Shown here piece after piece: positions 1 to 64,000 of a DNA stretch of 64,000 bases. Source of the DNA: an uncultured Clostridia bacterium. Its GTDB lineage: Bacteria; Bacillota; Clostridia; TANB77; CAG-508. The notes beneath the pieces are model-generated. The model was not told the origin of the DNA and did not search any database. It was given only the letters and a program-made list of their open reading frames with translations. The stretch covers positions 48,148 through 112,147 of the forward strand of contig CAKPKP010000004.1 of NCBI GenBank assembly GCA_934167495.1, in the 5' to 3' direction. Each line of letters opens with the position of its first letter. Positions within the stretch are counted from its first letter, which is position 1. Made by a program: the position numbers and the translations under genes.

Positions 1-656
1 AATGGCATTAATTTTATAATTAAATATCCTATCACTAAAAAAGCAATAAAATTAAACAATCTTGCCAAATATACTGCAAGTACTATATTCAAATTAAATA
101 TTCTTCCAATGAAAAATCCTAAACTTGAAAAAATATATAATATCGGAGAATAGCTTTGTGCAGAAGTATATGTTTCAATTACTACATTATAATTAGTTTT
201 GCTATTTGCAGTATTTTCTAAATCTGTATAATTGTCATGTTCTGTATTAAAGCCTGTTGCAAGAATAAATGGTACTTCTATTTTTGATTCTCCATCTTTA
301 TCTATTTTTGTTATAATATTTTCTTGTGACACATCATAAGCCTTATACATATGCATAAGTTCATCTGGTACGTAGTTTGGCATCAAAAATATTTGATACA
401 TAATTCCAATTGGAATCATAAAAATTAAAAAATAAATTTCTAATTTTCCTTTATTTTTTATAATATTGTAAATAATTATAGTTAATATCAATATTGCAAC
501 TGCAATAATTAATATAATTTCAATAAAATTCGTTTCGCCTTTATATTTATAATTATATAAAACATTTAATATATTAGCTGATAGTAATATACTTAATATA
601 AGCTCTATAAATATATTTGTTCTTTTAAACATATCTTCAATCTTTATTTTTATCAT
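1..656 (-). CDS. Integral membrane protein, N-terminal part only (ORF runs off the left edge); possibly DUF2142-like
   Basis: My own minus-strand translation from ATG at 656..654 (MIKIKIEDMFKRTNIFIELILSILL...) stays open to position 3. It has several hydrophobic helices and a PDELMH loop. It is absent from the ORF track because it has no stop in the window. Confidence 0.55.
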   Translation of the reverse strand, partial: MIKIKIEDMFKRTNIFIELILSILLSANILNVLYNYKYKGETNFIEIILIIAVAILILTIIIYNIIKNKGKLEIYFLIFMIPIGIMYQIFLMPNYVPDELMHMYKAYDVSQENIITKIDKDGESKIEVPFILATGFNTEHDNYTDLENTANSKTNYNVVIETYTSAQSYSPILYIFSSLGFFIGRIFNLNIVLAVYLARLFNFIAFLVIGYLIIKLMP

Positions 657-779
657 ATTCTTATCCTTTTTATTAATTTATATAATTTTATACATTTCAT
701 TATTATTTGTCAATAATTGCAGGCTTCCAACTAATAATATTTAAAACATTTTAAAGCTCCGCTTCTTATATTAGAGAAC

Positions 780-880
780 AATAGTGGGCTGATTAAATTT
801 TTCCATATTTTAAATTGTAGAGTTCAGCCCACGTTTAATTGTTCGTGTGCGAAATTTGCAAAGCAAATTTCTGTATAATA
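780..880 (+). repeat. Dispersed intergenic repeat, longest copy (module 1 hairpin GTGGGCTGA/TCAGCCCAC plus module 2 hairpin GAAATTTGC-AAA-GCAAATTTC)
   Basis: Aligns by eye with 39239-39310, 48255-48290, 19424-19515 and 56566-56605 (inverted). Confidence 0.7.
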
Positions 881-881
881 T

Positions 882-917
882 AAAAAGGCGAGGTAAAATC
901 TTACCTCGCCTAAAAAA
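882..917 (-). terminator. Rho-independent terminator downstream of the 926..1729 gene
   Basis: Stem AGGCGAGGTAA / TTACCTCGCCT with a 4-nt loop, flanked by A and T runs. Confidence 0.7.
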
Positions 918-925
918 GTTAGTTT

Positions 926-1729
926 TTAGTCAATCCATTCATGAAAGAAAACAACGTTTTCAATCATAGTGGTTCCTGAAATATGCTCATTAAAATAAGC
1001 ATTTGTTTCATCTGAGCAATAATTAGGAGCATAAAAACCTATCGCCCCGCCTATTGCATCATATGTAACATCATACCCCATTAAAGCAGTATTTACAGCA
1101 TCATAAACAGATGCTGTTAAATCACTTACTTCAACAGACCTACGAATCCTCCTTCCATCTTCTGTGTAATCAGTGAATTTAAATTCTCCATCTCCAAATC
1201 TTCCAGAATAAAGAATGTCATTCATTGATACACTTTCTTGCTGCATTTGATGAATTGCAGCAGAAGCGCAAGCATTTTGCATTTCCCATGAGCAATGTCC
1301 AGATTCAGCGAATGTCATTCGACACAAGTCATAATATTCCTCTGCTGAAATAGTAACCACTGAATTTTCTAACACATCTGTTAATGAAAAATTCAAGGCT
1401 TCCATTTCTTCTACATTATTAGATAATGCCTTAGAGGATCTTGCTACCGTTGCCATTAACTCGTAATATGGGGCAGATAAAACAGACTTCTCAATTTTTT
1501 GCCTTTTAGTAGAAGCCAATTCTCTCTGTATATTTCTTTGACGTACTTCTTTTGCGTATAATGCTGCTTCTTCTGCTGCTCTCGTGTTTTCATAGATAGC
1601 TGTTTCTTCAGTATAATTAGAATATTCTAAAGCATACACCTTTCCTTGTGCAAAAAGCACAAAAGAAAAACACGAAGCCAACATCACTCCTTTCAAAAAA
1701 TTCCGATGAAACTGACTTTCCTTTTCCAA
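926..1729 (-). CDS. Secreted protein with a C-terminal cell-wall hydrolase-like (SleB/CwlJ, Hydrolase_2-type) domain
   Basis: N-terminal signal-like segment (VMLASCFSFVLFAQG). The CRMTFAESGH...QNACASAAIHQ core resembles the Hydrolase_2 motif. TTG start follows GGAAGG. Noticeably GC-richer than its neighbours. Confidence 0.5.
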   Translation of the reverse strand: MEKESQFHRNFLKGVMLASCFSFVLFAQGKVYALEYSNYTEETAIYENTRAAEEAALYAKEVRQRNIQRELASTKRQKIEKSVLSAPYYELMATVARSSKALSNNVEEMEALNFSLTDVLENSVVTISAEEYYDLCRMTFAESGHCSWEMQNACASAAIHQMQQESVSMNDILYSGRFGDGEFKFTDYTEDGRRIRRSVEVSDLTASVYDAVNTALMGYDVTYDAIGGAIGFYAPNYCSDETNAYFNEHISGTTMIENVVFFHEWID

Positions 1730-1930
1730 AACTTTACCTTCCTTTTTATTTTATTTAGTCAAACTGACCATAAAATATATTATACACCTATTATAATACT
1801 TTGGCAACCCCCTGATTTACAAAAAATGTAAAATTATTATTGTTTTTTTCACATTTTTAATTTTATTATTCACCTTTGAAAAAAATAGTGCTATAATTAC
1901 TCATTATACTTTCGAAAGGATTCTTATTTT

Positions 1931-2824
1931 ATGAAAATTGAATATAAAGTTGAAAATAACAAATACTTAAATATAAAGCAATTATTAAAAGAATATTATT
2001 TAATGTCTGATAGATTAATATTAAAATTAAAAAATTCAAAACAGATTTACTTAAATGGTAAATCTGTTTATGTTACTGCTGCTCTTAATTTAAATGATAT
2101 TGTTTATATAGATTTAGAATTTGAAGAAGATAACTCTAATATAGTACCAATAAAAATGGATTTAAATATTATATATGAGGATGATTATTATATAGTAATT
2201 GATAAACCAGCTGGAATTCCTGTTCATCCATCAGCTAGTCATTATGATAATACTTTATCAAACGGATTAAAATATTATTTTGACACTATATCTTTACATA
2301 AAAAAATCAGACCTGTTAATAGATTAGATAAAGACACATCTGGAATTGTTATTTTTGCCAAAAGTGAATATATTCAAGAATGTTTAATTAAGCAAATGAA
2401 ATCAGGTGATTTTAAAAAAGAATATATCGCTATACTAGATGGAATTTTAGATGAAAATATAGGAAAAATTGATGCTCCAATTTCTAGAAAAAGTGATAGC
2501 ATCATTGAAAGAGAAATTTCTTCACTTGGAGATAATGCTATTACTCATTTTGAAGTCATAAGTCATTTCAACAATTTCACTTTAGTAAGTTTTAAATTAG
2601 AAACTGGTAGAACACATCAAATTCGTGTTCATAGTAAATATATTTCACACCCAATACTTGGTGATACACTTTATGGAAAACCTTCGGAATTAATTGATAG
2701 ACAAGCACTTCATGCATGTAGAGTAGAGTTTATTCATCCTATATTTAAAGAACCTGTTTCATATACTTCTTCTCTTCCAAAAGACATACAAAAAATACTA
2801 AATATATATAATTTTAAAATTTAA
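1931..2824 (+). CDS. RluA-family pseudouridine synthase (S4-like N-terminus plus catalytic domain, RluD-like)
   Basis: Motifs NRLDKDTSGIVIFAK and ETGRTHQIRVH. Confidence 0.88.
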   Translation: MKIEYKVENNKYLNIKQLLKEYYLMSDRLILKLKNSKQIYLNGKSVYVTAALNLNDIVYIDLEFEEDNSNIVPIKMDLNIIYEDDYYIVIDKPAGIPVHPSASHYDNTLSNGLKYYFDTISLHKKIRPVNRLDKDTSGIVIFAKSEYIQECLIKQMKSGDFKKEYIAILDGILDENIGKIDAPISRKSDSIIEREISSLGDNAITHFEVISHFNNFTLVSFKLETGRTHQIRVHSKYISHPILGDTLYGKPSELIDRQALHACRVEFIHPIFKEPVSYTSSLPKDIQKILNIYNFKI

Positions 2825-2932
2825 AAATATATTTTTTTATTGTTGTTTTTTAATATTCTTTGTGGTAAAATTTCTTCGATATATGTATAGCATATATTTT
2901 TATGCAAAAAATATTATTTGAGGAGGTTTTAA

Positions 2933-5167
2933 ATGAAATATAGTGAATGGAATGGTTTTAATGGAGGAGAATGGGAGAATGAAATAAATGTAAGAAGTTT
3001 CATTCAAAGTAACTACACTCCATATGAAGGTGACTCTAGCTTTTTAACAGAAGCCACTGAAACAACAAAAAACTTATGGAATAAAGTATTAGATTTATAT
3101 AAAAAAGAAAAAGAAAATGGTGGTGTATTAGATATTTCTGATGACATCGCATCTACAATAACAAGCCATGAAGCTGGATATATTGAAAAAGATTTAGAAA
3201 AAATAGTAGGTCTTCAAACAGATGCTCCTTTAAAAAGAGCTATTATGCCTAATGGTGGTATTAGAATAGTTGAAAAATCTTGTGAAGCTTATAATAGAAA
3301 AGTTTCAGATAAAATAGAAGATATTTATCATAATTATAGAAGAACTCATAATGATGGTGTATTCACAGCATATACACCAGATATAAGAGCTGCTAGAAGC
3401 TCTCACTTAATAACAGGTTTACCAGATGGATATGGTAGAGGAAGAATTATTGGTGATTATAGAAGAGTTGCTCTTTATGGTGTTGATAGATTAATAGAAG
3501 AAAAGAAAAAACAAATGGAAAGTTTAGAAGTTCCTTCTATGACTGAAGAATTTATAAGAGAACGTGAAGAAACTTATGATCAAATTTCTGCACTTAATGA
3601 ATTAAAAGTTATGGCTCAAAAATATGGATTTGATATATCTAGACCTGCTTCAAATTCTAAAGAGGCTGTTCAATGGACATACTTTGCTTATCTTGGAGCA
3701 ATTAAAGAGCAAAATGGTGCTGCAATGAGCCTTGGTAGAACATCTACTTTCTTAGATATTTATTTTGAAAGAGATTTAAAAGCAGGATATATTACAGAAC
3801 AAGAAATCCAAGAAATCATGGATCACTTTGTTATGAAATTAAGACTAGTAAGATTTTTAAGAACACCTGAATATGATGAATTATTCAGTGGAGATCCAGT
3901 TTGGGTGACAGAATCTATAGGTGGTATGGGAATTGACGGAAGAACATTAGTTACAAAAAATTCATTTAGAGTACTTCATACTTTAACAACACTTGGTCCT
4001 GCTCCAGAACCAAACTTAACAGTATTATGGTCTACTCGCCTACCTGAAGGATTTAAAAAATATTGTGCAAAAATGTCTATTTCAACAAGTTCTATTCAAT
4101 ATGAAAATGATGATTTAATGAGAGAATACTGGGGTGACGATTATGGAATAGCTTGTTGTGTATCTGCAATGAGAATTGGTAAACAAATGCAATTCTTTGG
4201 AGCAAGAGCAAACTTAGCAAAAACTTTATTATATGCTATAAACGGTGGTAGAGATGAAGTTTCTGGAAAACAAGTTACTACAAGATTTGAACCAATAACA
4301 TCTGAATATTTAAATTATGACGAAGTTTGGGCAAAATTTGATACAATGATGGATTGGGTTGCAAAAGTTTATATAAATGCTTTAAATATAATTCATTATA
4401 TGCATGATAAATATGCTTATGAAAAATTAGAAATGGCTTTACATGATAAAGACATTTTAAGAACAATGGCTTGTGGTATTGCTGGTCTATCTGTTGTTGC
4501 TGATTCATTCTCTGCAATGAAGTATGCAAAAGTTAAAGTAATTAGAGATGAAACTGGACTAGCTGTTGATTATCAAGTTGAAGGTGACTTCCCTAAATAC
4601 GGAAACGACGACGATAGAGTTGATAGTATAGCTGTTGAAATAATGAAGACTTTCATGAACAAATTAAGAAAACAAAGAACTTATAGAAATGCAAAACCAA
4701 CTATGTCTGTTCTTACAATAACTTCTAATGTTGTTTATGGTAAAGCTACAGGAAATACACCAGACGGTAGAAGAGCTGGAGCTCCATTCGGACCTGGTGC
4801 AAACCCATTACATGGTAGAGATACAAATGGTGCTTTAGCTGTGTTAAACACAATGACAAAATTACCTTACAGACATGCTGAAGATGGAATATCATATACA
4901 TTTGCAATAGTTCCTTCTGCTTTAGGACATGATGAAGAAACAAGAATTTCTAATTTAACATCTTTATTAGATGGATACTTTGGAAAATTCAGTCATCATA
5001 TAAATGTTAATGTTTTTGATAGAGCTCTACTAGAAGATGCTATGGAACATCCTGAAAAATACCCTCAACTTACTATTAGAGTATCTGGATATGCTGTTAA
5101 CTTTGTAAAATTAACAAGAGAACAACAATTAGACGTAATAAATAGAACAATACATGAAAGAATATAA
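2933..5167 (+). CDS. pflB: Formate C-acetyltransferase (pyruvate formate-lyase)
   Basis: 744 aa. Glycyl-radical motif RVSGYAVNF near the C-terminus, active-site ACCVS, GGAGG RBS. Confidence 0.95.
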
Positions 5168-5251
5168 TATATAATTTTTAGGGTAGTCACATATTGTGTC
5201 TACCCTACCTTTAAAAATATATCTTTTTAATATTTTTTACTTGGAGGCTTT

Positions 5252-5986
5252 ATGGAAGAATTAGATATTACACAAAACGCATATATTCACTCTATTGAGT
5301 CCTTTGGAACTGTTGATGGTCCTGGAATTAGATTTGTAATATTTATGCAAGGCTGTGTTTTAAAATGTAAATATTGTCATAATAGAGACACTTGGAGTTT
5401 AAAAGGTGGTTCTATTATGAATGTAGATGATTTAATATCTGAAATATTAAGATATAAATCTTATATGGATTATTCAGGTGGCGGAGTTACTGTTTCAGGA
5501 GGCGAACCTTTAATTCAGGCTAAATTTTTAATAACTCTTTTTTCTAAGTTACATTCTCTTGGAATTCATACAACACTTGATACGTCTGGTAGTTTACCTT
5601 TAACTGATGATATAAAAGAATTATTAAAACATACTGATTTAGTACTTCTAGATATTAAACACATTGATAACGAAAAATGTATAGACCTTACTTCTAAACC
5701 AAATATAAATAATCTTAACTTTGCTAGATATCTAAGTGAAAATAATATTTCTGTTTGGATTAGACAAGTTCTAGTTCCTGGAATTACAGACGATTATAAT
5801 GATTTATTAAAACTAAAAGAATTTTTATCAACATTAAAAAACATAAAGAAAATTGAATTCTTGCCTTATCATAATATGGGAATGTTTAAATGGAAACAAT
5901 TAAATCAACCTTACCCTTTAGAAGGTGTAAGAGAAGCAAATTCAGATGATGTAAAAAGAGCAAAAGAAATTCTTGGATTAGAATAA
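5252..5986 (+). CDS. pflA: Pyruvate formate-lyase activating enzyme (radical SAM)
   Basis: CxxxCxxC cluster (CVLKCKYCHN), GGGVTVSGGEP, directly downstream of pflB. Confidence 0.93.
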   Translation: MEELDITQNAYIHSIESFGTVDGPGIRFVIFMQGCVLKCKYCHNRDTWSLKGGSIMNVDDLISEILRYKSYMDYSGGGVTVSGGEPLIQAKFLITLFSKLHSLGIHTTLDTSGSLPLTDDIKELLKHTDLVLLDIKHIDNEKCIDLTSKPNINNLNFARYLSENNISVWIRQVLVPGITDDYNDLLKLKEFLSTLKNIKKIEFLPYHNMGMFKWKQLNQPYPLEGVREANSDDVKRAKEILGLE

Positions 5987-6071
5987 TTTTTCTCATTATA
6001 TAGTTTTCCCACAATAAATGTTACAACAAATTATTAAATTATGCATATAAATATTTTATAGGAGGTATTAT

Positions 6072-7064
6072 ATGAAAAATTATAAATTAGCTATTGTTGG
6101 TGCTACTGGGCTTGTAGGAAGAACAGCTTTAAAAGTATTAGACGAATTTAATCTACCTATTTCAGAATATGTATTTTTTGCATCTAAAAATTCAGCTGGA
6201 ACTACTTTATATTTTAAAAACAAAGAATATACTGTTTATGAACTAAAAGACGATTCTTTTGACCAAGGATTTGACTTTGCGATATTTTCAGCAGGAGCTG
6301 ATACTGCTAAACACTTTGCTCCTATTGCTGCTTCTAAAGGTTGTATAGTAGTAGATAATAGTAGTGCTTTTAGAATGGATAATAATGTTCCACTTGTTGT
6401 TCCTGAAGTAAATCCAAAAGAAATATTTAAAAACAATGGTATAATAGCCAACCCTAATTGTTCTACAATTCAAGCTGTTGTTGCTTTAAAACCATTAGAT
6501 GATAAATATGGAATAAAAAGAGTGGTTTATTCAACTTACCAAGCTGTATCAGGAGCTGGTCAAAAAGGAATTAAAGATTTTGAAAATGGTATTAAAGGAG
6601 AAGCTCCACAAAAATTCCCTTACCCTATTTTCAACAATTGTATTCCTCAAATTGATGTATTTTTAGATAACGGATATACAAAAGAAGAAATGAAGATGAT
6701 TAATGAAACTAGAAAAATCTTATCTAAACCAGATTTAAAAGTAACAGCTACAACTGTAAGAGTTCCTGTTATTAACTCACACAGTGAATCAATAAATGTA
6801 GAATTTGAGAAAAACTTTAATTTACAAGATTTAATTAATACATTAAAAAGATCTGATGGAATTATTGTTAAAGATGATATAAAATCTGAAATCTACCCTC
6901 TTGCTCTTGATGCTACTGGAAATAATGAAGTTTTCATTGGTAGAATTCGTAGAGATGATAGTGTTCCTTACGGAATTAATATGTGGGTTGTTGCAGATAA
7001 TATCAGAAAAGGAGCAGCTACAAATGCTGTTCAAATAGTAAAAAAATTAATAGAAGGAAAATAA
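6072..7064 (+). CDS. asd: Aspartate-semialdehyde dehydrogenase
   Basis: N-terminal GATGLVGR NAD fold, active-site NPNCSTIQ, 330 aa. Confidence 0.92.
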   Translation: MKNYKLAIVGATGLVGRTALKVLDEFNLPISEYVFFASKNSAGTTLYFKNKEYTVYELKDDSFDQGFDFAIFSAGADTAKHFAPIAASKGCIVVDNSSAFRMDNNVPLVVPEVNPKEIFKNNGIIANPNCSTIQAVVALKPLDDKYGIKRVVYSTYQAVSGAGQKGIKDFENGIKGEAPQKFPYPIFNNCIPQIDVFLDNGYTKEEMKMINETRKILSKPDLKVTATTVRVPVINSHSESINVEFEKNFNLQDLINTLKRSDGIIVKDDIKSEIYPLALDATGNNEVFIGRIRRDDSVPYGINMWVVADNIRKGAATNAVQIVKKLIEGK

Positions 7065-7070
7065 TAATAT

Positions 7071-7962
7071 ATGAGAAAATTAACTGTACCAGAAAAATAT
7101 AATAATAAAAAATTAACAACATTTCTTTTAGATTCTTTTAGTAACTTAAATATTAATACAATATTTAAAACTCTAAGAAAAAAAGATATTAGAGTTAATA
7201 ATATTAAAATATCAGAAAATATAATAGTACATACAAATGACACTGTTACAGTTTTCATTCCAGATAATATATTATTTGGCGATTCTATAAATTTTAAAAT
7301 AGTCTATGAGGATGAAAATATTTTAATAGTCAATAAACCTTCTGGTATATCTGTGACGGAAAATTCTAATTTAGAAATAACTTTAACAGATTTATTAAAT
7401 GAAAAATACCCTGAAAATGACATTAAACCATGTCATAGACTAGATAGAAATACTTCTGGATTAATTTTATTTGCCAAAAACGAAGTTTCTTTAAATATTT
7501 TAAATGATGCTTTTAAAAACAAGGAAATAGCCAAATACTATAAATGCTGGGTTTACGGATTATTTAGTAAAAAAAGCTCTACTCTTACAGCATATTTATT
7601 TAAAGATACTAAAAAATCTTTTGTGTATATATCAGATGCTCAAAAACCTGGATATCAACAAATAATAACATCATACAAAGTTTTATCTGAAAACAAACAA
7701 AATAACACTTCTATTTTAGAAATAAAATTAGAAACTCGGTAAAACTCATCAGATAAGAGCTCATATGGCTCATATTGGCCATCCACTTATTGGAGATGGA
7801 AAATATGGAATAAATAAAGTAAATAAGCAGTTTAATTTAACATCACAAGCTCTTTGTGCTTACAAAATAAAATTTAACTTCAAAAAACAAAATGATTTAT
7901 TTTATTTAAATAATAAAGAATTTGAAATTAATGATAATTTATATAATACAAACAACTATTAA
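7071..7962 (+). pseudogene. RluA-family pseudouridine synthase interrupted by a single-base +1 frameshift at 7737 (track ORFs 7071..7742 and 7765..7962)
   Basis: HRLDRNTSGLILFAK lies in the first ORF. The invariant ETG(R/K)THQIR motif is split: GAA ACT [C] GGT AAA ACT CAT CAG ATA AGA. Skipping C7737 restores ...[27 protein letters not shown]. Confidence 0.88.
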
Positions 7963-7994
7963 TAAATTTTATGCAATTTAATCTTAATTAAAGT

Positions 7995-8031
7995 GGAATA
8001 AGTAAATAAATAACTTATTCCCTATTTTTTT
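7995..8031 (+). terminator. Rho-independent terminator after the RluA-family gene
   Basis: Stem GGAATAAGT / ACTTATTCC followed by a T7 run. Confidence 0.6.
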
Positions 8032-8168
8032 CACTACATATTATATTTTTTTGACTTTATTCTTTAAACAAGTTTCAATTATTAATTTTTTGAATATTAT
8101 AACTTATAATGCATAAGTAAAATACTTTTAGTAGATAATAGATTATATTGAAAGGAGAATAGAGAAAA

Positions 8169-9050
8169 GTGTTAAAATCATTTTGCGTAAAAACAAATAA
8201 TGAAAATATAATTAATTATCTACTAGAAAAATTCCAAGATATAAAATTAAACAATATCTTCATTTCAACTTGTAGCTTTAAAATCTATGATAACATCATT
8301 ATACATTATTATGGAGAAAATATAGATTTATTTTTTGATGAACTATCTAAGGCAATTGCAGATTGCATTTTAACATTTTATGAAAATAATATAATCAAAA
8401 AAACATTATATTTAAATTATTTTTATTTTACTGATGATGAACAGGAAAAAATTTTAAAAAAAGTTCATAATTCTTTTTCAGAAAATATAGAAGATTCAGA
8501 AACTAAAAACCTTTTCCTAATATCTGCTATAAAATCATATATATTAGCTAATAAATATATGATTTTAGATGGTTTTGTTAATTTCAGGATATACAAATAT
8601 TTGGAAGTTTTAGATTATATTATAGATAATTGCGTAAATGATTATTTAATAGAAAAGGAATATATTGAATTTGTTAATTTGCTAAAAATTTTTGTAAATT
8701 CTAGAATTCCAACAACTGATATAATACATTTAATATATACTAACTCTACTTCCATATTGCTAGATAAAGATTTGAATATAATTAATACAGACTCAGATAT
8801 TTTTAAAGCTAAATACTTATCTGATATAACATTTTCATCAAATGATTTTGCTTTAAATTCACTTTTAAATTTATTACCTAAAAAAATAGTTGTTCATATT
8901 ATAGACTCTGAAGATGATTTTATTGAAAGTTTAAAATTGATTTTTGAAAAACGTATTGTAATCTGCGATGATTGTAATATTTGTAACGTATATAAGCAAA
9001 TGAATAATAAAAGTAGTTTTATAAATAAATTCGTAAAAAAAGAACATTAA
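8169..9050 (+). CDS. ytxC: Sporulation protein YtxC-like
   Basis: About 290 aa. The central LDGFVNFRIYKYL...EKEYIEFVNLLKIFV resembles the YtxC family signature. GTG start 11 nt after GGAG. Confidence 0.55.
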   Translation: MLKSFCVKTNNENIINYLLEKFQDIKLNNIFISTCSFKIYDNIIIHYYGENIDLFFDELSKAIADCILTFYENNIIKKTLYLNYFYFTDDEQEKILKKVHNSFSENIEDSETKNLFLISAIKSYILANKYMILDGFVNFRIYKYLEVLDYIIDNCVNDYLIEKEYIEFVNLLKIFVNSRIPTTDIIHLIYTNSTSILLDKDLNIINTDSDIFKAKYLSDITFSSNDFALNSLLNLLPKKIVVHIIDSEDDFIESLKLIFEKRIVICDDCNICNVYKQMNNKSSFINKFVKKEH

Positions 9051-9051
9051 T

Positions 9052-9092
9052 GAAGTGAACCCAAATTGTTAAAACAAAACTGGGTTCACTTC
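9052..9092. terminator. Bidirectional terminator hairpin between convergent ytxC-like and gpr
   Basis: 12-bp stem GAAGTGAACCCA / TGGGTTCACTTC. Confidence 0.6.
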
Positions 9093-9132
9093 AAAACATT
9101 CTATAGTGCTCTTTTTTCTAGTAACTAAAAAA

Positions 9133-10068
9133 CTATAAACTCATATTTATTCCTTCTGCAACTACTTTTGTCATATTTTCTATAAGTTCATCTATTTCTT
9201 TTGGTGTTACTATAAAATTATAGTTATTTGGCATCAACGCTTCTCTTATTAATTCATATTTATCTTCTTCTTGTAATTTATTTAAATATTCGTTTGAATT
9301 TGCATCATCTTGTAACTTTTGAATTAATATATCTAAACTGTCAGCAGCAAGTGTTGCAGCTTCAACAACAGTAGGAATTCCTATTGCTATAACAGGCACT
9401 CCTAATGTATTTTCGGTTAATTCTTTTCTTGCATTATCAACTCCGGCACCAGGAATAATTCCAGTATCAGCTATTTGAATAGTACTACTTATTCTTTCTA
9501 TACTCTTAGAAGCCAAACTATCTATTACAACTATTAACTTTGGTTTTGTATTTTGAACTATACCTTGCAATATCTCTTGAGTTTCCATTCCTGTAGTTCC
9601 AAGTACTCCTGGAGAAATTGCACTTATTCCTCTAGCATTTTCATCTATATACTGTGGTAAATATTTCTTTATATGTCTTGTTATTTCTATATTTTGTACC
9701 ACTTTTGACCCCAAAGAATCTGGCGTTGAATATAAATTACCAAGACCCACTACTAAAACTTCATCTTCTTTATTAACATGCTTATCTACTAAAGCAGTTA
9801 ATTCTTCAGATATTGTTTTTGATATTTTTTCCATCTCTTCATCTGGTATGTTTCTAAGTTTTTTTACATCAATAGTTATATAATTACCTATTGGCTTTCC
9901 TATAGCCTGCGCCCCTTCTTCTGTAGTAACTTTTACTCTTGTTACTTTAATTTTATCTGAAATCTCGCTTTCTTCTGTTTCTATACCTGGAACTTCATCT
10001 TGTATTTTATTTGCTTTTTTGTAAATTTCTCTTCTTTCTACAGCTAAATCTGTTCTAAAATTATACAT
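9133..10068 (-). CDS. gpr: Germination protease (GPR endopeptidase)
   Basis: N-terminal FRTDLAVERREIY, about 311 aa, typical GPR architecture. Confidence 0.88.
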   Translation of the reverse strand: MYNFRTDLAVERREIYKKANKIQDEVPGIETEESEISDKIKVTRVKVTTEEGAQAIGKPIGNYITIDVKKLRNIPDEEMEKISKTISEELTALVDKHVNKEDEVLVVGLGNLYSTPDSLGSKVVQNIEITRHIKKYLPQYIDENARGISAISPGVLGTTGMETQEILQGIVQNTKPKLIVVIDSLASKSIERISSTIQIADTGIIPGAGVDNARKELTENTLGVPVIAIGIPTVVEAATLAADSLDILIQKLQDDANSNEYLNKLQEEDKYELIREALMPNNYNFIVTPKEIDELIENMTKVVAEGINMSL

Positions 10069-10131
10069 AATAAAAAACCTCCATTTTTATTTTGTTAAAA
10101 ATGGAGATTTTTTATTCATTTTAAATTTATA

Positions 10132-10857
10132 TTATTCTTCCCAATTGTGATATACGTTTGCAACATCATCTAATTCGTCTAATTGATCTAATAATATTTG
10201 CATTTTATTTCCAGCTGTTTCATCTAATGAAACATATGTATTTGGAACCATTTGTACTTCTGCTTCAATAAATGTTAAATTATTTTTTTCTAATTCTTCT
10301 CTTACTGCTGAGAAGTTTTCTGGAGCTGTTGTTATTTCATACACTTCATCTTCTGATGCAAAATCTTCTGCACCAGCTTCTATTGCTAGCATCATTAAAT
10401 CATCTTCACTCATTGAAACACTACTTTTTTCAATTACAATTACACCTTTTTTCTCAAACATATATGATACACAACCTGTTGTTCCCAAATTTCCACCGAA
10501 TTTATCAAAAATATGTCTTACATCAGCTGCTGTTCTATTTCTATTATTTGTTGTAGCATTAACTATTACAGCTACACCATTTATGCCATATCCTTCATAT
10601 ACTATTTCTTCATATGTTTCATCTGAACCTGCTCCTGAAGCTCTTTTTATAGCACTATTAATACTGTCGTTAGGCATATTATTTGCTTTACATTTAGCTA
10701 TAACGTCTTTTAATTTTGAATTTCCTGCTGGGTCTGGACCACCTTGTTTTACTGCAATTAATAATTCTCTTCCTAATTTTGTAAATATTTTTCCTCTAGC
10801 TGCATCAGCTTTTCCTTTTTTGGCTTGAATATTATGCCATTTGCTATGTCCTGACAT
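10132..10857 (-). CDS. yebC: YebC/PmpR-family DNA-binding transcriptional regulator
   Basis: [28 protein letters not shown]-terminus, 241 aa. Confidence 0.93.
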
Positions 10858-11018
10858 TTTTTGCTTCCTCCTTTTCTTTATACTAAGAGCTTTTCAGACT
10901 CTTTTTACACATATTTTTCTAAAAATTTCATTCTACATTGTAACACACTTTTTTTATTTTGTGTAGCCTTTTTCAATGATTTTTTAATTTTGTTACCATA
11001 ATCTTAGCACACACTCAT

Positions 11019-12047
11019 TTAAATATCGTATCGTATTTTTAAGAATTCTGAATTAGCTTTTATTTGTTCTTCTGTATGAACATCATCTACAAAAGCAAAT
11101 TGTTTGAATCTTATTAAACTTCCTCCATATATTGTATTTGATGAAGTATTTAAGTAAGAAGCAAAATAAAACTTAGATGTACTGTTTTCTTGCTTAATAC
11201 TATTTATTTTTTCGCCATTCATATAAAATGTAGCATTTGTGCCATCATATACGATGGAATATACATAATAATTCTTTACATCATATTTTGTTGCATAATA
11301 ATTATTAGCATTAGACACCATATTTATAACATAATTCTTTCCATTTGTTCCTGTTCCATACCTACCTATACCAATACCAAAACTATCACTTTTACTATTA
11401 GATACTGTAGAAATACAATAATTATTTTTATATATTTCATCAAATTTTGCGATAAAGTATATTGTAAAATAAGAATTTTTTCCTAAATTATCTTCTGTAT
11501 ATGCATAACTTATATCATTTCCAGAAAAATAAATTGAGTCTTCATTTATTTTGGCATTTTGTGCTATTATTTTAGTCATTCCACTTCCAAAATTTTTTAT
11601 TTCATTCTCTTTTAAAGCTTTATAATCAAAATAATAAGTCATGTTCTCTTTGTACGGAATATTAATTTTGTCTAATATATTACCCTTATTTTCAAAAGTC
11701 ACAGGAATTTTATAGCCATCTATTGTTTCAACTTGAATTTCTTTTTCTGATGTATCAGTTATTTTAGAAACCCATATTTCATTTTCCAATTTTTCTTTTA
11801 CAAAGTCTTTTAGTGGCACATCTATCTCATTTAATGTTTCTTTCATTTCTCCATCTAATTTTATAACATTTATTTTATCATTATATTCTTCTATTTTATA
11901 ATCTTTTTTTGCTTCATTAGCTTTATCTATTATTCCATTATTAATTATAGCATTTATAGTAATACCTGCTAAAATTAAAAGTATTACTATAGTTATCACT
12001 AATGCAATAAGAGTTATTCCTTTTTCTTTTGTATTTACAGTTATCAT
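11019..12047 (-). CDS. Protein with a prepilin-type N-terminal segment and a C-terminal LamG/concanavalin-like domain
   Basis: KG|ITLIALVITIVILLILAGI resembles a class III signal/pseudopilin helix but has Ala instead of Glu at +5. The C-terminus (NATFYMNGEKI...) looks like a LamG jelly roll. It abuts the LCP gene with a 1-nt gap. Confidence 0.55.
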   Translation of the reverse strand: MITVNTKEKGITLIALVITIVILLILAGITINAIINNGIIDKANEAKKDYKIEEYNDKINVIKLDGEMKETLNEIDVPLKDFVKEKLENEIWVSKITDTSEKEIQVETIDGYKIPVTFENKGNILDKINIPYKENMTYYFDYKALKENEIKNFGSGMTKIIAQNAKINEDSIYFSGNDISYAYTEDNLGKNSYFTIYFIAKFDEIYKNNYCISTVSNSKSDSFGIGIGRYGTGTNGKNYVINMVSNANNYYATKYDVKNYYVYSIVYDGTNATFYMNGEKINSIKQENSTSKFYFASYLNTSSNTIYGGSLIRFKQFAFVDDVHTEEQIKANSEFLKIRYDI

Positions 12048-12048
12048 T

Positions 12049-13539
12049 TTATTCCCCCATTACTTTATGGATTTGCTCTTCTGCTTCTTCTATTGATTCA
12101 TTATCTGGAATCATAACATATAATTCTTGACTACCCATTGAGTATGTTGGATAGTATGCACCTGTACCTGTTAAAGAATTTGTTGTTATTTTCCATGATG
12201 ACATACTACTTAATTGGTCTTGTACAAGTTTACTAACCTCATCTTGTGTAATATTAGTTTGGAAACTTCCTTCCATTGAATTCAATATATTTATATATTT
12301 TGTTAAAATTGTATTACTACTTAATACTTTTTCAATAATTGCTTCTATAACTTGTTGTTGATTTTTTATTCTTTGATTATCTCCATCTACAAAAGAATAT
12401 CTTTCTCTACTATATGCTAAAGCTTGTTGACCATTTAAATGAGTATTACCTTTTGTAAAAGTAAATGATGGATCCGTATTTGTACTGAAATTATATTCAG
12501 AATATACATCTACTCCTCCTATAATATCAACTAATTTTATTACAGTTGTAAAATTTATTCTTACATAGTAATTAATATCTATGTCTAATAAATCCTCAAC
12601 TGATGTTACTGTTTCACTTATTCCATATATACCTGAATGAGTTAGCTTGTCATTAGCATCTTTACTATGAAGTGTTACATAATAGTCTCTTGGTATAGAT
12701 GTTAATAATATTTCATGAGTTTTTGTATTAACAGTTGCTAGAATATTTGCATCACTTCTTGCAACATTAGTAATACTTCCTGTTGTATCAATTCCACTAA
12801 CATATACATTAAATATTCCATTTTCAATTGTATGTTCAGAATTTGTATTTTCTATTACACTTTCTACTTTTACATCATGATTTACAATATATATTATTTT
12901 AGTATTTTCTTTAAATCCTTTTATTTCTTCTGAAAGCATTTCATATTGTGTTAATGAAACAAATATTGTGTCTATTTCATCATCAATTAGTTTTGTTCCT
13001 AAGTCTGTTAAATTTTGTTCACTTTTTAATGTTACATTAACTTTATTTTCTAAATCGTTTTTTACACTCTCTTCTATTTGAAATAAGTATACATCTGTTC
13101 CTTCAACATCTTCTATATTAGTATATGAACTATCCTTTTTAGAAACAATATAATATTGCTCAGTTTCAGTAACTTGTTTAAATACATTTCCTAAAAAATT
13201 ACTTGTTGCAAGTAAATAATTAGTTGCATAGACATACACAGCTGATATCAAAATAGCTATTATTATACATATAATATTAATAACATATCCTTTTCTACTT
13301 TTTGCAATCCCTCTTATAATTAAATATGTAAAAAGGATTTCAGCAATTGTGAATACTACTGTATATAAAGTTGGAAGCATGTCTATTTGTATAACTGCAA
13401 TATAAAAAACTATAGTAATTAAAAAATATACAAAAGCTAAAATTTTAAATATTATATTACCTTTCGGATTGTTCTTTTCATTTTTTGTACTTTTTTTATC
13501 TTTATTGTTTTCTTCTTTTTTTCTTCTCCCTTGGCTCAT
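12049..13539 (-). CDS. LCP-family (LytR-CpsA-Psr) glycopolymer-peptidoglycan ligase
   Basis: N-terminal TM helices. LCP core ILLTSIPRDYYV...NDKLTHSGIYG...FTTVIKLVDIIGGVDV. Confidence 0.85.
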   Translation of the reverse strand: MSQGRRKKEENNKDKKSTKNEKNNPKGNIIFKILAFVYFLITIVFYIAVIQIDMLPTLYTVVFTIAEILFTYLIIRGIAKSRKGYVINIICIIIAILISAVYVYATNYLLATSNFLGNVFKQVTETEQYYIVSKKDSSYTNIEDVEGTDVYLFQIEESVKNDLENKVNVTLKSEQNLTDLGTKLIDDEIDTIFVSLTQYEMLSEEIKGFKENTKIIYIVNHDVKVESVIENTNSEHTIENGIFNVYVSGIDTTGSITNVARSDANILATVNTKTHEILLTSIPRDYYVTLHSKDANDKLTHSGIYGISETVTSVEDLLDIDINYYVRINFTTVIKLVDIIGGVDVYSEYNFSTNTDPSFTFTKGNTHLNGQQALAYSRERYSFVDGDNQRIKNQQQVIEAIIEKVLSSNTILTKYINILNSMEGSFQTNITQDEVSKLVQDQLSSMSSWKITTNSLTGTGAYYPTYSMGSQELYVMIPDNESIEEAEEQIHKVMGE

Positions 13540-13562
13540 TAGCTAACCTCCCTTAGTAAATT

Positions 13563-14858
13563 TTATCTTCCTATAGAATAATATTCTACATTTGCTTTTT
13601 TCATTTCATCTAAACTATATATATTTCTACCATCATAAACTAATGGTGTTTTCATTAATTTTTTATATGTTTCTGGTTTAACAGCTTTTATTTCATTCCA
13701 TTCTGTAAAAACAAAACATACATTAGCATCTTTTAATGCTTCTTCTGGATTTGATGTGTATACTATTTCAGTTGGATATCTCTTTTTAAAATTTTCTACT
13801 CCATTTGGGTCATATGCATATATTTTTGCACCTTGTTTTAATAATAAGTCTATATTATCTATTGATGGAGCTTCTCTTAAATCATCTGTTCCTGGTTTAA
13901 ATGTTAATCCTAAAACAGCAACTTTTAATCCGTTAAATGTTATTAATCTATCAGCTGCTTTTTTATACAATCTTATTTTTTGAGCAGCATTTACATCAAC
14001 AGCAGCTTCGACAGTTTTTAAATTATATCCGTATTGTTTTGCAAGATATTTCAAAGCTTTAGTATCTTTTGGAAAACAACTTCCACCATATCCTATACCT
14101 GCTCTTAAGAAGTTTGAGCCTATTCTATCATCATATTTCATACCTTCTGCAACATCTTCTATATTAGCACCTACTAATTCACAAAGATTTGCTATATCGT
14201 TCATATATGATATTTTTAATGCCAAAAAGTCATTTGATGCATATTTAATCATCTCTGCACTTCTTCTACTAACAGAAACAATTGGTAAATTAAATGGTTT
14301 ATAAATTTCTTTTAGCATTTCTTCTGCTTTTTTACTTTCAGTTCCTATTACTATTCTTTTTGCATGTAAAGTATCTCTTACAGCTGTTCCTTGTGCTAAG
14401 AATTCTGGATTACTTGCAACTTCAACTTTTATTGTCTTATCTGGTAAAAAGTCATTTATAAATTGTTCAACTTTATCATTAGTTCCTATTGGAACTGTTG
14501 ATTTTACAACAACTAAGCAATCATGTTCAATAGATTCTGCTATTTGTCTTGAAACTGTTGCTACATAACTAAGATTTGCTGAACCATCTGGTTGTTCTGG
14601 TGTTCCAACACCTATAAAAATTGCATCAGCATTTTTATAAGCACTTTTAAAATCTGTTGTATAATCAAGTCTTCCTTCTTTATAATTTTTTTGCATTAAT
14701 CCTTCTAAGTCTTGTTCAAAAATAGGTGATTTTCCCTCTTTCATTGTTTGTACTTTATTTTCATCTATATCTACACATACTACATTATGACCTTTTTCTG
14801 CAAAACATACTCCTGCTACTAAACCTACATATCCTGTTCCTGCTACTGCTATTTTCAT
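13563..14858 (-). CDS. ugd: UDP-glucose 6-dehydrogenase
   Basis: MKIAVAGTGYVGLV Rossmann motif, catalytic GGSCFPKD, 431 aa. Confidence 0.9.
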   Translation of the reverse strand: MKIAVAGTGYVGLVAGVCFAEKGHNVVCVDIDENKVQTMKEGKSPIFEQDLEGLMQKNYKEGRLDYTTDFKSAYKNADAIFIGVGTPEQPDGSANLSYVATVSRQIAESIEHDCLVVVKSTVPIGTNDKVEQFINDFLPDKTIKVEVASNPEFLAQGTAVRDTLHAKRIVIGTESKKAEEMLKEIYKPFNLPIVSVSRRSAEMIKYASNDFLALKISYMNDIANLCELVGANIEDVAEGMKYDDRIGSNFLRAGIGYGGSCFPKDTKALKYLAKQYGYNLKTVEAAVDVNAAQKIRLYKKAADRLITFNGLKVAVLGLTFKPGTDDLREAPSIDNIDLLLKQGAKIYAYDPNGVENFKKRYPTEIVYTSNPEEALKDANVCFVFTEWNEIKAVKPETYKKLMKTPLVYDGRNIYSLDEMKKANVEYYSIGR

Positions 14859-14882
14859 TTTTGATTCCTCCTACTTATTATT

Positions 14883-15857
14883 TTATAAATATAATTCTTT
14901 ATTTATTTTATACCATTCTACAAAATTTTCAATACCTTTTTCAAAAGAAGTTTTTGGATCATACCCTATTAATTCTTTTGCTTTTGATATATCTGCAAAA
15001 GTTCTTTGTACATCACCAGGTTGCATTGGCAACTGATTTATTTTTGGCTCTTTGCCTAATACTTTTGCTATTGTATTTATCATTTCTTTTAATGTTACAG
15101 GTGTTGAATTTCCTAAATTTAATATTTCATAAACATTATTATTATTTTCTACATATTTTGCAGATCTTATTATTCCATCTACAATATCTTCTATATATGT
15201 ATAGTCTCTTGATGTTGTGCCATCTCCAAACATAGGTATTTCTTTATCTTCTAACATAAGTCTTGTAAATTTATTTATTGCTAAATCAGGTCTTTGTTTT
15301 GGACCAAATACTGTAAAAAATCTAAGCATTATAACATTAAAATTAAATAATTTATGATATACATGTGTCATAACTTCATTTGCTTTTTTTGTTGCTGCAT
15401 ATGGGCTTATTGCAAAATCTACAATCATATCTTCTTTAAATGGGACAGTTTTACAATTTCCATATACACTACTTGATGAAGCCATTACCAAATTGGTAAT
15501 ATTATTTAATTTCATTTCTTCTAATATATTTTGTGTTCCCATACAATTTACTTCTTGATATAATACAGGATTTTCTATTGATGGTCTAACTCCCGCCATA
15601 GCAGCTAAATGTATAACTACATCTATATTATTTTCTTTAAATATTTTTTCTATTGCTTGTCTATCTCTAATATCATTTTTGTATAATTTAAAATTCTCAT
15701 TTAAATTAATTTCTTTTATATTGTTTTCTTTTATAGTTGGATTATAAAAATCGCAAAAATTATCTATTCCTACAACTTTATTTCCTTCTTTTAATAATCT
15801 TTCTGCTAAACTAGATCCTATAAATCCTGCAGCTCCTGTAATAAAATATGTTTTCAT
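14883..15857 (-). CDS. NAD-dependent epimerase/dehydratase (UDP-glucuronate 4-epimerase-like)
   Basis: GAAGFIGS motif, YAATK catalytic motif, adjacent to ugd. Confidence 0.8.
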   Translation of the reverse strand: MKTYFITGAAGFIGSSLAERLLKEGNKVVGIDNFCDFYNPTIKENNIKEINLNENFKLYKNDIRDRQAIEKIFKENNIDVVIHLAAMAGVRPSIENPVLYQEVNCMGTQNILEEMKLNNITNLVMASSSSVYGNCKTVPFKEDMIVDFAISPYAATKKANEVMTHVYHKLFNFNVIMLRFFTVFGPKQRPDLAINKFTRLMLEDKEIPMFGDGTTSRDYTYIEDIVDGIIRSAKYVENNNNVYEILNLGNSTPVTLKEMINTIAKVLGKEPKINQLPMQPGDVQRTFADISKAKELIGYDPKTSFEKGIENFVEWYKINKELYL

Positions 15858-15871
15858 ATATTATCATCCCT

Positions 15872-16384
15872 TTACTCTTTAATATTATATTTTTTCATTA
15901 AATATTCTTTTTTCTCTTCTTTTGTTAGCTTTTTTGTATAATCGCAATCTTCTTTATGTTTATTATAATATTCATCTATACTTTTTATATATTTTGCTGG
16001 TACTCCTCCTACAATTGAATTATCAGCAACATCTTTTGTAACAACTGCTCCACATCCTATTATACAATTATTACCAATTTTAACTCCTGGCATTATTATA
16101 GAATTAAATCCAATATGAACATTATTTCCTATTTTTATTTCTCCAAATATGTCAGCATTTTCTAGCTGTTTAGTATTTCTTAACACCCATATTCCACCAT
16201 CATGTGTAACAAATTTACACCCAGTTGTTATTCTTACATTATCTCCTATTGTTATTAAATATGGCTCACTTCCCCATAAAATATCTGAATAAAATTCACA
16301 GTTTTTACCTACTTTAACACCTAAACTTTTTGCATATTCTACTGGATTCATAAATTTTCTTTTGATAAAGCTAATTATTCTCAA
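15872..16384 (-). CDS. Hexapeptide-repeat acetyltransferase
   Basis: Left-handed beta-helix repeats (IGNNVHIGFNSIIMPGVKIGNNCIIGCGAVV). Confidence 0.8.
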   Translation of the reverse strand: MRIISFIKRKFMNPVEYAKSLGVKVGKNCEFYSDILWGSEPYLITIGDNVRITTGCKFVTHDGGIWVLRNTKQLENADIFGEIKIGNNVHIGFNSIIMPGVKIGNNCIIGCGAVVTKDVADNSIVGGVPAKYIKSIDEYYNKHKEDCDYTKKLTKEEKKEYLMKKYNIKE

Positions 16385-17886
16385 TTTTTCCTCCTAAAAT
16401 TTTTTAATTTATTTAAAATATATCTTCTTTCTGTTGGATATACTATTAAATTACATATTAATATTATAATGAATGAATATGCAAACACTATAAATGCATT
16501 TATTCCCCATGATATATAAGAATTATATTCAATAAAAATTGCATATTTAGAAATAACTATTATTAATGCTATTTGTATAAGCATTATAATTATCTTTTTT
16601 ATTGAATAAATAACTTTCCTGTTTAAAATATGCTTATTAGCATAATATATAAATTCAGTAGTTCTTATTATCATCGAAATCATTGTTCCCATTGCTATTC
16701 CTACTAATCCAAATTTATTTATTAAAACTAGAGAAATAATTATGTTACAACCTGCTTCAATCCATGCGCCAATTCTTGTTTCTTTAAATCTTCCAGCAGA
16801 TTTTATTAAATTGTTATATGGCTGTCTTAAAGCCCATATAAATTCACCTATAATCAATATATATCCAAATAAAGGTCTACAATAATCAAGATCAGTAATA
16901 TTTAATGTATATACTTTTACAAAAGGTGTTATTAAAATGAACGCACAGCTATATAATATTGCTATTACTGAAAAGAATATGATTTCATATGTTCCAAATC
17001 TATTTCGCAAATTATCATTTTCTTCTTGTGCCATCATATTTCCAAACATAGACTCTATTCCTTCATTAAAGCTTTGTACCACAAGTCTTAATCCATTTGT
17101 AACTGTTGAATATACTGAGTATATTGATACTTCTTTTAGTGTTGATGCAAAAGTTAATAGAACCATATCTGTATTTGTATGAATAACAGCAGCAATATGT
17201 TGTGCAAGCCCATCCCATTTTTGCTTTAAAACATAATCTTTATTAGCATTCTTTAAATCAATATTATATAATTTCTTTACAATTAAATTTTGTGTAATTG
17301 GTCTTATTACATATATAACTGCTGTAACTAATTTCAATACGTGAATATTGCAATTAAATTTTGCTAAAATAACAACCATTATTAAATTTATAATATATCC
17401 AACTATCTGAATTATAGATACTATGTATGATTTTTGGTCAGACTGTAATAGTAATTTATAAGTCATTCCAAAATAATATTCAGCAAATGTACTTATTGAT
17501 ATTATTAATACTAAAGTAAATGTGAACCAATATCCTACCTGGTTTGCAACAATTACTGGATATATAAAAGCTAATCCTAACAGGTATACTATAAAGATTT
17601 TTGCTATTTTCTTAAAAAATTTTTCTGATGAAAATAAAATGTTACTTATTTCTTCATTATTCTTATTAGCAATTGGTTTATATAAAGCTGATTTTATTAC
17701 AGGTCCTACTCCTGATTCTAATAAAGTAATATATCCTAAAAACTGAGTAATTGATGAAATTAATCCGTTAATATCAGAACCATATACTTGGATTATTATC
17801 TTTCTTACAATAAATCCACTTAATAGCACTACAATTTGAAGGACAAGAGAAGATAAGACATTTAATATTGCTTTTTTTCCTCGCAT
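16381..17886 (-). CDS. wzx: Polysaccharide flippase (Wzx/MOP superfamily)
   Basis: 501 aa, about 12-14 predicted TM helices, located in a glycan locus. Confidence 0.72.
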   Translation of the reverse strand: MRGKKAILNVLSSLVLQIVVLLSGFIVRKIIIQVYGSDINGLISSITQFLGYITLLESGVGPVIKSALYKPIANKNNEEISNILFSSEKFFKKIAKIFIVYLLGLAFIYPVIVANQVGYWFTFTLVLIISISTFAEYYFGMTYKLLLQSDQKSYIVSIIQIVGYIINLIMVVILAKFNCNIHVLKLVTAVIYVIRPITQNLIVKKLYNIDLKNANKDYVLKQKWDGLAQHIAAVIHTNTDMVLLTFASTLKEVSIYSVYSTVTNGLRLVVQSFNEGIESMFGNMMAQEENDNLRNRFGTYEIIFFSVIAILYSCAFILITPFVKVYTLNITDLDYCRPLFGYILIIGEFIWALRQPYNNLIKSAGRFKETRIGAWIEAGCNIIISLVLINKFGLVGIAMGTMISMIIRTTEFIYYANKHILNRKVIYSIKKIIIMLIQIALIIVISKYAIFIEYNSYISWGINAFIVFAYSFIIILICNLIVYPTERRYILNKLKNFRRKN

Positions 17887-17889
17887 AGA

Positions 17890-19344
17890 TTATTCTCCAT
17901 TTTTCATTATTTTTTCTTTTATAAACTTAGATAATTTATTTTCTTTATTATATATAAACTTATAAAATAAATATATAGCTACTATTTCTAAAGTTATGAT
18001 TATTATTTCTGAAACGCTATGTCCAAACTCTGAACGATGAAATGAATAAATCATAGCTACACTTGAAATATATTCTAACATATAAAAATAATTTTTATTT
18101 TTCAATTTTTTCTCTAATAATATTAATATGTATCCATATATAACATATATTAAAGCTCCAAAATACCAGAAATTCCAATAAGCTTCTAATATTGATGAAA
18201 ATCCAGTACTTGCAATACTTGAAATTTTAGCTTTAGCTGGGAAATACTTATCTCTAAATTCATATGTTATCATTTGAGGCTTTTCACCTGGATATAAATA
18301 TGTTGGTACAACGTGAAATAAACCTTGAACATAACTTCTTCCATATAGTAAATCATATTTTCCATTATTCTTAACATAAAATCTATTAAAGTTTCCATAT
18401 GTGCATCCAAACTCCGTAACGGCTGGATTAAGTGTTCTTATTACATAATGTATATCAAATTTATTTTTAAATTCATTGAAATTTGTAAATAATAAACCAA
18501 TATCGTTTCTTATTGCATATAATGTTCCTAAAACTAGATATGCAATTAAAAATGCTATAACTAATTTTATAGGTATTTTTTTCAATGGTTTTGACTGGAA
18601 TATAGCTAGCATTATCATAAAAATTGATACTAATATAGGTCCTCTTCTAACAAGTAATATTAGCATTAAAAGATATGGTAAAGCTAACAATACACATATA
18701 ATAATCTTTTTAGGTTGTATTTTTTCTTTATTTAAAATAGATATATGTATAAAAATACATAATGCAGCAAATGATACTTGAAAAATATATTGTGTAGGTA
18801 GTGTAAGAACTAATTCATCAACTGCTGCTTGATATATTGCTTTTCCAGCTAGTAAAGTTCCAATTCCACCAACTCTTATAAAGTTAATTATTTCAAATAT
18901 ACTTGTTACTGCAAATCCACAATATGCAATAAATAGGAAAAAGTCTTTCATTTTATTATCTTCTGTTACTATTGTATCTTTTGGTTCTCCATGCTTTCTA
19001 TTTGAAATAATTATTCCTGTTAATAATGCAATAGTACATAAACTATATATAATTAAATATGGAGAATATATAAAATCTTTTCCATATGTTGATGACATTT
19101 GGTTAAGCCAACATTTTGATACCACTCCTGCTAATCCATATAAAACATGAAATCCAGAAAATAATACGGTAAAACTCATATAATTTCCTACAATATCTTT
19201 TACAAGCTTTATAAACAAACCACTTGCAACTATTAATAAAACAATTGCCGTGTTTTTTAAATCAAACAAACTTAAAATAAATGCTAATACTAATAACTCA
19301 TAATCTATAATAAATAATTTATATTTATTAATAAACTCTTTCAT
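17890..19344 (-). CDS. O-antigen/capsule polymerase-like polytopic membrane protein (Wzy-like)
   Basis: 484 aa, many TM helices with a large loop. The call is positional, next to wzx. No diagnostic motif was recognised. Confidence 0.5.
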   Translation of the reverse strand: MKEFINKYKLFIIDYELLVLAFILSLFDLKNTAIVLLIVASGLFIKLVKDIVGNYMSFTVLFSGFHVLYGLAGVVSKCWLNQMSSTYGKDFIYSPYLIIYSLCTIALLTGIIISNRKHGEPKDTIVTEDNKMKDFFLFIAYCGFAVTSIFEIINFIRVGGIGTLLAGKAIYQAAVDELVLTLPTQYIFQVSFAALCIFIHISILNKEKIQPKKIIICVLLALPYLLMLILLVRRGPILVSIFMIMLAIFQSKPLKKIPIKLVIAFLIAYLVLGTLYAIRNDIGLLFTNFNEFKNKFDIHYVIRTLNPAVTEFGCTYGNFNRFYVKNNGKYDLLYGRSYVQGLFHVVPTYLYPGEKPQMITYEFRDKYFPAKAKISSIASTGFSSILEAYWNFWYFGALIYVIYGYILILLEKKLKNKNYFYMLEYISSVAMIYSFHRSEFGHSVSEIIIITLEIVAIYLFYKFIYNKENKLSKFIKEKIMKNGE

Positions 19345-19423
19345 CTTTTCTCCTCTTTTATCGATTTTGTATATTTAAAACTACAAATTATAATTAGTAA
19401 CAAATTTAAAATATTGAAGCTTT

Positions 19424-19515
19424 CCGTAAATTTGTTCTCGTGCGAAATTTTCTTAGAGAAAATTTCTGTACAAAGTATTTATCTAATAGGTTTTTCAGAG
19501 AAATTTCCTGTTAGA
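19424..19515 (+). repeat. Dispersed intergenic repeat copy (modules 2+3)
   Basis: GTTCTCGTGCGAAATTTTCTTAGAGAAAATTTCTGTACAAAGTATTTATCTAATAGG... matches 840-880 and 60870-60922. Confidence 0.7.
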
Positions 19516-21637
19516 TAAAAAAAGATTTACATACAAGATTACAAACATCTTCAATACAATATCCATTTTTTAAGAATTCTTCGTAATAATCGTATCTTTT
19601 ATCTGGCATACTATTTAAAATAGTATCTGCCCAATATTCAGCATCATTATCTAAACTAATATATTTTACTGAACCTGTTATATTAGCTTCTTTAGTTATA
19701 GAATCTGATATCACACAAGGTAATCCTGTTGCTTGTGCCTCTATTATAACATTTGGCATTCCCTCAAAAAATGAAGGAAAAATAAATAAATCCATTGCCA
19801 TCATATATTCATTTACATTTTGTTTAGGTTCTAATACAATTACACTATTTTCTATATTTAATTCCTTTATTTTGTCTAAAATTTTCTGTTTTAATTCTCC
19901 TTCACCTATTAAAATTAAAACACTATTTGGTTCTTTTTCATGTATACGTTTAAAAACCTCAATTAAAAATTCATGATTCTTTTGAATATTAAATCTTCCA
20001 ATATGTCCATACACAAGTTTATTATCAATATTCAATTCTTTTCTGATTCTTTCTCTTGCTTCTTCATTAAATTTAAAGTTTTCATATTTTAAGGCATTAT
20101 GCAAAATAAAAACTTCATTTTTTTCTACCGATTTTTTTCCAAAAACAAATTCTGCAGCTTCAGTTGAAGGGGCAACTTTTACGTTTGGTATTACTTTAGG
20201 TAAAAAGCTAAATGTTTTATTTATCAACTTACTAATTTTACCTCCAGTTAATCCAGCATTACTAGATCTATATATAAGTTTTTTAGCGCCTCCCATTTTA
20301 GCAGACAATAAATCTAGTGTAGCAAGAGATTGCTGGCTTGTCCTTAATACAGATTTATATTTATTTTCTTTTACTATTCTTTTTATTGCAAAAAAAGTTT
20401 TTAATAAATTTTTTGATTTTGGAGGAACAAAAAATATTTTACCTCCCATTTCTCTTATCTCTTCATCATACGCGCCTTCGGTATTTACGCAAAAATCCAT
20501 TTGATATTTATTTTTATCTAATGCTCTATAAACTTTCATTAAAAAAGTTTCTGCTCCGCCTCTATTCATGCCACTTACAATACATAATAATCTCTGTGGA
20601 GCGTCAATATACTCAATTACTGGTTTTATTGCAATTTGCGGAAGATATTTTTCTGATTCTTTTAAACATTCTATTTTCATTTGGTTTATGTCGTATTTTT
20701 GCAAATAAATATCATCTAACAATTTTTCAAAATCATTATCGTCTTTTGCTTTAAATATAAGCCCAGTTACTTCATTATTAATTATTTCTTTATTATATTT
20801 CCAATCTGAAGCTATTATTGGTACTCCTGCAAAAAAAGCATCTATTATAGTTCCTGCTAAACCTTCTCCTTCATAGTATGTTGGAAATAATAATAAATCA
20901 TATTTCTTTATTGTTTCAACTGACTTGCTAGACTCAATTTCACCTTTATAGCAAATATTTACATTATTAACTGAATCCATAATTTTTTCAAAATCTTCTT
21001 TGTAATCTTTTCCTATTTGACCATAAATATCTAAATGATATATATTTTTTCCATATTTTTCATTTATTTTATTTACAACATTTATTGCATTTTCTATTCC
21101 TTTTTCTTTTATTACTCTAGAAAATGTACATACATTTATTTTTGTATAATCAATTTTTGTTATTTCATCTTCTTTTATAGGAGAAAGTTCTTTAAAATTT
21201 AACATTATTTGAACATTCTCAAGTCCTAAAGAATTCAATTTTGTTTTCATTCCATTTGTTTCTACAAATATTTTTGTAATTTTTTTGGCTTTTTTTAGTA
21301 AAAATTTATTTTTCTCAAGCATATCAGGAAGCCAACCACCAACAACATCATATAATAAATTTTTTCTATAAAATTTGTTTAGAAAGCATAGTAATGGTAT
21401 AAAAACCTTTATACCATTTTGTGCAGGTAAAAAAATCACATTATCTGCATTCATTGCTTTAATACATTTCATTATTAATTTAATAGGATGTTTTTTATAA
21501 TTATATGTATCAACTTTTAATATATTATTTTCTCCAACTTCTTTTTCTAATTCATTGTATAAATTTCTTACTTTAATAGTTTGACCATCTTTGTATTCTT
21601 GATTTATAGCGAAATGACCAATTATTGCAACCTTCAT
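19511..21637 (-). CDS. Two-domain glycosyltransferase (fusion of two GT4/GT1-type GT-B modules)
   Basis: 708 aa. Both halves end in E-G-x-(G/P) motifs (FPTYYEGEGLAG and FPSFFEGMPNVIIEA) typical of GT4 enzymes. Confidence 0.75.
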   Translation of the reverse strand: MKVAIIGHFAINQEYKDGQTIKVRNLYNELEKEVGENNILKVDTYNYKKHPIKLIMKCIKAMNADNVIFLPAQNGIKVFIPLLCFLNKFYRKNLLYDVVGGWLPDMLEKNKFLLKKAKKITKIFVETNGMKTKLNSLGLENVQIMLNFKELSPIKEDEITKIDYTKINVCTFSRVIKEKGIENAINVVNKINEKYGKNIYHLDIYGQIGKDYKEDFEKIMDSVNNVNICYKGEIESSKSVETIKKYDLLLFPTYYEGEGLAGTIIDAFFAGVPIIASDWKYNKEIINNEVTGLIFKAKDDNDFEKLLDDIYLQKYDINQMKIECLKESEKYLPQIAIKPVIEYIDAPQRLLCIVSGMNRGGAETFLMKVYRALDKNKYQMDFCVNTEGAYDEEIREMGGKIFFVPPKSKNLLKTFFAIKRIVKENKYKSVLRTSQQSLATLDLLSAKMGGAKKLIYRSSNAGLTGGKISKLINKTFSFLPKVIPNVKVAPSTEAAEFVFGKKSVEKNEVFILHNALKYENFKFNEEARERIRKELNIDNKLVYGHIGRFNIQKNHEFLIEVFKRIHEKEPNSVLILIGEGELKQKILDKIKELNIENSVIVLEPKQNVNEYMMAMDLFIFPSFFEGMPNVIIEAQATGLPCVISDSITKEANITGSVKYISLDNDAEYWADTILNSMPDKRYDYYEEFLKNGYCIEDVCNLVCKSFFI

Positions 21638-21650
21638 ATTATATACTCCC

Positions 21651-22397
21651 TTATTTTATATGTAATACTTTAATCACTCCCCACCAACAAATATGAAATA
21701 CTGAACGAAATACTGACAAATGTTCTATTTCTCTGTATAATTGCCAATGATATTTTATAAGACTAAATTTATTACTAGATATAGAATTACTACGTATTCT
21801 ATATTCCATTAAAACTTCTGTCATTCCATATATATACTTTTCTTTTTTTAATATTTGAAGCCATAAACAATCATCATTTCTTTTACGAATATTTGGTACT
21901 TCAAATTTTCCCAATTTTTCAACATTATACATTACTGTTGAATTTCCTACTGGACAATCTAGTAATATTCTATTATAGTCAGCTCTTTTTTTAGTTTTTA
22001 TAATTTTATTAAGCTTTTCACCAGCTTCATTTATTTGTTCATAAGCTGTACATGTAAAATTATAATTATTTTCTTTCATAAATTTTAATTGTTTCTCAAG
22101 TTTATCTTTTTTCCATAAATCGTCACTATCTAAAAAAGCCATATAGGTTCCTGATGCAATTTTCATTGCCTCAGTTCTGGCGATTGCTGCACCGCTATTA
22201 TTTTCGAGTTTATTATATTTAATTCTTGAATCATTAAAAGCTTTTACAACCTCTTCTGTATTATCTTTTGAGCAATCATCTACTATAATTAATTCCCAAT
22301 TACTATATGTTTGATTAAGTACTGATTCTATTGTTTTTCCAATAAATTTAGCACAATTGTAAGTTGGCATAATTATTGATACTAATTCATTTTCCAT
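21651..22397 (-). CDS. Family 2 glycosyltransferase
   Basis: VSIIMPTYNCAKFI...IIVDDCSKD...FLDSDD motifs. Confidence 0.87.
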   Translation of the reverse strand: MENELVSIIMPTYNCAKFIGKTIESVLNQTYSNWELIIVDDCSKDNTEEVVKAFNDSRIKYNKLENNSGAAIARTEAMKIASGTYMAFLDSDDLWKKDKLEKQLKFMKENNYNFTCTAYEQINEAGEKLNKIIKTKKRADYNRILLDCPVGNSTVMYNVEKLGKFEVPNIRKRNDDCLWLQILKKEKYIYGMTEVLMEYRIRSNSISSNKFSLIKYHWQLYREIEHLSVFRSVFHICWWGVIKVLHIK

Positions 22398-22423
22398 ATT
22401 TTTTCTCCATAAATACTGTTTTA

Positions 22424-23113
22424 TTAAAACACTGTTTTAAAACAAATTTTTATATCTTCTAATATATTAAATTTTTTAATATATTCTAAATTCCATTTCA
22501 TTTTTTCTGGTAATATTCTTTTTACATAAATATCATCTATCTTTTCACCATTTTGTAGATATTTACTAATTATTTCATCTTCATCTTTATATTCAATACT
22601 AGCTCTTGATGAAATTCCTGCTGGCATAAGTAATGTAGCTTTCATTTCATCAGTATATTCATTTACGTACTTTTCAACTTCTGGTCTTGTACCAACAAAA
22701 GTCATTTCCCCTTTTAAAACATTTATAAGTTGTGGAAATTCATCTAATCTACATTTTCTTATTTTCTTTCCTACATTTGTTATTCTTGAATCTTCACCAA
22801 TTGTAACTAAAGCTCCTTTTTTATCTGCATCTTGTTCCATTGTTCTGAATTTAAAAATTTTAAATTTTTTGCCATATTTAGTTATTCTTTCTTGCCTATA
22901 GAACACTGGACCTTTTGAATCTACTTTTATAGCAATTGCTAAAATTAACATTATTGGCGATAAAATAATTAATAAAATAAGTGATGCTATAATATCAAAT
23001 ATTCTTTTTATCACTAAATTTATCTTTTTATGTGAAAGAATATCATAATATTCCTTCACATATTCATTTTTCATATTTTCCGGCAATTCTTCATATTTTA
23101 ACATTTTGTGCAT
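22424..23113 (-). CDS. Undecaprenyl-phosphate sugar phosphotransferase (small PglC/WbaP-C type initiating transferase)
   Basis: Single N-terminal re-entrant helix. KFRTM...DEFPQLINVLKGEMTFVGTRP signature. Confidence 0.87.
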   Translation of the reverse strand: MHKMLKYEELPENMKNEYVKEYYDILSHKKINLVIKRIFDIIASLILLIILSPIMLILAIAIKVDSKGPVFYRQERITKYGKKFKIFKFRTMEQDADKKGALVTIGEDSRITNVGKKIRKCRLDEFPQLINVLKGEMTFVGTRPEVEKYVNEYTDEMKATLLMPAGISSRASIEYKDEDEIISKYLQNGEKIDDIYVKRILPEKMKWNLEYIKKFNILEDIKICFKTVF

Positions 23114-24318
23114 TCTCCAACAATCTCTTTAAAATTTTCAATAATATAATCAACTTGTTCATCTGTTAATTTTGTATATAATGGTAATGTAACTTCATTT
23201 TTGTAGAAATTATATGCATTTGGATAGTCTTCAATATTGAAACCTAACTTCTTATATGCTGTAAGCATTGGAAGTGGCTTATAATGCACATTACATGCTA
23301 CTCCTCTTTCTGCCATTTTTGTTATAATTTCATTTCTTTTTTGCTCATCTATATTTTTTATTCTTACTAAATAAAGATGTCCTGAAGAAGTATGATCTTC
23401 ATCTTTATGATTTAAAACTTCAACTGGTAATTCTTTAAATGCTTCATTATATTTTTTTATTATTTCTTGTCTTCTTTTTATTAAGCCACTATATCTCTCC
23501 ATTTGAGCAAGACCAATACTTGCACAAATATCTGTCATATTACATTTGTAATATGTATCTACAATATCATATTCCCATGCTCCAGCAGTAGTTTTATGTA
23601 GAGCATCTTTAGTTTGTCCATGTAATGACAATAGTTGATATTTTTTATATACTTCATCATTATCAAGTCCTTCTCTACTTTTCCAAACAACCGCTCCACC
23701 TTCGGCTGTTGTAAGATTTTTTACAGCATGGAATGAAAAAGTACTAAAATCTGAATATTCACCTGCCATTTTTCCTTTTCTTTGAGCACCTAATGCATGT
23801 GCACAATCTGAAATTACTATTACTCTATTATACAATTTTTGAATATCATTATTTGGTGTGAATAAGTTCTTTTTTTCTTCTACTATTTTAAATATTTTTT
23901 CATAATCACACATAACCCCTGCTATATCTACTGGTATAATTGCTTTTGTTTTCTCAGTAATAGCATCTGCTAATTTTTCATAATTCATTTCAAAAGAATC
24001 TTTTTGTATATCTACTAAAACAATTTTAGCGCCAACATGTGCTATAGGACTTGCTGATGCAGTGTATGTATAACTTGATGTAATTACTTCATCACCTTCT
24101 CCTATTCCTAATACTCTTAAAGTCATTTCTAATGATGCTGTTGCTGAATTTAAACATACGGCTTTTTCTGTATGGCATAATTCAGCTATTTCTTTCTCGA
24201 ATTGTTTAGTTTTAGGACCTGTTGTAATCCATCCTGATTTCAAAGCTTCAATTACATTTTTAATTTCCCCTTCACCTATATCTGGTGGTGAAAATGGAAT
24301 ATTCATTTTTACATTCAT
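23098..24318 (-). CDS. DegT/DnrJ/EryC1/StrS-family sugar aminotransferase (PglE-like)
   Basis: 406 aa. PLP-lysine region FSFHAVKNLTTAEGG. Confidence 0.87.
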   Translation of the reverse strand: MNVKMNIPFSPPDIGEGEIKNVIEALKSGWITTGPKTKQFEKEIAELCHTEKAVCLNSATASLEMTLRVLGIGEGDEVITSSYTYTASASPIAHVGAKIVLVDIQKDSFEMNYEKLADAITEKTKAIIPVDIAGVMCDYEKIFKIVEEKKNLFTPNNDIQKLYNRVIVISDCAHALGAQRKGKMAGEYSDFSTFSFHAVKNLTTAEGGAVVWKSREGLDNDEVYKKYQLLSLHGQTKDALHKTTAGAWEYDIVDTYYKCNMTDICASIGLAQMERYSGLIKRRQEIIKKYNEAFKELPVEVLNHKDEDHTSSGHLYLVRIKNIDEQKRNEIITKMAERGVACNVHYKPLPMLTAYKKLGFNIEDYPNAYNFYKNEVTLPLYTKLTDEQVDYIIENFKEIVGECTKC

Positions 24319-24415
24319 CTTTTCTCCCTTTAATCAATCTTATAGATTGATTCCTTTCTATATTCTTTTAGCAAAATAGAAAGGAATTATACTTTCTATT
24401 TTTGCTTAATTTAAA

Positions 24416-26293
24416 CTAATTTTTATTAACTTCTTCTGGATCTTTAAACGTTGGTACAACACTCTTTAGTGTTGCCTTAACATTCTCTCTAGAATAATTT
24501 TCATCATATTGTAATTGTTCTAGTGTATTTAATTTACCTTGTAATTCTTCCATTTCTATGCACATTGGTTTAGCTACAAATATTTTTTCATGTTTTGTTG
24601 CAGTTAATCCTTCTTCTGACATTAATATTTCTTCATATAATTTTTCCCCAGGTCTTAAACCAGTTATTTGAATTGGAATATCAACATTTGGTTCATATCC
24701 AAGAAGTTTAATCATTTTTATTGCTAAATCATATATTTTTACAGGCTCACCCATGTCAAGTACAAATATTTCTCCACCTTTTGCATATGTTACAGCTTGT
24801 AATATTAACTGTACAGCTTCTGGTATAGTCATAAAAAATCTTGTAATATCTTTATGTGTTACTGTTACAGGTCCGCCCTTCGTAATTTGTTTTTTAAATA
24901 ATGGTATTACAGAGCCATTGCTTCCAAGTACGTTACCAAATCTCACTGCTGCATATTCTGTTTTACTTATTTTGTTTTTAGCTTGAACTATTATTTCACA
25001 AACTCTTTTAGTTGCTCCCATTATATTAGTTGGATTAACAGCTTTATCTGTTGAAATTAATATAAACTTTTCAACATTATATTCGTCCGCGCAATTTACA
25101 GTATTATATGTTCCAAACACATTATTTTTTATAGCTTCTAATGGATTGTTTTCCATTAAAGGAACATGTTTATGTGCTGCAGCATGGAAAACTATTTGTG
25201 GTTTATATTCTTCAAAGACTTCTTTTAATCTTGCTTTATCTCTAACACTTGCAACAACCGCATCTATGTCAGCTTTTGGATAAGCAGATTTAAGCTCTAC
25301 TTCAATATCATATAAATTATTTTCATAAATATCTAATATTATTAATTTTTTAGGTTCATATTTTATAATCTGTCTACAAAGCTCTGAACCTATAGAACCT
25401 CCTCCGCCAGTTACTAAAACATTTTTATTTTTTATTAAAGAATGAATATTTTTATTATCTAGCTGAATTGCTTCTCTTCCTAATAAATCTTCAATTTCTA
25501 TATCTCTTAAACTGTTTATTGCACCTTGTTTATCTATAACTTCTTCAGTAGTAGGAAGTACTCTTGTCTTGACTTCTGTTTCTTGACATATTTCAATAAT
25601 CTTCTTTCTTGATGCTGCATCTATTCTGTTTATTGCAAAGAAAATTATATCTACATCATTCTCTGAAACAACTTTAGGAATATCGTATCTTGTTCCTAAA
25701 ACTTTAACGCCTAATATGTAGTGATTTAATTTACTTTTATCATCATCTATTATTCCAACTATATTATATTTATTTCTCATTGAATTTTTAACTGCTATTA
25801 CAATTTCTCTTCCTCCCATACCAGCACCAATGATTAATAAATTCTTTATTTTTCTTTTTTCTATGTTTTGATTTTCTTCTTCTTTTTTAGCTATTATTCT
25901 AGTAATTATAGATCTGCCTGCTAAACGATACATAACAAACATACCAGCTATCATTATTCCAGATAGAATATTTAATTTTGGATTAATATATTTTAATTGT
26001 AATGATACATCCATTAATGAAAGTAAAATAACAGATAAAATTGAACTAATTATATAATTAACGTAATCTTTTCCTACTTCATATCTCATCAAGTTTTGAT
26101 ACATATGAAATAAATTTAAAAAAATCTCATATGTAATTATTACGAGTAACATTTCTTTTCCAAAATTTATAAAGTTTTCAATTTTTATATCTAAAAAAAG
26201 CATTGATACTAAATAAACTACAACCATTATACAAATATCTATTAGTATAAGGAATATATTTCTATTTCTATTAATAATTTCTCTTATTTTCAT
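24416..26293 (-). CDS. Membrane-anchored nucleotide-sugar 4,6-dehydratase (CapD/PglF-like polysaccharide biosynthesis protein)
   Basis: N-terminal TM helices, then two Rossmann regions (IIGAGMGG and VTGGGGSIGSE), 625 aa. Confidence 0.87.
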   Translation of the reverse strand: MKIREIINRNRNIFLILIDICIMVVVYLVSMLFLDIKIENFINFGKEMLLVIITYEIFLNLFHMYQNLMRYEVGKDYVNYIISSILSVILLSLMDVSLQLKYINPKLNILSGIMIAGMFVMYRLAGRSIITRIIAKKEEENQNIEKRKIKNLLIIGAGMGGREIVIAVKNSMRNKYNIVGIIDDDKSKLNHYILGVKVLGTRYDIPKVVSENDVDIIFFAINRIDAASRKKIIEICQETEVKTRVLPTTEEVIDKQGAINSLRDIEIEDLLGREAIQLDNKNIHSLIKNKNVLVTGGGGSIGSELCRQIIKYEPKKLIILDIYENNLYDIEVELKSAYPKADIDAVVASVRDKARLKEVFEEYKPQIVFHAAAHKHVPLMENNPLEAIKNNVFGTYNTVNCADEYNVEKFILISTDKAVNPTNIMGATKRVCEIIVQAKNKISKTEYAAVRFGNVLGSNGSVIPLFKKQITKGGPVTVTHKDITRFFMTIPEAVQLILQAVTYAKGGEIFVLDMGEPVKIYDLAIKMIKLLGYEPNVDIPIQITGLRPGEKLYEEILMSEEGLTATKHEKIFVAKPMCIEMEELQGKLNTLEQLQYDENYSRENVKATLKSVVPTFKDPEEVNKN

Positions 26294-26323
26294 TTAAGTT
26301 CCCCTTAATTTTATGTTTTTCAC

Positions 26324-26352
26324 ATTATATATCACCTACTATTTAATATCAA
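26324..26352 (-). promoter_or_regulatory. Sigma-A-type promoter for the polysaccharide operon
   Basis: On the minus strand: TTGATA, 17 nt, TATAAT, about 30 nt upstream of the capD-like ATG. Confidence 0.55.
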
Positions 26353-26417
26353 GTTTTTTTGACAAATTTATATTTTTTATTTCAATTTTGTTATCAATGC
26401 TGTCAATGGTTGTCAAT

Positions 26418-28077
26418 GGGGACGGCAGGCTGTCTAAAATTTAATCGTGAATTTTATAGGAGCGTACAATCTTCGACCGAATTTTTAAAAAAATCACTAA
26501 AAAAAGAAAATAATTCAAGCAATTTGTTTTTGTTTGAATTATTTTCTCTTTTTAAGGCTTTAATTGCCTCTATTATTTCTTTTATTCCTTTTATTTTGCA
26601 TACTCGTTTTATATTATATATTAAAAAGTTCATGAAAGATTCACCTTTTACTTTTTCGTTTCCTCTAAGTAAAAAGTATATAAATCCCAAATCTCTCTTT
26701 ACTGTTCCAAATACATGCTCTACTATCATTTGTCTTGTATGATATAAATCCATGTTTTCAATTTGTCGAACTTTAGCTTCTTCTAAATATTTATCATTTG
26801 CAGTTTTATGAATGGCTTTTCCATTTTTGCTTGATGTACACCTTTCTCTGTTAGGACATTCTTTGCATGCTTTTCTGTTTACATATTTTATTTCTTTAAC
26901 TCCTGTTTTGTGTAATATTTTTTCCATTGGGCATACATAGTAATCATTCTCTTTATTATACTTAAAGTCTGCTTTTTGATATCCTTTACTACCTTGTTCC
27001 TTTTGGCTTGATACACTTGTTGTTATATTATCTTCTGCACATTTCTTTAATTCCTCTCCATTCCAATATCCCTTATCTGCAAGTACTGTTATCTTATCTA
27101 CTTCCAATTCTTTTTTCGTCTGTTTTGCTATGTTGCTTAACTGACCTTGGTCTGCTGGACTACTTGTTACATCTACTGTTACTACTAGGTGAGCTTTATT
27201 ATCTACTGCTATTTGTACATTATGAGATATGTCTGTTCCATTATTGTTTGTTTTCATATGCCTGGAATCTAGATCTGTTATTGAAATTTCTCCTTTTTGC
27301 TCAATTTCTTTTTTTATTTCTTCTAATTCATTTACTCTTTTTTTAGCTTCTTCTATTTTTTCCTTTAATTCCTGCTTATCTATTTTTACTTTATTTTCTT
27401 TTTCTTCATAATCTTCTTTATCTAATATTTCTATGTATTTATCTATATTTTCTTCGTAATATTTTATCTGTTTATCTATTTTTCCTTTTGTATAATTTTT
27501 CTTTCTTCCATTATTTGCTCTAAACTTTGAACCATCTATTGCTACTATTTCTTTTCCTATTAAATTTAATGAATCACATAGTATTGAAAATTCTTTAAAT
27601 ACTTTTTTCATATTCGTTATGTTATTTTTCCTAAAATCTGGTTTTAATTCATTTATCAACCAAAATATTTCTATATTTCTTTCACATTCTATTGCTAATT
27701 TTCTTGATGAGCGTATACCATTAAAATATCCATACAAATACAATTTTAACAAGTCTTTTGGATTGTATGAAGGTCTTCCTACTATTGTTTTATCTCTATT
27801 TGCATTTTTAAATTCTAATTTTTTCAAATCTAAATTATCTACAAATACTTCTAATACTCTTACTGGATTGTCCTCTGATATCATTTCATCATAGCAAGTT
27901 GGTATTAAACTATATTGTTTTGTATTTATTTTTCCTTTTATATATCCACTCATTAAAACACCTCAAACTATTTATTTTTCTAGACCTATTTTATCATAAA
28001 ATAACCTAGATTTGTATAGTTTGAGGTTAATTATTTTTTAAAATTCATGATTAATTTTTAGACAGCCTGACGTCCCC
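26418..28077 (-). mobile_element. IS1182-type insertion sequence, apparently intact (1660 bp)
   Basis: 39-bp terminal inverted repeats with 36/39 identity (GGGGACGGCAGGCTGTCTAAAATTTAATCGTGAATTTTA versus the reverse complement of 28039-28077), enclosing one 499-aa transposase ORF. Confidence 0.85.
26454..27953 (-). CDS. IS1182/IS5-like DDE transposase
   Basis: N-terminal InsH-type region (GRPSYNPKDLLKLYLYGYFNGIRSSRKL), coiled-coil middle, Cys-rich C-terminal region (CPMEK...CKECPNRERC). Confidence 0.85.
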   Translation of the reverse strand: MSGYIKGKINTKQYSLIPTCYDEMISEDNPVRVLEVFVDNLDLKKLEFKNANRDKTIVGRPSYNPKDLLKLYLYGYFNGIRSSRKLAIECERNIEIFWLINELKPDFRKNNITNMKKVFKEFSILCDSLNLIGKEIVAIDGSKFRANNGRKKNYTKGKIDKQIKYYEENIDKYIEILDKEDYEEKENKVKIDKQELKEKIEEAKKRVNELEEIKKEIEQKGEISITDLDSRHMKTNNNGTDISHNVQIAVDNKAHLVVTVDVTSSPADQGQLSNIAKQTKKELEVDKITVLADKGYWNGEELKKCAEDNITTSVSSQKEQGSKGYQKADFKYNKENDYYVCPMEKILHKTGVKEIKYVNRKACKECPNRERCTSSKNGKAIHKTANDKYLEEAKVRQIENMDLYHTRQMIVEHVFGTVKRDLGFIYFLLRGNEKVKGESFMNFLIYNIKRVCKIKGIKEIIEAIKALKRENNSNKNKLLELFSFFSDFFKNSVEDCTLL

Positions 28078-28106
28078 TTGTCTTGCTTTATCTTGGAATG
28101 TAAAAA

Positions 28107-28135
28107 TTGACTTTTTATGTAAAATATGGTATACT
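28107..28135 (+). promoter_or_regulatory. Near-consensus sigma-A promoter of the orphan gene
   Basis: TTGACT (28107-12), exactly 17 nt, TATACT (28130-35). GGGAGG RBS at 28212-17. Confidence 0.65.
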
Positions 28136-28224
28136 TACATTATAAGTATTATTTATTCCTTATGCTTATACATTTATATTTAAACAGTTTTAAACAGTTT
28201 TACTGAAAATAGGGAGGAACTACT

Positions 28225-29016
28225 ATGTTTGGAAAAAATGCAAAAAAAGATAATCCTTTTATCTCTCGGATGACATGTTACATGAATAATGCTATGGCAT
28301 CTAACTACTATCATGTATCTTGTGCAGAAGAAATCAAACCCATTCTTAAAGCTTTTTTTAAGAAGTCTATGTCTGCTAAAGTTAATTGGGAAGATGGCGG
28401 AAGTGTATGTTCTCAAATTGAAAAGATCACAGAGGCTGTACAACATATTGCTGAGAACACACGCAACTATGAAAGAATGAGTGATGAAGAAGTTACGGTA
28501 TTCCAGAAAATTTTTGAGGAATTTGATGCACTTCATGCTGAAGTTCTCAATCTTTACTCTCAGTCTCAGTATAAAAATTCCATCATGTATGACAAGATTA
28601 ATTGCATCTGCGAAATAGCGTGCAAGAACCATGTTGGTACGCATGACTCAAAAGTAATGCATGAACATTGGCGTAATGGTATGATTTTCCAGAACTATGA
28701 GAACTTGTGGAAGGTTATACATCGGGTAAACACTGAATGGGATGAGTTGTGTAGCAGAGGATTTTCTCTTAAAGTATTCTATGACTTTTGGGATGTTTTC
28801 AAGTATGACAGAAATCATGGTGAAGAAATATCTGAGGAAGAAAAGATTAAGACTTTTATGGCATTGCTTGACGGAAAAATGAAGTTTATACCAGTATATC
28901 GCCATGAATATAGACCGCTCGGTTTCAAAATTGTTGACAATGACTTTGATGATGAGATTGTCTATACTTCCGATGTCAAGAATAACAATAGTCATCGCAT
29001 GAGACAATTAGGATAA
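28225..29016 (+). CDS. Hypothetical cytoplasmic protein, 263 aa, no family recognised; GC-richer orphan
   Basis: Strong RBS, own promoter and terminator. No TM or signal peptide. Cys/His-containing patches (CICEIACKNHVGTHDSKVMHEHW). Uses CGG (Arg) twice. Confidence 0.7.
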   Translation: MFGKNAKKDNPFISRMTCYMNNAMASNYYHVSCAEEIKPILKAFFKKSMSAKVNWEDGGSVCSQIEKITEAVQHIAENTRNYERMSDEEVTVFQKIFEEFDALHAEVLNLYSQSQYKNSIMYDKINCICEIACKNHVGTHDSKVMHEHWRNGMIFQNYENLWKVIHRVNTEWDELCSRGFSLKVFYDFWDVFKYDRNHGEEISEEEKIKTFMALLDGKMKFIPVYRHEYRPLGFKIVDNDFDDEIVYTSDVKNNNSHRMRQLG

Positions 29017-29082
29017 GAAGCGACTCCATGTGCAACAACAGAAGAGTAATTCAATTTCCAAATTGCAAGTGCAAGTAGTATG

Positions 29083-29114
29083 AAAAAGACTGGCTCGAAA
29101 GAGCCAGTCTTTTT
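29083..29114. terminator. Bidirectional rho-independent terminator
   Basis: Perfect 14-bp stem AAAAAGACTGGCTC-GAAA-GAGCCAGTCTTTTT between the convergent orphan gene and the ABC permease. Confidence 0.85.
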
Positions 29115-29134
29115 GCTTTCAAACTAAGTTTAAA

Positions 29135-31534
29135 TTATTCGTTTGCTTTTAAGCTTGATACCATATCTATTGTTTTTACCTTATTTGATAATTTTCTATT
29201 AACAAGTATTGAAACTAAAAATGTTCCTATTGCTGAATATATATATGATACTAATCTTATTTTTGCATTAAAATCATAGTTATCTCCTAAAGCTGATTTA
29301 AATATATAATCTGTCATTAAAAATCCTAAAGGTAATCCTATAATTATTGCTAAGGTTGTTATCCATGTATTTTGTTTTACAAATATTTTCTTTATTTGTT
29401 TATCATTAAATCCTAATACTTTCAATGTTGCAAATTGATATTGCTTTTCGCTGAATGATAATATTCCTAAATTGTATATTATTACACATCCTAATATTAT
29501 TGAAACTACTACTAAAAGAACAACCATCATTTTAACAGTTTTAAGCATACTTTCCATGCCTTCTCTTAATGCACTTATATTTTGGATTAGCTCTACACCT
29601 TCTAGAGTTTTAATATTACTTAAATCTTCGTTTGTATAAATAGAATCTGCTTTATATTCTAATCCTATTTCTTCTGCAAACTTTCTGCTCATTGTTAAAG
29701 TTTGATTTTGTGGCTCTCTATTCAATCCTATAATTTTTGTTGTGTACCATTTATCATCTCCAAATGCATGCCATGTAATATCATCGCCTACTTTTAAGTC
29801 TAATTTATTTGCTAATTTTTCTGTTAAATAAACACCATCATCCTTTAAATCTATATATCCTCTATTATGTCCTGTTGTTTTTAAATATTCTTTAGCATCA
29901 TTTATTACTATAGTATTTGCTTCTTTTTCATCATTGTTTTTCTTAAATTCTATTCCTAATGTTTGACTTGTAGCATTTCCATAGTCTTTTACTAATTTAT
30001 CATATTGATCATCTGTATAATCTGTTTCTAGAGAAAGTTTATATTTGAAATTATATAATGTACTAAATTGCCAATCTAAATAAGAATTCATTGTATCCAA
30101 CATTCCTAATGCACATACTATAAGCATTGTACAACCAACAACACCAACTACTCCCATAGCTGTTCTACTTTTATTTCTACCTATATCTCTTAAATTCCAT
30201 CTTGTTGATAATGAAGCTTTTTTTAATATTCCTTTTGTTGTTAAATCAAAATTTGTTTTCTTTACTTTTGGTATTTCAAGTCTTAATGCTTCAACAGCTG
30301 GTTGTTTTAAAACTTTTCTGCAAGATAAGTATGTAACTATTGTAGTTATAGCTATTACTGCTATCGCTAATACATATACTATTGGTAATGTTACAGTACT
30401 ATATACAGGCACTTCAAAATATGACATTTCCATTTCCAAGAAAAATTTTCCAAGTACAAATCTTCCTACTATAAGTGCTAATATACTAGCAAGTAAACTT
30501 ATATAAAAACCATAACTCATATAATGAATTACTATTTTTCTATTTTTTACTCCTAGAGCTTTTAAAGTTCCTATTTGTACTCTTTGTTTTTTTACAAAAC
30601 GTCTCATTGTTGTTATAACTGATAAAACAGCTATAAATAAGAATAATAATGTAAACACACTAGAATATGTTGATCCTTCTTCTATTTCTGAATTAAATAC
30701 CTCACAAGATGCACTTGCATCTCTATCTGTAACAGCTATTGCTGATTCAATATTATTTTCTATTGCCATTTTTACATCATTAATTTTACTTGTATCATCT
30801 ACATCTACTAACACTGTATTAAATATATAATAATCTTCTATATTAAAATTCTCTATATATTGACTTATCATGTCATTTTCAATCAAACTTTTATCTAATC
30901 CCGTTTTACTTGCAATTTCATTTTTTATTTCATCATAAATATATTCTTTTGGAAATTGATTTATTGACATATATCCAAATCCGAAATCTTTATGCGTTGG
31001 AAATAATTCAGACTCATTCTTTACACTATATACATGGTCTGGAACATTTACTAATCCAACTATTTTTTCAGTTATTTTATAATTTTGGAATGATAAAGAA
31101 ATTTCATCTCCAACTTTTAAATTTAAATTTTTAGCTAAATAACTATCAAACCAAATTCCTTCTTTATCTTTTTCAAATCCTTCTCCATCTACTACATACA
31201 TTTTTGAAATGTTATTTGATTCTATAAAATTTGCTTCAATTGTTACATCCTTAAAATTATCTAAAGTAGTAGTTAAAGTTAATTCTCTTTCTGCATCTTT
31301 TATATTATCTAATTTTTTTATATCTTCTAAATCTTCTTTAGAAAAGTTTTTCCCAGCAATCCATATATCTTGTAAATTATTTGATTCATAGAAATCTTCT
31401 CCACTTTGCTTCATACCATCCATATAAGCATGAACACCTGCAAATACAAATACTCCTAAAAACACCATAAGAAAAATAGTAATAAATTGTGAGAAATTAT
31501 TTTTTATATCTCTAAAAGCTTTTTTTCTTAACAT
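29135..31534 (-). CDS. ABC transporter permease with two FtsX/MacB-type domains
   Basis: 799 aa. Two 4-TM FtsX modules, each preceded by a large extracytoplasmic domain. Translationally coupled to the ATPase. Confidence 0.85.
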
Positions 31535-31535
31535 T

Positions 31536-32246
31536 TTACCATTTCACCTCATCAATCTTTTTTGGATTATTATTTGATTCAACGCTCTCTATTTGCCCAT
31601 TTTTTACTCTTATTACTGTATCTGCTATTTCAGCAAATAAGCTATTATGTGTAACTATTATTACAGTATTTGCTCCATTGTTTCTATCGCATTGTTCTTT
31701 TAATATTTTTAATACTTGCACACCTGTTTTTGAATCTAAGGCTCCTGTTGGTTCATCACATAATAATAATTTTGGATTTTTAGCAATTGCTCTTGCTATT
31801 GAAACTCTTTGTTGTTCACCTCCAGATAATTGATTTGGGAATTTACTAACATGTTCTATTAATCCAACATCTTTTAAAGCTTCTTTACTGTCTATTGGAT
31901 TTTTTACAATTTCTTTAACTAAATCTACATTTTCTAATACTGTAAGTGTTGGTAATATATTATAAAATTGAAAAATAAATCCTATATTTTCAGCTCTATA
32001 GTTACTTAATTGATTTTCATTATAATTAGATATATTTTCTCCATCTATTATTACTTCACCACTAGTTGGGCTATCCATTCCACCAATTAAATTTAATAAT
32101 GTTGATTTTCCTGCGCCAGATGGTCCTAATATAACAACTAATTCACCTTTCTTTATTGATAAGTTTATAGAATTTAATGCTTTAAACTCTTTTTCTCCAA
32201 TTTTGTAAGATTTACTTACATTTTTTAATTCCACTATTTTTTCCAT
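31536..32246 (-). CDS. ABC transporter ATP-binding protein (MacB/LolD-like)
   Basis: Walker [10 protein letters not shown], signature LSGGEQQR, Walker B LLLCDEPT. Confidence 0.92.
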
Positions 32247-32344
32247 TTTTACCTCCTATGTGAAACTTATTTCATATTTCTTGAAATATTATAACTTCAT
32301 ACGATTAAAATGTCAATAGAAACATGAATGTTTTTTCACATTTC

Positions 32345-32373
32345 TTGACATTTTTACTTTTTTCTATTATAAT
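32345..32373 (+). promoter_or_regulatory. Consensus sigma-A promoter of the TetR gene
   Basis: TTGACA, 17 nt, TATAAT. Lies in the divergent intergenic region with the ABC operon. Confidence 0.65.
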
Positions 32374-32404
32374 GTTAAAAATATTATAAGAAGGTGTTAC
32401 AAAA

Positions 32405-33019
32405 ATGACTGAAAATGAAATAAGAGAACCTATTCAAAAACGTTCTATAGAAAAAAAAGAAAGAATAATAAAATGTGGATTTGACCTTATTTGTGAAAAA
32501 GGATATTACAACACAAATACAGCTGAAATAGCTAAAAAAGCTAATGTTTCTACTGGAATTGTTTATCAATACTTTAAAGATAAACATGATATTTTAATTG
32601 CAGGCATTGAAAAATATGCTAGTCATATTTTTTATCCAATGCTTAATGTAATTAGTGATGATGTAAAAATTGATAATAATAATATAAAAGATATTTTAAA
32701 AGACATGATTGATCGTTTTATTGAAAATCATAAACTTTCTCAATCTGCTCATCAAGAACTTATGGCTATGACACATTCAGATGAAGAAGTTGCCTCATTT
32801 TTTAATAAATACGAAGTTTATATGACTAATACAATTTATGAAATATTAACTAAAAATGGTTTTGATAATATTAACCTATTAGAAAAAGTACATATTTCTA
32901 TAAACTTAATTGATGATTTGTGTCATGAAATTGTTTACCATAAACATGAAATATTAAACTACAATGTAATGATTGATTTAGTAATAGATACAATTGTAAA
33001 TTTACTTATTAGCAAATAA
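32405..33019 (+). CDS. TetR/AcrR-family transcriptional regulator
   Basis: N-terminal HTH (YYNTNTAEIAKKANVSTGIVYQYFKDKHD), 204 aa. Confidence 0.9.
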   Translation: MTENEIREPIQKRSIEKKERIIKCGFDLICEKGYYNTNTAEIAKKANVSTGIVYQYFKDKHDILIAGIEKYASHIFYPMLNVISDDVKIDNNNIKDILKDMIDRFIENHKLSQSAHQELMAMTHSDEEVASFFNKYEVYMTNTIYEILTKNGFDNINLLEKVHISINLIDDLCHEIVYHKHEILNYNVMIDLVIDTIVNLLISK

Positions 33020-33031
33020 AATTTAATATAC

Positions 33032-33069
33032 AAAAACATCCAAATAGTTTTACTACTTGGATGTTTTTT
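33032..33069. terminator. Bidirectional terminator
   Basis: 12-bp stem AAAAACATCCAA / TTGGATGTTTTT between convergent genes. Confidence 0.75.
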
Positions 33070-33106
33070 ATCTAATAAAAAATTTCTCTAAATTTCCTAT
33101 TAGAAT

Positions 33107-35161
33107 TTACCCTTCTATTGTATCAAATTGAGAATTATATAATTCTGCATATGCTCCATTTTGTTTCATAAGTTCTTCATGATTTCCTTGCTCTACTATA
33201 TTACCTTCTTTCATTACTAATATTAAATCTGCATTTTTTATAGTAGATAATCTATGTGCTATTATAAATGAAGTTTTTCCTTCTGTTAACTTATCCATAG
33301 CCTTTTGAACAAGTTCTTCTGTTCTTGTATCTACATTTGAAGTTGCTTCATCTAATATTAAAAATGGAGAATTTTCTATCATTCCTCTTGCAATAGTAAG
33401 TAATTGTCTTTGACCTGCTGAAATGCTATCATTTTCTGATAAAACAGAATCATAAGAATGTGGCAAAGTCTTTATAAAATGATCTAGTCCTACTTCTTTA
33501 CATACTTCCACAACTCTTTCATCAGATACATCTTCTCTATTATATATTATGTTTTCTTTTATAGTTCCATCAAATAGCCATGTGTCTTGTAATACCATTG
33601 TAAATAATTGATGTATGTTTTCTCTTGTTAAATCTTTTGTAGATATGCCATCAATTTTTATATCTCCTGAGTTTATATCATAAAACTTCATTAAAAGATT
33701 AACCATTGTTGTTTTTCCTGCACCTGTTGGTCCTACAATTGCAACTTTTTGTCCTGGTTTAGCTGTTGCTGTAAAATTCTTAATTGTTGGTTTATCATTA
33801 TTATCATATTGAAATACAACATTTTGAAATTCAATTTCACCTTTTACATTATCTTTATCTAATGATTTTGTTATACTTTCTTGTGATTTCATTTCTTCTT
33901 CATCTAAAAACTCGAATACTCTTTCACTGGCAGCTGCAGTAGATTGAAGATAAGTCATTGCTTGAGCAATTTGAGCCAAAGGTGATGTAAATAATCTTAC
34001 ATATGTTATAAAAGCAATTATAACACCAAATGTAATTACATTATTTGTTGTTAATAATGCACCAACTATACATACAGCCACATATCCAAAGTTTCCTATA
34101 AAATTCATCATTGGTTGCATTAATCCTGATAAGAATTGACTTTTTCTATTACTTTCGCAAACTCTTTTATTTAATTCATCAAACTTTTCATCTGAAGCTC
34201 TTTTTCCATTATAAGCTTTTACTACATTTAGTCCTGAGTAAATCTCTTCTATATGTCCATTTAAGTTTCCTAATTCAGTTTGTTTAGCAACAAAGTATTT
34301 TTGTGATTTTGATAATACAAAAAACATTCCTAAAAATCCTATTAAACTTGATAAAATTGCTGTTATAGCTAATATCCAGTTTGTATAGAACATCATAACT
34401 ATAGTACCTAAAAACAAAGTTACACTACTTACTAAAGTTCCTAATGATTGGTTCATAGATTGTGCTATTGTATCAATATCATTTGTTACTCTTGATAATA
34501 TATCACCTGTTGAATGTCTATCAAAATATTTTAATGGCAATGTGTTTATTTTCTTAGAAATTCTTGTTCTTAATTTCTTTGCAAATTTGTTTGCAACATT
34601 TGTCATACATATAGATTGAATAAAATTAAACAAAGCACTAGATAAATATAAACTTACTAAAACAATTACTATATTTTTAATTGCATCAATATCCATAAAT
34701 GGTTTTATTACTTTTTGAACACTTTCTGGCATTTGATCTATTTTAGAATACAAGGTTTCTGCTGTTACATTTTCATCTAAATCCTTCATTAATGTTGCAA
34801 ATTCCATTTGCTCTTCTACTGAAATTGTCACGCCATCTATTTCTATTTCTGAAAATTGCTTATTTTGCATTAAATTTGTTGTAATTTCTGTTGTTAGAGT
34901 TTCTAAATTATCTTTATTCACAACTAATCCTTCTGAGATTTTATCTGTTAATTTTGATAATTTATTTGGTGCAACAATAGACATTACTGAACTTGCTATT
35001 GCTAAAATTAATGCTATTGCTATTAATATTCTATAACTTTTTAATTCAGAGAATAATCTTTTAACTGCTAATTTAAAATTTTTTGCTTTTTCTGCTGGTG
35101 CTGGTCCCATCCCTGGTCCTCTTCTAGGAGTTCTTTTAAATTCTTTATTATCATTAGGCAT
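33107..35161 (-). CDS. ABC exporter, fused permease-ATPase half-transporter (heterodimer partner B)
   Basis: 6-TM exporter domain plus NBD (GPTGAGKTT, ISAGQRQL, ILDEATS). Confidence 0.9.
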   Translation of the reverse strand: MPNDNKEFKRTPRRGPGMGPAPAEKAKNFKLAVKRLFSELKSYRILIAIALILAIASSVMSIVAPNKLSKLTDKISEGLVVNKDNLETLTTEITTNLMQNKQFSEIEIDGVTISVEEQMEFATLMKDLDENVTAETLYSKIDQMPESVQKVIKPFMDIDAIKNIVIVLVSLYLSSALFNFIQSICMTNVANKFAKKLRTRISKKINTLPLKYFDRHSTGDILSRVTNDIDTIAQSMNQSLGTLVSSVTLFLGTIVMMFYTNWILAITAILSSLIGFLGMFFVLSKSQKYFVAKQTELGNLNGHIEEIYSGLNVVKAYNGKRASDEKFDELNKRVCESNRKSQFLSGLMQPMMNFIGNFGYVAVCIVGALLTTNNVITFGVIIAFITYVRLFTSPLAQIAQAMTYLQSTAAASERVFEFLDEEEMKSQESITKSLDKDNVKGEIEFQNVVFQYDNNDKPTIKNFTATAKPGQKVAIVGPTGAGKTTMVNLLMKFYDINSGDIKIDGISTKDLTRENIHQLFTMVLQDTWLFDGTIKENIIYNREDVSDERVVEVCKEVGLDHFIKTLPHSYDSVLSENDSISAGQRQLLTIARGMIENSPFLILDEATSNVDTRTEELVQKAMDKLTEGKTSFIIAHRLSTIKNADLILVMKEGNIVEQGNHEELMKQNGAYAELYNSQFDTIEG

Positions 35162-36917
35162 TTTCTAATTCCTCCTTTGATAATTGTGATAAAGCAATTT
35201 GATTATATACTTCACAATTTTTTAATAGTTCTTTATGAGTTCCTATTCCTACACACTCACCATTATCTAAAACAATAATTTTATCTGCATTCATGATAGT
35301 ACCAATTCTTTGAGCTACAATTAAAATTGTACTATCATTTGTATATTTTTTTAATTCTTTTCTTAATATACTATCAGTTTTATAATCTAAAGCAGAAAAA
35401 CTATCATCAAAAATGTAAATTTCAGGATTTCTTGCTATTGCCCTTGCAATTGATAATCTTTGTTTTTGTCCTCCTGAAACATTCGTACCTCCTGCTGCAA
35501 GATGAGTATCATATTTATCATCCATTTTTTCAACAAATTCTTTTCCTTGCGCTACTTCAATTGCTTCTTTTATTTTATCTTCTGTAATCTTTTCTTTTCC
35601 GTTATCTCCATAAGAGATATTATTTTTTACAGTATCATCAAATATTACAGCTTTTTGAGAAACATATCCTAGTTTGTTATGTAAAAATTCTTGAGTATAA
35701 TCTTTTACATTAATACCATCTACTAATACTTCTCCTTCCGTTGCATCATAAAATCTTGGAACTAAGTTTATTAATGTTGATTTTCCACTTCCTGTAGAGC
35801 CTATAAAAGCTACAGTTTCACCTTTTTCTGCTTTAAATGATATATTTTTTAATAAATATTCATCCGCATCTGGATATTTAAATGATACATTTTTAAATTC
35901 AACTGTTCCTTTATTACCTGTAGTGTCTGTATTTATGTTTCCATCTTTAATGCTAATTTCTGTTTCTAATACTTCATTAACACGATTTGCAGATACTTGA
36001 GCACGTGGTAACATCATGAATATCATAGCAAGCATTAAAAATGACATTATAACTTGCATTGCATATGAACTAAACACAACCATATCTCCAAATAAAGATA
36101 ATTTATCAACCATTAAAGCATCTTTTATTAGATATGCCCCTGCAAAATATATTGCTAAAGTTATTCCATACATAACTAAATACATTACTGGCGATAGTAC
36201 TGAAAATACTTTTTGATTAAATAATTGTTGATTAGTTAACTTAGTATTTACATTTTCAAATTTATCCATTTGATATTTCTCAGCATTAAAAGCTCTTACT
36301 ACACGAATACCTGTTAAATTCTCACGAGTTACTTCATTTATTTTATCTATTAATTTTTGAACAATTTTAAACTTTGGCATTACTATAACAACTAAAACTG
36401 CAATAACAGAAAGCAATATTGCTACACCTACAGCTGTAATTGCACTCCATTGCCAGCTTTTATTAAGAATTTTTGTTATCGCCCATATCGCAGTAATTGG
36501 TGCTTTTAATAAAAGTTGTAATCCCATTGCAATTAACATTTCTATTTGTGTTATATCATTAGTAGTTCTTGTAATTAAACTACTTGTAGAAAATTGTTTT
36601 ACTTCTTGCATTGCTAAATTTTCTACTTTATCAAATATTTTCTTTCTTAAATTCATTGAAAAAGTTGAAGAAATACCTGATGCTATATAACCTGTTACAA
36701 TTGCTGATAGCAAACTTCCTAATGCACAAGCAAGCATAAATCCTCCGTTTTTCAATATTTCACCCATTTGGCTACCTTCACTTTGAACAAGTATTGTTAT
36801 TTCAGACATATAATCTGGCATTTTTAATTCTAGCCACACTTGCACAAAAACTAAAATTAAGCATACAAAGGTTAATCCCCATTCTTTTTTTCTAAAGTTT
36901 TTTAATAATTTTAACAT
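35154..36917 (-). CDS. ABC exporter, fused permease-ATPase half-transporter (heterodimer partner A)
   Basis: GSTGSGKST, VSGGQKQR, IFDDSFSALD (degenerate-site-type Walker B). Overlaps its partner by 8 nt. Confidence 0.9.
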   Translation of the reverse strand: MLKLLKNFRKKEWGLTFVCLILVFVQVWLELKMPDYMSEITILVQSEGSQMGEILKNGGFMLACALGSLLSAIVTGYIASGISSTFSMNLRKKIFDKVENLAMQEVKQFSTSSLITRTTNDITQIEMLIAMGLQLLLKAPITAIWAITKILNKSWQWSAITAVGVAILLSVIAVLVVIVMPKFKIVQKLIDKINEVTRENLTGIRVVRAFNAEKYQMDKFENVNTKLTNQQLFNQKVFSVLSPVMYLVMYGITLAIYFAGAYLIKDALMVDKLSLFGDMVVFSSYAMQVIMSFLMLAMIFMMLPRAQVSANRVNEVLETEISIKDGNINTDTTGNKGTVEFKNVSFKYPDADEYLLKNISFKAEKGETVAFIGSTGSGKSTLINLVPRFYDATEGEVLVDGINVKDYTQEFLHNKLGYVSQKAVIFDDTVKNNISYGDNGKEKITEDKIKEAIEVAQGKEFVEKMDDKYDTHLAAGGTNVSGGQKQRLSIARAIARNPEIYIFDDSFSALDYKTDSILRKELKKYTNDSTILIVAQRIGTIMNADKIIVLDNGECVGIGTHKELLKNCEVYNQIALSQLSKEELENA

Positions 36918-37387
36918 GTTTCCATCCTTTCTATATTGTTTTGTTTTTTCATGTTTTCTTTCATCTTTTTTATAACATCTAAAAAGACTTCTAATTCTTC
37001 ATTCGAAATTCCTTCTACTATTGCTTCTTCTAATTCTACAAACTTTTTTTCACTCTTTAAAAATATTTCTTTTGCACTTTCACACAAAATTATTTTTTTA
37101 GCTCTTGTATCATTATCATCTGTTATTCTTTTTATTAGTTTGTTTTTCTCCATAGTCTGTAAAACACCAGAAACTGTTGCTCTTCTAAGATTAAGTATAT
37201 TCTCCAAATCTCTTTGATATATATTTTCCTCCATATGTTCTAAAATATAATTTATTATTTGCATTTGAGTTGGAGTTGGTATAGATAATACAATTTTTTT
37301 ATTTTCTTCTAACTCTTGCGAAGAAACAATGTTTCGAAGAATTAATTTCTCTAATGATTTTATTTCATATATAACTTTACTTTTAAT
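36911..37387 (-). CDS. MarR-family transcriptional regulator (proposed ATT start; the track ORF begins at ATG 37264)
   Basis: wHTH RRATVSGVLQTMEKNKLIKR. The frame stays open upstream of the ATG to 37393 and encodes a MarR-like helix 1. GAGGTG lies 7 nt before ATT at 37387. Confidence 0.6.
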   Translation of the reverse strand: MKSKVIYEIKSLEKLILRNIVSSQELEENKKIVLSIPTPTQMQIINYILEHMEENIYQRDLENILNLRRATVSGVLQTMEKNKLIKRITDDNDTRAKKIILCESAKEIFLKSEKKFVELEEAIVEGISNEELEVFLDVIKKMKENMKKQNNIERMETC

Positions 37388-37595
37388 TGTAATTCACCTC
37401 TTTTTTGCCACTGCACGCTATATGTTAATACTTTAATTTTAAATTGTCAAGTGCCTTACATTCTTTTCACAAACATTTCACATTTCGACCTTTTATTACA
37501 AAAACAGCTTGTTGACTTGATATAGACTATATGATATATTTTTATATAATAGGATTTTTCTCTGAAATTTCTATTATATAATTTGGAGGTTAGAT

Positions 37596-38270
37596 ATGAA
37601 TAGAATAAAATTAGTTGATAGAGTACTACCTAGTTATACAAAAGGTGAAGAAATTTTTAATATGACTTCTCATATAGTTGGAGGCGCACTTGGAATTGTT
37701 GCAATTGTTTTACTCTCAGTTTTTGGTGCAATTCACCATAATCCTTATGGTGTTGTTGGAGGTATAATTTTTGGAATATCCATGCTACTTCTATATACTA
37801 TGTCCAGCATTTATCATGGATTAAGTCCAAAACTTAAAGCAAAAAAGGTTTTTCAAGTTTTAGATCATTGTGCAATATTTTTATTAATAGCTGGGTCATA
37901 CACTCCTTTTTGTTTATGCACTTTAAGAGAATATGATCCAAAAACTGGATGGATAATATTTGGAATTATTTGGGCAACAGCAATTATAGGAATAATTTTT
38001 AATTCTATTGATTTAAAAAAATATAAAGTATTTTCTATGGTATGTTATTTACTTATGGGATGGTGTATCATTGTAAAAGCTTCTTTATTGCCAGAATTAC
38101 TTACACTTACAGGATTTATTTTACTTGTTAGTGGAGGTATAGTTTACACTATTGGAGCTGTACTTTATGGTTTAGGAAAAAAGAAAAAATATGTACATTC
38201 TATATTTCATATTTTTATATTTATAGGAAGTCTTTTACATTTTTTATGTATTTTACTTTATGTAATATAA
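37596..38270 (+). CDS. Hemolysin III / PAQR-family membrane protein
   Basis: 7 TM helices. Motifs SSIYHG, LDHCAIF and HIFIFIGSLLHF. Confidence 0.85.
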   Translation: MNRIKLVDRVLPSYTKGEEIFNMTSHIVGGALGIVAIVLLSVFGAIHHNPYGVVGGIIFGISMLLLYTMSSIYHGLSPKLKAKKVFQVLDHCAIFLLIAGSYTPFCLCTLREYDPKTGWIIFGIIWATAIIGIIFNSIDLKKYKVFSMVCYLLMGWCIIVKASLLPELLTLTGFILLVSGGIVYTIGAVLYGLGKKKKYVHSIFHIFIFIGSLLHFLCILLYVI

Positions 38271-38344
38271 TTTTTGACTTTTCTTGACTTTATTTTTGTT
38301 TAATAATATTATATTAATTGATATTTTTTTAGGAGGATTTTAAA

Positions 38345-39235
38345 ATGAATTATTTGATTAATGCTTTTAACGGATTTTGTATGGCATTAGCTGATAGTGT
38401 ACCTGGAGTTTCTGGAGGTACAATAGCTTTTATTTTAGGATTTTATGATAAATTTATAAAATCTCTAGATGGATTATTTTTTGGAGATAAACAAACTAAA
38501 AAAGATTCATTTTTCTTTTTAGTAAAACTTGGCATTGGCTGGGTTATAGGTATGATTCTTGCAATATTAATATTAACAAATTTATTTGAATCACACATAT
38601 ATATGGTAAGTTCTTTATTCCTTGGTTTCATCGTCTTTTCTATTCCACTAATTATTAAAGCAGAAAAAGATGCACTAAAAGGAAAATATATAAATTTAAT
38701 TTTCACAATTATAGGTATTGCTGTAGTTGCACTTTTAACATATTTTAACCCTGTTTCAGGAAATGCAACTTCAATTGATATATCTAGTTTAAATATTGGA
38801 TTAATTTGCTATATATTTATAGCTGCAATGATAGCTATTTCAGCTATGGTATTACCTGGTATATCAGGTTCTACAATATTATTAATTTTTGGATTATATG
38901 TTCCAATTTTATCTGCTGTAAAAGAAGTTATGAAACTTAATTTCAATTATTTACCAGTAGTTATAATATTTTGTTTAGGAGTTCTTACAGGTGTTGCTCT
39001 TGTTATAAAATTAATAAAAATAGCTTTAGAAAAATTTAGAAGTCAAACAATATATTGTATAATAGGTCTTATGATTGGTTCTTTATATTCAATAGTTATG
39101 GGACCAACAACATTAGATGTTCCTTTAGTTCCATTAGGATTAAATGAATTTAATATTATTGCTTTTATAGTTGGAGCTGTTATAATCATTGGATTAGATA
39201 AATTAAAAGAATTTTTAGAAAAGAAAAATTTATAA
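38345..39235 (+). CDS. DUF368-family membrane protein (family implicated in undecaprenyl-phosphate recycling)
   Basis: ALADSVPGVSGGTIAFILG and VLPGISGSTILLIFG duplicated motifs. Confidence 0.8.
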   Translation: MNYLINAFNGFCMALADSVPGVSGGTIAFILGFYDKFIKSLDGLFFGDKQTKKDSFFFLVKLGIGWVIGMILAILILTNLFESHIYMVSSLFLGFIVFSIPLIIKAEKDALKGKYINLIFTIIGIAVVALLTYFNPVSGNATSIDISSLNIGLICYIFIAAMIAISAMVLPGISGSTILLIFGLYVPILSAVKEVMKLNFNYLPVVIIFCLGVLTGVALVIKLIKIALEKFRSQTIYCIIGLMIGSLYSIVMGPTTLDVPLVPLGLNEFNIIAFIVGAVIIIGLDKLKEFLEKKNL

Positions 39236-39238
39236 ACA

Positions 39239-39310
39239 AAATAGTGGGCTGAATTATAAAATTCGGTCCACGTTTAATTATTCGTGTGTAAAATTATTGT
39301 ATAAATAAAT
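39239..39310 (+). repeat. Dispersed intergenic repeat copy (shortened module 1, degenerate module 2)
   Basis: AATAGTGGGCTGAATTATAAAATTCGGTCCACGTTTAATTATTCGTGTG aligns with 780-850. Confidence 0.7.
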
Positions 39311-39316
39311 ATCCTA

Positions 39317-39368
39317 AAATGACAGAAAGTTTTGAAAATTAATTTGAATTAAAACTTTCTGTCATTTT
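39317..39368. terminator. Bidirectional terminator with an 18-bp stem
   Basis: AAAATGACAGAAAGTTTT ... AAAACTTTCTGTCATTTT. Confidence 0.75.
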
Positions 39369-39562
39369 TATTAATTCATTATATTAATCCAAAACATTTC
39401 ATATGGGTTTAATTTTGTATTGCTATTTATCTGTTTTATATAATCTAAATCTCTAATTTTACTTTCAATTTTATTTATTTCATCTTTTGAAGCTTTTCCC
39501 ATTATTTCAGCAATTTTAATTTTTTGTACCATATAAAAAACAGAAATTTTTGACAATATTAT

Positions 39563-40054
39563 TTACTTTTTATTGTCAAAAACCTCTGTCATCTTTAAAA
39601 TATCTTTATATACAATTTCTTCTAAATATTTTTGATTTTCATCTGTATTTTTTCTTACTTTTGTTGCGCTTATTGGTACTTTTATTCTGTTTCTATCCAC
39701 TTGGCAATTTAATACATTCATTTTCTCTGCAACAGCTTTACCATATGGCTCACTGCTAAAAAAGTGTGTCACAGGAATGCCTCCAATTATTTTTTTCAAA
39801 TAATTTATTTGTATTTCTATACTTTCATCGTCCATTCCAAATTGTTTAGGTGGATTATATGCATATAAAATTTTAACATTAGGATATAATTTTTTTATCC
39901 AATTTGCTCTTGTTTCAATTGGAATATCTATTACATCTGTTTCATAAATTACTACATACATCTCATCTACTTGCTTTATTGCTGTTTCAATTAAATATTG
40001 ATGCCCCCTATGCAATGGGGCAAATTTTCCTATTGTAAAACCTATTTTTTTCAT
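39563..40054 (-). CDS. Small cytidylyl/adenylyltransferase-fold protein (NadR-type NMN adenylyltransferase-like)
   Basis: GKFAPLHRGHQYLI (HxGH-type motif), 163 aa. Confidence 0.7.
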   Translation of the reverse strand: MKKIGFTIGKFAPLHRGHQYLIETAIKQVDEMYVVIYETDVIDIPIETRANWIKKLYPNVKILYAYNPPKQFGMDDESIEIQINYLKKIIGGIPVTHFFSSEPYGKAVAEKMNVLNCQVDRNRIKVPISATKVRKNTDENQKYLEEIVYKDILKMTEVFDNKK

Positions 40055-40115
40055 ATATCATTCCTATTTTATAAAAGTAGGTAACTTTCAGAGCTACCTA
40101 CTTTTGATTTCTTTA

Positions 40116-41624
40116 CTAATTTTGAACTGTATTTTGATTATCTACAGTATTTGTTACACCACTGTTTCCACTATTACCATTTTCTTCAGTATGATTATTA
40201 TTTGTATTATCTTGGTTAGTGTTTACATTTTGACTTATTAATTCTTCTAAATTAGCCTTAGTTCTTCCTATTTCATAATAATATGTTGTTTCTCCTAAAC
40301 TTGTAGAAGCATATATCTTTGAACAAGCACAAGCTATTATTATTTTTCCTTCTGTATCTATTACACCATAACGTCCATCTAATGATATTATAATTCCTTC
40401 TACTCCTAATTCTTTTGGAATAACTATAGTATCTTTTACAGATGCTTCGTCACTTTCTTGTTTTTTATATCCTATTTGTTCATAGCTTGCTTTTAATTTA
40501 TAATTTCCAGTTATATCATAGAATCCCCATTTACCGTCTTTCTCCACTGGAATTAAGTTATTAAATAATAACTTTGAATTATTTACACCTATGGCATTTG
40601 TATTATCAATTCCTATTTTATCAAAATCTGCTGGTACAATAGCTTTTCCATCTCCATTTAATACACCATATTTTTCATTTTGCTTTACAATATATAAATC
40701 TTTTTGAACATCTAATAATTCTATACTTGTATATTTACTATTTGGAGTAATTTTTGTTTGTCCTGTTGAAGATAATAATCCAACATTGCCATTTGCAGTA
40801 ACTATAAATTCTTGAGTATTTTGTATATACTCTAAATTATCATATTTTTTACCAACTATTACATCAAAATTTTTACTAATATCAAGTACACCATATTGAC
40901 CATCTTTTACTACTATTAGCATATTATTAATTAAAGCTCTTACATTTTTAAATTCTGTACTTATTCCGTCATATCCTAATTGTTTTGCTTTATTATCATA
41001 AACTGTAGCCATTGTTTGTAATGTATATATTTTTACTTTCATGCCATCTCTTACAATATATATATTAAAAGATTTTGATGCTAAATCCCATGGTAGATAT
41101 AATATTTCATCATATAATTTTACTTCACTATCTATATCAAATATTTCTATTGATGGTGTATTTGTAACAGTATTTTTAGTAGTTGAACTACTACTAGTTT
41201 CTTTTTTTGTTGTATCTCCTTCTACTATTGAAGGATTAATATATTTTTTCATTACATCACTATCTGCAACAAATGACACTGATTCATTATCGTTTTGTAT
41301 ATAACAACTATTTTTTTCTTCTGTATATGCTCCATATTCTCCATTAAAATAAGTATATCCAACCATTGAAGCTAATTCTTTTATTGAAACATATTCAATT
41401 TGTCCATCATTACCATATCTAAATAAAGTATTTGATATTTTTATTTGCTTATCATCTATATATACTTTTAATTTTTTAGAATCTAAATATGATATATATA
41501 CAATTAATAACAATAATATTACTAGCAAAATTGTGCACCCGATAATAGAAAATAATACTACTTTTCTACTTTTCTTATTTCCACCATCATTCTCTTCTTC
41601 TTCATCATATCCCAATAAATTCAT
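40116..41624 (-). CDS. Membrane-anchored WG-repeat (KWG) protein
   Basis: N-terminal TM helix. Repeated xGxYGVLD / DGKWGFYD units. Low-complexity N-rich tail. Confidence 0.75.
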   Translation of the reverse strand: MNLLGYDEEEENDGGNKKSRKVVLFSIIGCTILLVILLLLIVYISYLDSKKLKVYIDDKQIKISNTLFRYGNDGQIEYVSIKELASMVGYTYFNGEYGAYTEEKNSCYIQNDNESVSFVADSDVMKKYINPSIVEGDTTKKETSSSSTTKNTVTNTPSIEIFDIDSEVKLYDEILYLPWDLASKSFNIYIVRDGMKVKIYTLQTMATVYDNKAKQLGYDGISTEFKNVRALINNMLIVVKDGQYGVLDISKNFDVIVGKKYDNLEYIQNTQEFIVTANGNVGLLSSTGQTKITPNSKYTSIELLDVQKDLYIVKQNEKYGVLNGDGKAIVPADFDKIGIDNTNAIGVNNSKLLFNNLIPVEKDGKWGFYDITGNYKLKASYEQIGYKKQESDEASVKDTIVIPKELGVEGIIISLDGRYGVIDTEGKIIIACACSKIYASTSLGETTYYYEIGRTKANLEELISQNVNTNQDNTNNNHTEENGNSGNSGVTNTVDNQNTVQN

Positions 41625-41640
41625 ACTTTTCCCCCTTTAT

Positions 41641-43819
<2,179 letters not shown>

Positions 43820-43824
43820 ATATT

Positions 43825-45181
43825 TTATAACTTACTTATTAAATTAGAAATCTCTTGAAATTCATCGACTAATTTTTTAAATAATAATCCAACTCTTCCT
43901 ATTAAATTATTCGAATCATTATCAAATTCTAGTTCTATTGTATGCTCAAAATTACTAGCATGCAATGGTTTAGATAAATATATATCTTCATATAGTCCTA
44001 TCTTCTTTCCATCACTATCTATATTACAATTCATATAATCTACATACCATCTCTTTAAACCTATTTTATCTTCTGTCATATAGCCATATTTTAAATAATC
44101 ATGTAATGCTGGTATATCATATCCTTTTTCTTTTGAATTTCTTTCCAATGTATGTAAAAATTCATGAACAAAAACTTCTTCTGGAAATGTATTTATACGA
44201 TAATTGTATTGATATGTATAACTTTTTTCACTATTTGGCAGTCTTATATTTGAAAAACCTATTCCCAAATAATCCATTCCACCGAAGACCTATCCAATCA
44301 TTTACTGGTATTTCAACATTTTTATTGTTGTCTCCTAACTTTATTCCAGCAAATATATAATCATATTCTTTTTGTTTTATATATGGAGCTATTAAATCTT
44401 TTACATCTTTTGAATCTACGTAATATCCATGCTCTTCATCATGAGATATTGTAGTTATAGGATCTTCTATAAGAAAAATATCATAATCTGCTGTCATTTT
44501 TCCTTCTGTCATTTCTTCACATGATTTTTTAAATCTTCTCATATTATCTTCTATAGTTCTTAAATCATTATTTGACATACTAAGATCCACTCTTGTTCCA
44601 TCTAAATCTATATCTATATTACTAAATACAAAACATACAAAATTCCAATCAGTTGTTTCGTCAGTACTTCCTTCTTCTAATTTTATATCTGAAAACCATA
44701 CTTTTCCTTTTGCATTATCTTCTTCTATATAACAACCTAACCTAAAAGCTATGTTCAATTCTTCTTTATCATCTGAATTAAACATCAACTCTAATTTTTG
44801 CCAATCACTTGTACCAACTACACTCTCAGATTTTTTTGATGTTTCTACTATTGATATGTTAGCCCCTGCTACAGAAACGCTTCTTTCTGTAACTACATCT
44901 TCAGTTTTTACCATACAACTTACTTTATATGCAGTATTCTTTTTTACTTTAACTTTTTTATAAAAAAATACGTCATTAAAATCTTCTGAATATATGCAAT
45001 AACTATTTTGATCCGAATACTTTACTTTATTATCTCTATAAAAATGCGTTTTTACATCATCTTTATATGTTGCTTTTAAATAATCAGCAAATTCATACTT
45101 TTCAAGAACTAGATTAATACAAAATAGTAATGCTATTAATATAAGTAAATACCCTAATGTTGAAAATACTTCTTTCTTCAT
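43825..45181 (-). pseudogene. Membrane-anchored HExxH (HEFLH) metallopeptidase-like protein interrupted by a +1 frameshift at 44284 (track ORFs 44231..45181 and 43825..44277)
   Basis: The two same-strand ORFs overlap by 47 nt. Minus strand reads ATA GGT CTT [C] GGT GGA ATG GAT. Skipping the C joins ...VNDWIGL to GGMDYLGIGFSNIR.... Confidence 0.75.
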
Positions 45182-45196
45182 TAATGATTCTCCTTT

Positions 45197-45643
45197 TTAT
45201 AAACTCTTTATAGCATTTCTTGCTAGCTCATCACATCTGTTATTAAATTGGTTATCACTATGCCCTTTTACTTTTATAAATTCTATTTTATGCATTTTAG
45301 TAAATCCATAAAGTTCTTCCCATAGTTCTTTATTTTTTACAGGTTCTTTACTAGCTGTTTTCCAGTTATTTTTCTTCCAATTATATATCCATCCTTGATT
45401 AAAAGCATTTACAACATATGCACTATCACTATACACTTGTACTTCACATTCATGTTTTAAAAGTTTTAATGCTTCTATTACAGCTGTAATTTCCATTATA
45501 TTGTTTGTTGTATTTGGATTACCACCTGAAATTTCTTTTTTATTTTCCTTATACATTAATATGCTTCCCCAACCACCTGGACCAGGGTTTCCGGAACATG
45601 CTCCATCAGTATAAATAATTACCTTTTCCATATATATCTCCAT
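45197..45643 (-). CDS. rnhA: Ribonuclease HI
   Basis: [17 protein letters not shown]...TNNIMEITA...DSAYV...[17 protein letters not shown]. The second ATG (45631), preceded by GGAG, is the likelier start. Confidence 0.9.
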
Positions 45644-45728
45644 TATATCTCTATAAATTGTATTTTTTTTTCATATGTGTTATATTATAACAAGAATTTA
45701 TAATTTTTACAATATTTATGGAGGTTTT

Positions 45729-46964
45729 ATGAATAAAGTTTTAGGTATAGTATCTGAATACAATCCATTTCATAATGGACATTTATTACATTTAGCACAA
45801 TCAAAAAAACTAACAAAATCAAACTATTCCGTATGCATTATGACTGGAAACTTCTCTCAACGTGGTGATACATCACTTGTAGATAAGTGGACAAAAGCGG
45901 AAATGGCAATAAAGAACGGTATAGACTTAGTAATCGAATTACCTACAATTTATTCTATTTCTAGTGCAGAAAATTTTGCAGATGGCGCTATTAAAATCTT
46001 AGAAAATTTAGGAATAATAAATTATCTTTCTTTTGGAAGTGAAATTGGAGATATAAATATACTAGACGAAATATCTGAAGTTCTTTATCAAGAACCAAAA
46101 GAATTTACAGATTTATTATCAATGGAATTAGATAGAGGAATATCATTTCCAAAAGCACGTGAAAATGCATTAAAACTTTTTCTAAACAACACTCGTAGAT
46201 ATTCTAATGTTTTATCAAATCCCAATAATATTTTAGGAATAGAATACCTTAAAGCCTTGAAAAAATACAACAGTAATATTATTCCAATCACCATAAAAAG
46301 AGACACTGTTGAATATAATAGTTTAAAACCATCTTCTGACGGAATTGCAAGTGCTACAGCTATCAGAAATCTTATACAAAGAAAAAGAAAATTTCATAGA
46401 ACTGTGCCTTTTGAAACTTATGAAATTCTTGAAGATAGAATTAAATATGGAAAAATAGTACCTGGACTTTATAAATTTGAAAAAGAAATTATATATTTAT
46501 TAAGAAAAATGTCTTTAGAAGAAATTGCAAAAATCCCTGATGTTTCCGAAGGACTTGAAAATAAAATTCAACTTGCAGCATACAATTGCAATAATTTAGA
46601 TGATTTAATTTTAAGCATAAAATCTAAAAGATATACAGAAACTAGAATCCGCAGAATACTGCTTTATGTTTTACTAGAAATAACTAAAAAAAATATGGAC
46701 ATATCAAAAAAAGTTATTCCTTACATAAGAGTTCTAGGATTTAATAGTGCAGGAAAACAATTATTATCTAATATAGCAGAAGCTAATCCTAGACTAAATA
46801 TTATTGTTTCTGTAAAAAGATTTATGGAAACAAATCCAGATAAAAATTTACTTTCTATGCTAGAAAAAGATATATTCGCAACAAATGTGTATACTCTTGG
46901 ATTTGAATATGAATCCAAAGCAAACTTAGACTACACAAAAAAAGTCATTGAAATAAAATCATAA
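45729..46964 (+). CDS. tmcAL: Nucleotidyltransferase of the YlbM/TmcAL (tRNA-Met cytidine acetate ligase) family
   Basis: MNKVLGIVSEYNPFHNGHLLHL N-terminus. GGAGG lies 5 nt upstream of ATG 45729; the track ORF starts further upstream at 45675. Confidence 0.75.
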   Translation: MNKVLGIVSEYNPFHNGHLLHLAQSKKLTKSNYSVCIMTGNFSQRGDTSLVDKWTKAEMAIKNGIDLVIELPTIYSISSAENFADGAIKILENLGIINYLSFGSEIGDINILDEISEVLYQEPKEFTDLLSMELDRGISFPKARENALKLFLNNTRRYSNVLSNPNNILGIEYLKALKKYNSNIIPITIKRDTVEYNSLKPSSDGIASATAIRNLIQRKRKFHRTVPFETYEILEDRIKYGKIVPGLYKFEKEIIYLLRKMSLEEIAKIPDVSEGLENKIQLAAYNCNNLDDLILSIKSKRYTETRIRRILLYVLLEITKKNMDISKKVIPYIRVLGFNSAGKQLLSNIAEANPRLNIIVSVKRFMETNPDKNLLSMLEKDIFATNVYTLGFEYESKANLDYTKKVIEIKS

Positions 46965-46969
46965 CTAAA

Positions 46970-47292
46970 GGTATATATTAATATTTTGCAGTTCGAGGAA
47001 GTTATACCTGCGTATGCTCATTCTTACAGCGCCATGTGAGACAAAAAATATTAATATATACCTTATTTTTAATCTAATATCCATGGTATATATTAATATT
47101 TTGCAGTTCGAAGAAGTTATACCTGCATATGTTCCTTCTTACAACGCCATGTGAGACAAAAAATATTAATATATACCTTATTTTCAATTTAATATCTATG
47201 GTATATATTAATATTTTGCAGTTTGAGGAAGTTGTACCAGCGTATGTTCATTCTTACAGCGCCATGTGAGACAAAAAATATTAATATATATC
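46970..47292 (+). repeat. Tandem array of three 115-bp units, each a 93-nt hairpin unit (18-bp arms plus 57-nt core) followed by a 22-nt spacer
   Basis: Units start at 46970, 47085 and 47200. The arms GGTATATATTAATATTTT / AAAATATTAATATATACC are identical in all copies, except that the last arm ends ...ATATATC. Confidence 0.9.
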
Positions 47293-47301
47293 TTTAGAAG
47301 T

Positions 47302-48219
47302 TTATTTTTTAATATTTTTTGCTATCTCACTAACCATATTAATATTTATTATAGGTATAGCCCCCTCATAAATAAGCCTATTAGTTCCCGTAGAATTAAC
47401 ACTATTAATATTTCCAGGCACAGCAAACACATCCTTACCTTGACTCAAAGCATACTCAACAGTTATAAAACTTCCACTATGCTCTTTAGCCTCAATCACA
47501 ATAATTCCTTCAGAAAGCCCACTTATAATCCTATTCCTCTCTGGAAAATTCTTAGCATCAGGAACTGAGCCAACTGGATATTCAGATATAATAAGCCCAT
47601 CTCTAGCAATTATATTTTCATATATCTTTTTATTTTCATATGGATAAACATAATCAACACCTGAGCCCAAAACAGCTATTGTACTATTACATTCTTCTAA
47701 AGCACCTAAATGAGCATATTTATCAATACCTCTCGCCATTCCACTAACAACTACAACTTTATTTTTTGATAATATATTAGCAACAACTTTAGCCGTATTT
47801 TTACCATAATCACTGCACAATCTACATCCTATTACAGCTATAGACTTTTGCTTTAATAACTCTACATTTCCAATTGCATACAATACAATTGGTGGAAAAT
47901 CTATCGCCTTCAAATTATCTGGATATTCTTCATCATCAATTGTAATTACTTTTATATTTTTACTCTTCATATATTCCATAACTTTATTTAAATTTGTTTT
48001 GTAACAATCATTTCTTAATTCATTAATACATTCATATTTAAAATTCTTTATTACATCTTTATGCAAATTCCAAATATTTTTTGGATTTCCATACATTTTT
48101 AATAATTCATGTTTAATTCTATTTTCTATTTTTAGCATAGAAAACCATATCCAATACTTTTTTTCTATAATAATTCCTCCTATAAATTTACTCTTTATAT
48201 TTTTATCATTAGTCATCAA
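47302..48219 (-). CDS. dprA: DNA-processing protein DprA
   Basis: Rossmann-like core VVSGMARGIDKYAHLGAL...IAVLGSGVD...FPERNRIISGLS. Confidence 0.9.
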   Translation of the reverse strand: MMTNDKNIKSKFIGGIIIEKKYWIWFSMLKIENRIKHELLKMYGNPKNIWNLHKDVIKNFKYECINELRNDCYKTNLNKVMEYMKSKNIKVITIDDEEYPDNLKAIDFPPIVLYAIGNVELLKQKSIAVIGCRLCSDYGKNTAKVVANILSKNKVVVVSGMARGIDKYAHLGALEECNSTIAVLGSGVDYVYPYENKKIYENIIARDGLIISEYPVGSVPDAKNFPERNRIISGLSEGIIVIEAKEHSGSFITVEYALSQGKDVFAVPGNINSVNSTGTNRLIYEGAIPIININMVSEIAKNIKK

Positions 48220-48254
48220 AATCTTTATCTACATATAATTTTGTTATTAAAACC

Positions 48255-48290
48255 AATAGTGGACTGATTAAATTCTTCTACATTTTAAAT
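48255..48290 (+). repeat. Dispersed intergenic repeat, partial copy (left half of module 1)
   Basis: AATAGTGGACTGATTAAATTCTTCTACATTTTAAAT aligns with 780-815. Confidence 0.6.
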
Positions 48291-48338
48291 AAAAAAAGAA
48301 GCATTATAAAAATGCCCCCATATCATATTTAATTTTAA

Positions 48339-49181
48339 TTATCTATTTTTTGCAGCCTTTACAACATTGCTCATTAACATTGCTATTGTCATTGGTCCAA
48401 CTCCACCAGGAACTGGTGTTATATAAGATGCCTTCTTTGAAACATTTTCAAAATCAACATCTCCACAAATTTTTCCATCCTCATTTCTATTAATTCCTAC
48501 ATCTATTATTACTACACCATCTTTAACCATATCTTCTTTCAAGAACTTAGCCTTTCCAATAGCAGCAACAATAATATCAGCTCTTTTAGTTATATTTTCA
48601 ATATTTTTAGTTTTAGAATGGCAAACTGTTACTGTAGCATTTTTATTTAATAAACATTGTATCATAGGTTTTCCTACTATATTACTTCTACCTAATATTA
48701 CAGCTTCTTTTCCTTCAATATCTATATTATATTCTTCAAGAATTTTTACAATTCCATGTGGTGTACAAGAAATAAAACAATCTTGTCCTAATACTAGCTT
48801 TCCAACATTAACTGGATTAAATCCATCTACATCTTTTTCAGGTGATATTGTTCTAAAAGCTTCATTAATATCTAAATTATGTGGTATAGGACTTTGAAGT
48901 AAAATTCCATGTACATCTTTTTTATTATTTAAAGTTTCGATTAAATTTAATAATTCTTCTTGTGTTATGTCATTACTTAATAAATATTCTTCATATTCTA
49001 TTCCAATTTCTTCACACGCTTTTGATTTATTCCTTACATATATTTTTGATGCTGGATCTTCTCCAACCATTATTACTGCAAGTTTTGGTAATATACCATG
49101 ACTTTTCAATTCGGTTACTTCATCTTTTAATTGTAATCTTATCTTTTGAGCCAATCCTTTTCCATCTAATATATTTTCCAT
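48339..49181 (-). CDS. folD: Bifunctional methylenetetrahydrofolate dehydrogenase/cyclohydrolase
   Basis: VGEDPASKIYVRNK, GRSNIVGKPM, PGGVGPMT. Confidence 0.94.
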   Translation of the reverse strand: MENILDGKGLAQKIRLQLKDEVTELKSHGILPKLAVIMVGEDPASKIYVRNKSKACEEIGIEYEEYLLSNDITQEELLNLIETLNNKKDVHGILLQSPIPHNLDINEAFRTISPEKDVDGFNPVNVGKLVLGQDCFISCTPHGIVKILEEYNIDIEGKEAVILGRSNIVGKPMIQCLLNKNATVTVCHSKTKNIENITKRADIIVAAIGKAKFLKEDMVKDGVVIIDVGINRNEDGKICGDVDFENVSKKASYITPVPGGVGPMTIAMLMSNVVKAAKNR

Positions 49182-49191
49182 ATACTACTCC

Positions 49192-50301
49192 TTATTTTTT
49201 ATTTATTACTACAAGTGCTAATATAGTAGATACAAGCACTACGAAATATATGTATGTTGCAATATTATTTCCTACTTCTGGTAACACTCCTACTGATTTT
49301 GCTATTTTTTGATATTCCTTCTCTTCATTTGTTTTATTATCTTCTTCTGTTGTAGGAGCTGGTGTTTCTGATGGTTCTGGTGTATTTTCTGGTTTTTCAG
49401 TTGTTAAAAAACTAGAAGATACATATGCTGTTTCACCATTAAATTTTACTCTACTCCAGCCATTGCTTCCTACACCTGTTCTTGTTAACTCCGCATTTTC
49501 TTCTAATAATGCCAAAGATTCACTACTTGTAGTGTAACTAGCTCTAACATTTACTTTGGATTTTACATATACAGTTTCATCCACATCTGTAAACGTTGGT
49601 TCTTCCTCTTCTATTTTTTCTTTTGTTAAATAAGATGATGATATATATGCTGTTTTTCCATCGTAATTTACTCTGCTCCAACCATTACTTCCTACACCTG
49701 TTCTTGTTAACTCAGTTCCTATATCTAATAATCCATATGATTTACTACTTGTTGTATAACTTGCTCTAACATTCACTCTAGATTTTACATATACTGTTTC
49801 ATTTACATCTGTAAATGTTGGCTCTTCTTGAGTTGGTTCTGGTGTAGGATTATTTGGTTCTGGATCTGGCTCAGGTTCTGGTTCAGGAGTTGAATTACTT
49901 TGTATTTGAACACTCTTAGATAAAACAGAGTTTGAATTCATCTTATTACCTTTTTCGTCTGAAATAGTTAAATTTGTAACTTTAATTGTTGCTGTTCCAA
50001 TTGTCTTGGCTGAAAAGCTTAAAGTTGCATCATCTACTTGATGAAATTCTTCTTCTAAACTAGTTGTACTTACTTTTGTTATTTTTGTAGTGTCTGTAGT
50101 TCCATCACTATATGTTATAGTAACACTTCCTGAATATGCTACTGCACCAGTTGGCATTGCTATTCTTATATTTATATTTTCTCCAACAATTACACTATCA
50201 CTTGCAACTATAGATGCTTCTGCTGCATAACTTTTTTGTATTGGTAATATTATAAATGCTATTATTAATATTATAAAAATCTTTAGATTTATTTTTTTCA
50301 T
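49192..50301 (-). CDS. Cell-wall-anchored surface protein: signal peptide, Ig-like domain, Pro/Glu linker, two SH3b-like repeats, LPEVG sorting signal
   Basis: C-terminal LPEVG plus a hydrophobic helix plus an INKK tail. An approximately 74-aa unit (EEPTFTDV.ETVYVKS.VNVRASYTTSS...GWSRV...TAY.SSS.L) is present twice. Confidence 0.8.
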   Translation of the reverse strand: MKKINLKIFIILIIAFIILPIQKSYAAEASIVASDSVIVGENINIRIAMPTGAVAYSGSVTITYSDGTTDTTKITKVSTTSLEEEFHQVDDATLSFSAKTIGTATIKVTNLTISDEKGNKMNSNSVLSKSVQIQSNSTPEPEPEPDPEPNNPTPEPTQEEPTFTDVNETVYVKSRVNVRASYTTSSKSYGLLDIGTELTRTGVGSNGWSRVNYDGKTAYISSSYLTKEKIEEEEPTFTDVDETVYVKSKVNVRASYTTSSESLALLEENAELTRTGVGSNGWSRVKFNGETAYVSSSFLTTEKPENTPEPSETPAPTTEEDNKTNEEKEYQKIAKSVGVLPEVGNNIATYIYFVVLVSTILALVVINKK

Positions 50302-50337
50302 TTATACTAACCTCCAGTTTACTATTCTTCTGTATTT

Positions 50338-51045
50338 CTATTCAGCTTTGTTTTCTGTTGTAACTTTATTTTCTGTAGTTGTTACATTTACTGTTGTATT
50401 ATTAGTTGTATTCTCAGTTTTTTCAGTGGTTTCTTTTGCTTTTACTACTAATCTTGTTTGAGCACCTTGCTCACATGTTATTAAAGTTACTTCTTTTTCT
50501 TTTTGATTTGGCATTAAACATTTTAAATCATCTGGTTGTACTGGATATTTATCATATACTTTATATGTTACTTTCTTTCCTGTTGTATCTTCTATATAAA
50601 ATGTATCATCTTTTTCTAAAGCATTCAAATCTAAAAATTTTTCTGCGTAGTTATGTCCTGCTATACAGAAATTTCCTGTTGTGTTTATTGTTGGTCCATA
50701 CAATTTAGTAAGTCCTAATTTTAATGCTTCCTCATTTGTATTTTCTAATATATATTGTTCTACTTCTATTTTTTTAATTACAAGTTTTCCTAGAACTTTA
50801 TAATTACCTACTTTAGTTACCATATTTGAATTTTCGTCTTTACCCTCTTCTTGACTTACAGGTGCATTGGTATTTTGGTTATTTTTAATTTGTTTTGTTA
50901 TTAATACAGCAAACACTGCAACTACTATAACTGTAATTATAGCTAATATTATAATTACAGCTTTTGGTATATCTTTTGTTTTTTCTTCTGAAAAACTTAT
51001 ATCAATTTCTTTATCTCCCATTGAAGAATGTTTTCCTCTGCTCAT
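50338..51045 (-). CDS. Sortase-family transpeptidase
   Basis: N-terminal TM anchor, catalytic His region (CIAGHNY), TLITC active-site motif. Confidence 0.85.
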   Translation of the reverse strand: MSRGKHSSMGDKEIDISFSEEKTKDIPKAVIIILAIITVIVVAVFAVLITKQIKNNQNTNAPVSQEEGKDENSNMVTKVGNYKVLGKLVIKKIEVEQYILENTNEEALKLGLTKLYGPTINTTGNFCIAGHNYAEKFLDLNALEKDDTFYIEDTTGKKVTYKVYDKYPVQPDDLKCLMPNQKEKEVTLITCEQGAQTRLVVKAKETTEKTENTTNNTTVNVTTTENKVTTENKAE

Positions 51046-51134
51046 ATTAGAAACCTCCTACATTTTTTCTTTTTTCTTATGAATTTCTCATTTTACACAT
51101 TTGCATTATATTTTATACTAGTAAAAAAGTCAAT

Positions 51135-51172
51135 ATTATATTATAGGAAGTTTGAAGAACTTTTATATAATA
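51135..51172 (+). repeat. Dispersed intergenic repeat, module 3 copy
   Basis: TATTATAGGAAGTTTGAAGAACTTTTATATAAT resembles 60885-60922 and 19488-19515. Confidence 0.5.
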
Positions 51173-51263
51173 TTAATAGAAGTAGTACATGGAAGTACTA
51201 CTTCTACTTTGATGTATATAATAAAAATTTACATACTATCTTATACTATTCACTTCGTGTTTT

Positions 51264-51291
51264 GTATCAAAACTCTCCGTTCCCATTGATA
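51264..51291 (+). repeat. Solo half-copy of the 57.9-kb palindrome arm
   Basis: GTATCAAAACTCTCCGTTCCCATTGATA versus GTGTCAAAAATCTCCGTCCCCATTGACA. Confidence 0.55.
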
Positions 51292-51295
51292 TATT

Positions 51296-52108
51296 TTATT
51301 TAATAATTATAGCTGCTATTATTATTAAACCAAATATTATTCTATATATTGAAAATATTTTAAAACTACCTTTTTTCAAATATTCAAGCAAGAATTTTAT
51401 TACTAATATTCCTACCACAAAACTCACAACAATTCCTAAAATAAAAGCAATTATTCCTGTTGTATCAGCAGTTGTTAAAAATCCTATGAAATCTTTTAAA
51501 TCAAATATTGTAGCTCCAAGTACAATTGGGGCTGATAACATAAATGAATATTTTGCAGTTGCTTCTCTTGTAACACCTAAAGTTCTACCAACTGTCATAG
51601 TTATACCAGAACGAGATACTCCTGGTATAAAAGCTAATACTTGTGATGCACCTATTAAAAATGTTTGTTTTAATGTTAAATTTTCGTATGTTGTTGTAGA
51701 TTTGCATTTCTTATCTACTATATATAAAATAACACCCATTATCATTAAACATATAGCTACTATAAGTGGAGTTTTTAAATATGTATCTATTATATCTTTA
51801 AATAATAGTGCTCCTATTACGCCTGGCATAGTTGCTAAAATTAAATATATTAACATATTTCCTTCAAAATTTTTTTCTTTCTTTACTACTAATTTGTATC
51901 CACCTTGTAAAAGTGCAATCCAATCTTTAAAGAAAAATATTCCTATTGCTAATAATGTTCCAAAATGTAATGCTACATCAAAACTATCTGGGATATTTGA
52001 CCAATTAAACATCCATGGAATTATAAATAAATGTGCTGAACTTGATACTGGTAATAATTCTGTTAACCCTTGTATTATTCCTAATATTATTGCTTGATAA
52101 ATTTGCAT
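51296..52108 (-). CDS. uppP: Undecaprenyl-diphosphate phosphatase
   Basis: LLPVSSSAHL motif, PGVSRSGITM motif, 270 aa, 8 TM helices. Confidence 0.93.
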   Translation of the reverse strand: MQIYQAIILGIIQGLTELLPVSSSAHLFIIPWMFNWSNIPDSFDVALHFGTLLAIGIFFFKDWIALLQGGYKLVVKKEKNFEGNMLIYLILATMPGVIGALLFKDIIDTYLKTPLIVAICLMIMGVILYIVDKKCKSTTTYENLTLKQTFLIGASQVLAFIPGVSRSGITMTVGRTLGVTREATAKYSFMLSAPIVLGATIFDLKDFIGFLTTADTTGIIAFILGIVVSFVVGILVIKFLLEYLKKGSFKIFSIYRIIFGLIIIAAIIIK

Positions 52109-52136
52109 TTTAATCCTTCTTTCTTTTATTTATATT

Positions 52137-53003
52137 TTAATTTGCTAACTCTAATATTATATTGTCTAATGTTTCTTTTATAAATTCTGCTGATGTCACT
52201 GGTGCTACTTTTCCTGGTAATGATAGTGCCCAAATAGATTTTATATTCTTATCTTTTGCAGCTTTAATATCTACTCCACCTGGATAAGATGCTAAATCTA
52301 TTATTAAACAATCTTTTTTCAACAAGTTTATTCTTGTATTATCTAATACAATTGATGGTATTGTATTCATTATTATGTCAAATTTTCCTATCACTTTGTT
52401 CAAATTTTTTATGTGTACAGGATTATATCCATAAGCTGTTATCCATGCTATATCTTCATTTTTTCTAGCTTCACAATATACATTTGCGCCTATACCAGCT
52501 AATGTTTTAGCAAGTATTTTTCCTACTCTTCCAAATCCCATAACTAGCACATTGCTTCCATGTAATGTTTTTAAAGTTTCTTGCATAGCAATTTGAATTG
52601 CACCTTCTGCAGTTGCAATAGTATTTAATACAACTAATTCTTCTCTACTTAATAAATCTGTATATTGTATACTCTTTTCCTCTAATTTTCTTCTTACTGG
52701 TTCTATAATATTTCCTGCTATAAATCTTTTTCCATTTAAATTTTCTAATAATTCATTTAAATCTATTTTTTTATCACTAAATGGTGTACTTACATTTGTT
52801 CTATCACTAGTTAATGGCATTGGTCCTAAAACTATTACAGCTTCTTTTATTGCATCTGTTAAAGAATCACAAAAAAATACATTTTCTTTTTTTTCCATTT
52901 TCTCTAAACCATACGTATACACCTTATATCCATCTTGAATCAATATGTCTATCAGCTTTACTATTCTTAAATCTCCACCTATTATAGAAATTACTTTATC
53001 CAT
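52137..53003 (-). CDS. dpaA: Dipicolinate synthase subunit A-like (DpaA/SpoVFA) NAD-binding protein
   Basis: N-terminal IIGGDLRIVKLIDIL, central VMGFGRVGK Rossmann motif, 288 aa. No dpaB partner is seen nearby. Confidence 0.65.
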   Translation of the reverse strand: MDKVISIIGGDLRIVKLIDILIQDGYKVYTYGLEKMEKKENVFFCDSLTDAIKEAVIVLGPMPLTSDRTNVSTPFSDKKIDLNELLENLNGKRFIAGNIIEPVRRKLEEKSIQYTDLLSREELVVLNTIATAEGAIQIAMQETLKTLHGSNVLVMGFGRVGKILAKTLAGIGANVYCEARKNEDIAWITAYGYNPVHIKNLNKVIGKFDIIMNTIPSIVLDNTRINLLKKDCLIIDLASYPGGVDIKAAKDKNIKSIWALSLPGKVAPVTSAEFIKETLDNIILELAN

Positions 53004-53048
53004 AAAACCTCCTTTTATATATTCTATATAACTTTTAATTATATAAAA

Positions 53049-54293
53049 TTAGTTAGACCCTAATTCTTTTTGGTTCTCTGTTGTCTCAGATTTTTTTAGT
53101 AATTCTTTACTAAAAATTTCGTCAACTTTATCATTAACTTTTTTTCTTTCTGTATTTTCATTAATATTTTCTATTAAACTATTAGTTTCCTCTAAATGCT
53201 TTTGTACACTTAACTCCTCTTCTGTTAATTTTTCTTCTTTTTCAGGAGTTTCATCTAATTTTACAGAAACAGTAAAATATTGCTTAATAGGTTCAAATAT
53301 TTTTTCTTTTACTGCTTTTTTTAATAATTCTGGCTCTAATTCTATTGCTTTATTTATAAAAGTTATTGCTTTATCTTTTTGATTTTTAATTATATATATT
53401 CTAGCTAATTGATAATATGACTTTCCTTCTAACTCATCATACAAACTTTCTGTAAAATATTTTTCTGCTAATTCTAAATCTTTTTGAATTAAAGCAATTT
53501 GACCTAAACTATAATATGCATTATATAGTCTATGGTTAATATCTGCTGCTTTCTCATAACACTCTTTTGCACTTTGGAAATCATTTAATCTAGTATAAGC
53601 TATTCCTAAACTGTAATATAATTCAAAATCATCAGGTTTGTATTTTAAGGCTTCTGTATATACGCTTACAGCTTCTTTAAATCTTTCTTGACTACACAAT
53701 AAATCTCCTAATAAATTAGATGCCTCATAATAATCTGGTTTATTTTTTATTAATGTGTTTAGCATTTCTATTGCTTCATCTTTTTTTCCTAAATCATTTA
53801 ACAATTCTGCTATTTTATAATAAGAATCATAATCTTTTTTATTTATATCTATAGCTGAAACATATTCATCTATTGCTCGTCTCATTCCGCCTTCTTTTTC
53901 ATATATCTTTGCAAGTAATTTGTGTCCAAAATAACTTTCTCCTGGATATTTTGTAACTAAATTTACTAAAATTTCTTTTGCGAGTTTATTATTTCCTAAA
54001 AAGATTAAGACATGTGCAAATCCAATACTTATAATTTCAGAAAAATTAATTCCTTTTACTTCCATTATTATAACAATTATTGGAATTATAACTGCTAATA
54101 CATATTCTATTATCTCTAAAACCACAGAACCATATAAATTGCCAATTATTTCAATAAAATTTATTCCTATCCCTATAGCTTCAGCAATTAATATTGACAC
54201 ATATGTTGTATCGTTTTTCTTTATCATTTTAAAAAATATAATTACAAATAGTGCTACCGCTAATAAATTAAATAATATTTTTGAAACTAACAT
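53049..54293 (-). CDS. Membrane-anchored tetratricopeptide-repeat protein
   Basis: Three or four N-terminal TM helices, then repeated 34-aa TPR-like units (A..Y...L...P....A...LG). Confidence 0.75.
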   Translation of the reverse strand: MLVSKILFNLLAVALFVIIFFKMIKKNDTTYVSILIAEAIGIGINFIEIIGNLYGSVVLEIIEYVLAVIIPIIVIIMEVKGINFSEIISIGFAHVLIFLGNNKLAKEILVNLVTKYPGESYFGHKLLAKIYEKEGGMRRAIDEYVSAIDINKKDYDSYYKIAELLNDLGKKDEAIEMLNTLIKNKPDYYEASNLLGDLLCSQERFKEAVSVYTEALKYKPDDFELYYSLGIAYTRLNDFQSAKECYEKAADINHRLYNAYYSLGQIALIQKDLELAEKYFTESLYDELEGKSYYQLARIYIIKNQKDKAITFINKAIELEPELLKKAVKEKIFEPIKQYFTVSVKLDETPEKEEKLTEEELSVQKHLEETNSLIENINENTERKKVNDKVDEIFSKELLKKSETTENQKELGSN

Positions 54294-54405
54294 TTTTTAC
54301 ATCCTTTTATTATAATTTTTTCGATTATATCATACAAAATATACAATTACAATAAGTTACTTAAGCAATTTTTTCCACTATTTAAGTCAATTTTTATAGT
54401 AATTA

Positions 54406-54693
54406 TTAATGTATAACATATTTAAATATTACATACATTCCTAAAATTATTTCAGAAATTAATATTACTGGAAAACCAATTACAAATCTAAGTTTTTTGG
54501 TTTTATGCCTGAATGTATACATTCCAGCAATCGTCCCTATTCCCCCTCCTAGAAGTGTAATTGTAAAAAGTGTTTGCTCTGGAATTCTATATCTTCCTTT
54601 TATAGCTTTTCTTTTATCCCAAAACATTATAAAAAATCCTATTATATTAATTGCAATTAAATAATAAATAAAATACATTATATATTTTTCCAT
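54406..54693 (-). CDS. DUF1294-family small membrane protein
   Basis: FWDKRKAIKGRYRIPEQTLF...GGGIGTIAGMYTFRHKTKK. Confidence 0.8.
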   Translation of the reverse strand: MEKYIMYFIYYLIAINIIGFFIMFWDKRKAIKGRYRIPEQTLFTITLLGGGIGTIAGMYTFRHKTKKLRFVIGFPVILISEIILGMYVIFKYVIH

Positions 54694-54832
54694 AAATTCC
54701 TCTTTGTTCTCTTAATTTCATCAATTAATTTTATATTTAAAAGTATATCTTTGTCAATATAAAAGATATAAATTCTATTGACTTTTGACATAATCCTATA
54801 TAATATATATATGTTTAAATAGGAGGTATCTT

Positions 54833-56512
54833 ATGGCATTTGATGGAATTGTTACAAAAGCTGTAGTTTCAGAATTAAATGAATATATAATTGGAGCAAA
54901 AGTTAATAAAATATTTGAACCTACAAAAAATGAAATAATTTTAGGTTTATACTCTTCTGGAAAAAACTATTCATTAAATTTAAGCATAAATCCGGACTCT
55001 TGTAGAATAAATCTTTCTACACATTCTAAGGCTAATCCATTTAATGCACCTAATTTTTGTATGCTTCTTAGAAAATATTTAATTGGTTCAAGAATTATTT
55101 CTATAAATACTCCAGACTTAGAAAGAGTTGTAGAAATTGTATTTGAAGGCTATAATGAAATGAACGATTTAATTACTCGAAAATTATTTTTAGAAATTAT
55201 GAGTAGACAAAGTAATATTATATTTACTAATGAAAATAATATTATTATTGATACTTTAAAACATGTAGATAATTCTTCTAGGAATTTACTTCCTGCTAAT
55301 CCATATGTCTTACCTAATAATGATAAAATTAGTTTTTTGAATTTAAAGGATTTTTCAGAATTTAACTCTTACATAAGTAATTCTGAATTACCTAGTCTAG
55401 ATACAAAACTTTGCTCATTATTTATTGGATTTAGCAAAAGCTTTATAAATTGTAGTTTATCTGAACTAAATATAGATAATATTAACTATTCAAAAGAAGA
55501 TTTAATAAATTTGTATAACTATATTAAAAAAATTATTTCTAATTTTGGTACAAATAATATATCTTGCACAAATATAAATAGCAATGACTTTTCTATTATA
55601 TTAAAAAATTCTTCAAATTTAGATATAAATTTTTTTGTTGATGATTTTTACTACGAAAAAGAAGAAAACAATTTATTTAAAAGTGCTAAAAACAATTTAC
55701 TAAAAATAATTTTATCTTCTTTAAAAAAATGTTCAAAAAAATTAGAAAATATCAATTCAAAATTAAAAGAATGTGATTCAATGGATACTTATAGATTATA
55801 TGGTGAATTACTAACATCAAATTTATATAAATTAAAAGAAAATACTTCATCTATTACTTTAGAAAACTATTATGATAATAATAATTTAATTGAGATTCCA
55901 CTAGATAAATCTATATCTCCACATAAAAACGCTGATAAGTATTTCAAAAAATACAATAAATTAAAGAATGCTTTAAAAATTGTTTCTATTCAAAAACAAG
56001 AGGCTGAAAAAGAATTAGAATATATCGAAAGTATTATATTTTCACTTGAAAGTGCAGAAGATTTAATTGATATTAATGAAATATATGAAGAAGTTTCTCA
56101 AAATTTAATAACAAAAAAAGAAATTGAAAAAAATAAGAAAAGTTCAAAACATAAAGAAAAAGAAAAAATTTCAATCAACAATATTACTACTCTTGAGGAA
56201 AATGGATTTACAATTTTCATTGGAAAAAATAATATACAAAATGATTATTTGACTTTAAAATATGCAAATAAAAATGATATTTGGTTTCATACTCAAAAAA
56301 TTCATGGTAGTCACGTTATATTAAGGCTAAATGGTAACGAATTAAATGATGATATTTTGTACAGATGTGCATCTATTGCTATGCAAAACAGTAAAGCCAA
56401 AAATTCTTCAAATGTACCTGTTGATTATACATATGTAAGATATGTAAAAAAATCACCTAATTCAAAACCAGGTATGGTTATTTACACAAATTATAAAACT
56501 ATTTTTGTATAA
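54833..56512 (+). CDS. rqcH: Ribosome quality-control protein RqcH (NFACT / FbpA-family)
   Basis: MAFDGIVTKAVVSEL N-terminus, coiled-coil middle, C-terminal NFACT-R/DUF814 (DIWFHTQKIHGSHVIL). Confidence 0.85.
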   Translation: MAFDGIVTKAVVSELNEYIIGAKVNKIFEPTKNEIILGLYSSGKNYSLNLSINPDSCRINLSTHSKANPFNAPNFCMLLRKYLIGSRIISINTPDLERVVEIVFEGYNEMNDLITRKLFLEIMSRQSNIIFTNENNIIIDTLKHVDNSSRNLLPANPYVLPNNDKISFLNLKDFSEFNSYISNSELPSLDTKLCSLFIGFSKSFINCSLSELNIDNINYSKEDLINLYNYIKKIISNFGTNNISCTNINSNDFSIILKNSSNLDINFFVDDFYYEKEENNLFKSAKNNLLKIILSSLKKCSKKLENINSKLKECDSMDTYRLYGELLTSNLYKLKENTSSITLENYYDNNNLIEIPLDKSISPHKNADKYFKKYNKLKNALKIVSIQKQEAEKELEYIESIIFSLESAEDLIDINEIYEEVSQNLITKKEIEKNKKSSKHKEKEKISINNITTLEENGFTIFIGKNNIQNDYLTLKYANKNDIWFHTQKIHGSHVILRLNGNELNDDILYRCASIAMQNSKAKNSSNVPVDYTYVRYVKKSPNSKPGMVIYTNYKTIFV

Positions 56513-56520
56513 TACTAAAA

Positions 56521-56551
56521 AGGACATTATGCTATAATTACATAATGTCCT
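56521..56551 (+). terminator. Terminator after rqcH
   Basis: 11-bp stem AGGACATTATG / CATAATGTCCT, then a T-rich tract. Confidence 0.65.
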
Positions 56552-56565
56552 CTTTATTATATAAA

Positions 56566-56605
56566 ATTACATTGCACAGAAATTTGCTCTAAGCAACTTT
56601 CTCAA
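56566..56605 (-). repeat. Dispersed intergenic repeat, module 2, inverted orientation
   Basis: The reverse complement GAGAAAGTTGCTTAGAGCAAATTTCTGTGCAATGTAAT matches 19441-19478. Confidence 0.65.
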
Positions 56606-56611
56606 TTTCTA

Positions 56612-57814
56612 TTAATTGTTTGATATTAATCTTAAAGTATCTTTTGCTATCATTAATTCTTCGTTTGTTGGAACTACAAACATTTTTATTTTAGAATCTT
56701 GAGTAGAAATTTCTCTTTCACTACCTTTTACTTGATTTTTTTCTGTATCTAATTTTGCTCCAAACACTTCTAAATATTTGCAAATTCTTTCTCTTTCTTC
56801 TATTCCTTTTTCTCCAACTCCTCCTGCAAAAGCTATTACATCAACACCATTTAAAGAAACTATATATTGTGCTATATATTGTGCTATTTTATATGCTGCA
56901 TTTTCTAATGCTAGAATTGCTCTTTCGTTTCCTTTTAGTAATTCTTCTTCAATATCTCTAAAATCTGTTGATACGCCTGAAATTCCGTACGCTCCTGATT
57001 CTTTATTTAAAATTTTGTCCATCTCGTCTGGTGTTTTATTTTCTCTTTTCATTATATGGTAAACTATTGATGGATCTATATCTCCACATCTTGTTCCCAT
57101 TGGAATTCCTGCAAGTGGTGTAAATCCCATACTAGTATCTACTGATTTTCCACCATCTATTGCACATATACTTGCTCCTTGACCTATATGACAACTAATG
57201 ATTTTTAACTCACTTTCATCTTTTTTCATTATTTCTGCAACTCTTTCTGCTATATATCTGTGTGAAGTTCCGTGGAAACCATATTTTCTCATTTTATATT
57301 TTTCATAATATTCATATGGAATCGGATATATATATGCTTTTTTAGGCATTGTTTGATGAAATGCAGTATCAAATACAGCAACCATTGGTTTATTGGGTAA
57401 ATATTTTTTGCAAGACATAATTCCCCTAACGCTTGCTGGATTGTGTAATGGTGCAAGTACACTACATTCTTCTATTTTTTGTATTACTTCATCTGTTATT
57501 ATTACAGAATCGCTAAACATTTCTCCACCATGTACAATTCTATGTCCTATTGCATTTATTTCATCTAAGCTCTCTATTACTCCACACTCTTTACTCATTA
57601 ATAATTTTAAAATTACTTCTATTGCTTCATCATAATCTTTAACAGGATAATCTATTACTGTTTTATTTTCTTTTACATTTAATCTTAATGAAGAATTTTT
57701 TTCACCTATTCTCTCATAATTTCCTTTTACTAATCTTATATCATTTTCCATATCTATTAATTGATATTTCAATGATGAACTACCACAATTTAAAACTAAT
57801 ATTTTCATTTTCAT
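56612..57814 (-). CDS. ackA: Acetate kinase
   Basis: ILVLNCGSSSLKYQL, HRIVHGG, GFHGTSH. Confidence 0.94.
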   Translation of the reverse strand: MKMKILVLNCGSSSLKYQLIDMENDIRLVKGNYERIGEKNSSLRLNVKENKTVIDYPVKDYDEAIEVILKLLMSKECGVIESLDEINAIGHRIVHGGEMFSDSVIITDEVIQKIEECSVLAPLHNPASVRGIMSCKKYLPNKPMVAVFDTAFHQTMPKKAYIYPIPYEYYEKYKMRKYGFHGTSHRYIAERVAEIMKKDESELKIISCHIGQGASICAIDGGKSVDTSMGFTPLAGIPMGTRCGDIDPSIVYHIMKRENKTPDEMDKILNKESGAYGISGVSTDFRDIEEELLKGNERAILALENAAYKIAQYIAQYIVSLNGVDVIAFAGGVGEKGIEERERICKYLEVFGAKLDTEKNQVKGSEREISTQDSKIKMFVVPTNEELMIAKDTLRLISNN

Positions 57815-57928
57815 CTGTTCCTTTCCTAATATTCTTAATATATATCATTTATTTTATTTTTTTTCAATATGTATTTTTAAGTCCGCATTTTTATTCTCAT
57901 GCAAAAATTTTATCACCTCATCAGTTTT

Positions 57929-58001
57929 GTGTCAAAAATCTCCGTCCCCATTGACACGTCAATTGATAGCTCATGTCAATGGGGACGGAGATTTTTGACA
58001 C
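57929..58001. repeat. Perfect inverted repeat: 28-bp arms, 17-nt spacer
   Basis: GTGTCAAAAATCTCCGTCCCCATTGACA (57929-56) is the exact reverse complement of 57974-58001. Confidence 0.9.
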
Positions 58002-58014
58002 AAAATAAGAAAAA

Positions 58015-58041
58015 TTCCTGCATGCAATTGCAATGCAGGAA
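58015..58041 (-). terminator. Terminator of the 58066..58848 gene
   Basis: Stem TTCCTGCAT / ATGCAGGAA, followed on the minus strand by TTTTTCTTATTTT. Confidence 0.65.
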
Positions 58042-58065
58042 AAAAGAAATTACATAAAACATTTC

Positions 58066-58848
58066 TTATGAAAGTGAGCGATAAAAAACTGTGTCGCTAA
58101 ACTTTATTTTTTCTGGAACATTCTTTCTCTTGGCTCTTTCGGAATCTGTTATATTTGTATCTGAATAGAAATATATTGCTCCATCTGTAACCATTACTGA
58201 AGTTGGATCTTCGCCTGCAATAGCCTTATCTACTGCTACAAAAACTTCTTCCGGAATGTCTTCCATATAAAGAACTTTGCGCACATTGGCTTCTTCAAAC
58301 CAATATACTTCTCCATCATCAGTTGTTGAAAACTGTCCGTCCTGGAAAACTACTTCTGAAACAGAATCAGGGAATTCTTTATCTGTAGTTCTTTTTAAAA
58401 TAACAGATGCTATGCTTGTCATTTCTTTTATGGAAGTACCGTCTGTAGACTCTGCAAATGTTACTTTACAAAGGAGATTGTATTCTTCATCTGTTAATGA
58501 GTACTTTTCATTATTGGAATCCGAATCTGATGAAGCTGATTCTTCAATAGACTTTATGTACTCTATTGTTTCTTCAAGTTCTTCCTCAGAACAACCTCCA
58601 CATGTTCTAGAAACACTAGCAACATTCTCTTTTTTTGTTTCATTTTCATCTACAGTTTCAAGCTGTTCAACTTTCACAACCTCTGTTACTAAACAGTCTT
58701 CTACTTCTCTGACTGTTAATCCAGAATTTGCTGAGCTTACATTTGAAACCAGAAATACTGTTACCAGCACAATACTAAGCAGTATTGCAACTATATTTCT
58801 CCGTCTGTTTGCCTTTCTTGTTCTTTTAACTTCATTGTATATATTCAT
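58066..58848 (-). CDS. Membrane-anchored cell-wall hydrolase (SleB/CwlJ Hydrolase_2-type domain)
   Basis: N-terminal TM anchor. LLCKVTFAESTDGTSIKEMTSIASVILKR...VVFQDGQFS matches the Hydrolase_2 pattern. GC-richer than its neighbours. Confidence 0.65.
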   Translation of the reverse strand: MNIYNEVKRTRKANRRRNIVAILLSIVLVTVFLVSNVSSANSGLTVREVEDCLVTEVVKVEQLETVDENETKKENVASVSRTCGGCSEEELEETIEYIKSIEESASSDSDSNNEKYSLTDEEYNLLCKVTFAESTDGTSIKEMTSIASVILKRTTDKEFPDSVSEVVFQDGQFSTTDDGEVYWFEEANVRKVLYMEDIPEEVFVAVDKAIAGEDPTSVMVTDGAIYFYSDTNITDSERAKRKNVPEKIKFSDTVFYRSLS

Positions 58849-58934
58849 ATTACTTTGAAGCTCCTTTCTTTAAATAAAAAATTTATACTTTTATTATAGC
58901 ATATTTTCAAATATTTCTCAAATTCAGCTTTTTA

Positions 58935-60860
58935 TTAGAAAATTATTCCCTCTACATAATATTCATTACCATAAATATCTGTTATTTTATAATAAACGTA
59001 AAAATCTCCGCTTCCTACTTCATCATAAGTTACAATTAGCCCATTGTTATCGCTTACAACAAGTGTATCTCCAATTATATAACTATCCTCGTATTCACCA
59101 TCATATGTATAATAATCAAATAAAAATTCTATTCTATCTCCTGCTTTGATATCTTTTAAGCCTTTTGCAACTATTGTTGTATCTCCATACCCATTTACTG
59201 GTTGTGCACCTATAACTTTTCCACTAGATTCTTGATTATACCATACAACTATTAAATTTACTAAACTATCATTTAAATATGCTGGAATAGCTCCTTTAGT
59301 ATATTCATCATCCTCTTCTATTACATAAAAAGGTACTGTTTGCCCTTCTATAGAAATCCATGTTCCATCAAATATAATTTTTAAATCTCCAGCTTCATCG
59401 AATTCGTAGTAATTATCACTACCTAAATCAATAAATCCTTCTTCATCATCATAAAATACTTCACACCCGATACTTACTATATTCTCCCAATCTTCATCAC
59501 TTAATTCAAGTGCATAATATTCACCTTTATCAATCACCTCTAGTTCTTCGTATTGTGATTCTTCATAGTAATCTGAATATGAATCTATAATTGCATTATT
59601 ATACCAATCGTACTGGGTATAATCTTCATTAGTAGCATATGTATGTGAATGTATTGTATATTCATTATTTTTTCCACCAACTAATAAATTTACAAATGTT
59701 GTTAATGTATCTATATATGAATCATCTATACCTATTTTTGGATATATTTCTAGCATTTTTTCATAATCTTCTATATTATTATATGGAAAATATATTGATA
59801 AACCACTTGAATCTTCTACTAAATCAGTTACTTTATTATAAACAACTGCCTCGTTTAATGAATTTATTAAATCATTTGTTTTTGAGTTATTTATTTTCTT
59901 AGCAAAATCTACTAAATCAATTGTATCACATTCACCTTCTGCATATGATTTGCTCTCTTCTATAGATTTAGATATGTATGCAAAATCGTTTCCTTCTATA
60001 TTGTTTATTTTTATTTCTTGCATAAAATCATATAAATTTGAAAATACATCATTCATTTTTCTTAAATCTATAGTGCTTAAAGTTGCGTCTGAATACCAAA
60101 ATAAAGAATTGTTACTCTTTATAAATTCATCAACTATTACTTTTGATAGTTCCACTGTATTTTCAGATGTGTTACTTGATAATTTATTTAATAAACTAAC
60201 ATATTCCCATCCAGTTCCTGGTTCAGTTTCTTCTGATGCAATTAAATAATCTGAAACATCTTTTAAAGCATATGCTGTTTCAACATTTGCCATTAAGCAT
60301 GCATCAAACCCTACAAATTCAAAATGTACATTTGATTGTTCTAAGGCATATTTTAATTCGTCTAATGTTAATGTATCGTCTTCATCAATATTATTTTCAT
60401 CATAACCATAACCACTTATTGCTCCACCACCATGATCCCATAATATTAAACTATATCTATCTGCTGGATATTCCGTTTTACAAAATTCTACAAAATTTAA
60501 TAATGTATCTGCTTCTGTCATTGATTTTATTTCTAATTCATCTTTTATAAGATTTAATTCTCCATTTTCTATTTTGTATATTTGATTACTTGTACTAGAA
60601 ATTTCATAATCCTGCCATTCTAGAGTGCCACCAGTTTGTAATATTACATTAACTTTTTCATCTATAGTAGCATCTAACATTTCTGAAATATCTGTTGTGG
60701 CATATCCTCCGTCTGATTCTAAATCTGATGCACACATATATATCATTAATGTGTATGTATCAGTTCCTTCATTTTCAACAACATCATCACTAAAAAATAT
60801 AAATATTCCAAACAGCACAATTAAAATTATTATTGCAATAATTATTTTTTTCTTTTTCAT
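58935..60860 (-). CDS. Clostripain-family (peptidase C11) cysteine protease
   Basis: N-terminal anchor. LMIYMCASDLE, catalytic His ILWDHGGG, catalytic Cys GFDACLM. Confidence 0.85.
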   Translation of the reverse strand: MKKKKIIIAIIILIVLFGIFIFFSDDVVENEGTDTYTLMIYMCASDLESDGGYATTDISEMLDATIDEKVNVILQTGGTLEWQDYEISSTSNQIYKIENGELNLIKDELEIKSMTEADTLLNFVEFCKTEYPADRYSLILWDHGGGAISGYGYDENNIDEDDTLTLDELKYALEQSNVHFEFVGFDACLMANVETAYALKDVSDYLIASEETEPGTGWEYVSLLNKLSSNTSENTVELSKVIVDEFIKSNNSLFWYSDATLSTIDLRKMNDVFSNLYDFMQEIKINNIEGNDFAYISKSIEESKSYAEGECDTIDLVDFAKKINNSKTNDLINSLNEAVVYNKVTDLVEDSSGLSIYFPYNNIEDYEKMLEIYPKIGIDDSYIDTLTTFVNLLVGGKNNEYTIHSHTYATNEDYTQYDWYNNAIIDSYSDYYEESQYEELEVIDKGEYYALELSDEDWENIVSIGCEVFYDDEEGFIDLGSDNYYEFDEAGDLKIIFDGTWISIEGQTVPFYVIEEDDEYTKGAIPAYLNDSLVNLIVVWYNQESSGKVIGAQPVNGYGDTTIVAKGLKDIKAGDRIEFLFDYYTYDGEYEDSYIIGDTLVVSDNNGLIVTYDEVGSGDFYVYYKITDIYGNEYYVEGIIF

Positions 60861-60869
60861 ATTTTCTCC

Positions 60870-60922
60870 ATTCTGTACAAAGTATTTATATAATAGGAAA
60901 TTTTGAAGAATTTCCTATTATA
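60870..60922 (+). repeat. Dispersed intergenic repeat (tail of module 2 plus module 3 hairpin)
   Basis: TTCTGTACAAAGTATTTAT matches 19466-19484 exactly. The hairpin ATAATAGGAAATT-TTGAAG-AATTTCCTATTAT follows. Confidence 0.7.
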
Positions 60923-60929
60923 TAAAAAA

Positions 60930-60953
60930 TAATCCTTGTATTTTCAAGGATTA
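60930..60953 (-). terminator. Terminator of the lipoprotein gene
   Basis: Stem TAATCCTTG / CAAGGATTA, followed on the minus strand by a T6 run. Confidence 0.65.
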
Positions 60954-60976
60954 CTTTCATTTAAATAAATAATTTA

Positions 60977-61411
60977 TTAGTTTGCTGTAGCTATTGGTGT
61001 TCCATCTTCTGCAGCTGTTAATGTTATTGTTCCACCATCTGTGCTTAATTCTCCTAAATTTAAGTTTCTGAATTCTACTTCTGTTCCTTCTTCATCAATT
61101 GCTTTTATATCCCATTCGATATTATTTTTGTCGATATTTAATACAACTGTTAATTGTGTTCCTGTTGGCATTTCTTCTCCTGATAATAATTCACTTCCCC
61201 AGTTGTCTAATCCAGCTCCTGAAATATATAATTCTTTTATTGTTGTATCTGGATACATATTAATAAATGCTACTGGAACTTGAATAACATTTGATTGTTC
61301 TTCTCCTCCTGTAGTTGTTTCGTCACTTCCACAACCTGTTAGCATAAACATTGATACTGATAAAATTGCTATTAAAGCAATTACTAATAATGATTTTTTG
61401 TTTTTTGTCAT
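60977..61411 (-). CDS. Small lipoprotein, function unknown
   Basis: Signal peptide with lipobox MLTG|C, 144 aa. Confidence 0.75.
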   Translation of the reverse strand: MTKNKKSLLVIALIAILSVSMFMLTGCGSDETTTGGEEQSNVIQVPVAFINMYPDTTIKELYISGAGLDNWGSELLSGEEMPTGTQLTVVLNIDKNNIEWDIKAIDEEGTEVEFRNLNLGELSTDGGTITLTAAEDGTPIATAN

Positions 61412-61530
61412 TTTTTTAATCCCCTTTCATAAATTTACACACATTATAACATATTTCGATAATTTGTCAAACTTTTTTGGGTAAAAAGTATATGTATAAT
61501 ATATATTATATTATATCTTGCATTGTTTCT

Positions 61531-62316
61531 TTACTTTTTTAAATATTTATTTATTAAAATCATTAATATAGAAAATATAAATATAATTAATGATACTAAT
61601 TGAGATACTCTTATATTTCCTAGCATTAAACTATCTGTTCTTAAACCTTCAATAAAGAATCTTGCAATAGAATATGTTGCTAAATATATATATGTTAATT
61701 GACCTGAATATTTTCTTTTATTTCTTATATTAAATAAAAAAATAAAAAGGAAAAAAGTTACAATTGATTCATACAAAAAAGTAGGATGTACTTCCTTATA
61801 AATATCATTTTCTATAATTCCCATTCTAATAAAATTACTAGTTTCTGTTCCATATGCCTCTACATTTATAAAATTTCCCCATCTTCCAATTGCTTGCCCC
61901 ATAGCAACATATGGCACTACATAATCTAACACATCTAATATATTTATTTTTTTTATTTTGCAATACATTATTATTGTAATTGTTCCTGCAATAATTCCTC
62001 CATATATTGCTAATCCTCCATCACGGATATTTAGTATCTTTGTTGGATTAGAAAAATAATAATTGATATTAAAAATTACATAGTATATTCTTGCTCCTAT
62101 AAAAGCAATAGGTATTGTAAGTATTATTAATAACAATATATCATCAAAATTTATATTGTATTTTTTATCATCTTTATTCATAAGAAAAATAGATAAAGCC
62201 ATTGCAAATGTTATAAGAATAGCATACCAATATATATTAACTCCAAATAACGAAAAAGCTATTCTGGATATATGCAACTTTAAGTTTAAAGCTGGAAATG
62301 TTATTTCATTTATCAT
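61531..62316 (-). CDS. lgt: Prolipoprotein diacylglyceryl transferase
   Basis: GRWGNFINVEAYG and HPTFLYES motifs. Confidence 0.92.
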   Translation of the reverse strand: MINEITFPALNLKLHISRIAFSLFGVNIYWYAILITFAMALSIFLMNKDDKKYNINFDDILLLIILTIPIAFIGARIYYVIFNINYYFSNPTKILNIRDGGLAIYGGIIAGTITIIMYCKIKKINILDVLDYVVPYVAMGQAIGRWGNFINVEAYGTETSNFIRMGIIENDIYKEVHPTFLYESIVTFFLFIFLFNIRNKRKYSGQLTYIYLATYSIARFFIEGLRTDSLMLGNIRVSQLVSLIIFIFSILMILINKYLKK

Positions 62317-62473
62317 ATTTATTTTCCTCTTTCTTATAATTTTAATTTACCATATAATAACATATTTTAAATAAAAAAACATCTCATAACTTCATCTTTT
62401 TTTGACTTTTGCATATTATAAATATTATATATTAATTTATTTCTGATATTTCATTATCAGATTGGAGGTTTTT

Positions 62474-64000
62474 ATGTGTGGAATTGTTGGAATAGTCAAC
62501 TATGATAAAGATATTTCTAATCAATATTCAATAATTAGAAATATGAACAGAACTTTAAGTAAACGTGGTCCAGATGAAGAAGGTTTCTTTTTTGAAAAAC
62601 ATGTTAATTTTGGTCAACGTAGATTGATTGTTATAGATCCTGTTCGGAGGAAAGCAACCAATGTCATGTATATATAATGATATTACATATACAATTGTAT
62701 ATAATGGTCAAATATATAATACTAAAGAATTACGTGAAACCTTAGTATCTAATGGATTCAAATTTAAAGGTCATTCAGATACAGAAGTTTTACTTAAGGC
62801 TTATATTCATTATGGTTTAGATGTATGTAATCATTTAAATGGTATCTTTGCTTTTGCAATTTGGAATAATAAAACACAAGAATTATTTTTAGCAAGAGAT
62901 CATTTTGGAATTAAACCGTTATATTATACTTTTTCTAATAATAACTTGATTTTTGCTTCTGAAATTAAAGCAATTCTTGAACATCCAGAAATAACGGCTA
63001 GAATTGATGAAACTGGAATTAAAGAATTATTTGGTATAGGTCCTGCTCATAGTCCTGGCAATTGTCCATTTAAAGACATATTCGAATTAGAGCCAGCTCA
63101 TTTTGCAATATATAATAAAGATACTTTTATAAAAAAGAACTATTGGAAATTAAAAAGCAAGCCTCATACAGATGATTTCGAAACTACTTGTAACACAGTA
63201 AAATCATTACTTGAAGATTCTATTGAAAGACAATTAGTTTCTGATGTTCCTTTATGTACTTTACTTTCTGGTGGACTTGATTCTAGCATAATTACAGCAT
63301 ATGCTAGTAACTATTGTAAAAAACATCAAATGCCTACTTTAAATACTTTTTCTGTTGATTATGTTGATAATGACAAGAACTTTGTAAAAAGTGATTTTCA
63401 ACCTAATAGTGACAAATATTATATAGACTTAATGGTAAATACATTTAAAACAAATCATAAAACAATAGTTATAGATACACCAGAACTAGTAAAAGAACTA
63501 GACAATGCATGTATCGCACGTGATTTTCCAGGTATGGCAGATGTAGACTCATCTTTTTTACTATTTTGCAAATATATAAAACCATATGCAACTGTTACAC
63601 TTTCTGGTGAATGTGCAGATGAAATTTTTGGAGGATACCCTTGGTTCTTTAGAAAAGATTGCTTAGAAAGTAATACTTTTCCTTGGTCTATAGCTATTTC
63701 TGAAAGACAAGAATTATTAAATAAAGATATTTCTAAAAAAGTAAATTTAAAAGAATATATTGATTCAAAATATTTTGAAAGTTTAAATAAAGTTGAAATT
63801 TTATCAGATGACTCTCCCGAAACTGCAGAGAAAAGAAAGATTTTCTACTTAAATTTAAATTGGTTTATGCAAACTTTATTAGATAGAACAGACAGAATGT
63901 CTATGTTTAATGGATTTGAAGTTAGAGTTCCTTTCTGTGATTATAGAATTGTTGAATATGTATGGAATATTCCTTGGGAAATGAAAGCTTATAAAGGCAG
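62474..64000 (+). pseudogene. asnB: Asparagine synthase (glutamine-hydrolysing), interrupted by a +1 frameshift at 62645; runs off the right window edge
   Basis: MCGIVG N-terminus (Cys2 nucleophile), GGAGG 5 nt upstream of ATG 62474. GTT [C] GGA GGA AAG CAA CCA ATG restores ...RRLIVIDPVGGKQPM.... The downstream frame (GIFAFAIWN..., SGGLDSS PP-loop) is open to position 64000. Confidence 0.88.

What the first reader, a model, noticed from the sequence alone, without database searches (positions are those of the whole stretch)
46970..47292. 3 x 115-bp tandem array of long hairpin units between tmcAL and dprA: invariant 18-bp arms, variable 57-nt cores
Each unit has the form GGTATATATTAATATTTT, a 57-nt core, then (A)n AAAATATTAATATATACC, followed by a 22-nt spacer. 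Across the three copies the arms carry no substitutions, apart from the distal end of the last arm. The core has 8 variable positions and the spacers have 3. This implies constraint or homogenisation acting on the stems.

The core substitutions do not look compensatory for the obvious internal helices (for example CTCA/TGAG is lost in copy 2). In one reading frame half of them are synonymous: ATG GTA TAT ATT AAT ATT TTG CAG TTC GAR GAA GTT RTA CCN GCN TAT GYT CMT TCT TAC ARC GCC ATG TGA = MVYINILQFEEV(I/V)PAY(A/V)(H/P)SY(S/N)AM. However, there is no Shine-Dalgarno sequence and copy 1 lacks the ATG.

The array lies between two convergent genes, 10 nt from the dprA stop. Possible explanations are a tandemly amplified MITE-like element with 18-bp TIRs, a structured sRNA or decoy array, a protein-binding array, or a multi-hairpin terminator. 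I do not recognise it as a known RNA family.
Basis: seen in the sequence. Interest (0 to 1): 0.65.

Follow-up and report, generated by a model that had tools for sequence, protein, structure and literature searches.

The report
Variable tandem hairpin repeats between genes
Three tandem copies of a non-coding 93-bp hairpin fill the gap between two convergent genes; the hairpin stem belongs to a large uncatalogued family of palindromic repeats in gut Clostridia, the copy number differs between strains, and the array most likely serves only as the genes' shared terminator.

Summary
In detail: window 46970-47292 holds 2.8 x 115 bp, each unit an 18-bp AT arm, a 57-nt core, the inverted arm and a 22-nt linker.

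- **Non-coding.** The proposed 23-aa frame lacks ATG in 10 of 31 natural unit variants and has a stop at codon 8 in 7.
- **Not a conserved RNA fold.** There is no Rfam match. The inner helices break without compensation in a sister lineage, and core SNPs occur in all four combinations.
- **Copy number varies.** Strains of the species carry 2-5 units in metagenome assemblies; a sister lineage has 2. A more distant relative has an ordinary terminator hairpin there instead.
- **The stem is a family signature.** The arms and their junction bases match a dispersed family of nested palindromic repeats in related gut Clostridia MAGs (at least 118 loci, about 25 genomes). Some members are 155-bp MITEs with 8-bp target duplications, and some form tandem arrays. 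The 57-nt core was found only at this locus.
- **A gene landed in it.** In many strains a horizontally acquired AAA_14/DUF4143 ATPase (PADLOC candidate PDC-S01) sits inside the array, joined by illegitimate recombination.

Best reading: a tandemly amplified MITE/REPIN-like hairpin that took over the convergent terminator position. Moderate interest; a new variant of a known kind.

The parts
46970..47062 (.). Hairpin unit 1: left arm 46970-46987, 57-nt core 46988-47044, right arm 47045-47062
   Evidence: The family covariance model scores it 51 bits on the + strand.
47063..47084 (.). Linker 1 (TTATTTTTAATCTAATATCCAT). On the + strand it supplies a U-rich tract directly after hairpin 1.
47085..47177 (.). 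Hairpin unit 2: arms 47085-47102 and 47160-47177
   Evidence: Family model 46.5 bits.
47178..47199 (.). Linker 2 (TTATTTTCAATTTAATATCTAT)
47200..47292 (.). Hairpin unit 3: arms 47200-47217 and 47275-47292. One arm substitution at 47291 gives a G.T pair on the + strand.
   Evidence: Family model 44.7 bits.
46965..46987 (.). Outermost left arm of the whole array (CTAAAGGTATATATTAATATTTT). It is complementary to 47275-47297 (23 nt, one G.T), which suggests the array grew inside one original longer hairpin.
   Evidence: Read. The minimum-free-energy fold of the whole array uses this outer stem.
47275..47297 (.). Outermost right arm of the whole array (AAAATATTAATATATATCTTTAG)
45726..46964 (+). tmcAL-type HIGH nucleotidyltransferase gene. 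It converges on the array; its stop codon lies 5 nt before unit 1.
   Evidence: Pfam PF05636, E 5e-132. NCBIfam NF010191.
47302..48216 (-). dprA gene. It converges on the array; its stop codon lies 9 nt after unit 3.
   Evidence: Pfam PF02481. TIGR00732. The identical protein is found on 14 metagenome contigs.

Best explanation
The feature is a strain-variable tandem array of a non-coding 93-bp long-hairpin repeat plus a 22-bp linker.

**Identity (shown).** The AT-rich arms (TATATATTAATATTTT) and the bases next to them (arm-GCAG... and ...GAC-AAAAAA-arm) mark a large, uncatalogued family of nested palindromic intergenic repeats in low-GC gut Clostridia. That family behaves like MITEs or REPINs. 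The 57-nt loop of the window's unit was seen only at this locus.

**Origin (inferred).** One such hairpin came to occupy the terminator position between the convergent tmcAL and dprA genes. It was then amplified by unequal recombination or replication slippage. The units now exchange SNPs by gene conversion while copies are gained and lost.

**Why the arms stay constant (inferred).** The arms are the family's conserved module, either for hairpin or cruciform formation or for recognition by an unidentified factor. Each arm also has twice as many conversion templates as the core.

**Function (inferred).** The array is the only stem-loop between the two stop codons. On the + strand every hairpin is followed by UUAUUUU, and in dprA sense the last hairpin is followed by UUUAGUUAUGAUUUU. 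It therefore most likely serves as the shared terminator or 3'-end structure of both genes.

**Side effect (insertion shown, cause inferred).** As a recombination-prone site it captured a horizontally transferred defence-candidate ATPase gene in many strains.
For: **Structure.**

**Copy-number haplotypes**:
- 3 units without the ATPase gene: the window, L001, L004 and L126-128.
- 1-3 units + a diverged unit + the ATPase gene + 1-3 units: L002, L003, L005 and L137-146.
- A sister lineage with dprA 90% identical has 2 units with identical arms.
- A relative with dprA 63% identical has no unit. It has a plain terminator hairpin (GGCAGAAAGTA/TACTTTCTGCC) in the gap.

**Recombination among units.** The biallelic core sites occur in all four combinations.

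**Family.** The pattern TATATTAATATTTT-N40-70-AAAATATTAATATA hits 118 stretches in about 25 gut Clostridia MAGs. All are intergenic and lie next to housekeeping genes.
- In two genomes the hairpin sits inside a 155-bp MITE with the terminal repeat GTTACAATTCACAGC and 8-bp target duplications: 12 of 21 copies match at 6 or more of 8 positions, and 5 are perfect.
- Another genome has tandem arrays of hairpin plus a ~23-nt linker, starting directly after a stop codon.
- A covariance model built from the family scores the three window units as the top hits in the 64 kb, at 45-51 bits.

**Non-coding.**

**No RNA-specific signal.** No Rfam match. In the family's stems, G.T and A.C mismatches number 31 and 29.

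**No other terminator** lies in the gap.
Against: - The 57-nt core was never found away from this locus. It is absent from the rest of the 64 kb, from 185,579 species-representative genomes searched by the arm pattern, from JGI metagenomes and from IMG/VR.
- No direct target duplication flanks the array.
- No transposase or RAYT was found. Strict MITE or REPIN membership is therefore unproven.
- An HMM of the family core does not detect the window's core, so homology rests on the arms and junction bases alone.
- The terminator scan did not call these hairpins, because their loops exceed its limit. An 18-bp all-AT stem closing a 57-nt loop is not a classical intrinsic terminator.
- The invariant 12 nt beside one arm (CATGTGAGACAA on the + strand) is unexplained.
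- Copy numbers come from short-read metagenome assemblies, which can collapse tandem repeats.
- No transcript data could be consulted.
Confidence: 0.55

Rival explanations
1. The array has no function. It is a neutral or selfish tandem duplication of a palindromic repeat that happens to lie between two genes, and transcription ends by other means such as Rho or read-through.
For: - Copy number and core sequence drift freely.
- The array is restricted to one species and its sister lineage.
- Family members lie in any intergenic context, including 23 between divergent genes.
Against: - No alternative terminator exists in the 337-bp gap.
- The array persists in every strain examined and in the sister lineage.
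- The arms and a 12-nt block are invariant while the rest of the core varies at 39% of positions.
Confidence: 0.2
2. The array is a DNA-level protein-binding array. Each arm contains the 10-bp palindrome ATATTAATAT, so the array offers six identical duplex sites. An unidentified dimeric DNA-binding protein (a regulator, a nucleoid protein, or the factor that mobilises the family) occupies them.
For: - The same arm is kept across genomes whose dprA is only about 45% identical, and with at least four unrelated cores.
- Centre-to-centre site spacings of 73 and 42 bp are close to whole helical turns (from coordinates).
- Stem mismatches in the family show no strand bias, which fits DNA-level rather than RNA-level constraint.
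Against: - No candidate protein recurs next to the elements.
- Site spacing differs in the dispersed family (about 60 bp).
- A 10-bp palindrome in an all-A/T stretch is not rare by chance.
- A variant arm (TTGATATATAGCTATTT) carries the same core.
Confidence: 0.12
3. Each unit is a structured small RNA (a regulator, decoy or processed 3'-UTR RNA) that acts from the + strand.
For: - The + strand folds better than the - strand: -99 against -82.7 kcal/mol for the whole array.
- Two G.U pairs exist only on the + strand.
- The family model scores the + strand higher.
- A 12-nt block next to the 3' arm is invariant.
Against: - No Rfam match.
- The inner helix UCUUACA/UGUGAGA loses 2 of 7 pairs without compensation in the sister lineage.
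- Core SNPs show no covariation.
- Promoter-like sites are weak, not conserved, and fewer than in shuffled sequence.
- Family stems show no G.U against A.C asymmetry.
Confidence: 0.08
4. The units are recombination sites of a cassette system, similar to integron attC sites, and the ATPase gene present in some strains is a cassette.
For: A promoter-bearing gene of 85-93% identity across many gut Firmicutes, and so horizontally mobile, sits between units in many strains. Palindromic sites with conserved ends and variable centres resemble attC.
Against: - Homology to the donor-type sequence starts inside a unit's core at a microhomology (AACTTC) and ends about 14 nt before the stop codon, within linker-like sequence. 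It does not start or end at a fixed point in the arms.
- The same gene in other organisms has no such hairpins around it.
- All carriers share one junction, so this was a single event.
- The immediate neighbours on both sides of the array are housekeeping genes (folD, RNase H and others), not a recombinase.
Confidence: 0.04
5. Each unit encodes the 23-aa peptide MVYINILQFEEV(I/V)PAY... proposed by the first reader.
For: An open frame exists in units 2 and 3 of the window.
Against: - There is no Shine-Dalgarno sequence.
- ATG is absent in 10 of 31 natural unit contexts, including both units of the sister lineage.
- CAG to TAG creates a stop at codon 8 in 7 of 31 contexts.
- Changes between lineages are mostly non-synonymous: Y to H, H to L and Y to N.
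Confidence: 0.01

Closest known systems
REPINs and REP/BIME clusters of Proteobacteria (REP doublets forming hairpins, mobilised by RAYT transposases)
   Same: - Intergenic.
- About 100-nt hairpins made of two conserved inverted arms around a less conserved spacer.
- Found as single copies and as tandem clusters, often at 3' ends of genes, where REPs are known to act as terminators or mRNA stabilisers (my own knowledge).
- Arms conserved while the loop drifts.
   Different: - REP arms are GC-rich imperfect palindromes with a 5' GTAG; these arms are pure A/T apart from a terminal GG/CC.
- No RAYT (IS200-like Y1 transposase) was seen near any of more than 118 family loci.
- The host is a low-GC Clostridia lineage.
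- Units here are direct tandem copies of whole hairpins with a constant 22-nt linker.
Bacterial MITEs such as Correia elements (Neisseria) and RUP (Streptococcus pneumoniae)
   Same: - 100-155 bp, non-coding, with terminal inverted repeats, dispersed in intergenic DNA.
- Fold as long hairpins when transcribed.
- Correia elements are reported to terminate transcription and to be RNase III substrates (my own knowledge).
- Relatives of the window's hairpin sit in a 155-bp element with 15-bp terminal repeats and 8-bp target duplications.
   Different: - The window's unit has no target duplication and no second locus.
- It is tandemly amplified.
- In the family the conserved part is the internal hairpin, while the outermost repeats differ between genomes. 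This is the reverse of a typical MITE.
BOX elements of Streptococcus pneumoniae (boxA-boxB(n)-boxC)
   Same: Found in Firmicutes. Intergenic, modular, with a variable number of tandem copies of an internal module, predicted to form stable secondary structure, with copy number differing between strains (my own knowledge).
   Different: In BOX elements the repeated module is a 45-bp internal box flanked by distinct A and C boxes. Here the whole hairpin plus linker is the repeated unit, and there is no sequence similarity.
Integron attC sites and cassette arrays
   Same: Imperfect palindromes with conserved ends and variable centres that separate genes. One promoter-bearing gene lies between units in some strains.
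   Different: There is no integrase. The gene's junctions lie inside a core and a linker at microhomology, not at a fixed arm position. Only one gene and one insertion event were seen.
Rho-independent bidirectional terminators between convergent genes
   Same: Position between two stop codons. Stem-loop followed by U-rich tracts in both transcription directions. A relative has a classical terminator hairpin in the same gap.
   Different: The stem is 18 bp of A/T closing a 57-nt loop. The structure is triplicated. The stem sequence is shared with a dispersed repeat family.

Membership tests
MITE | Terminal inverted repeats bounding a short non-coding element | tested here: met
   Each unit has perfect 18-bp arms, and the whole array has 23-nt outer arms. 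All frames are broken in natural variants.
MITE | Direct target-site duplication flanking the element | tested here: not met
   The array's flanks (CTAAA / TTTAG) are inverted complements, not direct repeats. By contrast, the 155-bp composite relatives in two MAGs do show 8-bp duplications: 12 of 21 match at 6 or more of 8 positions.
MITE | Many dispersed copies in the same genome | tested here: inconclusive
   No other copy occurs in the 64-kb window, by arm with up to 3 mismatches, by core, or by family covariance model. The core type was found nowhere else. The arm family is dispersed in related genomes, for example 32 loci in one MAG. The rest of this organism's genome could not be read.
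MITE | A cognate autonomous element (transposase gene with the same terminal repeats) | tested here: inconclusive
   No recurrent neighbouring protein was found among 352 ORFs within 1.5 kb of family members. Genes lying between paired elements are housekeeping genes. Whole genomes were not searchable.
REP / REPIN | Hairpin made of two conserved inverted arms with a less conserved spacer, occurring singly and in tandem clusters | tested here: met
REP / REPIN | REP consensus: GC-rich imperfect palindrome with a 5' GTAG, recognised by a RAYT | tested here: not met
   The arms are A/T-only apart from GG/CC and have no GTAG at the 5' end. No Y1-transposase-like neighbour was seen.
Intrinsic (Rho-independent) terminator | Stable stem-loop immediately followed by a U-tract at the 3' end of a gene | tested here: inconclusive
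   - The hairpins lie 5 and 9 nt from the two stop codons.
- On the + strand, UUAUUUUU or UUAUUUUC follows units 1 and 2.
- On the - strand, UUUAGUUAUGAUUUU follows the last unit.
- The consensus scan did not call them, because it allows loops of 3-8 nt only.
- Activity could not be tested.
Any Rfam RNA family | Covariance-model match | tested here: not met
   No match with E up to 10 overlaps the array. No match overlaps family members in seven loci.
Conserved structured RNA (new family) | Compensatory base-pair changes in helices beyond the arms, with strand-specific G.U tolerance | tested here: not met
   The inner helix is broken in the sister lineage without compensation. Core SNPs occur in all four combinations. 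In the family's stems, G.T and A.C number 31 and 29. Family stems do covary, but inverted repeats maintained at DNA level would show the same pattern.
Integron attC / gene cassette array | Cassette boundaries at a fixed recombination point in the site, with an adjacent integrase | tested here: not met
   The junctions of the ATPase insertion lie in a core and a linker. The genes on either side of the array are housekeeping genes, not an integrase.
Small-protein gene | Open frame and start codon conserved, with mostly synonymous change | tested here: not met
   Start codon lost in 10 of 31 contexts and a nonsense codon in 7 of 31.

The most novel reading that the evidence does not exclude
The AT arm (and its variant TTGATATATAGCTATTT) and the conserved loop GACC..CCCYAGMTATG are interchangeable modules of a new class of palindrome-building or palindrome-seeking mobile DNA.

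Under this reading, hairpin modules insert into, or are extended from, the centres of existing palindromes such as terminators and other MITEs. That would produce the nested palindromes, the copy-specific but always complementary outer stems, and the tandem arrays. An unidentified hairpin- or cruciform-specific enzyme would recognise the arm. The window's array would then be one product of that mechanism at a former terminator.
Probability: 0.15. Interest if true: 0.7.

Novelty: new variant of a known kind. Interest (0 to 1): 0.4.

Why it matters
**What is new.** Intergenic palindromic repeats (REP/REPIN, Correia, BOX) are well studied in Proteobacteria and streptococci. They are essentially undescribed in the uncultured low-GC Clostridia of the human and animal gut. 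This locus gives an entry point to a large family there, with three unusual properties:
- The internal hairpin, not the termini, is what is conserved between genomes.
- Arms and loops combine in different pairings.
- Tandem arrays arise repeatedly.

**Practical uses.**
- The array is a strain-resolving copy-number marker for a gut species found in Hadza and other non-industrial cohorts.
- It marks a small hotspot where a candidate anti-phage gene (PDC-S01) is present or absent.
- It is a caution for annotators: a tidy 23-codon frame inside a repeat is not a gene.

**What would raise its importance.** If the arm proves to be recognised by a dedicated enzyme, that would define a new mobilisation mechanism. 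If it does not, this is an ordinary selfish repeat co-opted as a terminator.

Tried and rejected
- **Rfam.** Searches of the region and of seven family loci found no relevant match.
- **Exact-protein look-ups with the longest ORFs.** These failed until the real start codon of dprA was used.
- **Core-specific pattern scans.** JGI metagenomes and IMG/VR gave zero hits.
- **BLASTN against phages and plasmids.** No match.
- **Homology of the window's core to the dispersed family's core.** nhmmer with a core HMM found nothing, and blastn-short gave only chance 11-12-mers. Homology is therefore claimed only for the arms and junction bases.
- **Peptide hypotheses on either strand.** Rejected.
- **Replication terminus or dif site.** Rejected. 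GC skew is uniformly negative across the window, and tmcAL is a lone + strand gene among - strand genes.
- **Promoter inside the units.** Only 9 of 12 consensus matches, not conserved between linker variants, and fewer sites than in shuffled sequence.
- **A protein partner.** No recurrent neighbouring protein family, and genes between paired elements are WhiA, RecA, glycosyltransferase and similar.
- **Positional conservation.** Family hairpins are not next to dprA or tmcAL in other genomes; the elements lie 3-7 kb away.
- **Empty outer MITEs lacking the inner hairpin.** None found, but the sampled loci were chosen for having the hairpin, so this is uninformative.
- **Orientation of family cores relative to transcription.** A weak bias of 37:20 (p = 0.03). 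Copies are not independent, so this is not relied on.
- **Literature.** Searches for the arm sequence and for MITE/Clostridia/tandem/hairpin found nothing relevant.

Full report
**1.

Window 46970-47292 is a head-to-tail array of 2.8 copies of a 115-bp unit (TRF score 566, 92% matches). Each unit consists of:
- GGTATATATTAATATTTT;
- a 57-nt core;
- the exact inverted arm;
- a 22-nt linker.

The arm occurs six times in the window, only in the array. The single mismatch is at 47291. Single units fold at -23.5 to -29.9 kcal/mol on the + strand, with z-scores of -3.6 to -5.5.

The array fills the gap between two convergent genes. The tmcAL-type nucleotidyltransferase stops 5 nt upstream. dprA stops 9 nt downstream. 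The window has 26% G+C and uniformly negative GC skew, and nothing suggests a replication terminus here.

**2. It is not a gene and not a recognisable RNA family**

Rfam gives nothing over the array, even at E = 10.

I collected 31 distinct natural unit contexts from other strains. It carries CAG to TAG at codon 8 in 7 of them. The 39-codon frame on the other strand is broken just as often.

In a sister lineage (dprA 90% identical) the + strand ATG is absent from both units. Three of the five codon changes are non-synonymous. The "obvious" inner helix UCUUACA/UGUGAGA loses two pairs with no compensating change.

Within the species, the biallelic core sites (A/T, T/C, C/T, G/A, G/A) occur in all four pairwise combinations. 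That pattern indicates recombination between units, not covariation.

Promoter-like matches are weak, not conserved between linker variants, and fewer than in shuffled sequence.

**3. Population and phylogenetic behaviour of the locus**

The exact DprA protein and a 99% variant are found on more than 20 metagenome contigs, mostly from Hadza and other cohorts. The array differs between them:

| Arrangement | Loci |
|---|---|
| 3 units, no inserted gene | window, L001, L004, L126-128 |
| 1, 2 or 3 units + one diverged unit + a 403-aa gene + 1, 2 or 3 units | L002, L003, L005, L137-146 |
| 2 units, arms identical, core differing at about 8 positions (sister lineage) | L133 |
| No unit; classical hairpin GGCAGAAAGTA-ATAT-ATACTTTCTGCC in the gap (dprA 63% identical) | L134-136 |

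The array is therefore young. It is restricted to one species group, varies in copy number, and sits where a relative keeps its terminator. One caveat applies: these are short-read assemblies. Unit-specific SNPs argue that the differences are real, but long reads are needed to confirm them.

Across 28 distinct units, 4 of 36 arm positions vary, all at the arm ends. In the core, 17 of 57 positions vary. The 12 core nucleotides adjoining one arm are invariant as well.

**4. The inserted gene**

The gene inside the array in many strains encodes an AAA_14/DUF4143 ATPase. It matches the PADLOC candidate defence family PDC-S01 (E = 4e-154).

It has its own TTGATA-17-TATAAT promoter, preceded by a perfect palindrome.

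Proteins 85-93% identical occur on hundreds of contigs from other gut Firmicutes, for example Intestinibacter bartlettii. DprA, by contrast, falls to 66% and then about 53% identity outside the species group. The gene was therefore acquired horizontally.

Nucleotide homology (88%) to a copy in another organism runs from about 100 bp upstream of the ATG to about 14 nt before the stop codon. The left junction lies inside a unit's core, at the microhomology AACTTC. The right junction lies in linker-like sequence. That foreign context contains no such hairpins.

This was a single illegitimate insertion into the array, not cassette-type site-specific recombination.

**5. The arms belong to a large family**

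Scanning one genome per species (GTDB) for TATATTAATATTTT-N40-70-AAAATATTAATATA returned 118 stretches. Almost all come from about 25 uncultured gut Clostridia MAGs of human, goat and chicken origin. Proteins shared with the window are 45-85% identical.

*Architecture.* These are hairpins about 90 nt long, built from:
- a copy-specific but always complementary outer stem;
- the invariant AT arm;
- a short covarying inner stem;
- a 28-nt loop with the conserved motif GACC...CCCYAGMTATG.

*Context.* They are intergenic in every context: 58 between co-directional genes, 23 between divergent genes and 8 between convergent genes. They lie next to unrelated housekeeping genes, with no recurrent protein neighbour.

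*MITE behaviour.* In two related genomes the hairpin sits in a 155-bp element with the terminal repeat GTTACAATTCACAGC and 8-bp target duplications. Of 21 copies, 12 match at 6 or more of 8 positions and 5 are perfect. That is bona fide MITE behaviour.

*Tandem arrays.* In another genome, tandem arrays of hairpin plus a ~23-nt linker (97-bp period) begin directly after a stop codon. This is the same architecture as in the window.

*Link to the window.* A covariance model of the family scores the three window units as the best hits in the 64 kb: 51, 46.5 and 44.7 bits on the + strand, and 30-38 bits on the - strand. It finds no other member there. The match comes from the arms and the adjoining bases (arm-GCAG......GAC-AAAAAA-arm). 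An HMM of the family loop does not detect the window's 57-nt core. That core was found nowhere else.

*Modules.* The same arm also carries a third, unrelated core type in other genomes and metagenomes. The family loop also occurs with a variant arm, TTGATATATAGCTATTT. Among the 150 best model matches, about 110 have the AT arm, about 31 the variant arm and about 9 other arms. Arms and loops therefore behave as exchangeable modules.

*No strand bias.* Stem mismatches in the family show no strand bias once one fixed column pair is set aside: 31 G.T against 29 A.C. This argues for DNA-level maintenance of the inverted repeat rather than selection on an RNA from one strand.

**6. Mechanism**

*Shown:*
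- A non-coding, recombining, copy-number-variable tandem array.
- A stem that is the signature of a dispersed MITE/REPIN-like family.
- Placement exactly between two convergent stop codons, with no other stem-loop available.

*Inferred:*
- A family hairpin replaced or invaded the ancestral bidirectional terminator.
- Unequal crossing-over or slippage then amplified hairpin plus linker. The outermost arms of the array still pair over 23 nt, as if the duplications arose inside one longer hairpin.
- Gene conversion shuffles the core SNPs.
- The array now ends both transcripts. On the + strand each hairpin is followed by UUAUUUU(U/C). In dprA sense the last hairpin is followed by UUUAGUUAUGAUUUU.
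- The recombination-prone array also became the landing site of a mobile defence-candidate gene.

*Weak points:*
- An all-AT 18-bp stem closing a 57-nt loop is not a textbook terminator.
- No transcript data could be consulted.
- The invariant 12-nt block is unexplained.
- No mobilising enzyme is known.

**7. Comparison with known systems and verdict**

In behaviour the array is closest to REPIN/BIME clusters, Correia-type MITEs and pneumococcal BOX elements. It fails strict membership of each:
- no target duplication, and only one locus, for this core type;
- no RAYT and no REP consensus;
- no boxA or boxC.

It is not an attC array, not a peptide gene and not an Rfam RNA.

I rate it a new variant of a known kind, with moderate interest. 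The more novel possibility, a palindrome-centre-seeking or palindrome-building hairpin module with a dedicated enzyme, is not excluded. It is what the nested, modular architecture of the family hints at. I give it about 15%.

Noticed in passing
L002:4268-5650 (and L003, L005, L137-L146); absent from the window: Many strains carry a 403-aa AAA_14/DUF4143 ATPase inside the array. It matches PADLOC candidate defence family PDC-S01 (E = 4e-154). Proteins 85-93% identical occur in many unrelated gut Firmicutes, so it is a horizontally mobile single-gene candidate defence system that is present or absent at this locus. Its promoter is preceded by the perfect palindrome CACTTTTGGAAA-AATA-TTTCCAAAAGTG, which is partly conserved in a foreign copy (L147).
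   Followed up: partly
L011-L121 (MAGs CALXUC and CAKPRQ), e.g. L024:~60-215: A 155-bp MITE with the 15-bp terminal repeat GTTACAATTCACAGC and 8-bp target-site duplications. It carries the family hairpin at its centre, with about 20 or more copies per genome. In some copies the orientation of the central loop relative to the asymmetric outer part is flipped.
   Followed up: partly
L057:5724-5815, L086:578-669, L012:3214-3305 and about 30 others: The conserved family loop (GACCCGGATTGTTA..CCCTAGCTATG) also occurs with a different arm, TTGATATATAGCTATTT, which differs from the AT arm by three compensated substitutions. Conversely, the AT arm carries at least four unrelated loops. Arms and loops look like exchangeable modules. 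The role of the GC-rich loop motif, conserved across species, is unknown.
   Followed up: partly
L032:652-742, L155, L156, L162, L163: A third hairpin family has the same AT arm but a 63-nt core (...GCTTGAGTAGCGCTAGCACACGGATAACCCGTGAAGCCTCAAAAG...) and outer arms of 39 bp or more. It is present in several genomes and metagenome contigs.
   Followed up: no
L018:6000-6317 and L044:2069-2236 (MAG CALYBE): Independent tandem arrays of family hairpins (97-bp and 95-bp periods). In L018 the array starts mid-unit directly after a gene's stop codon and lies within ~60 bp of the contig end.
   Followed up: partly
window 57925-58005 (and 58016-58045): A perfect 32-bp inverted repeat with a 17-nt loop (TTTTGTGTCAAAAATCTCCGTCCCCATTGACA / its complement) lies in an intergenic gap between two - strand genes. 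A second, shorter hairpin follows it. It is unrelated in sequence to the array and may be another palindromic repeat or a terminator.
   Followed up: no
window 49393-49827: A 222-bp tandem duplication (2 copies, 81% matches) lies inside the gene for an SH3_3-domain protein (49192-50301, - strand). It is presumably a coding repeat.
   Followed up: no
L012:~880-1130 against L031:~6235-6296: At an orthologous site in two related MAGs, one genome has a short palindrome (TTGATATATAGTT...AGCTATATATCAA). The other has a palindrome with similar arms and a family-hairpin element at its centre. This could be a filled and an empty site, which would suggest insertion at palindrome centres.
   Followed up: partly
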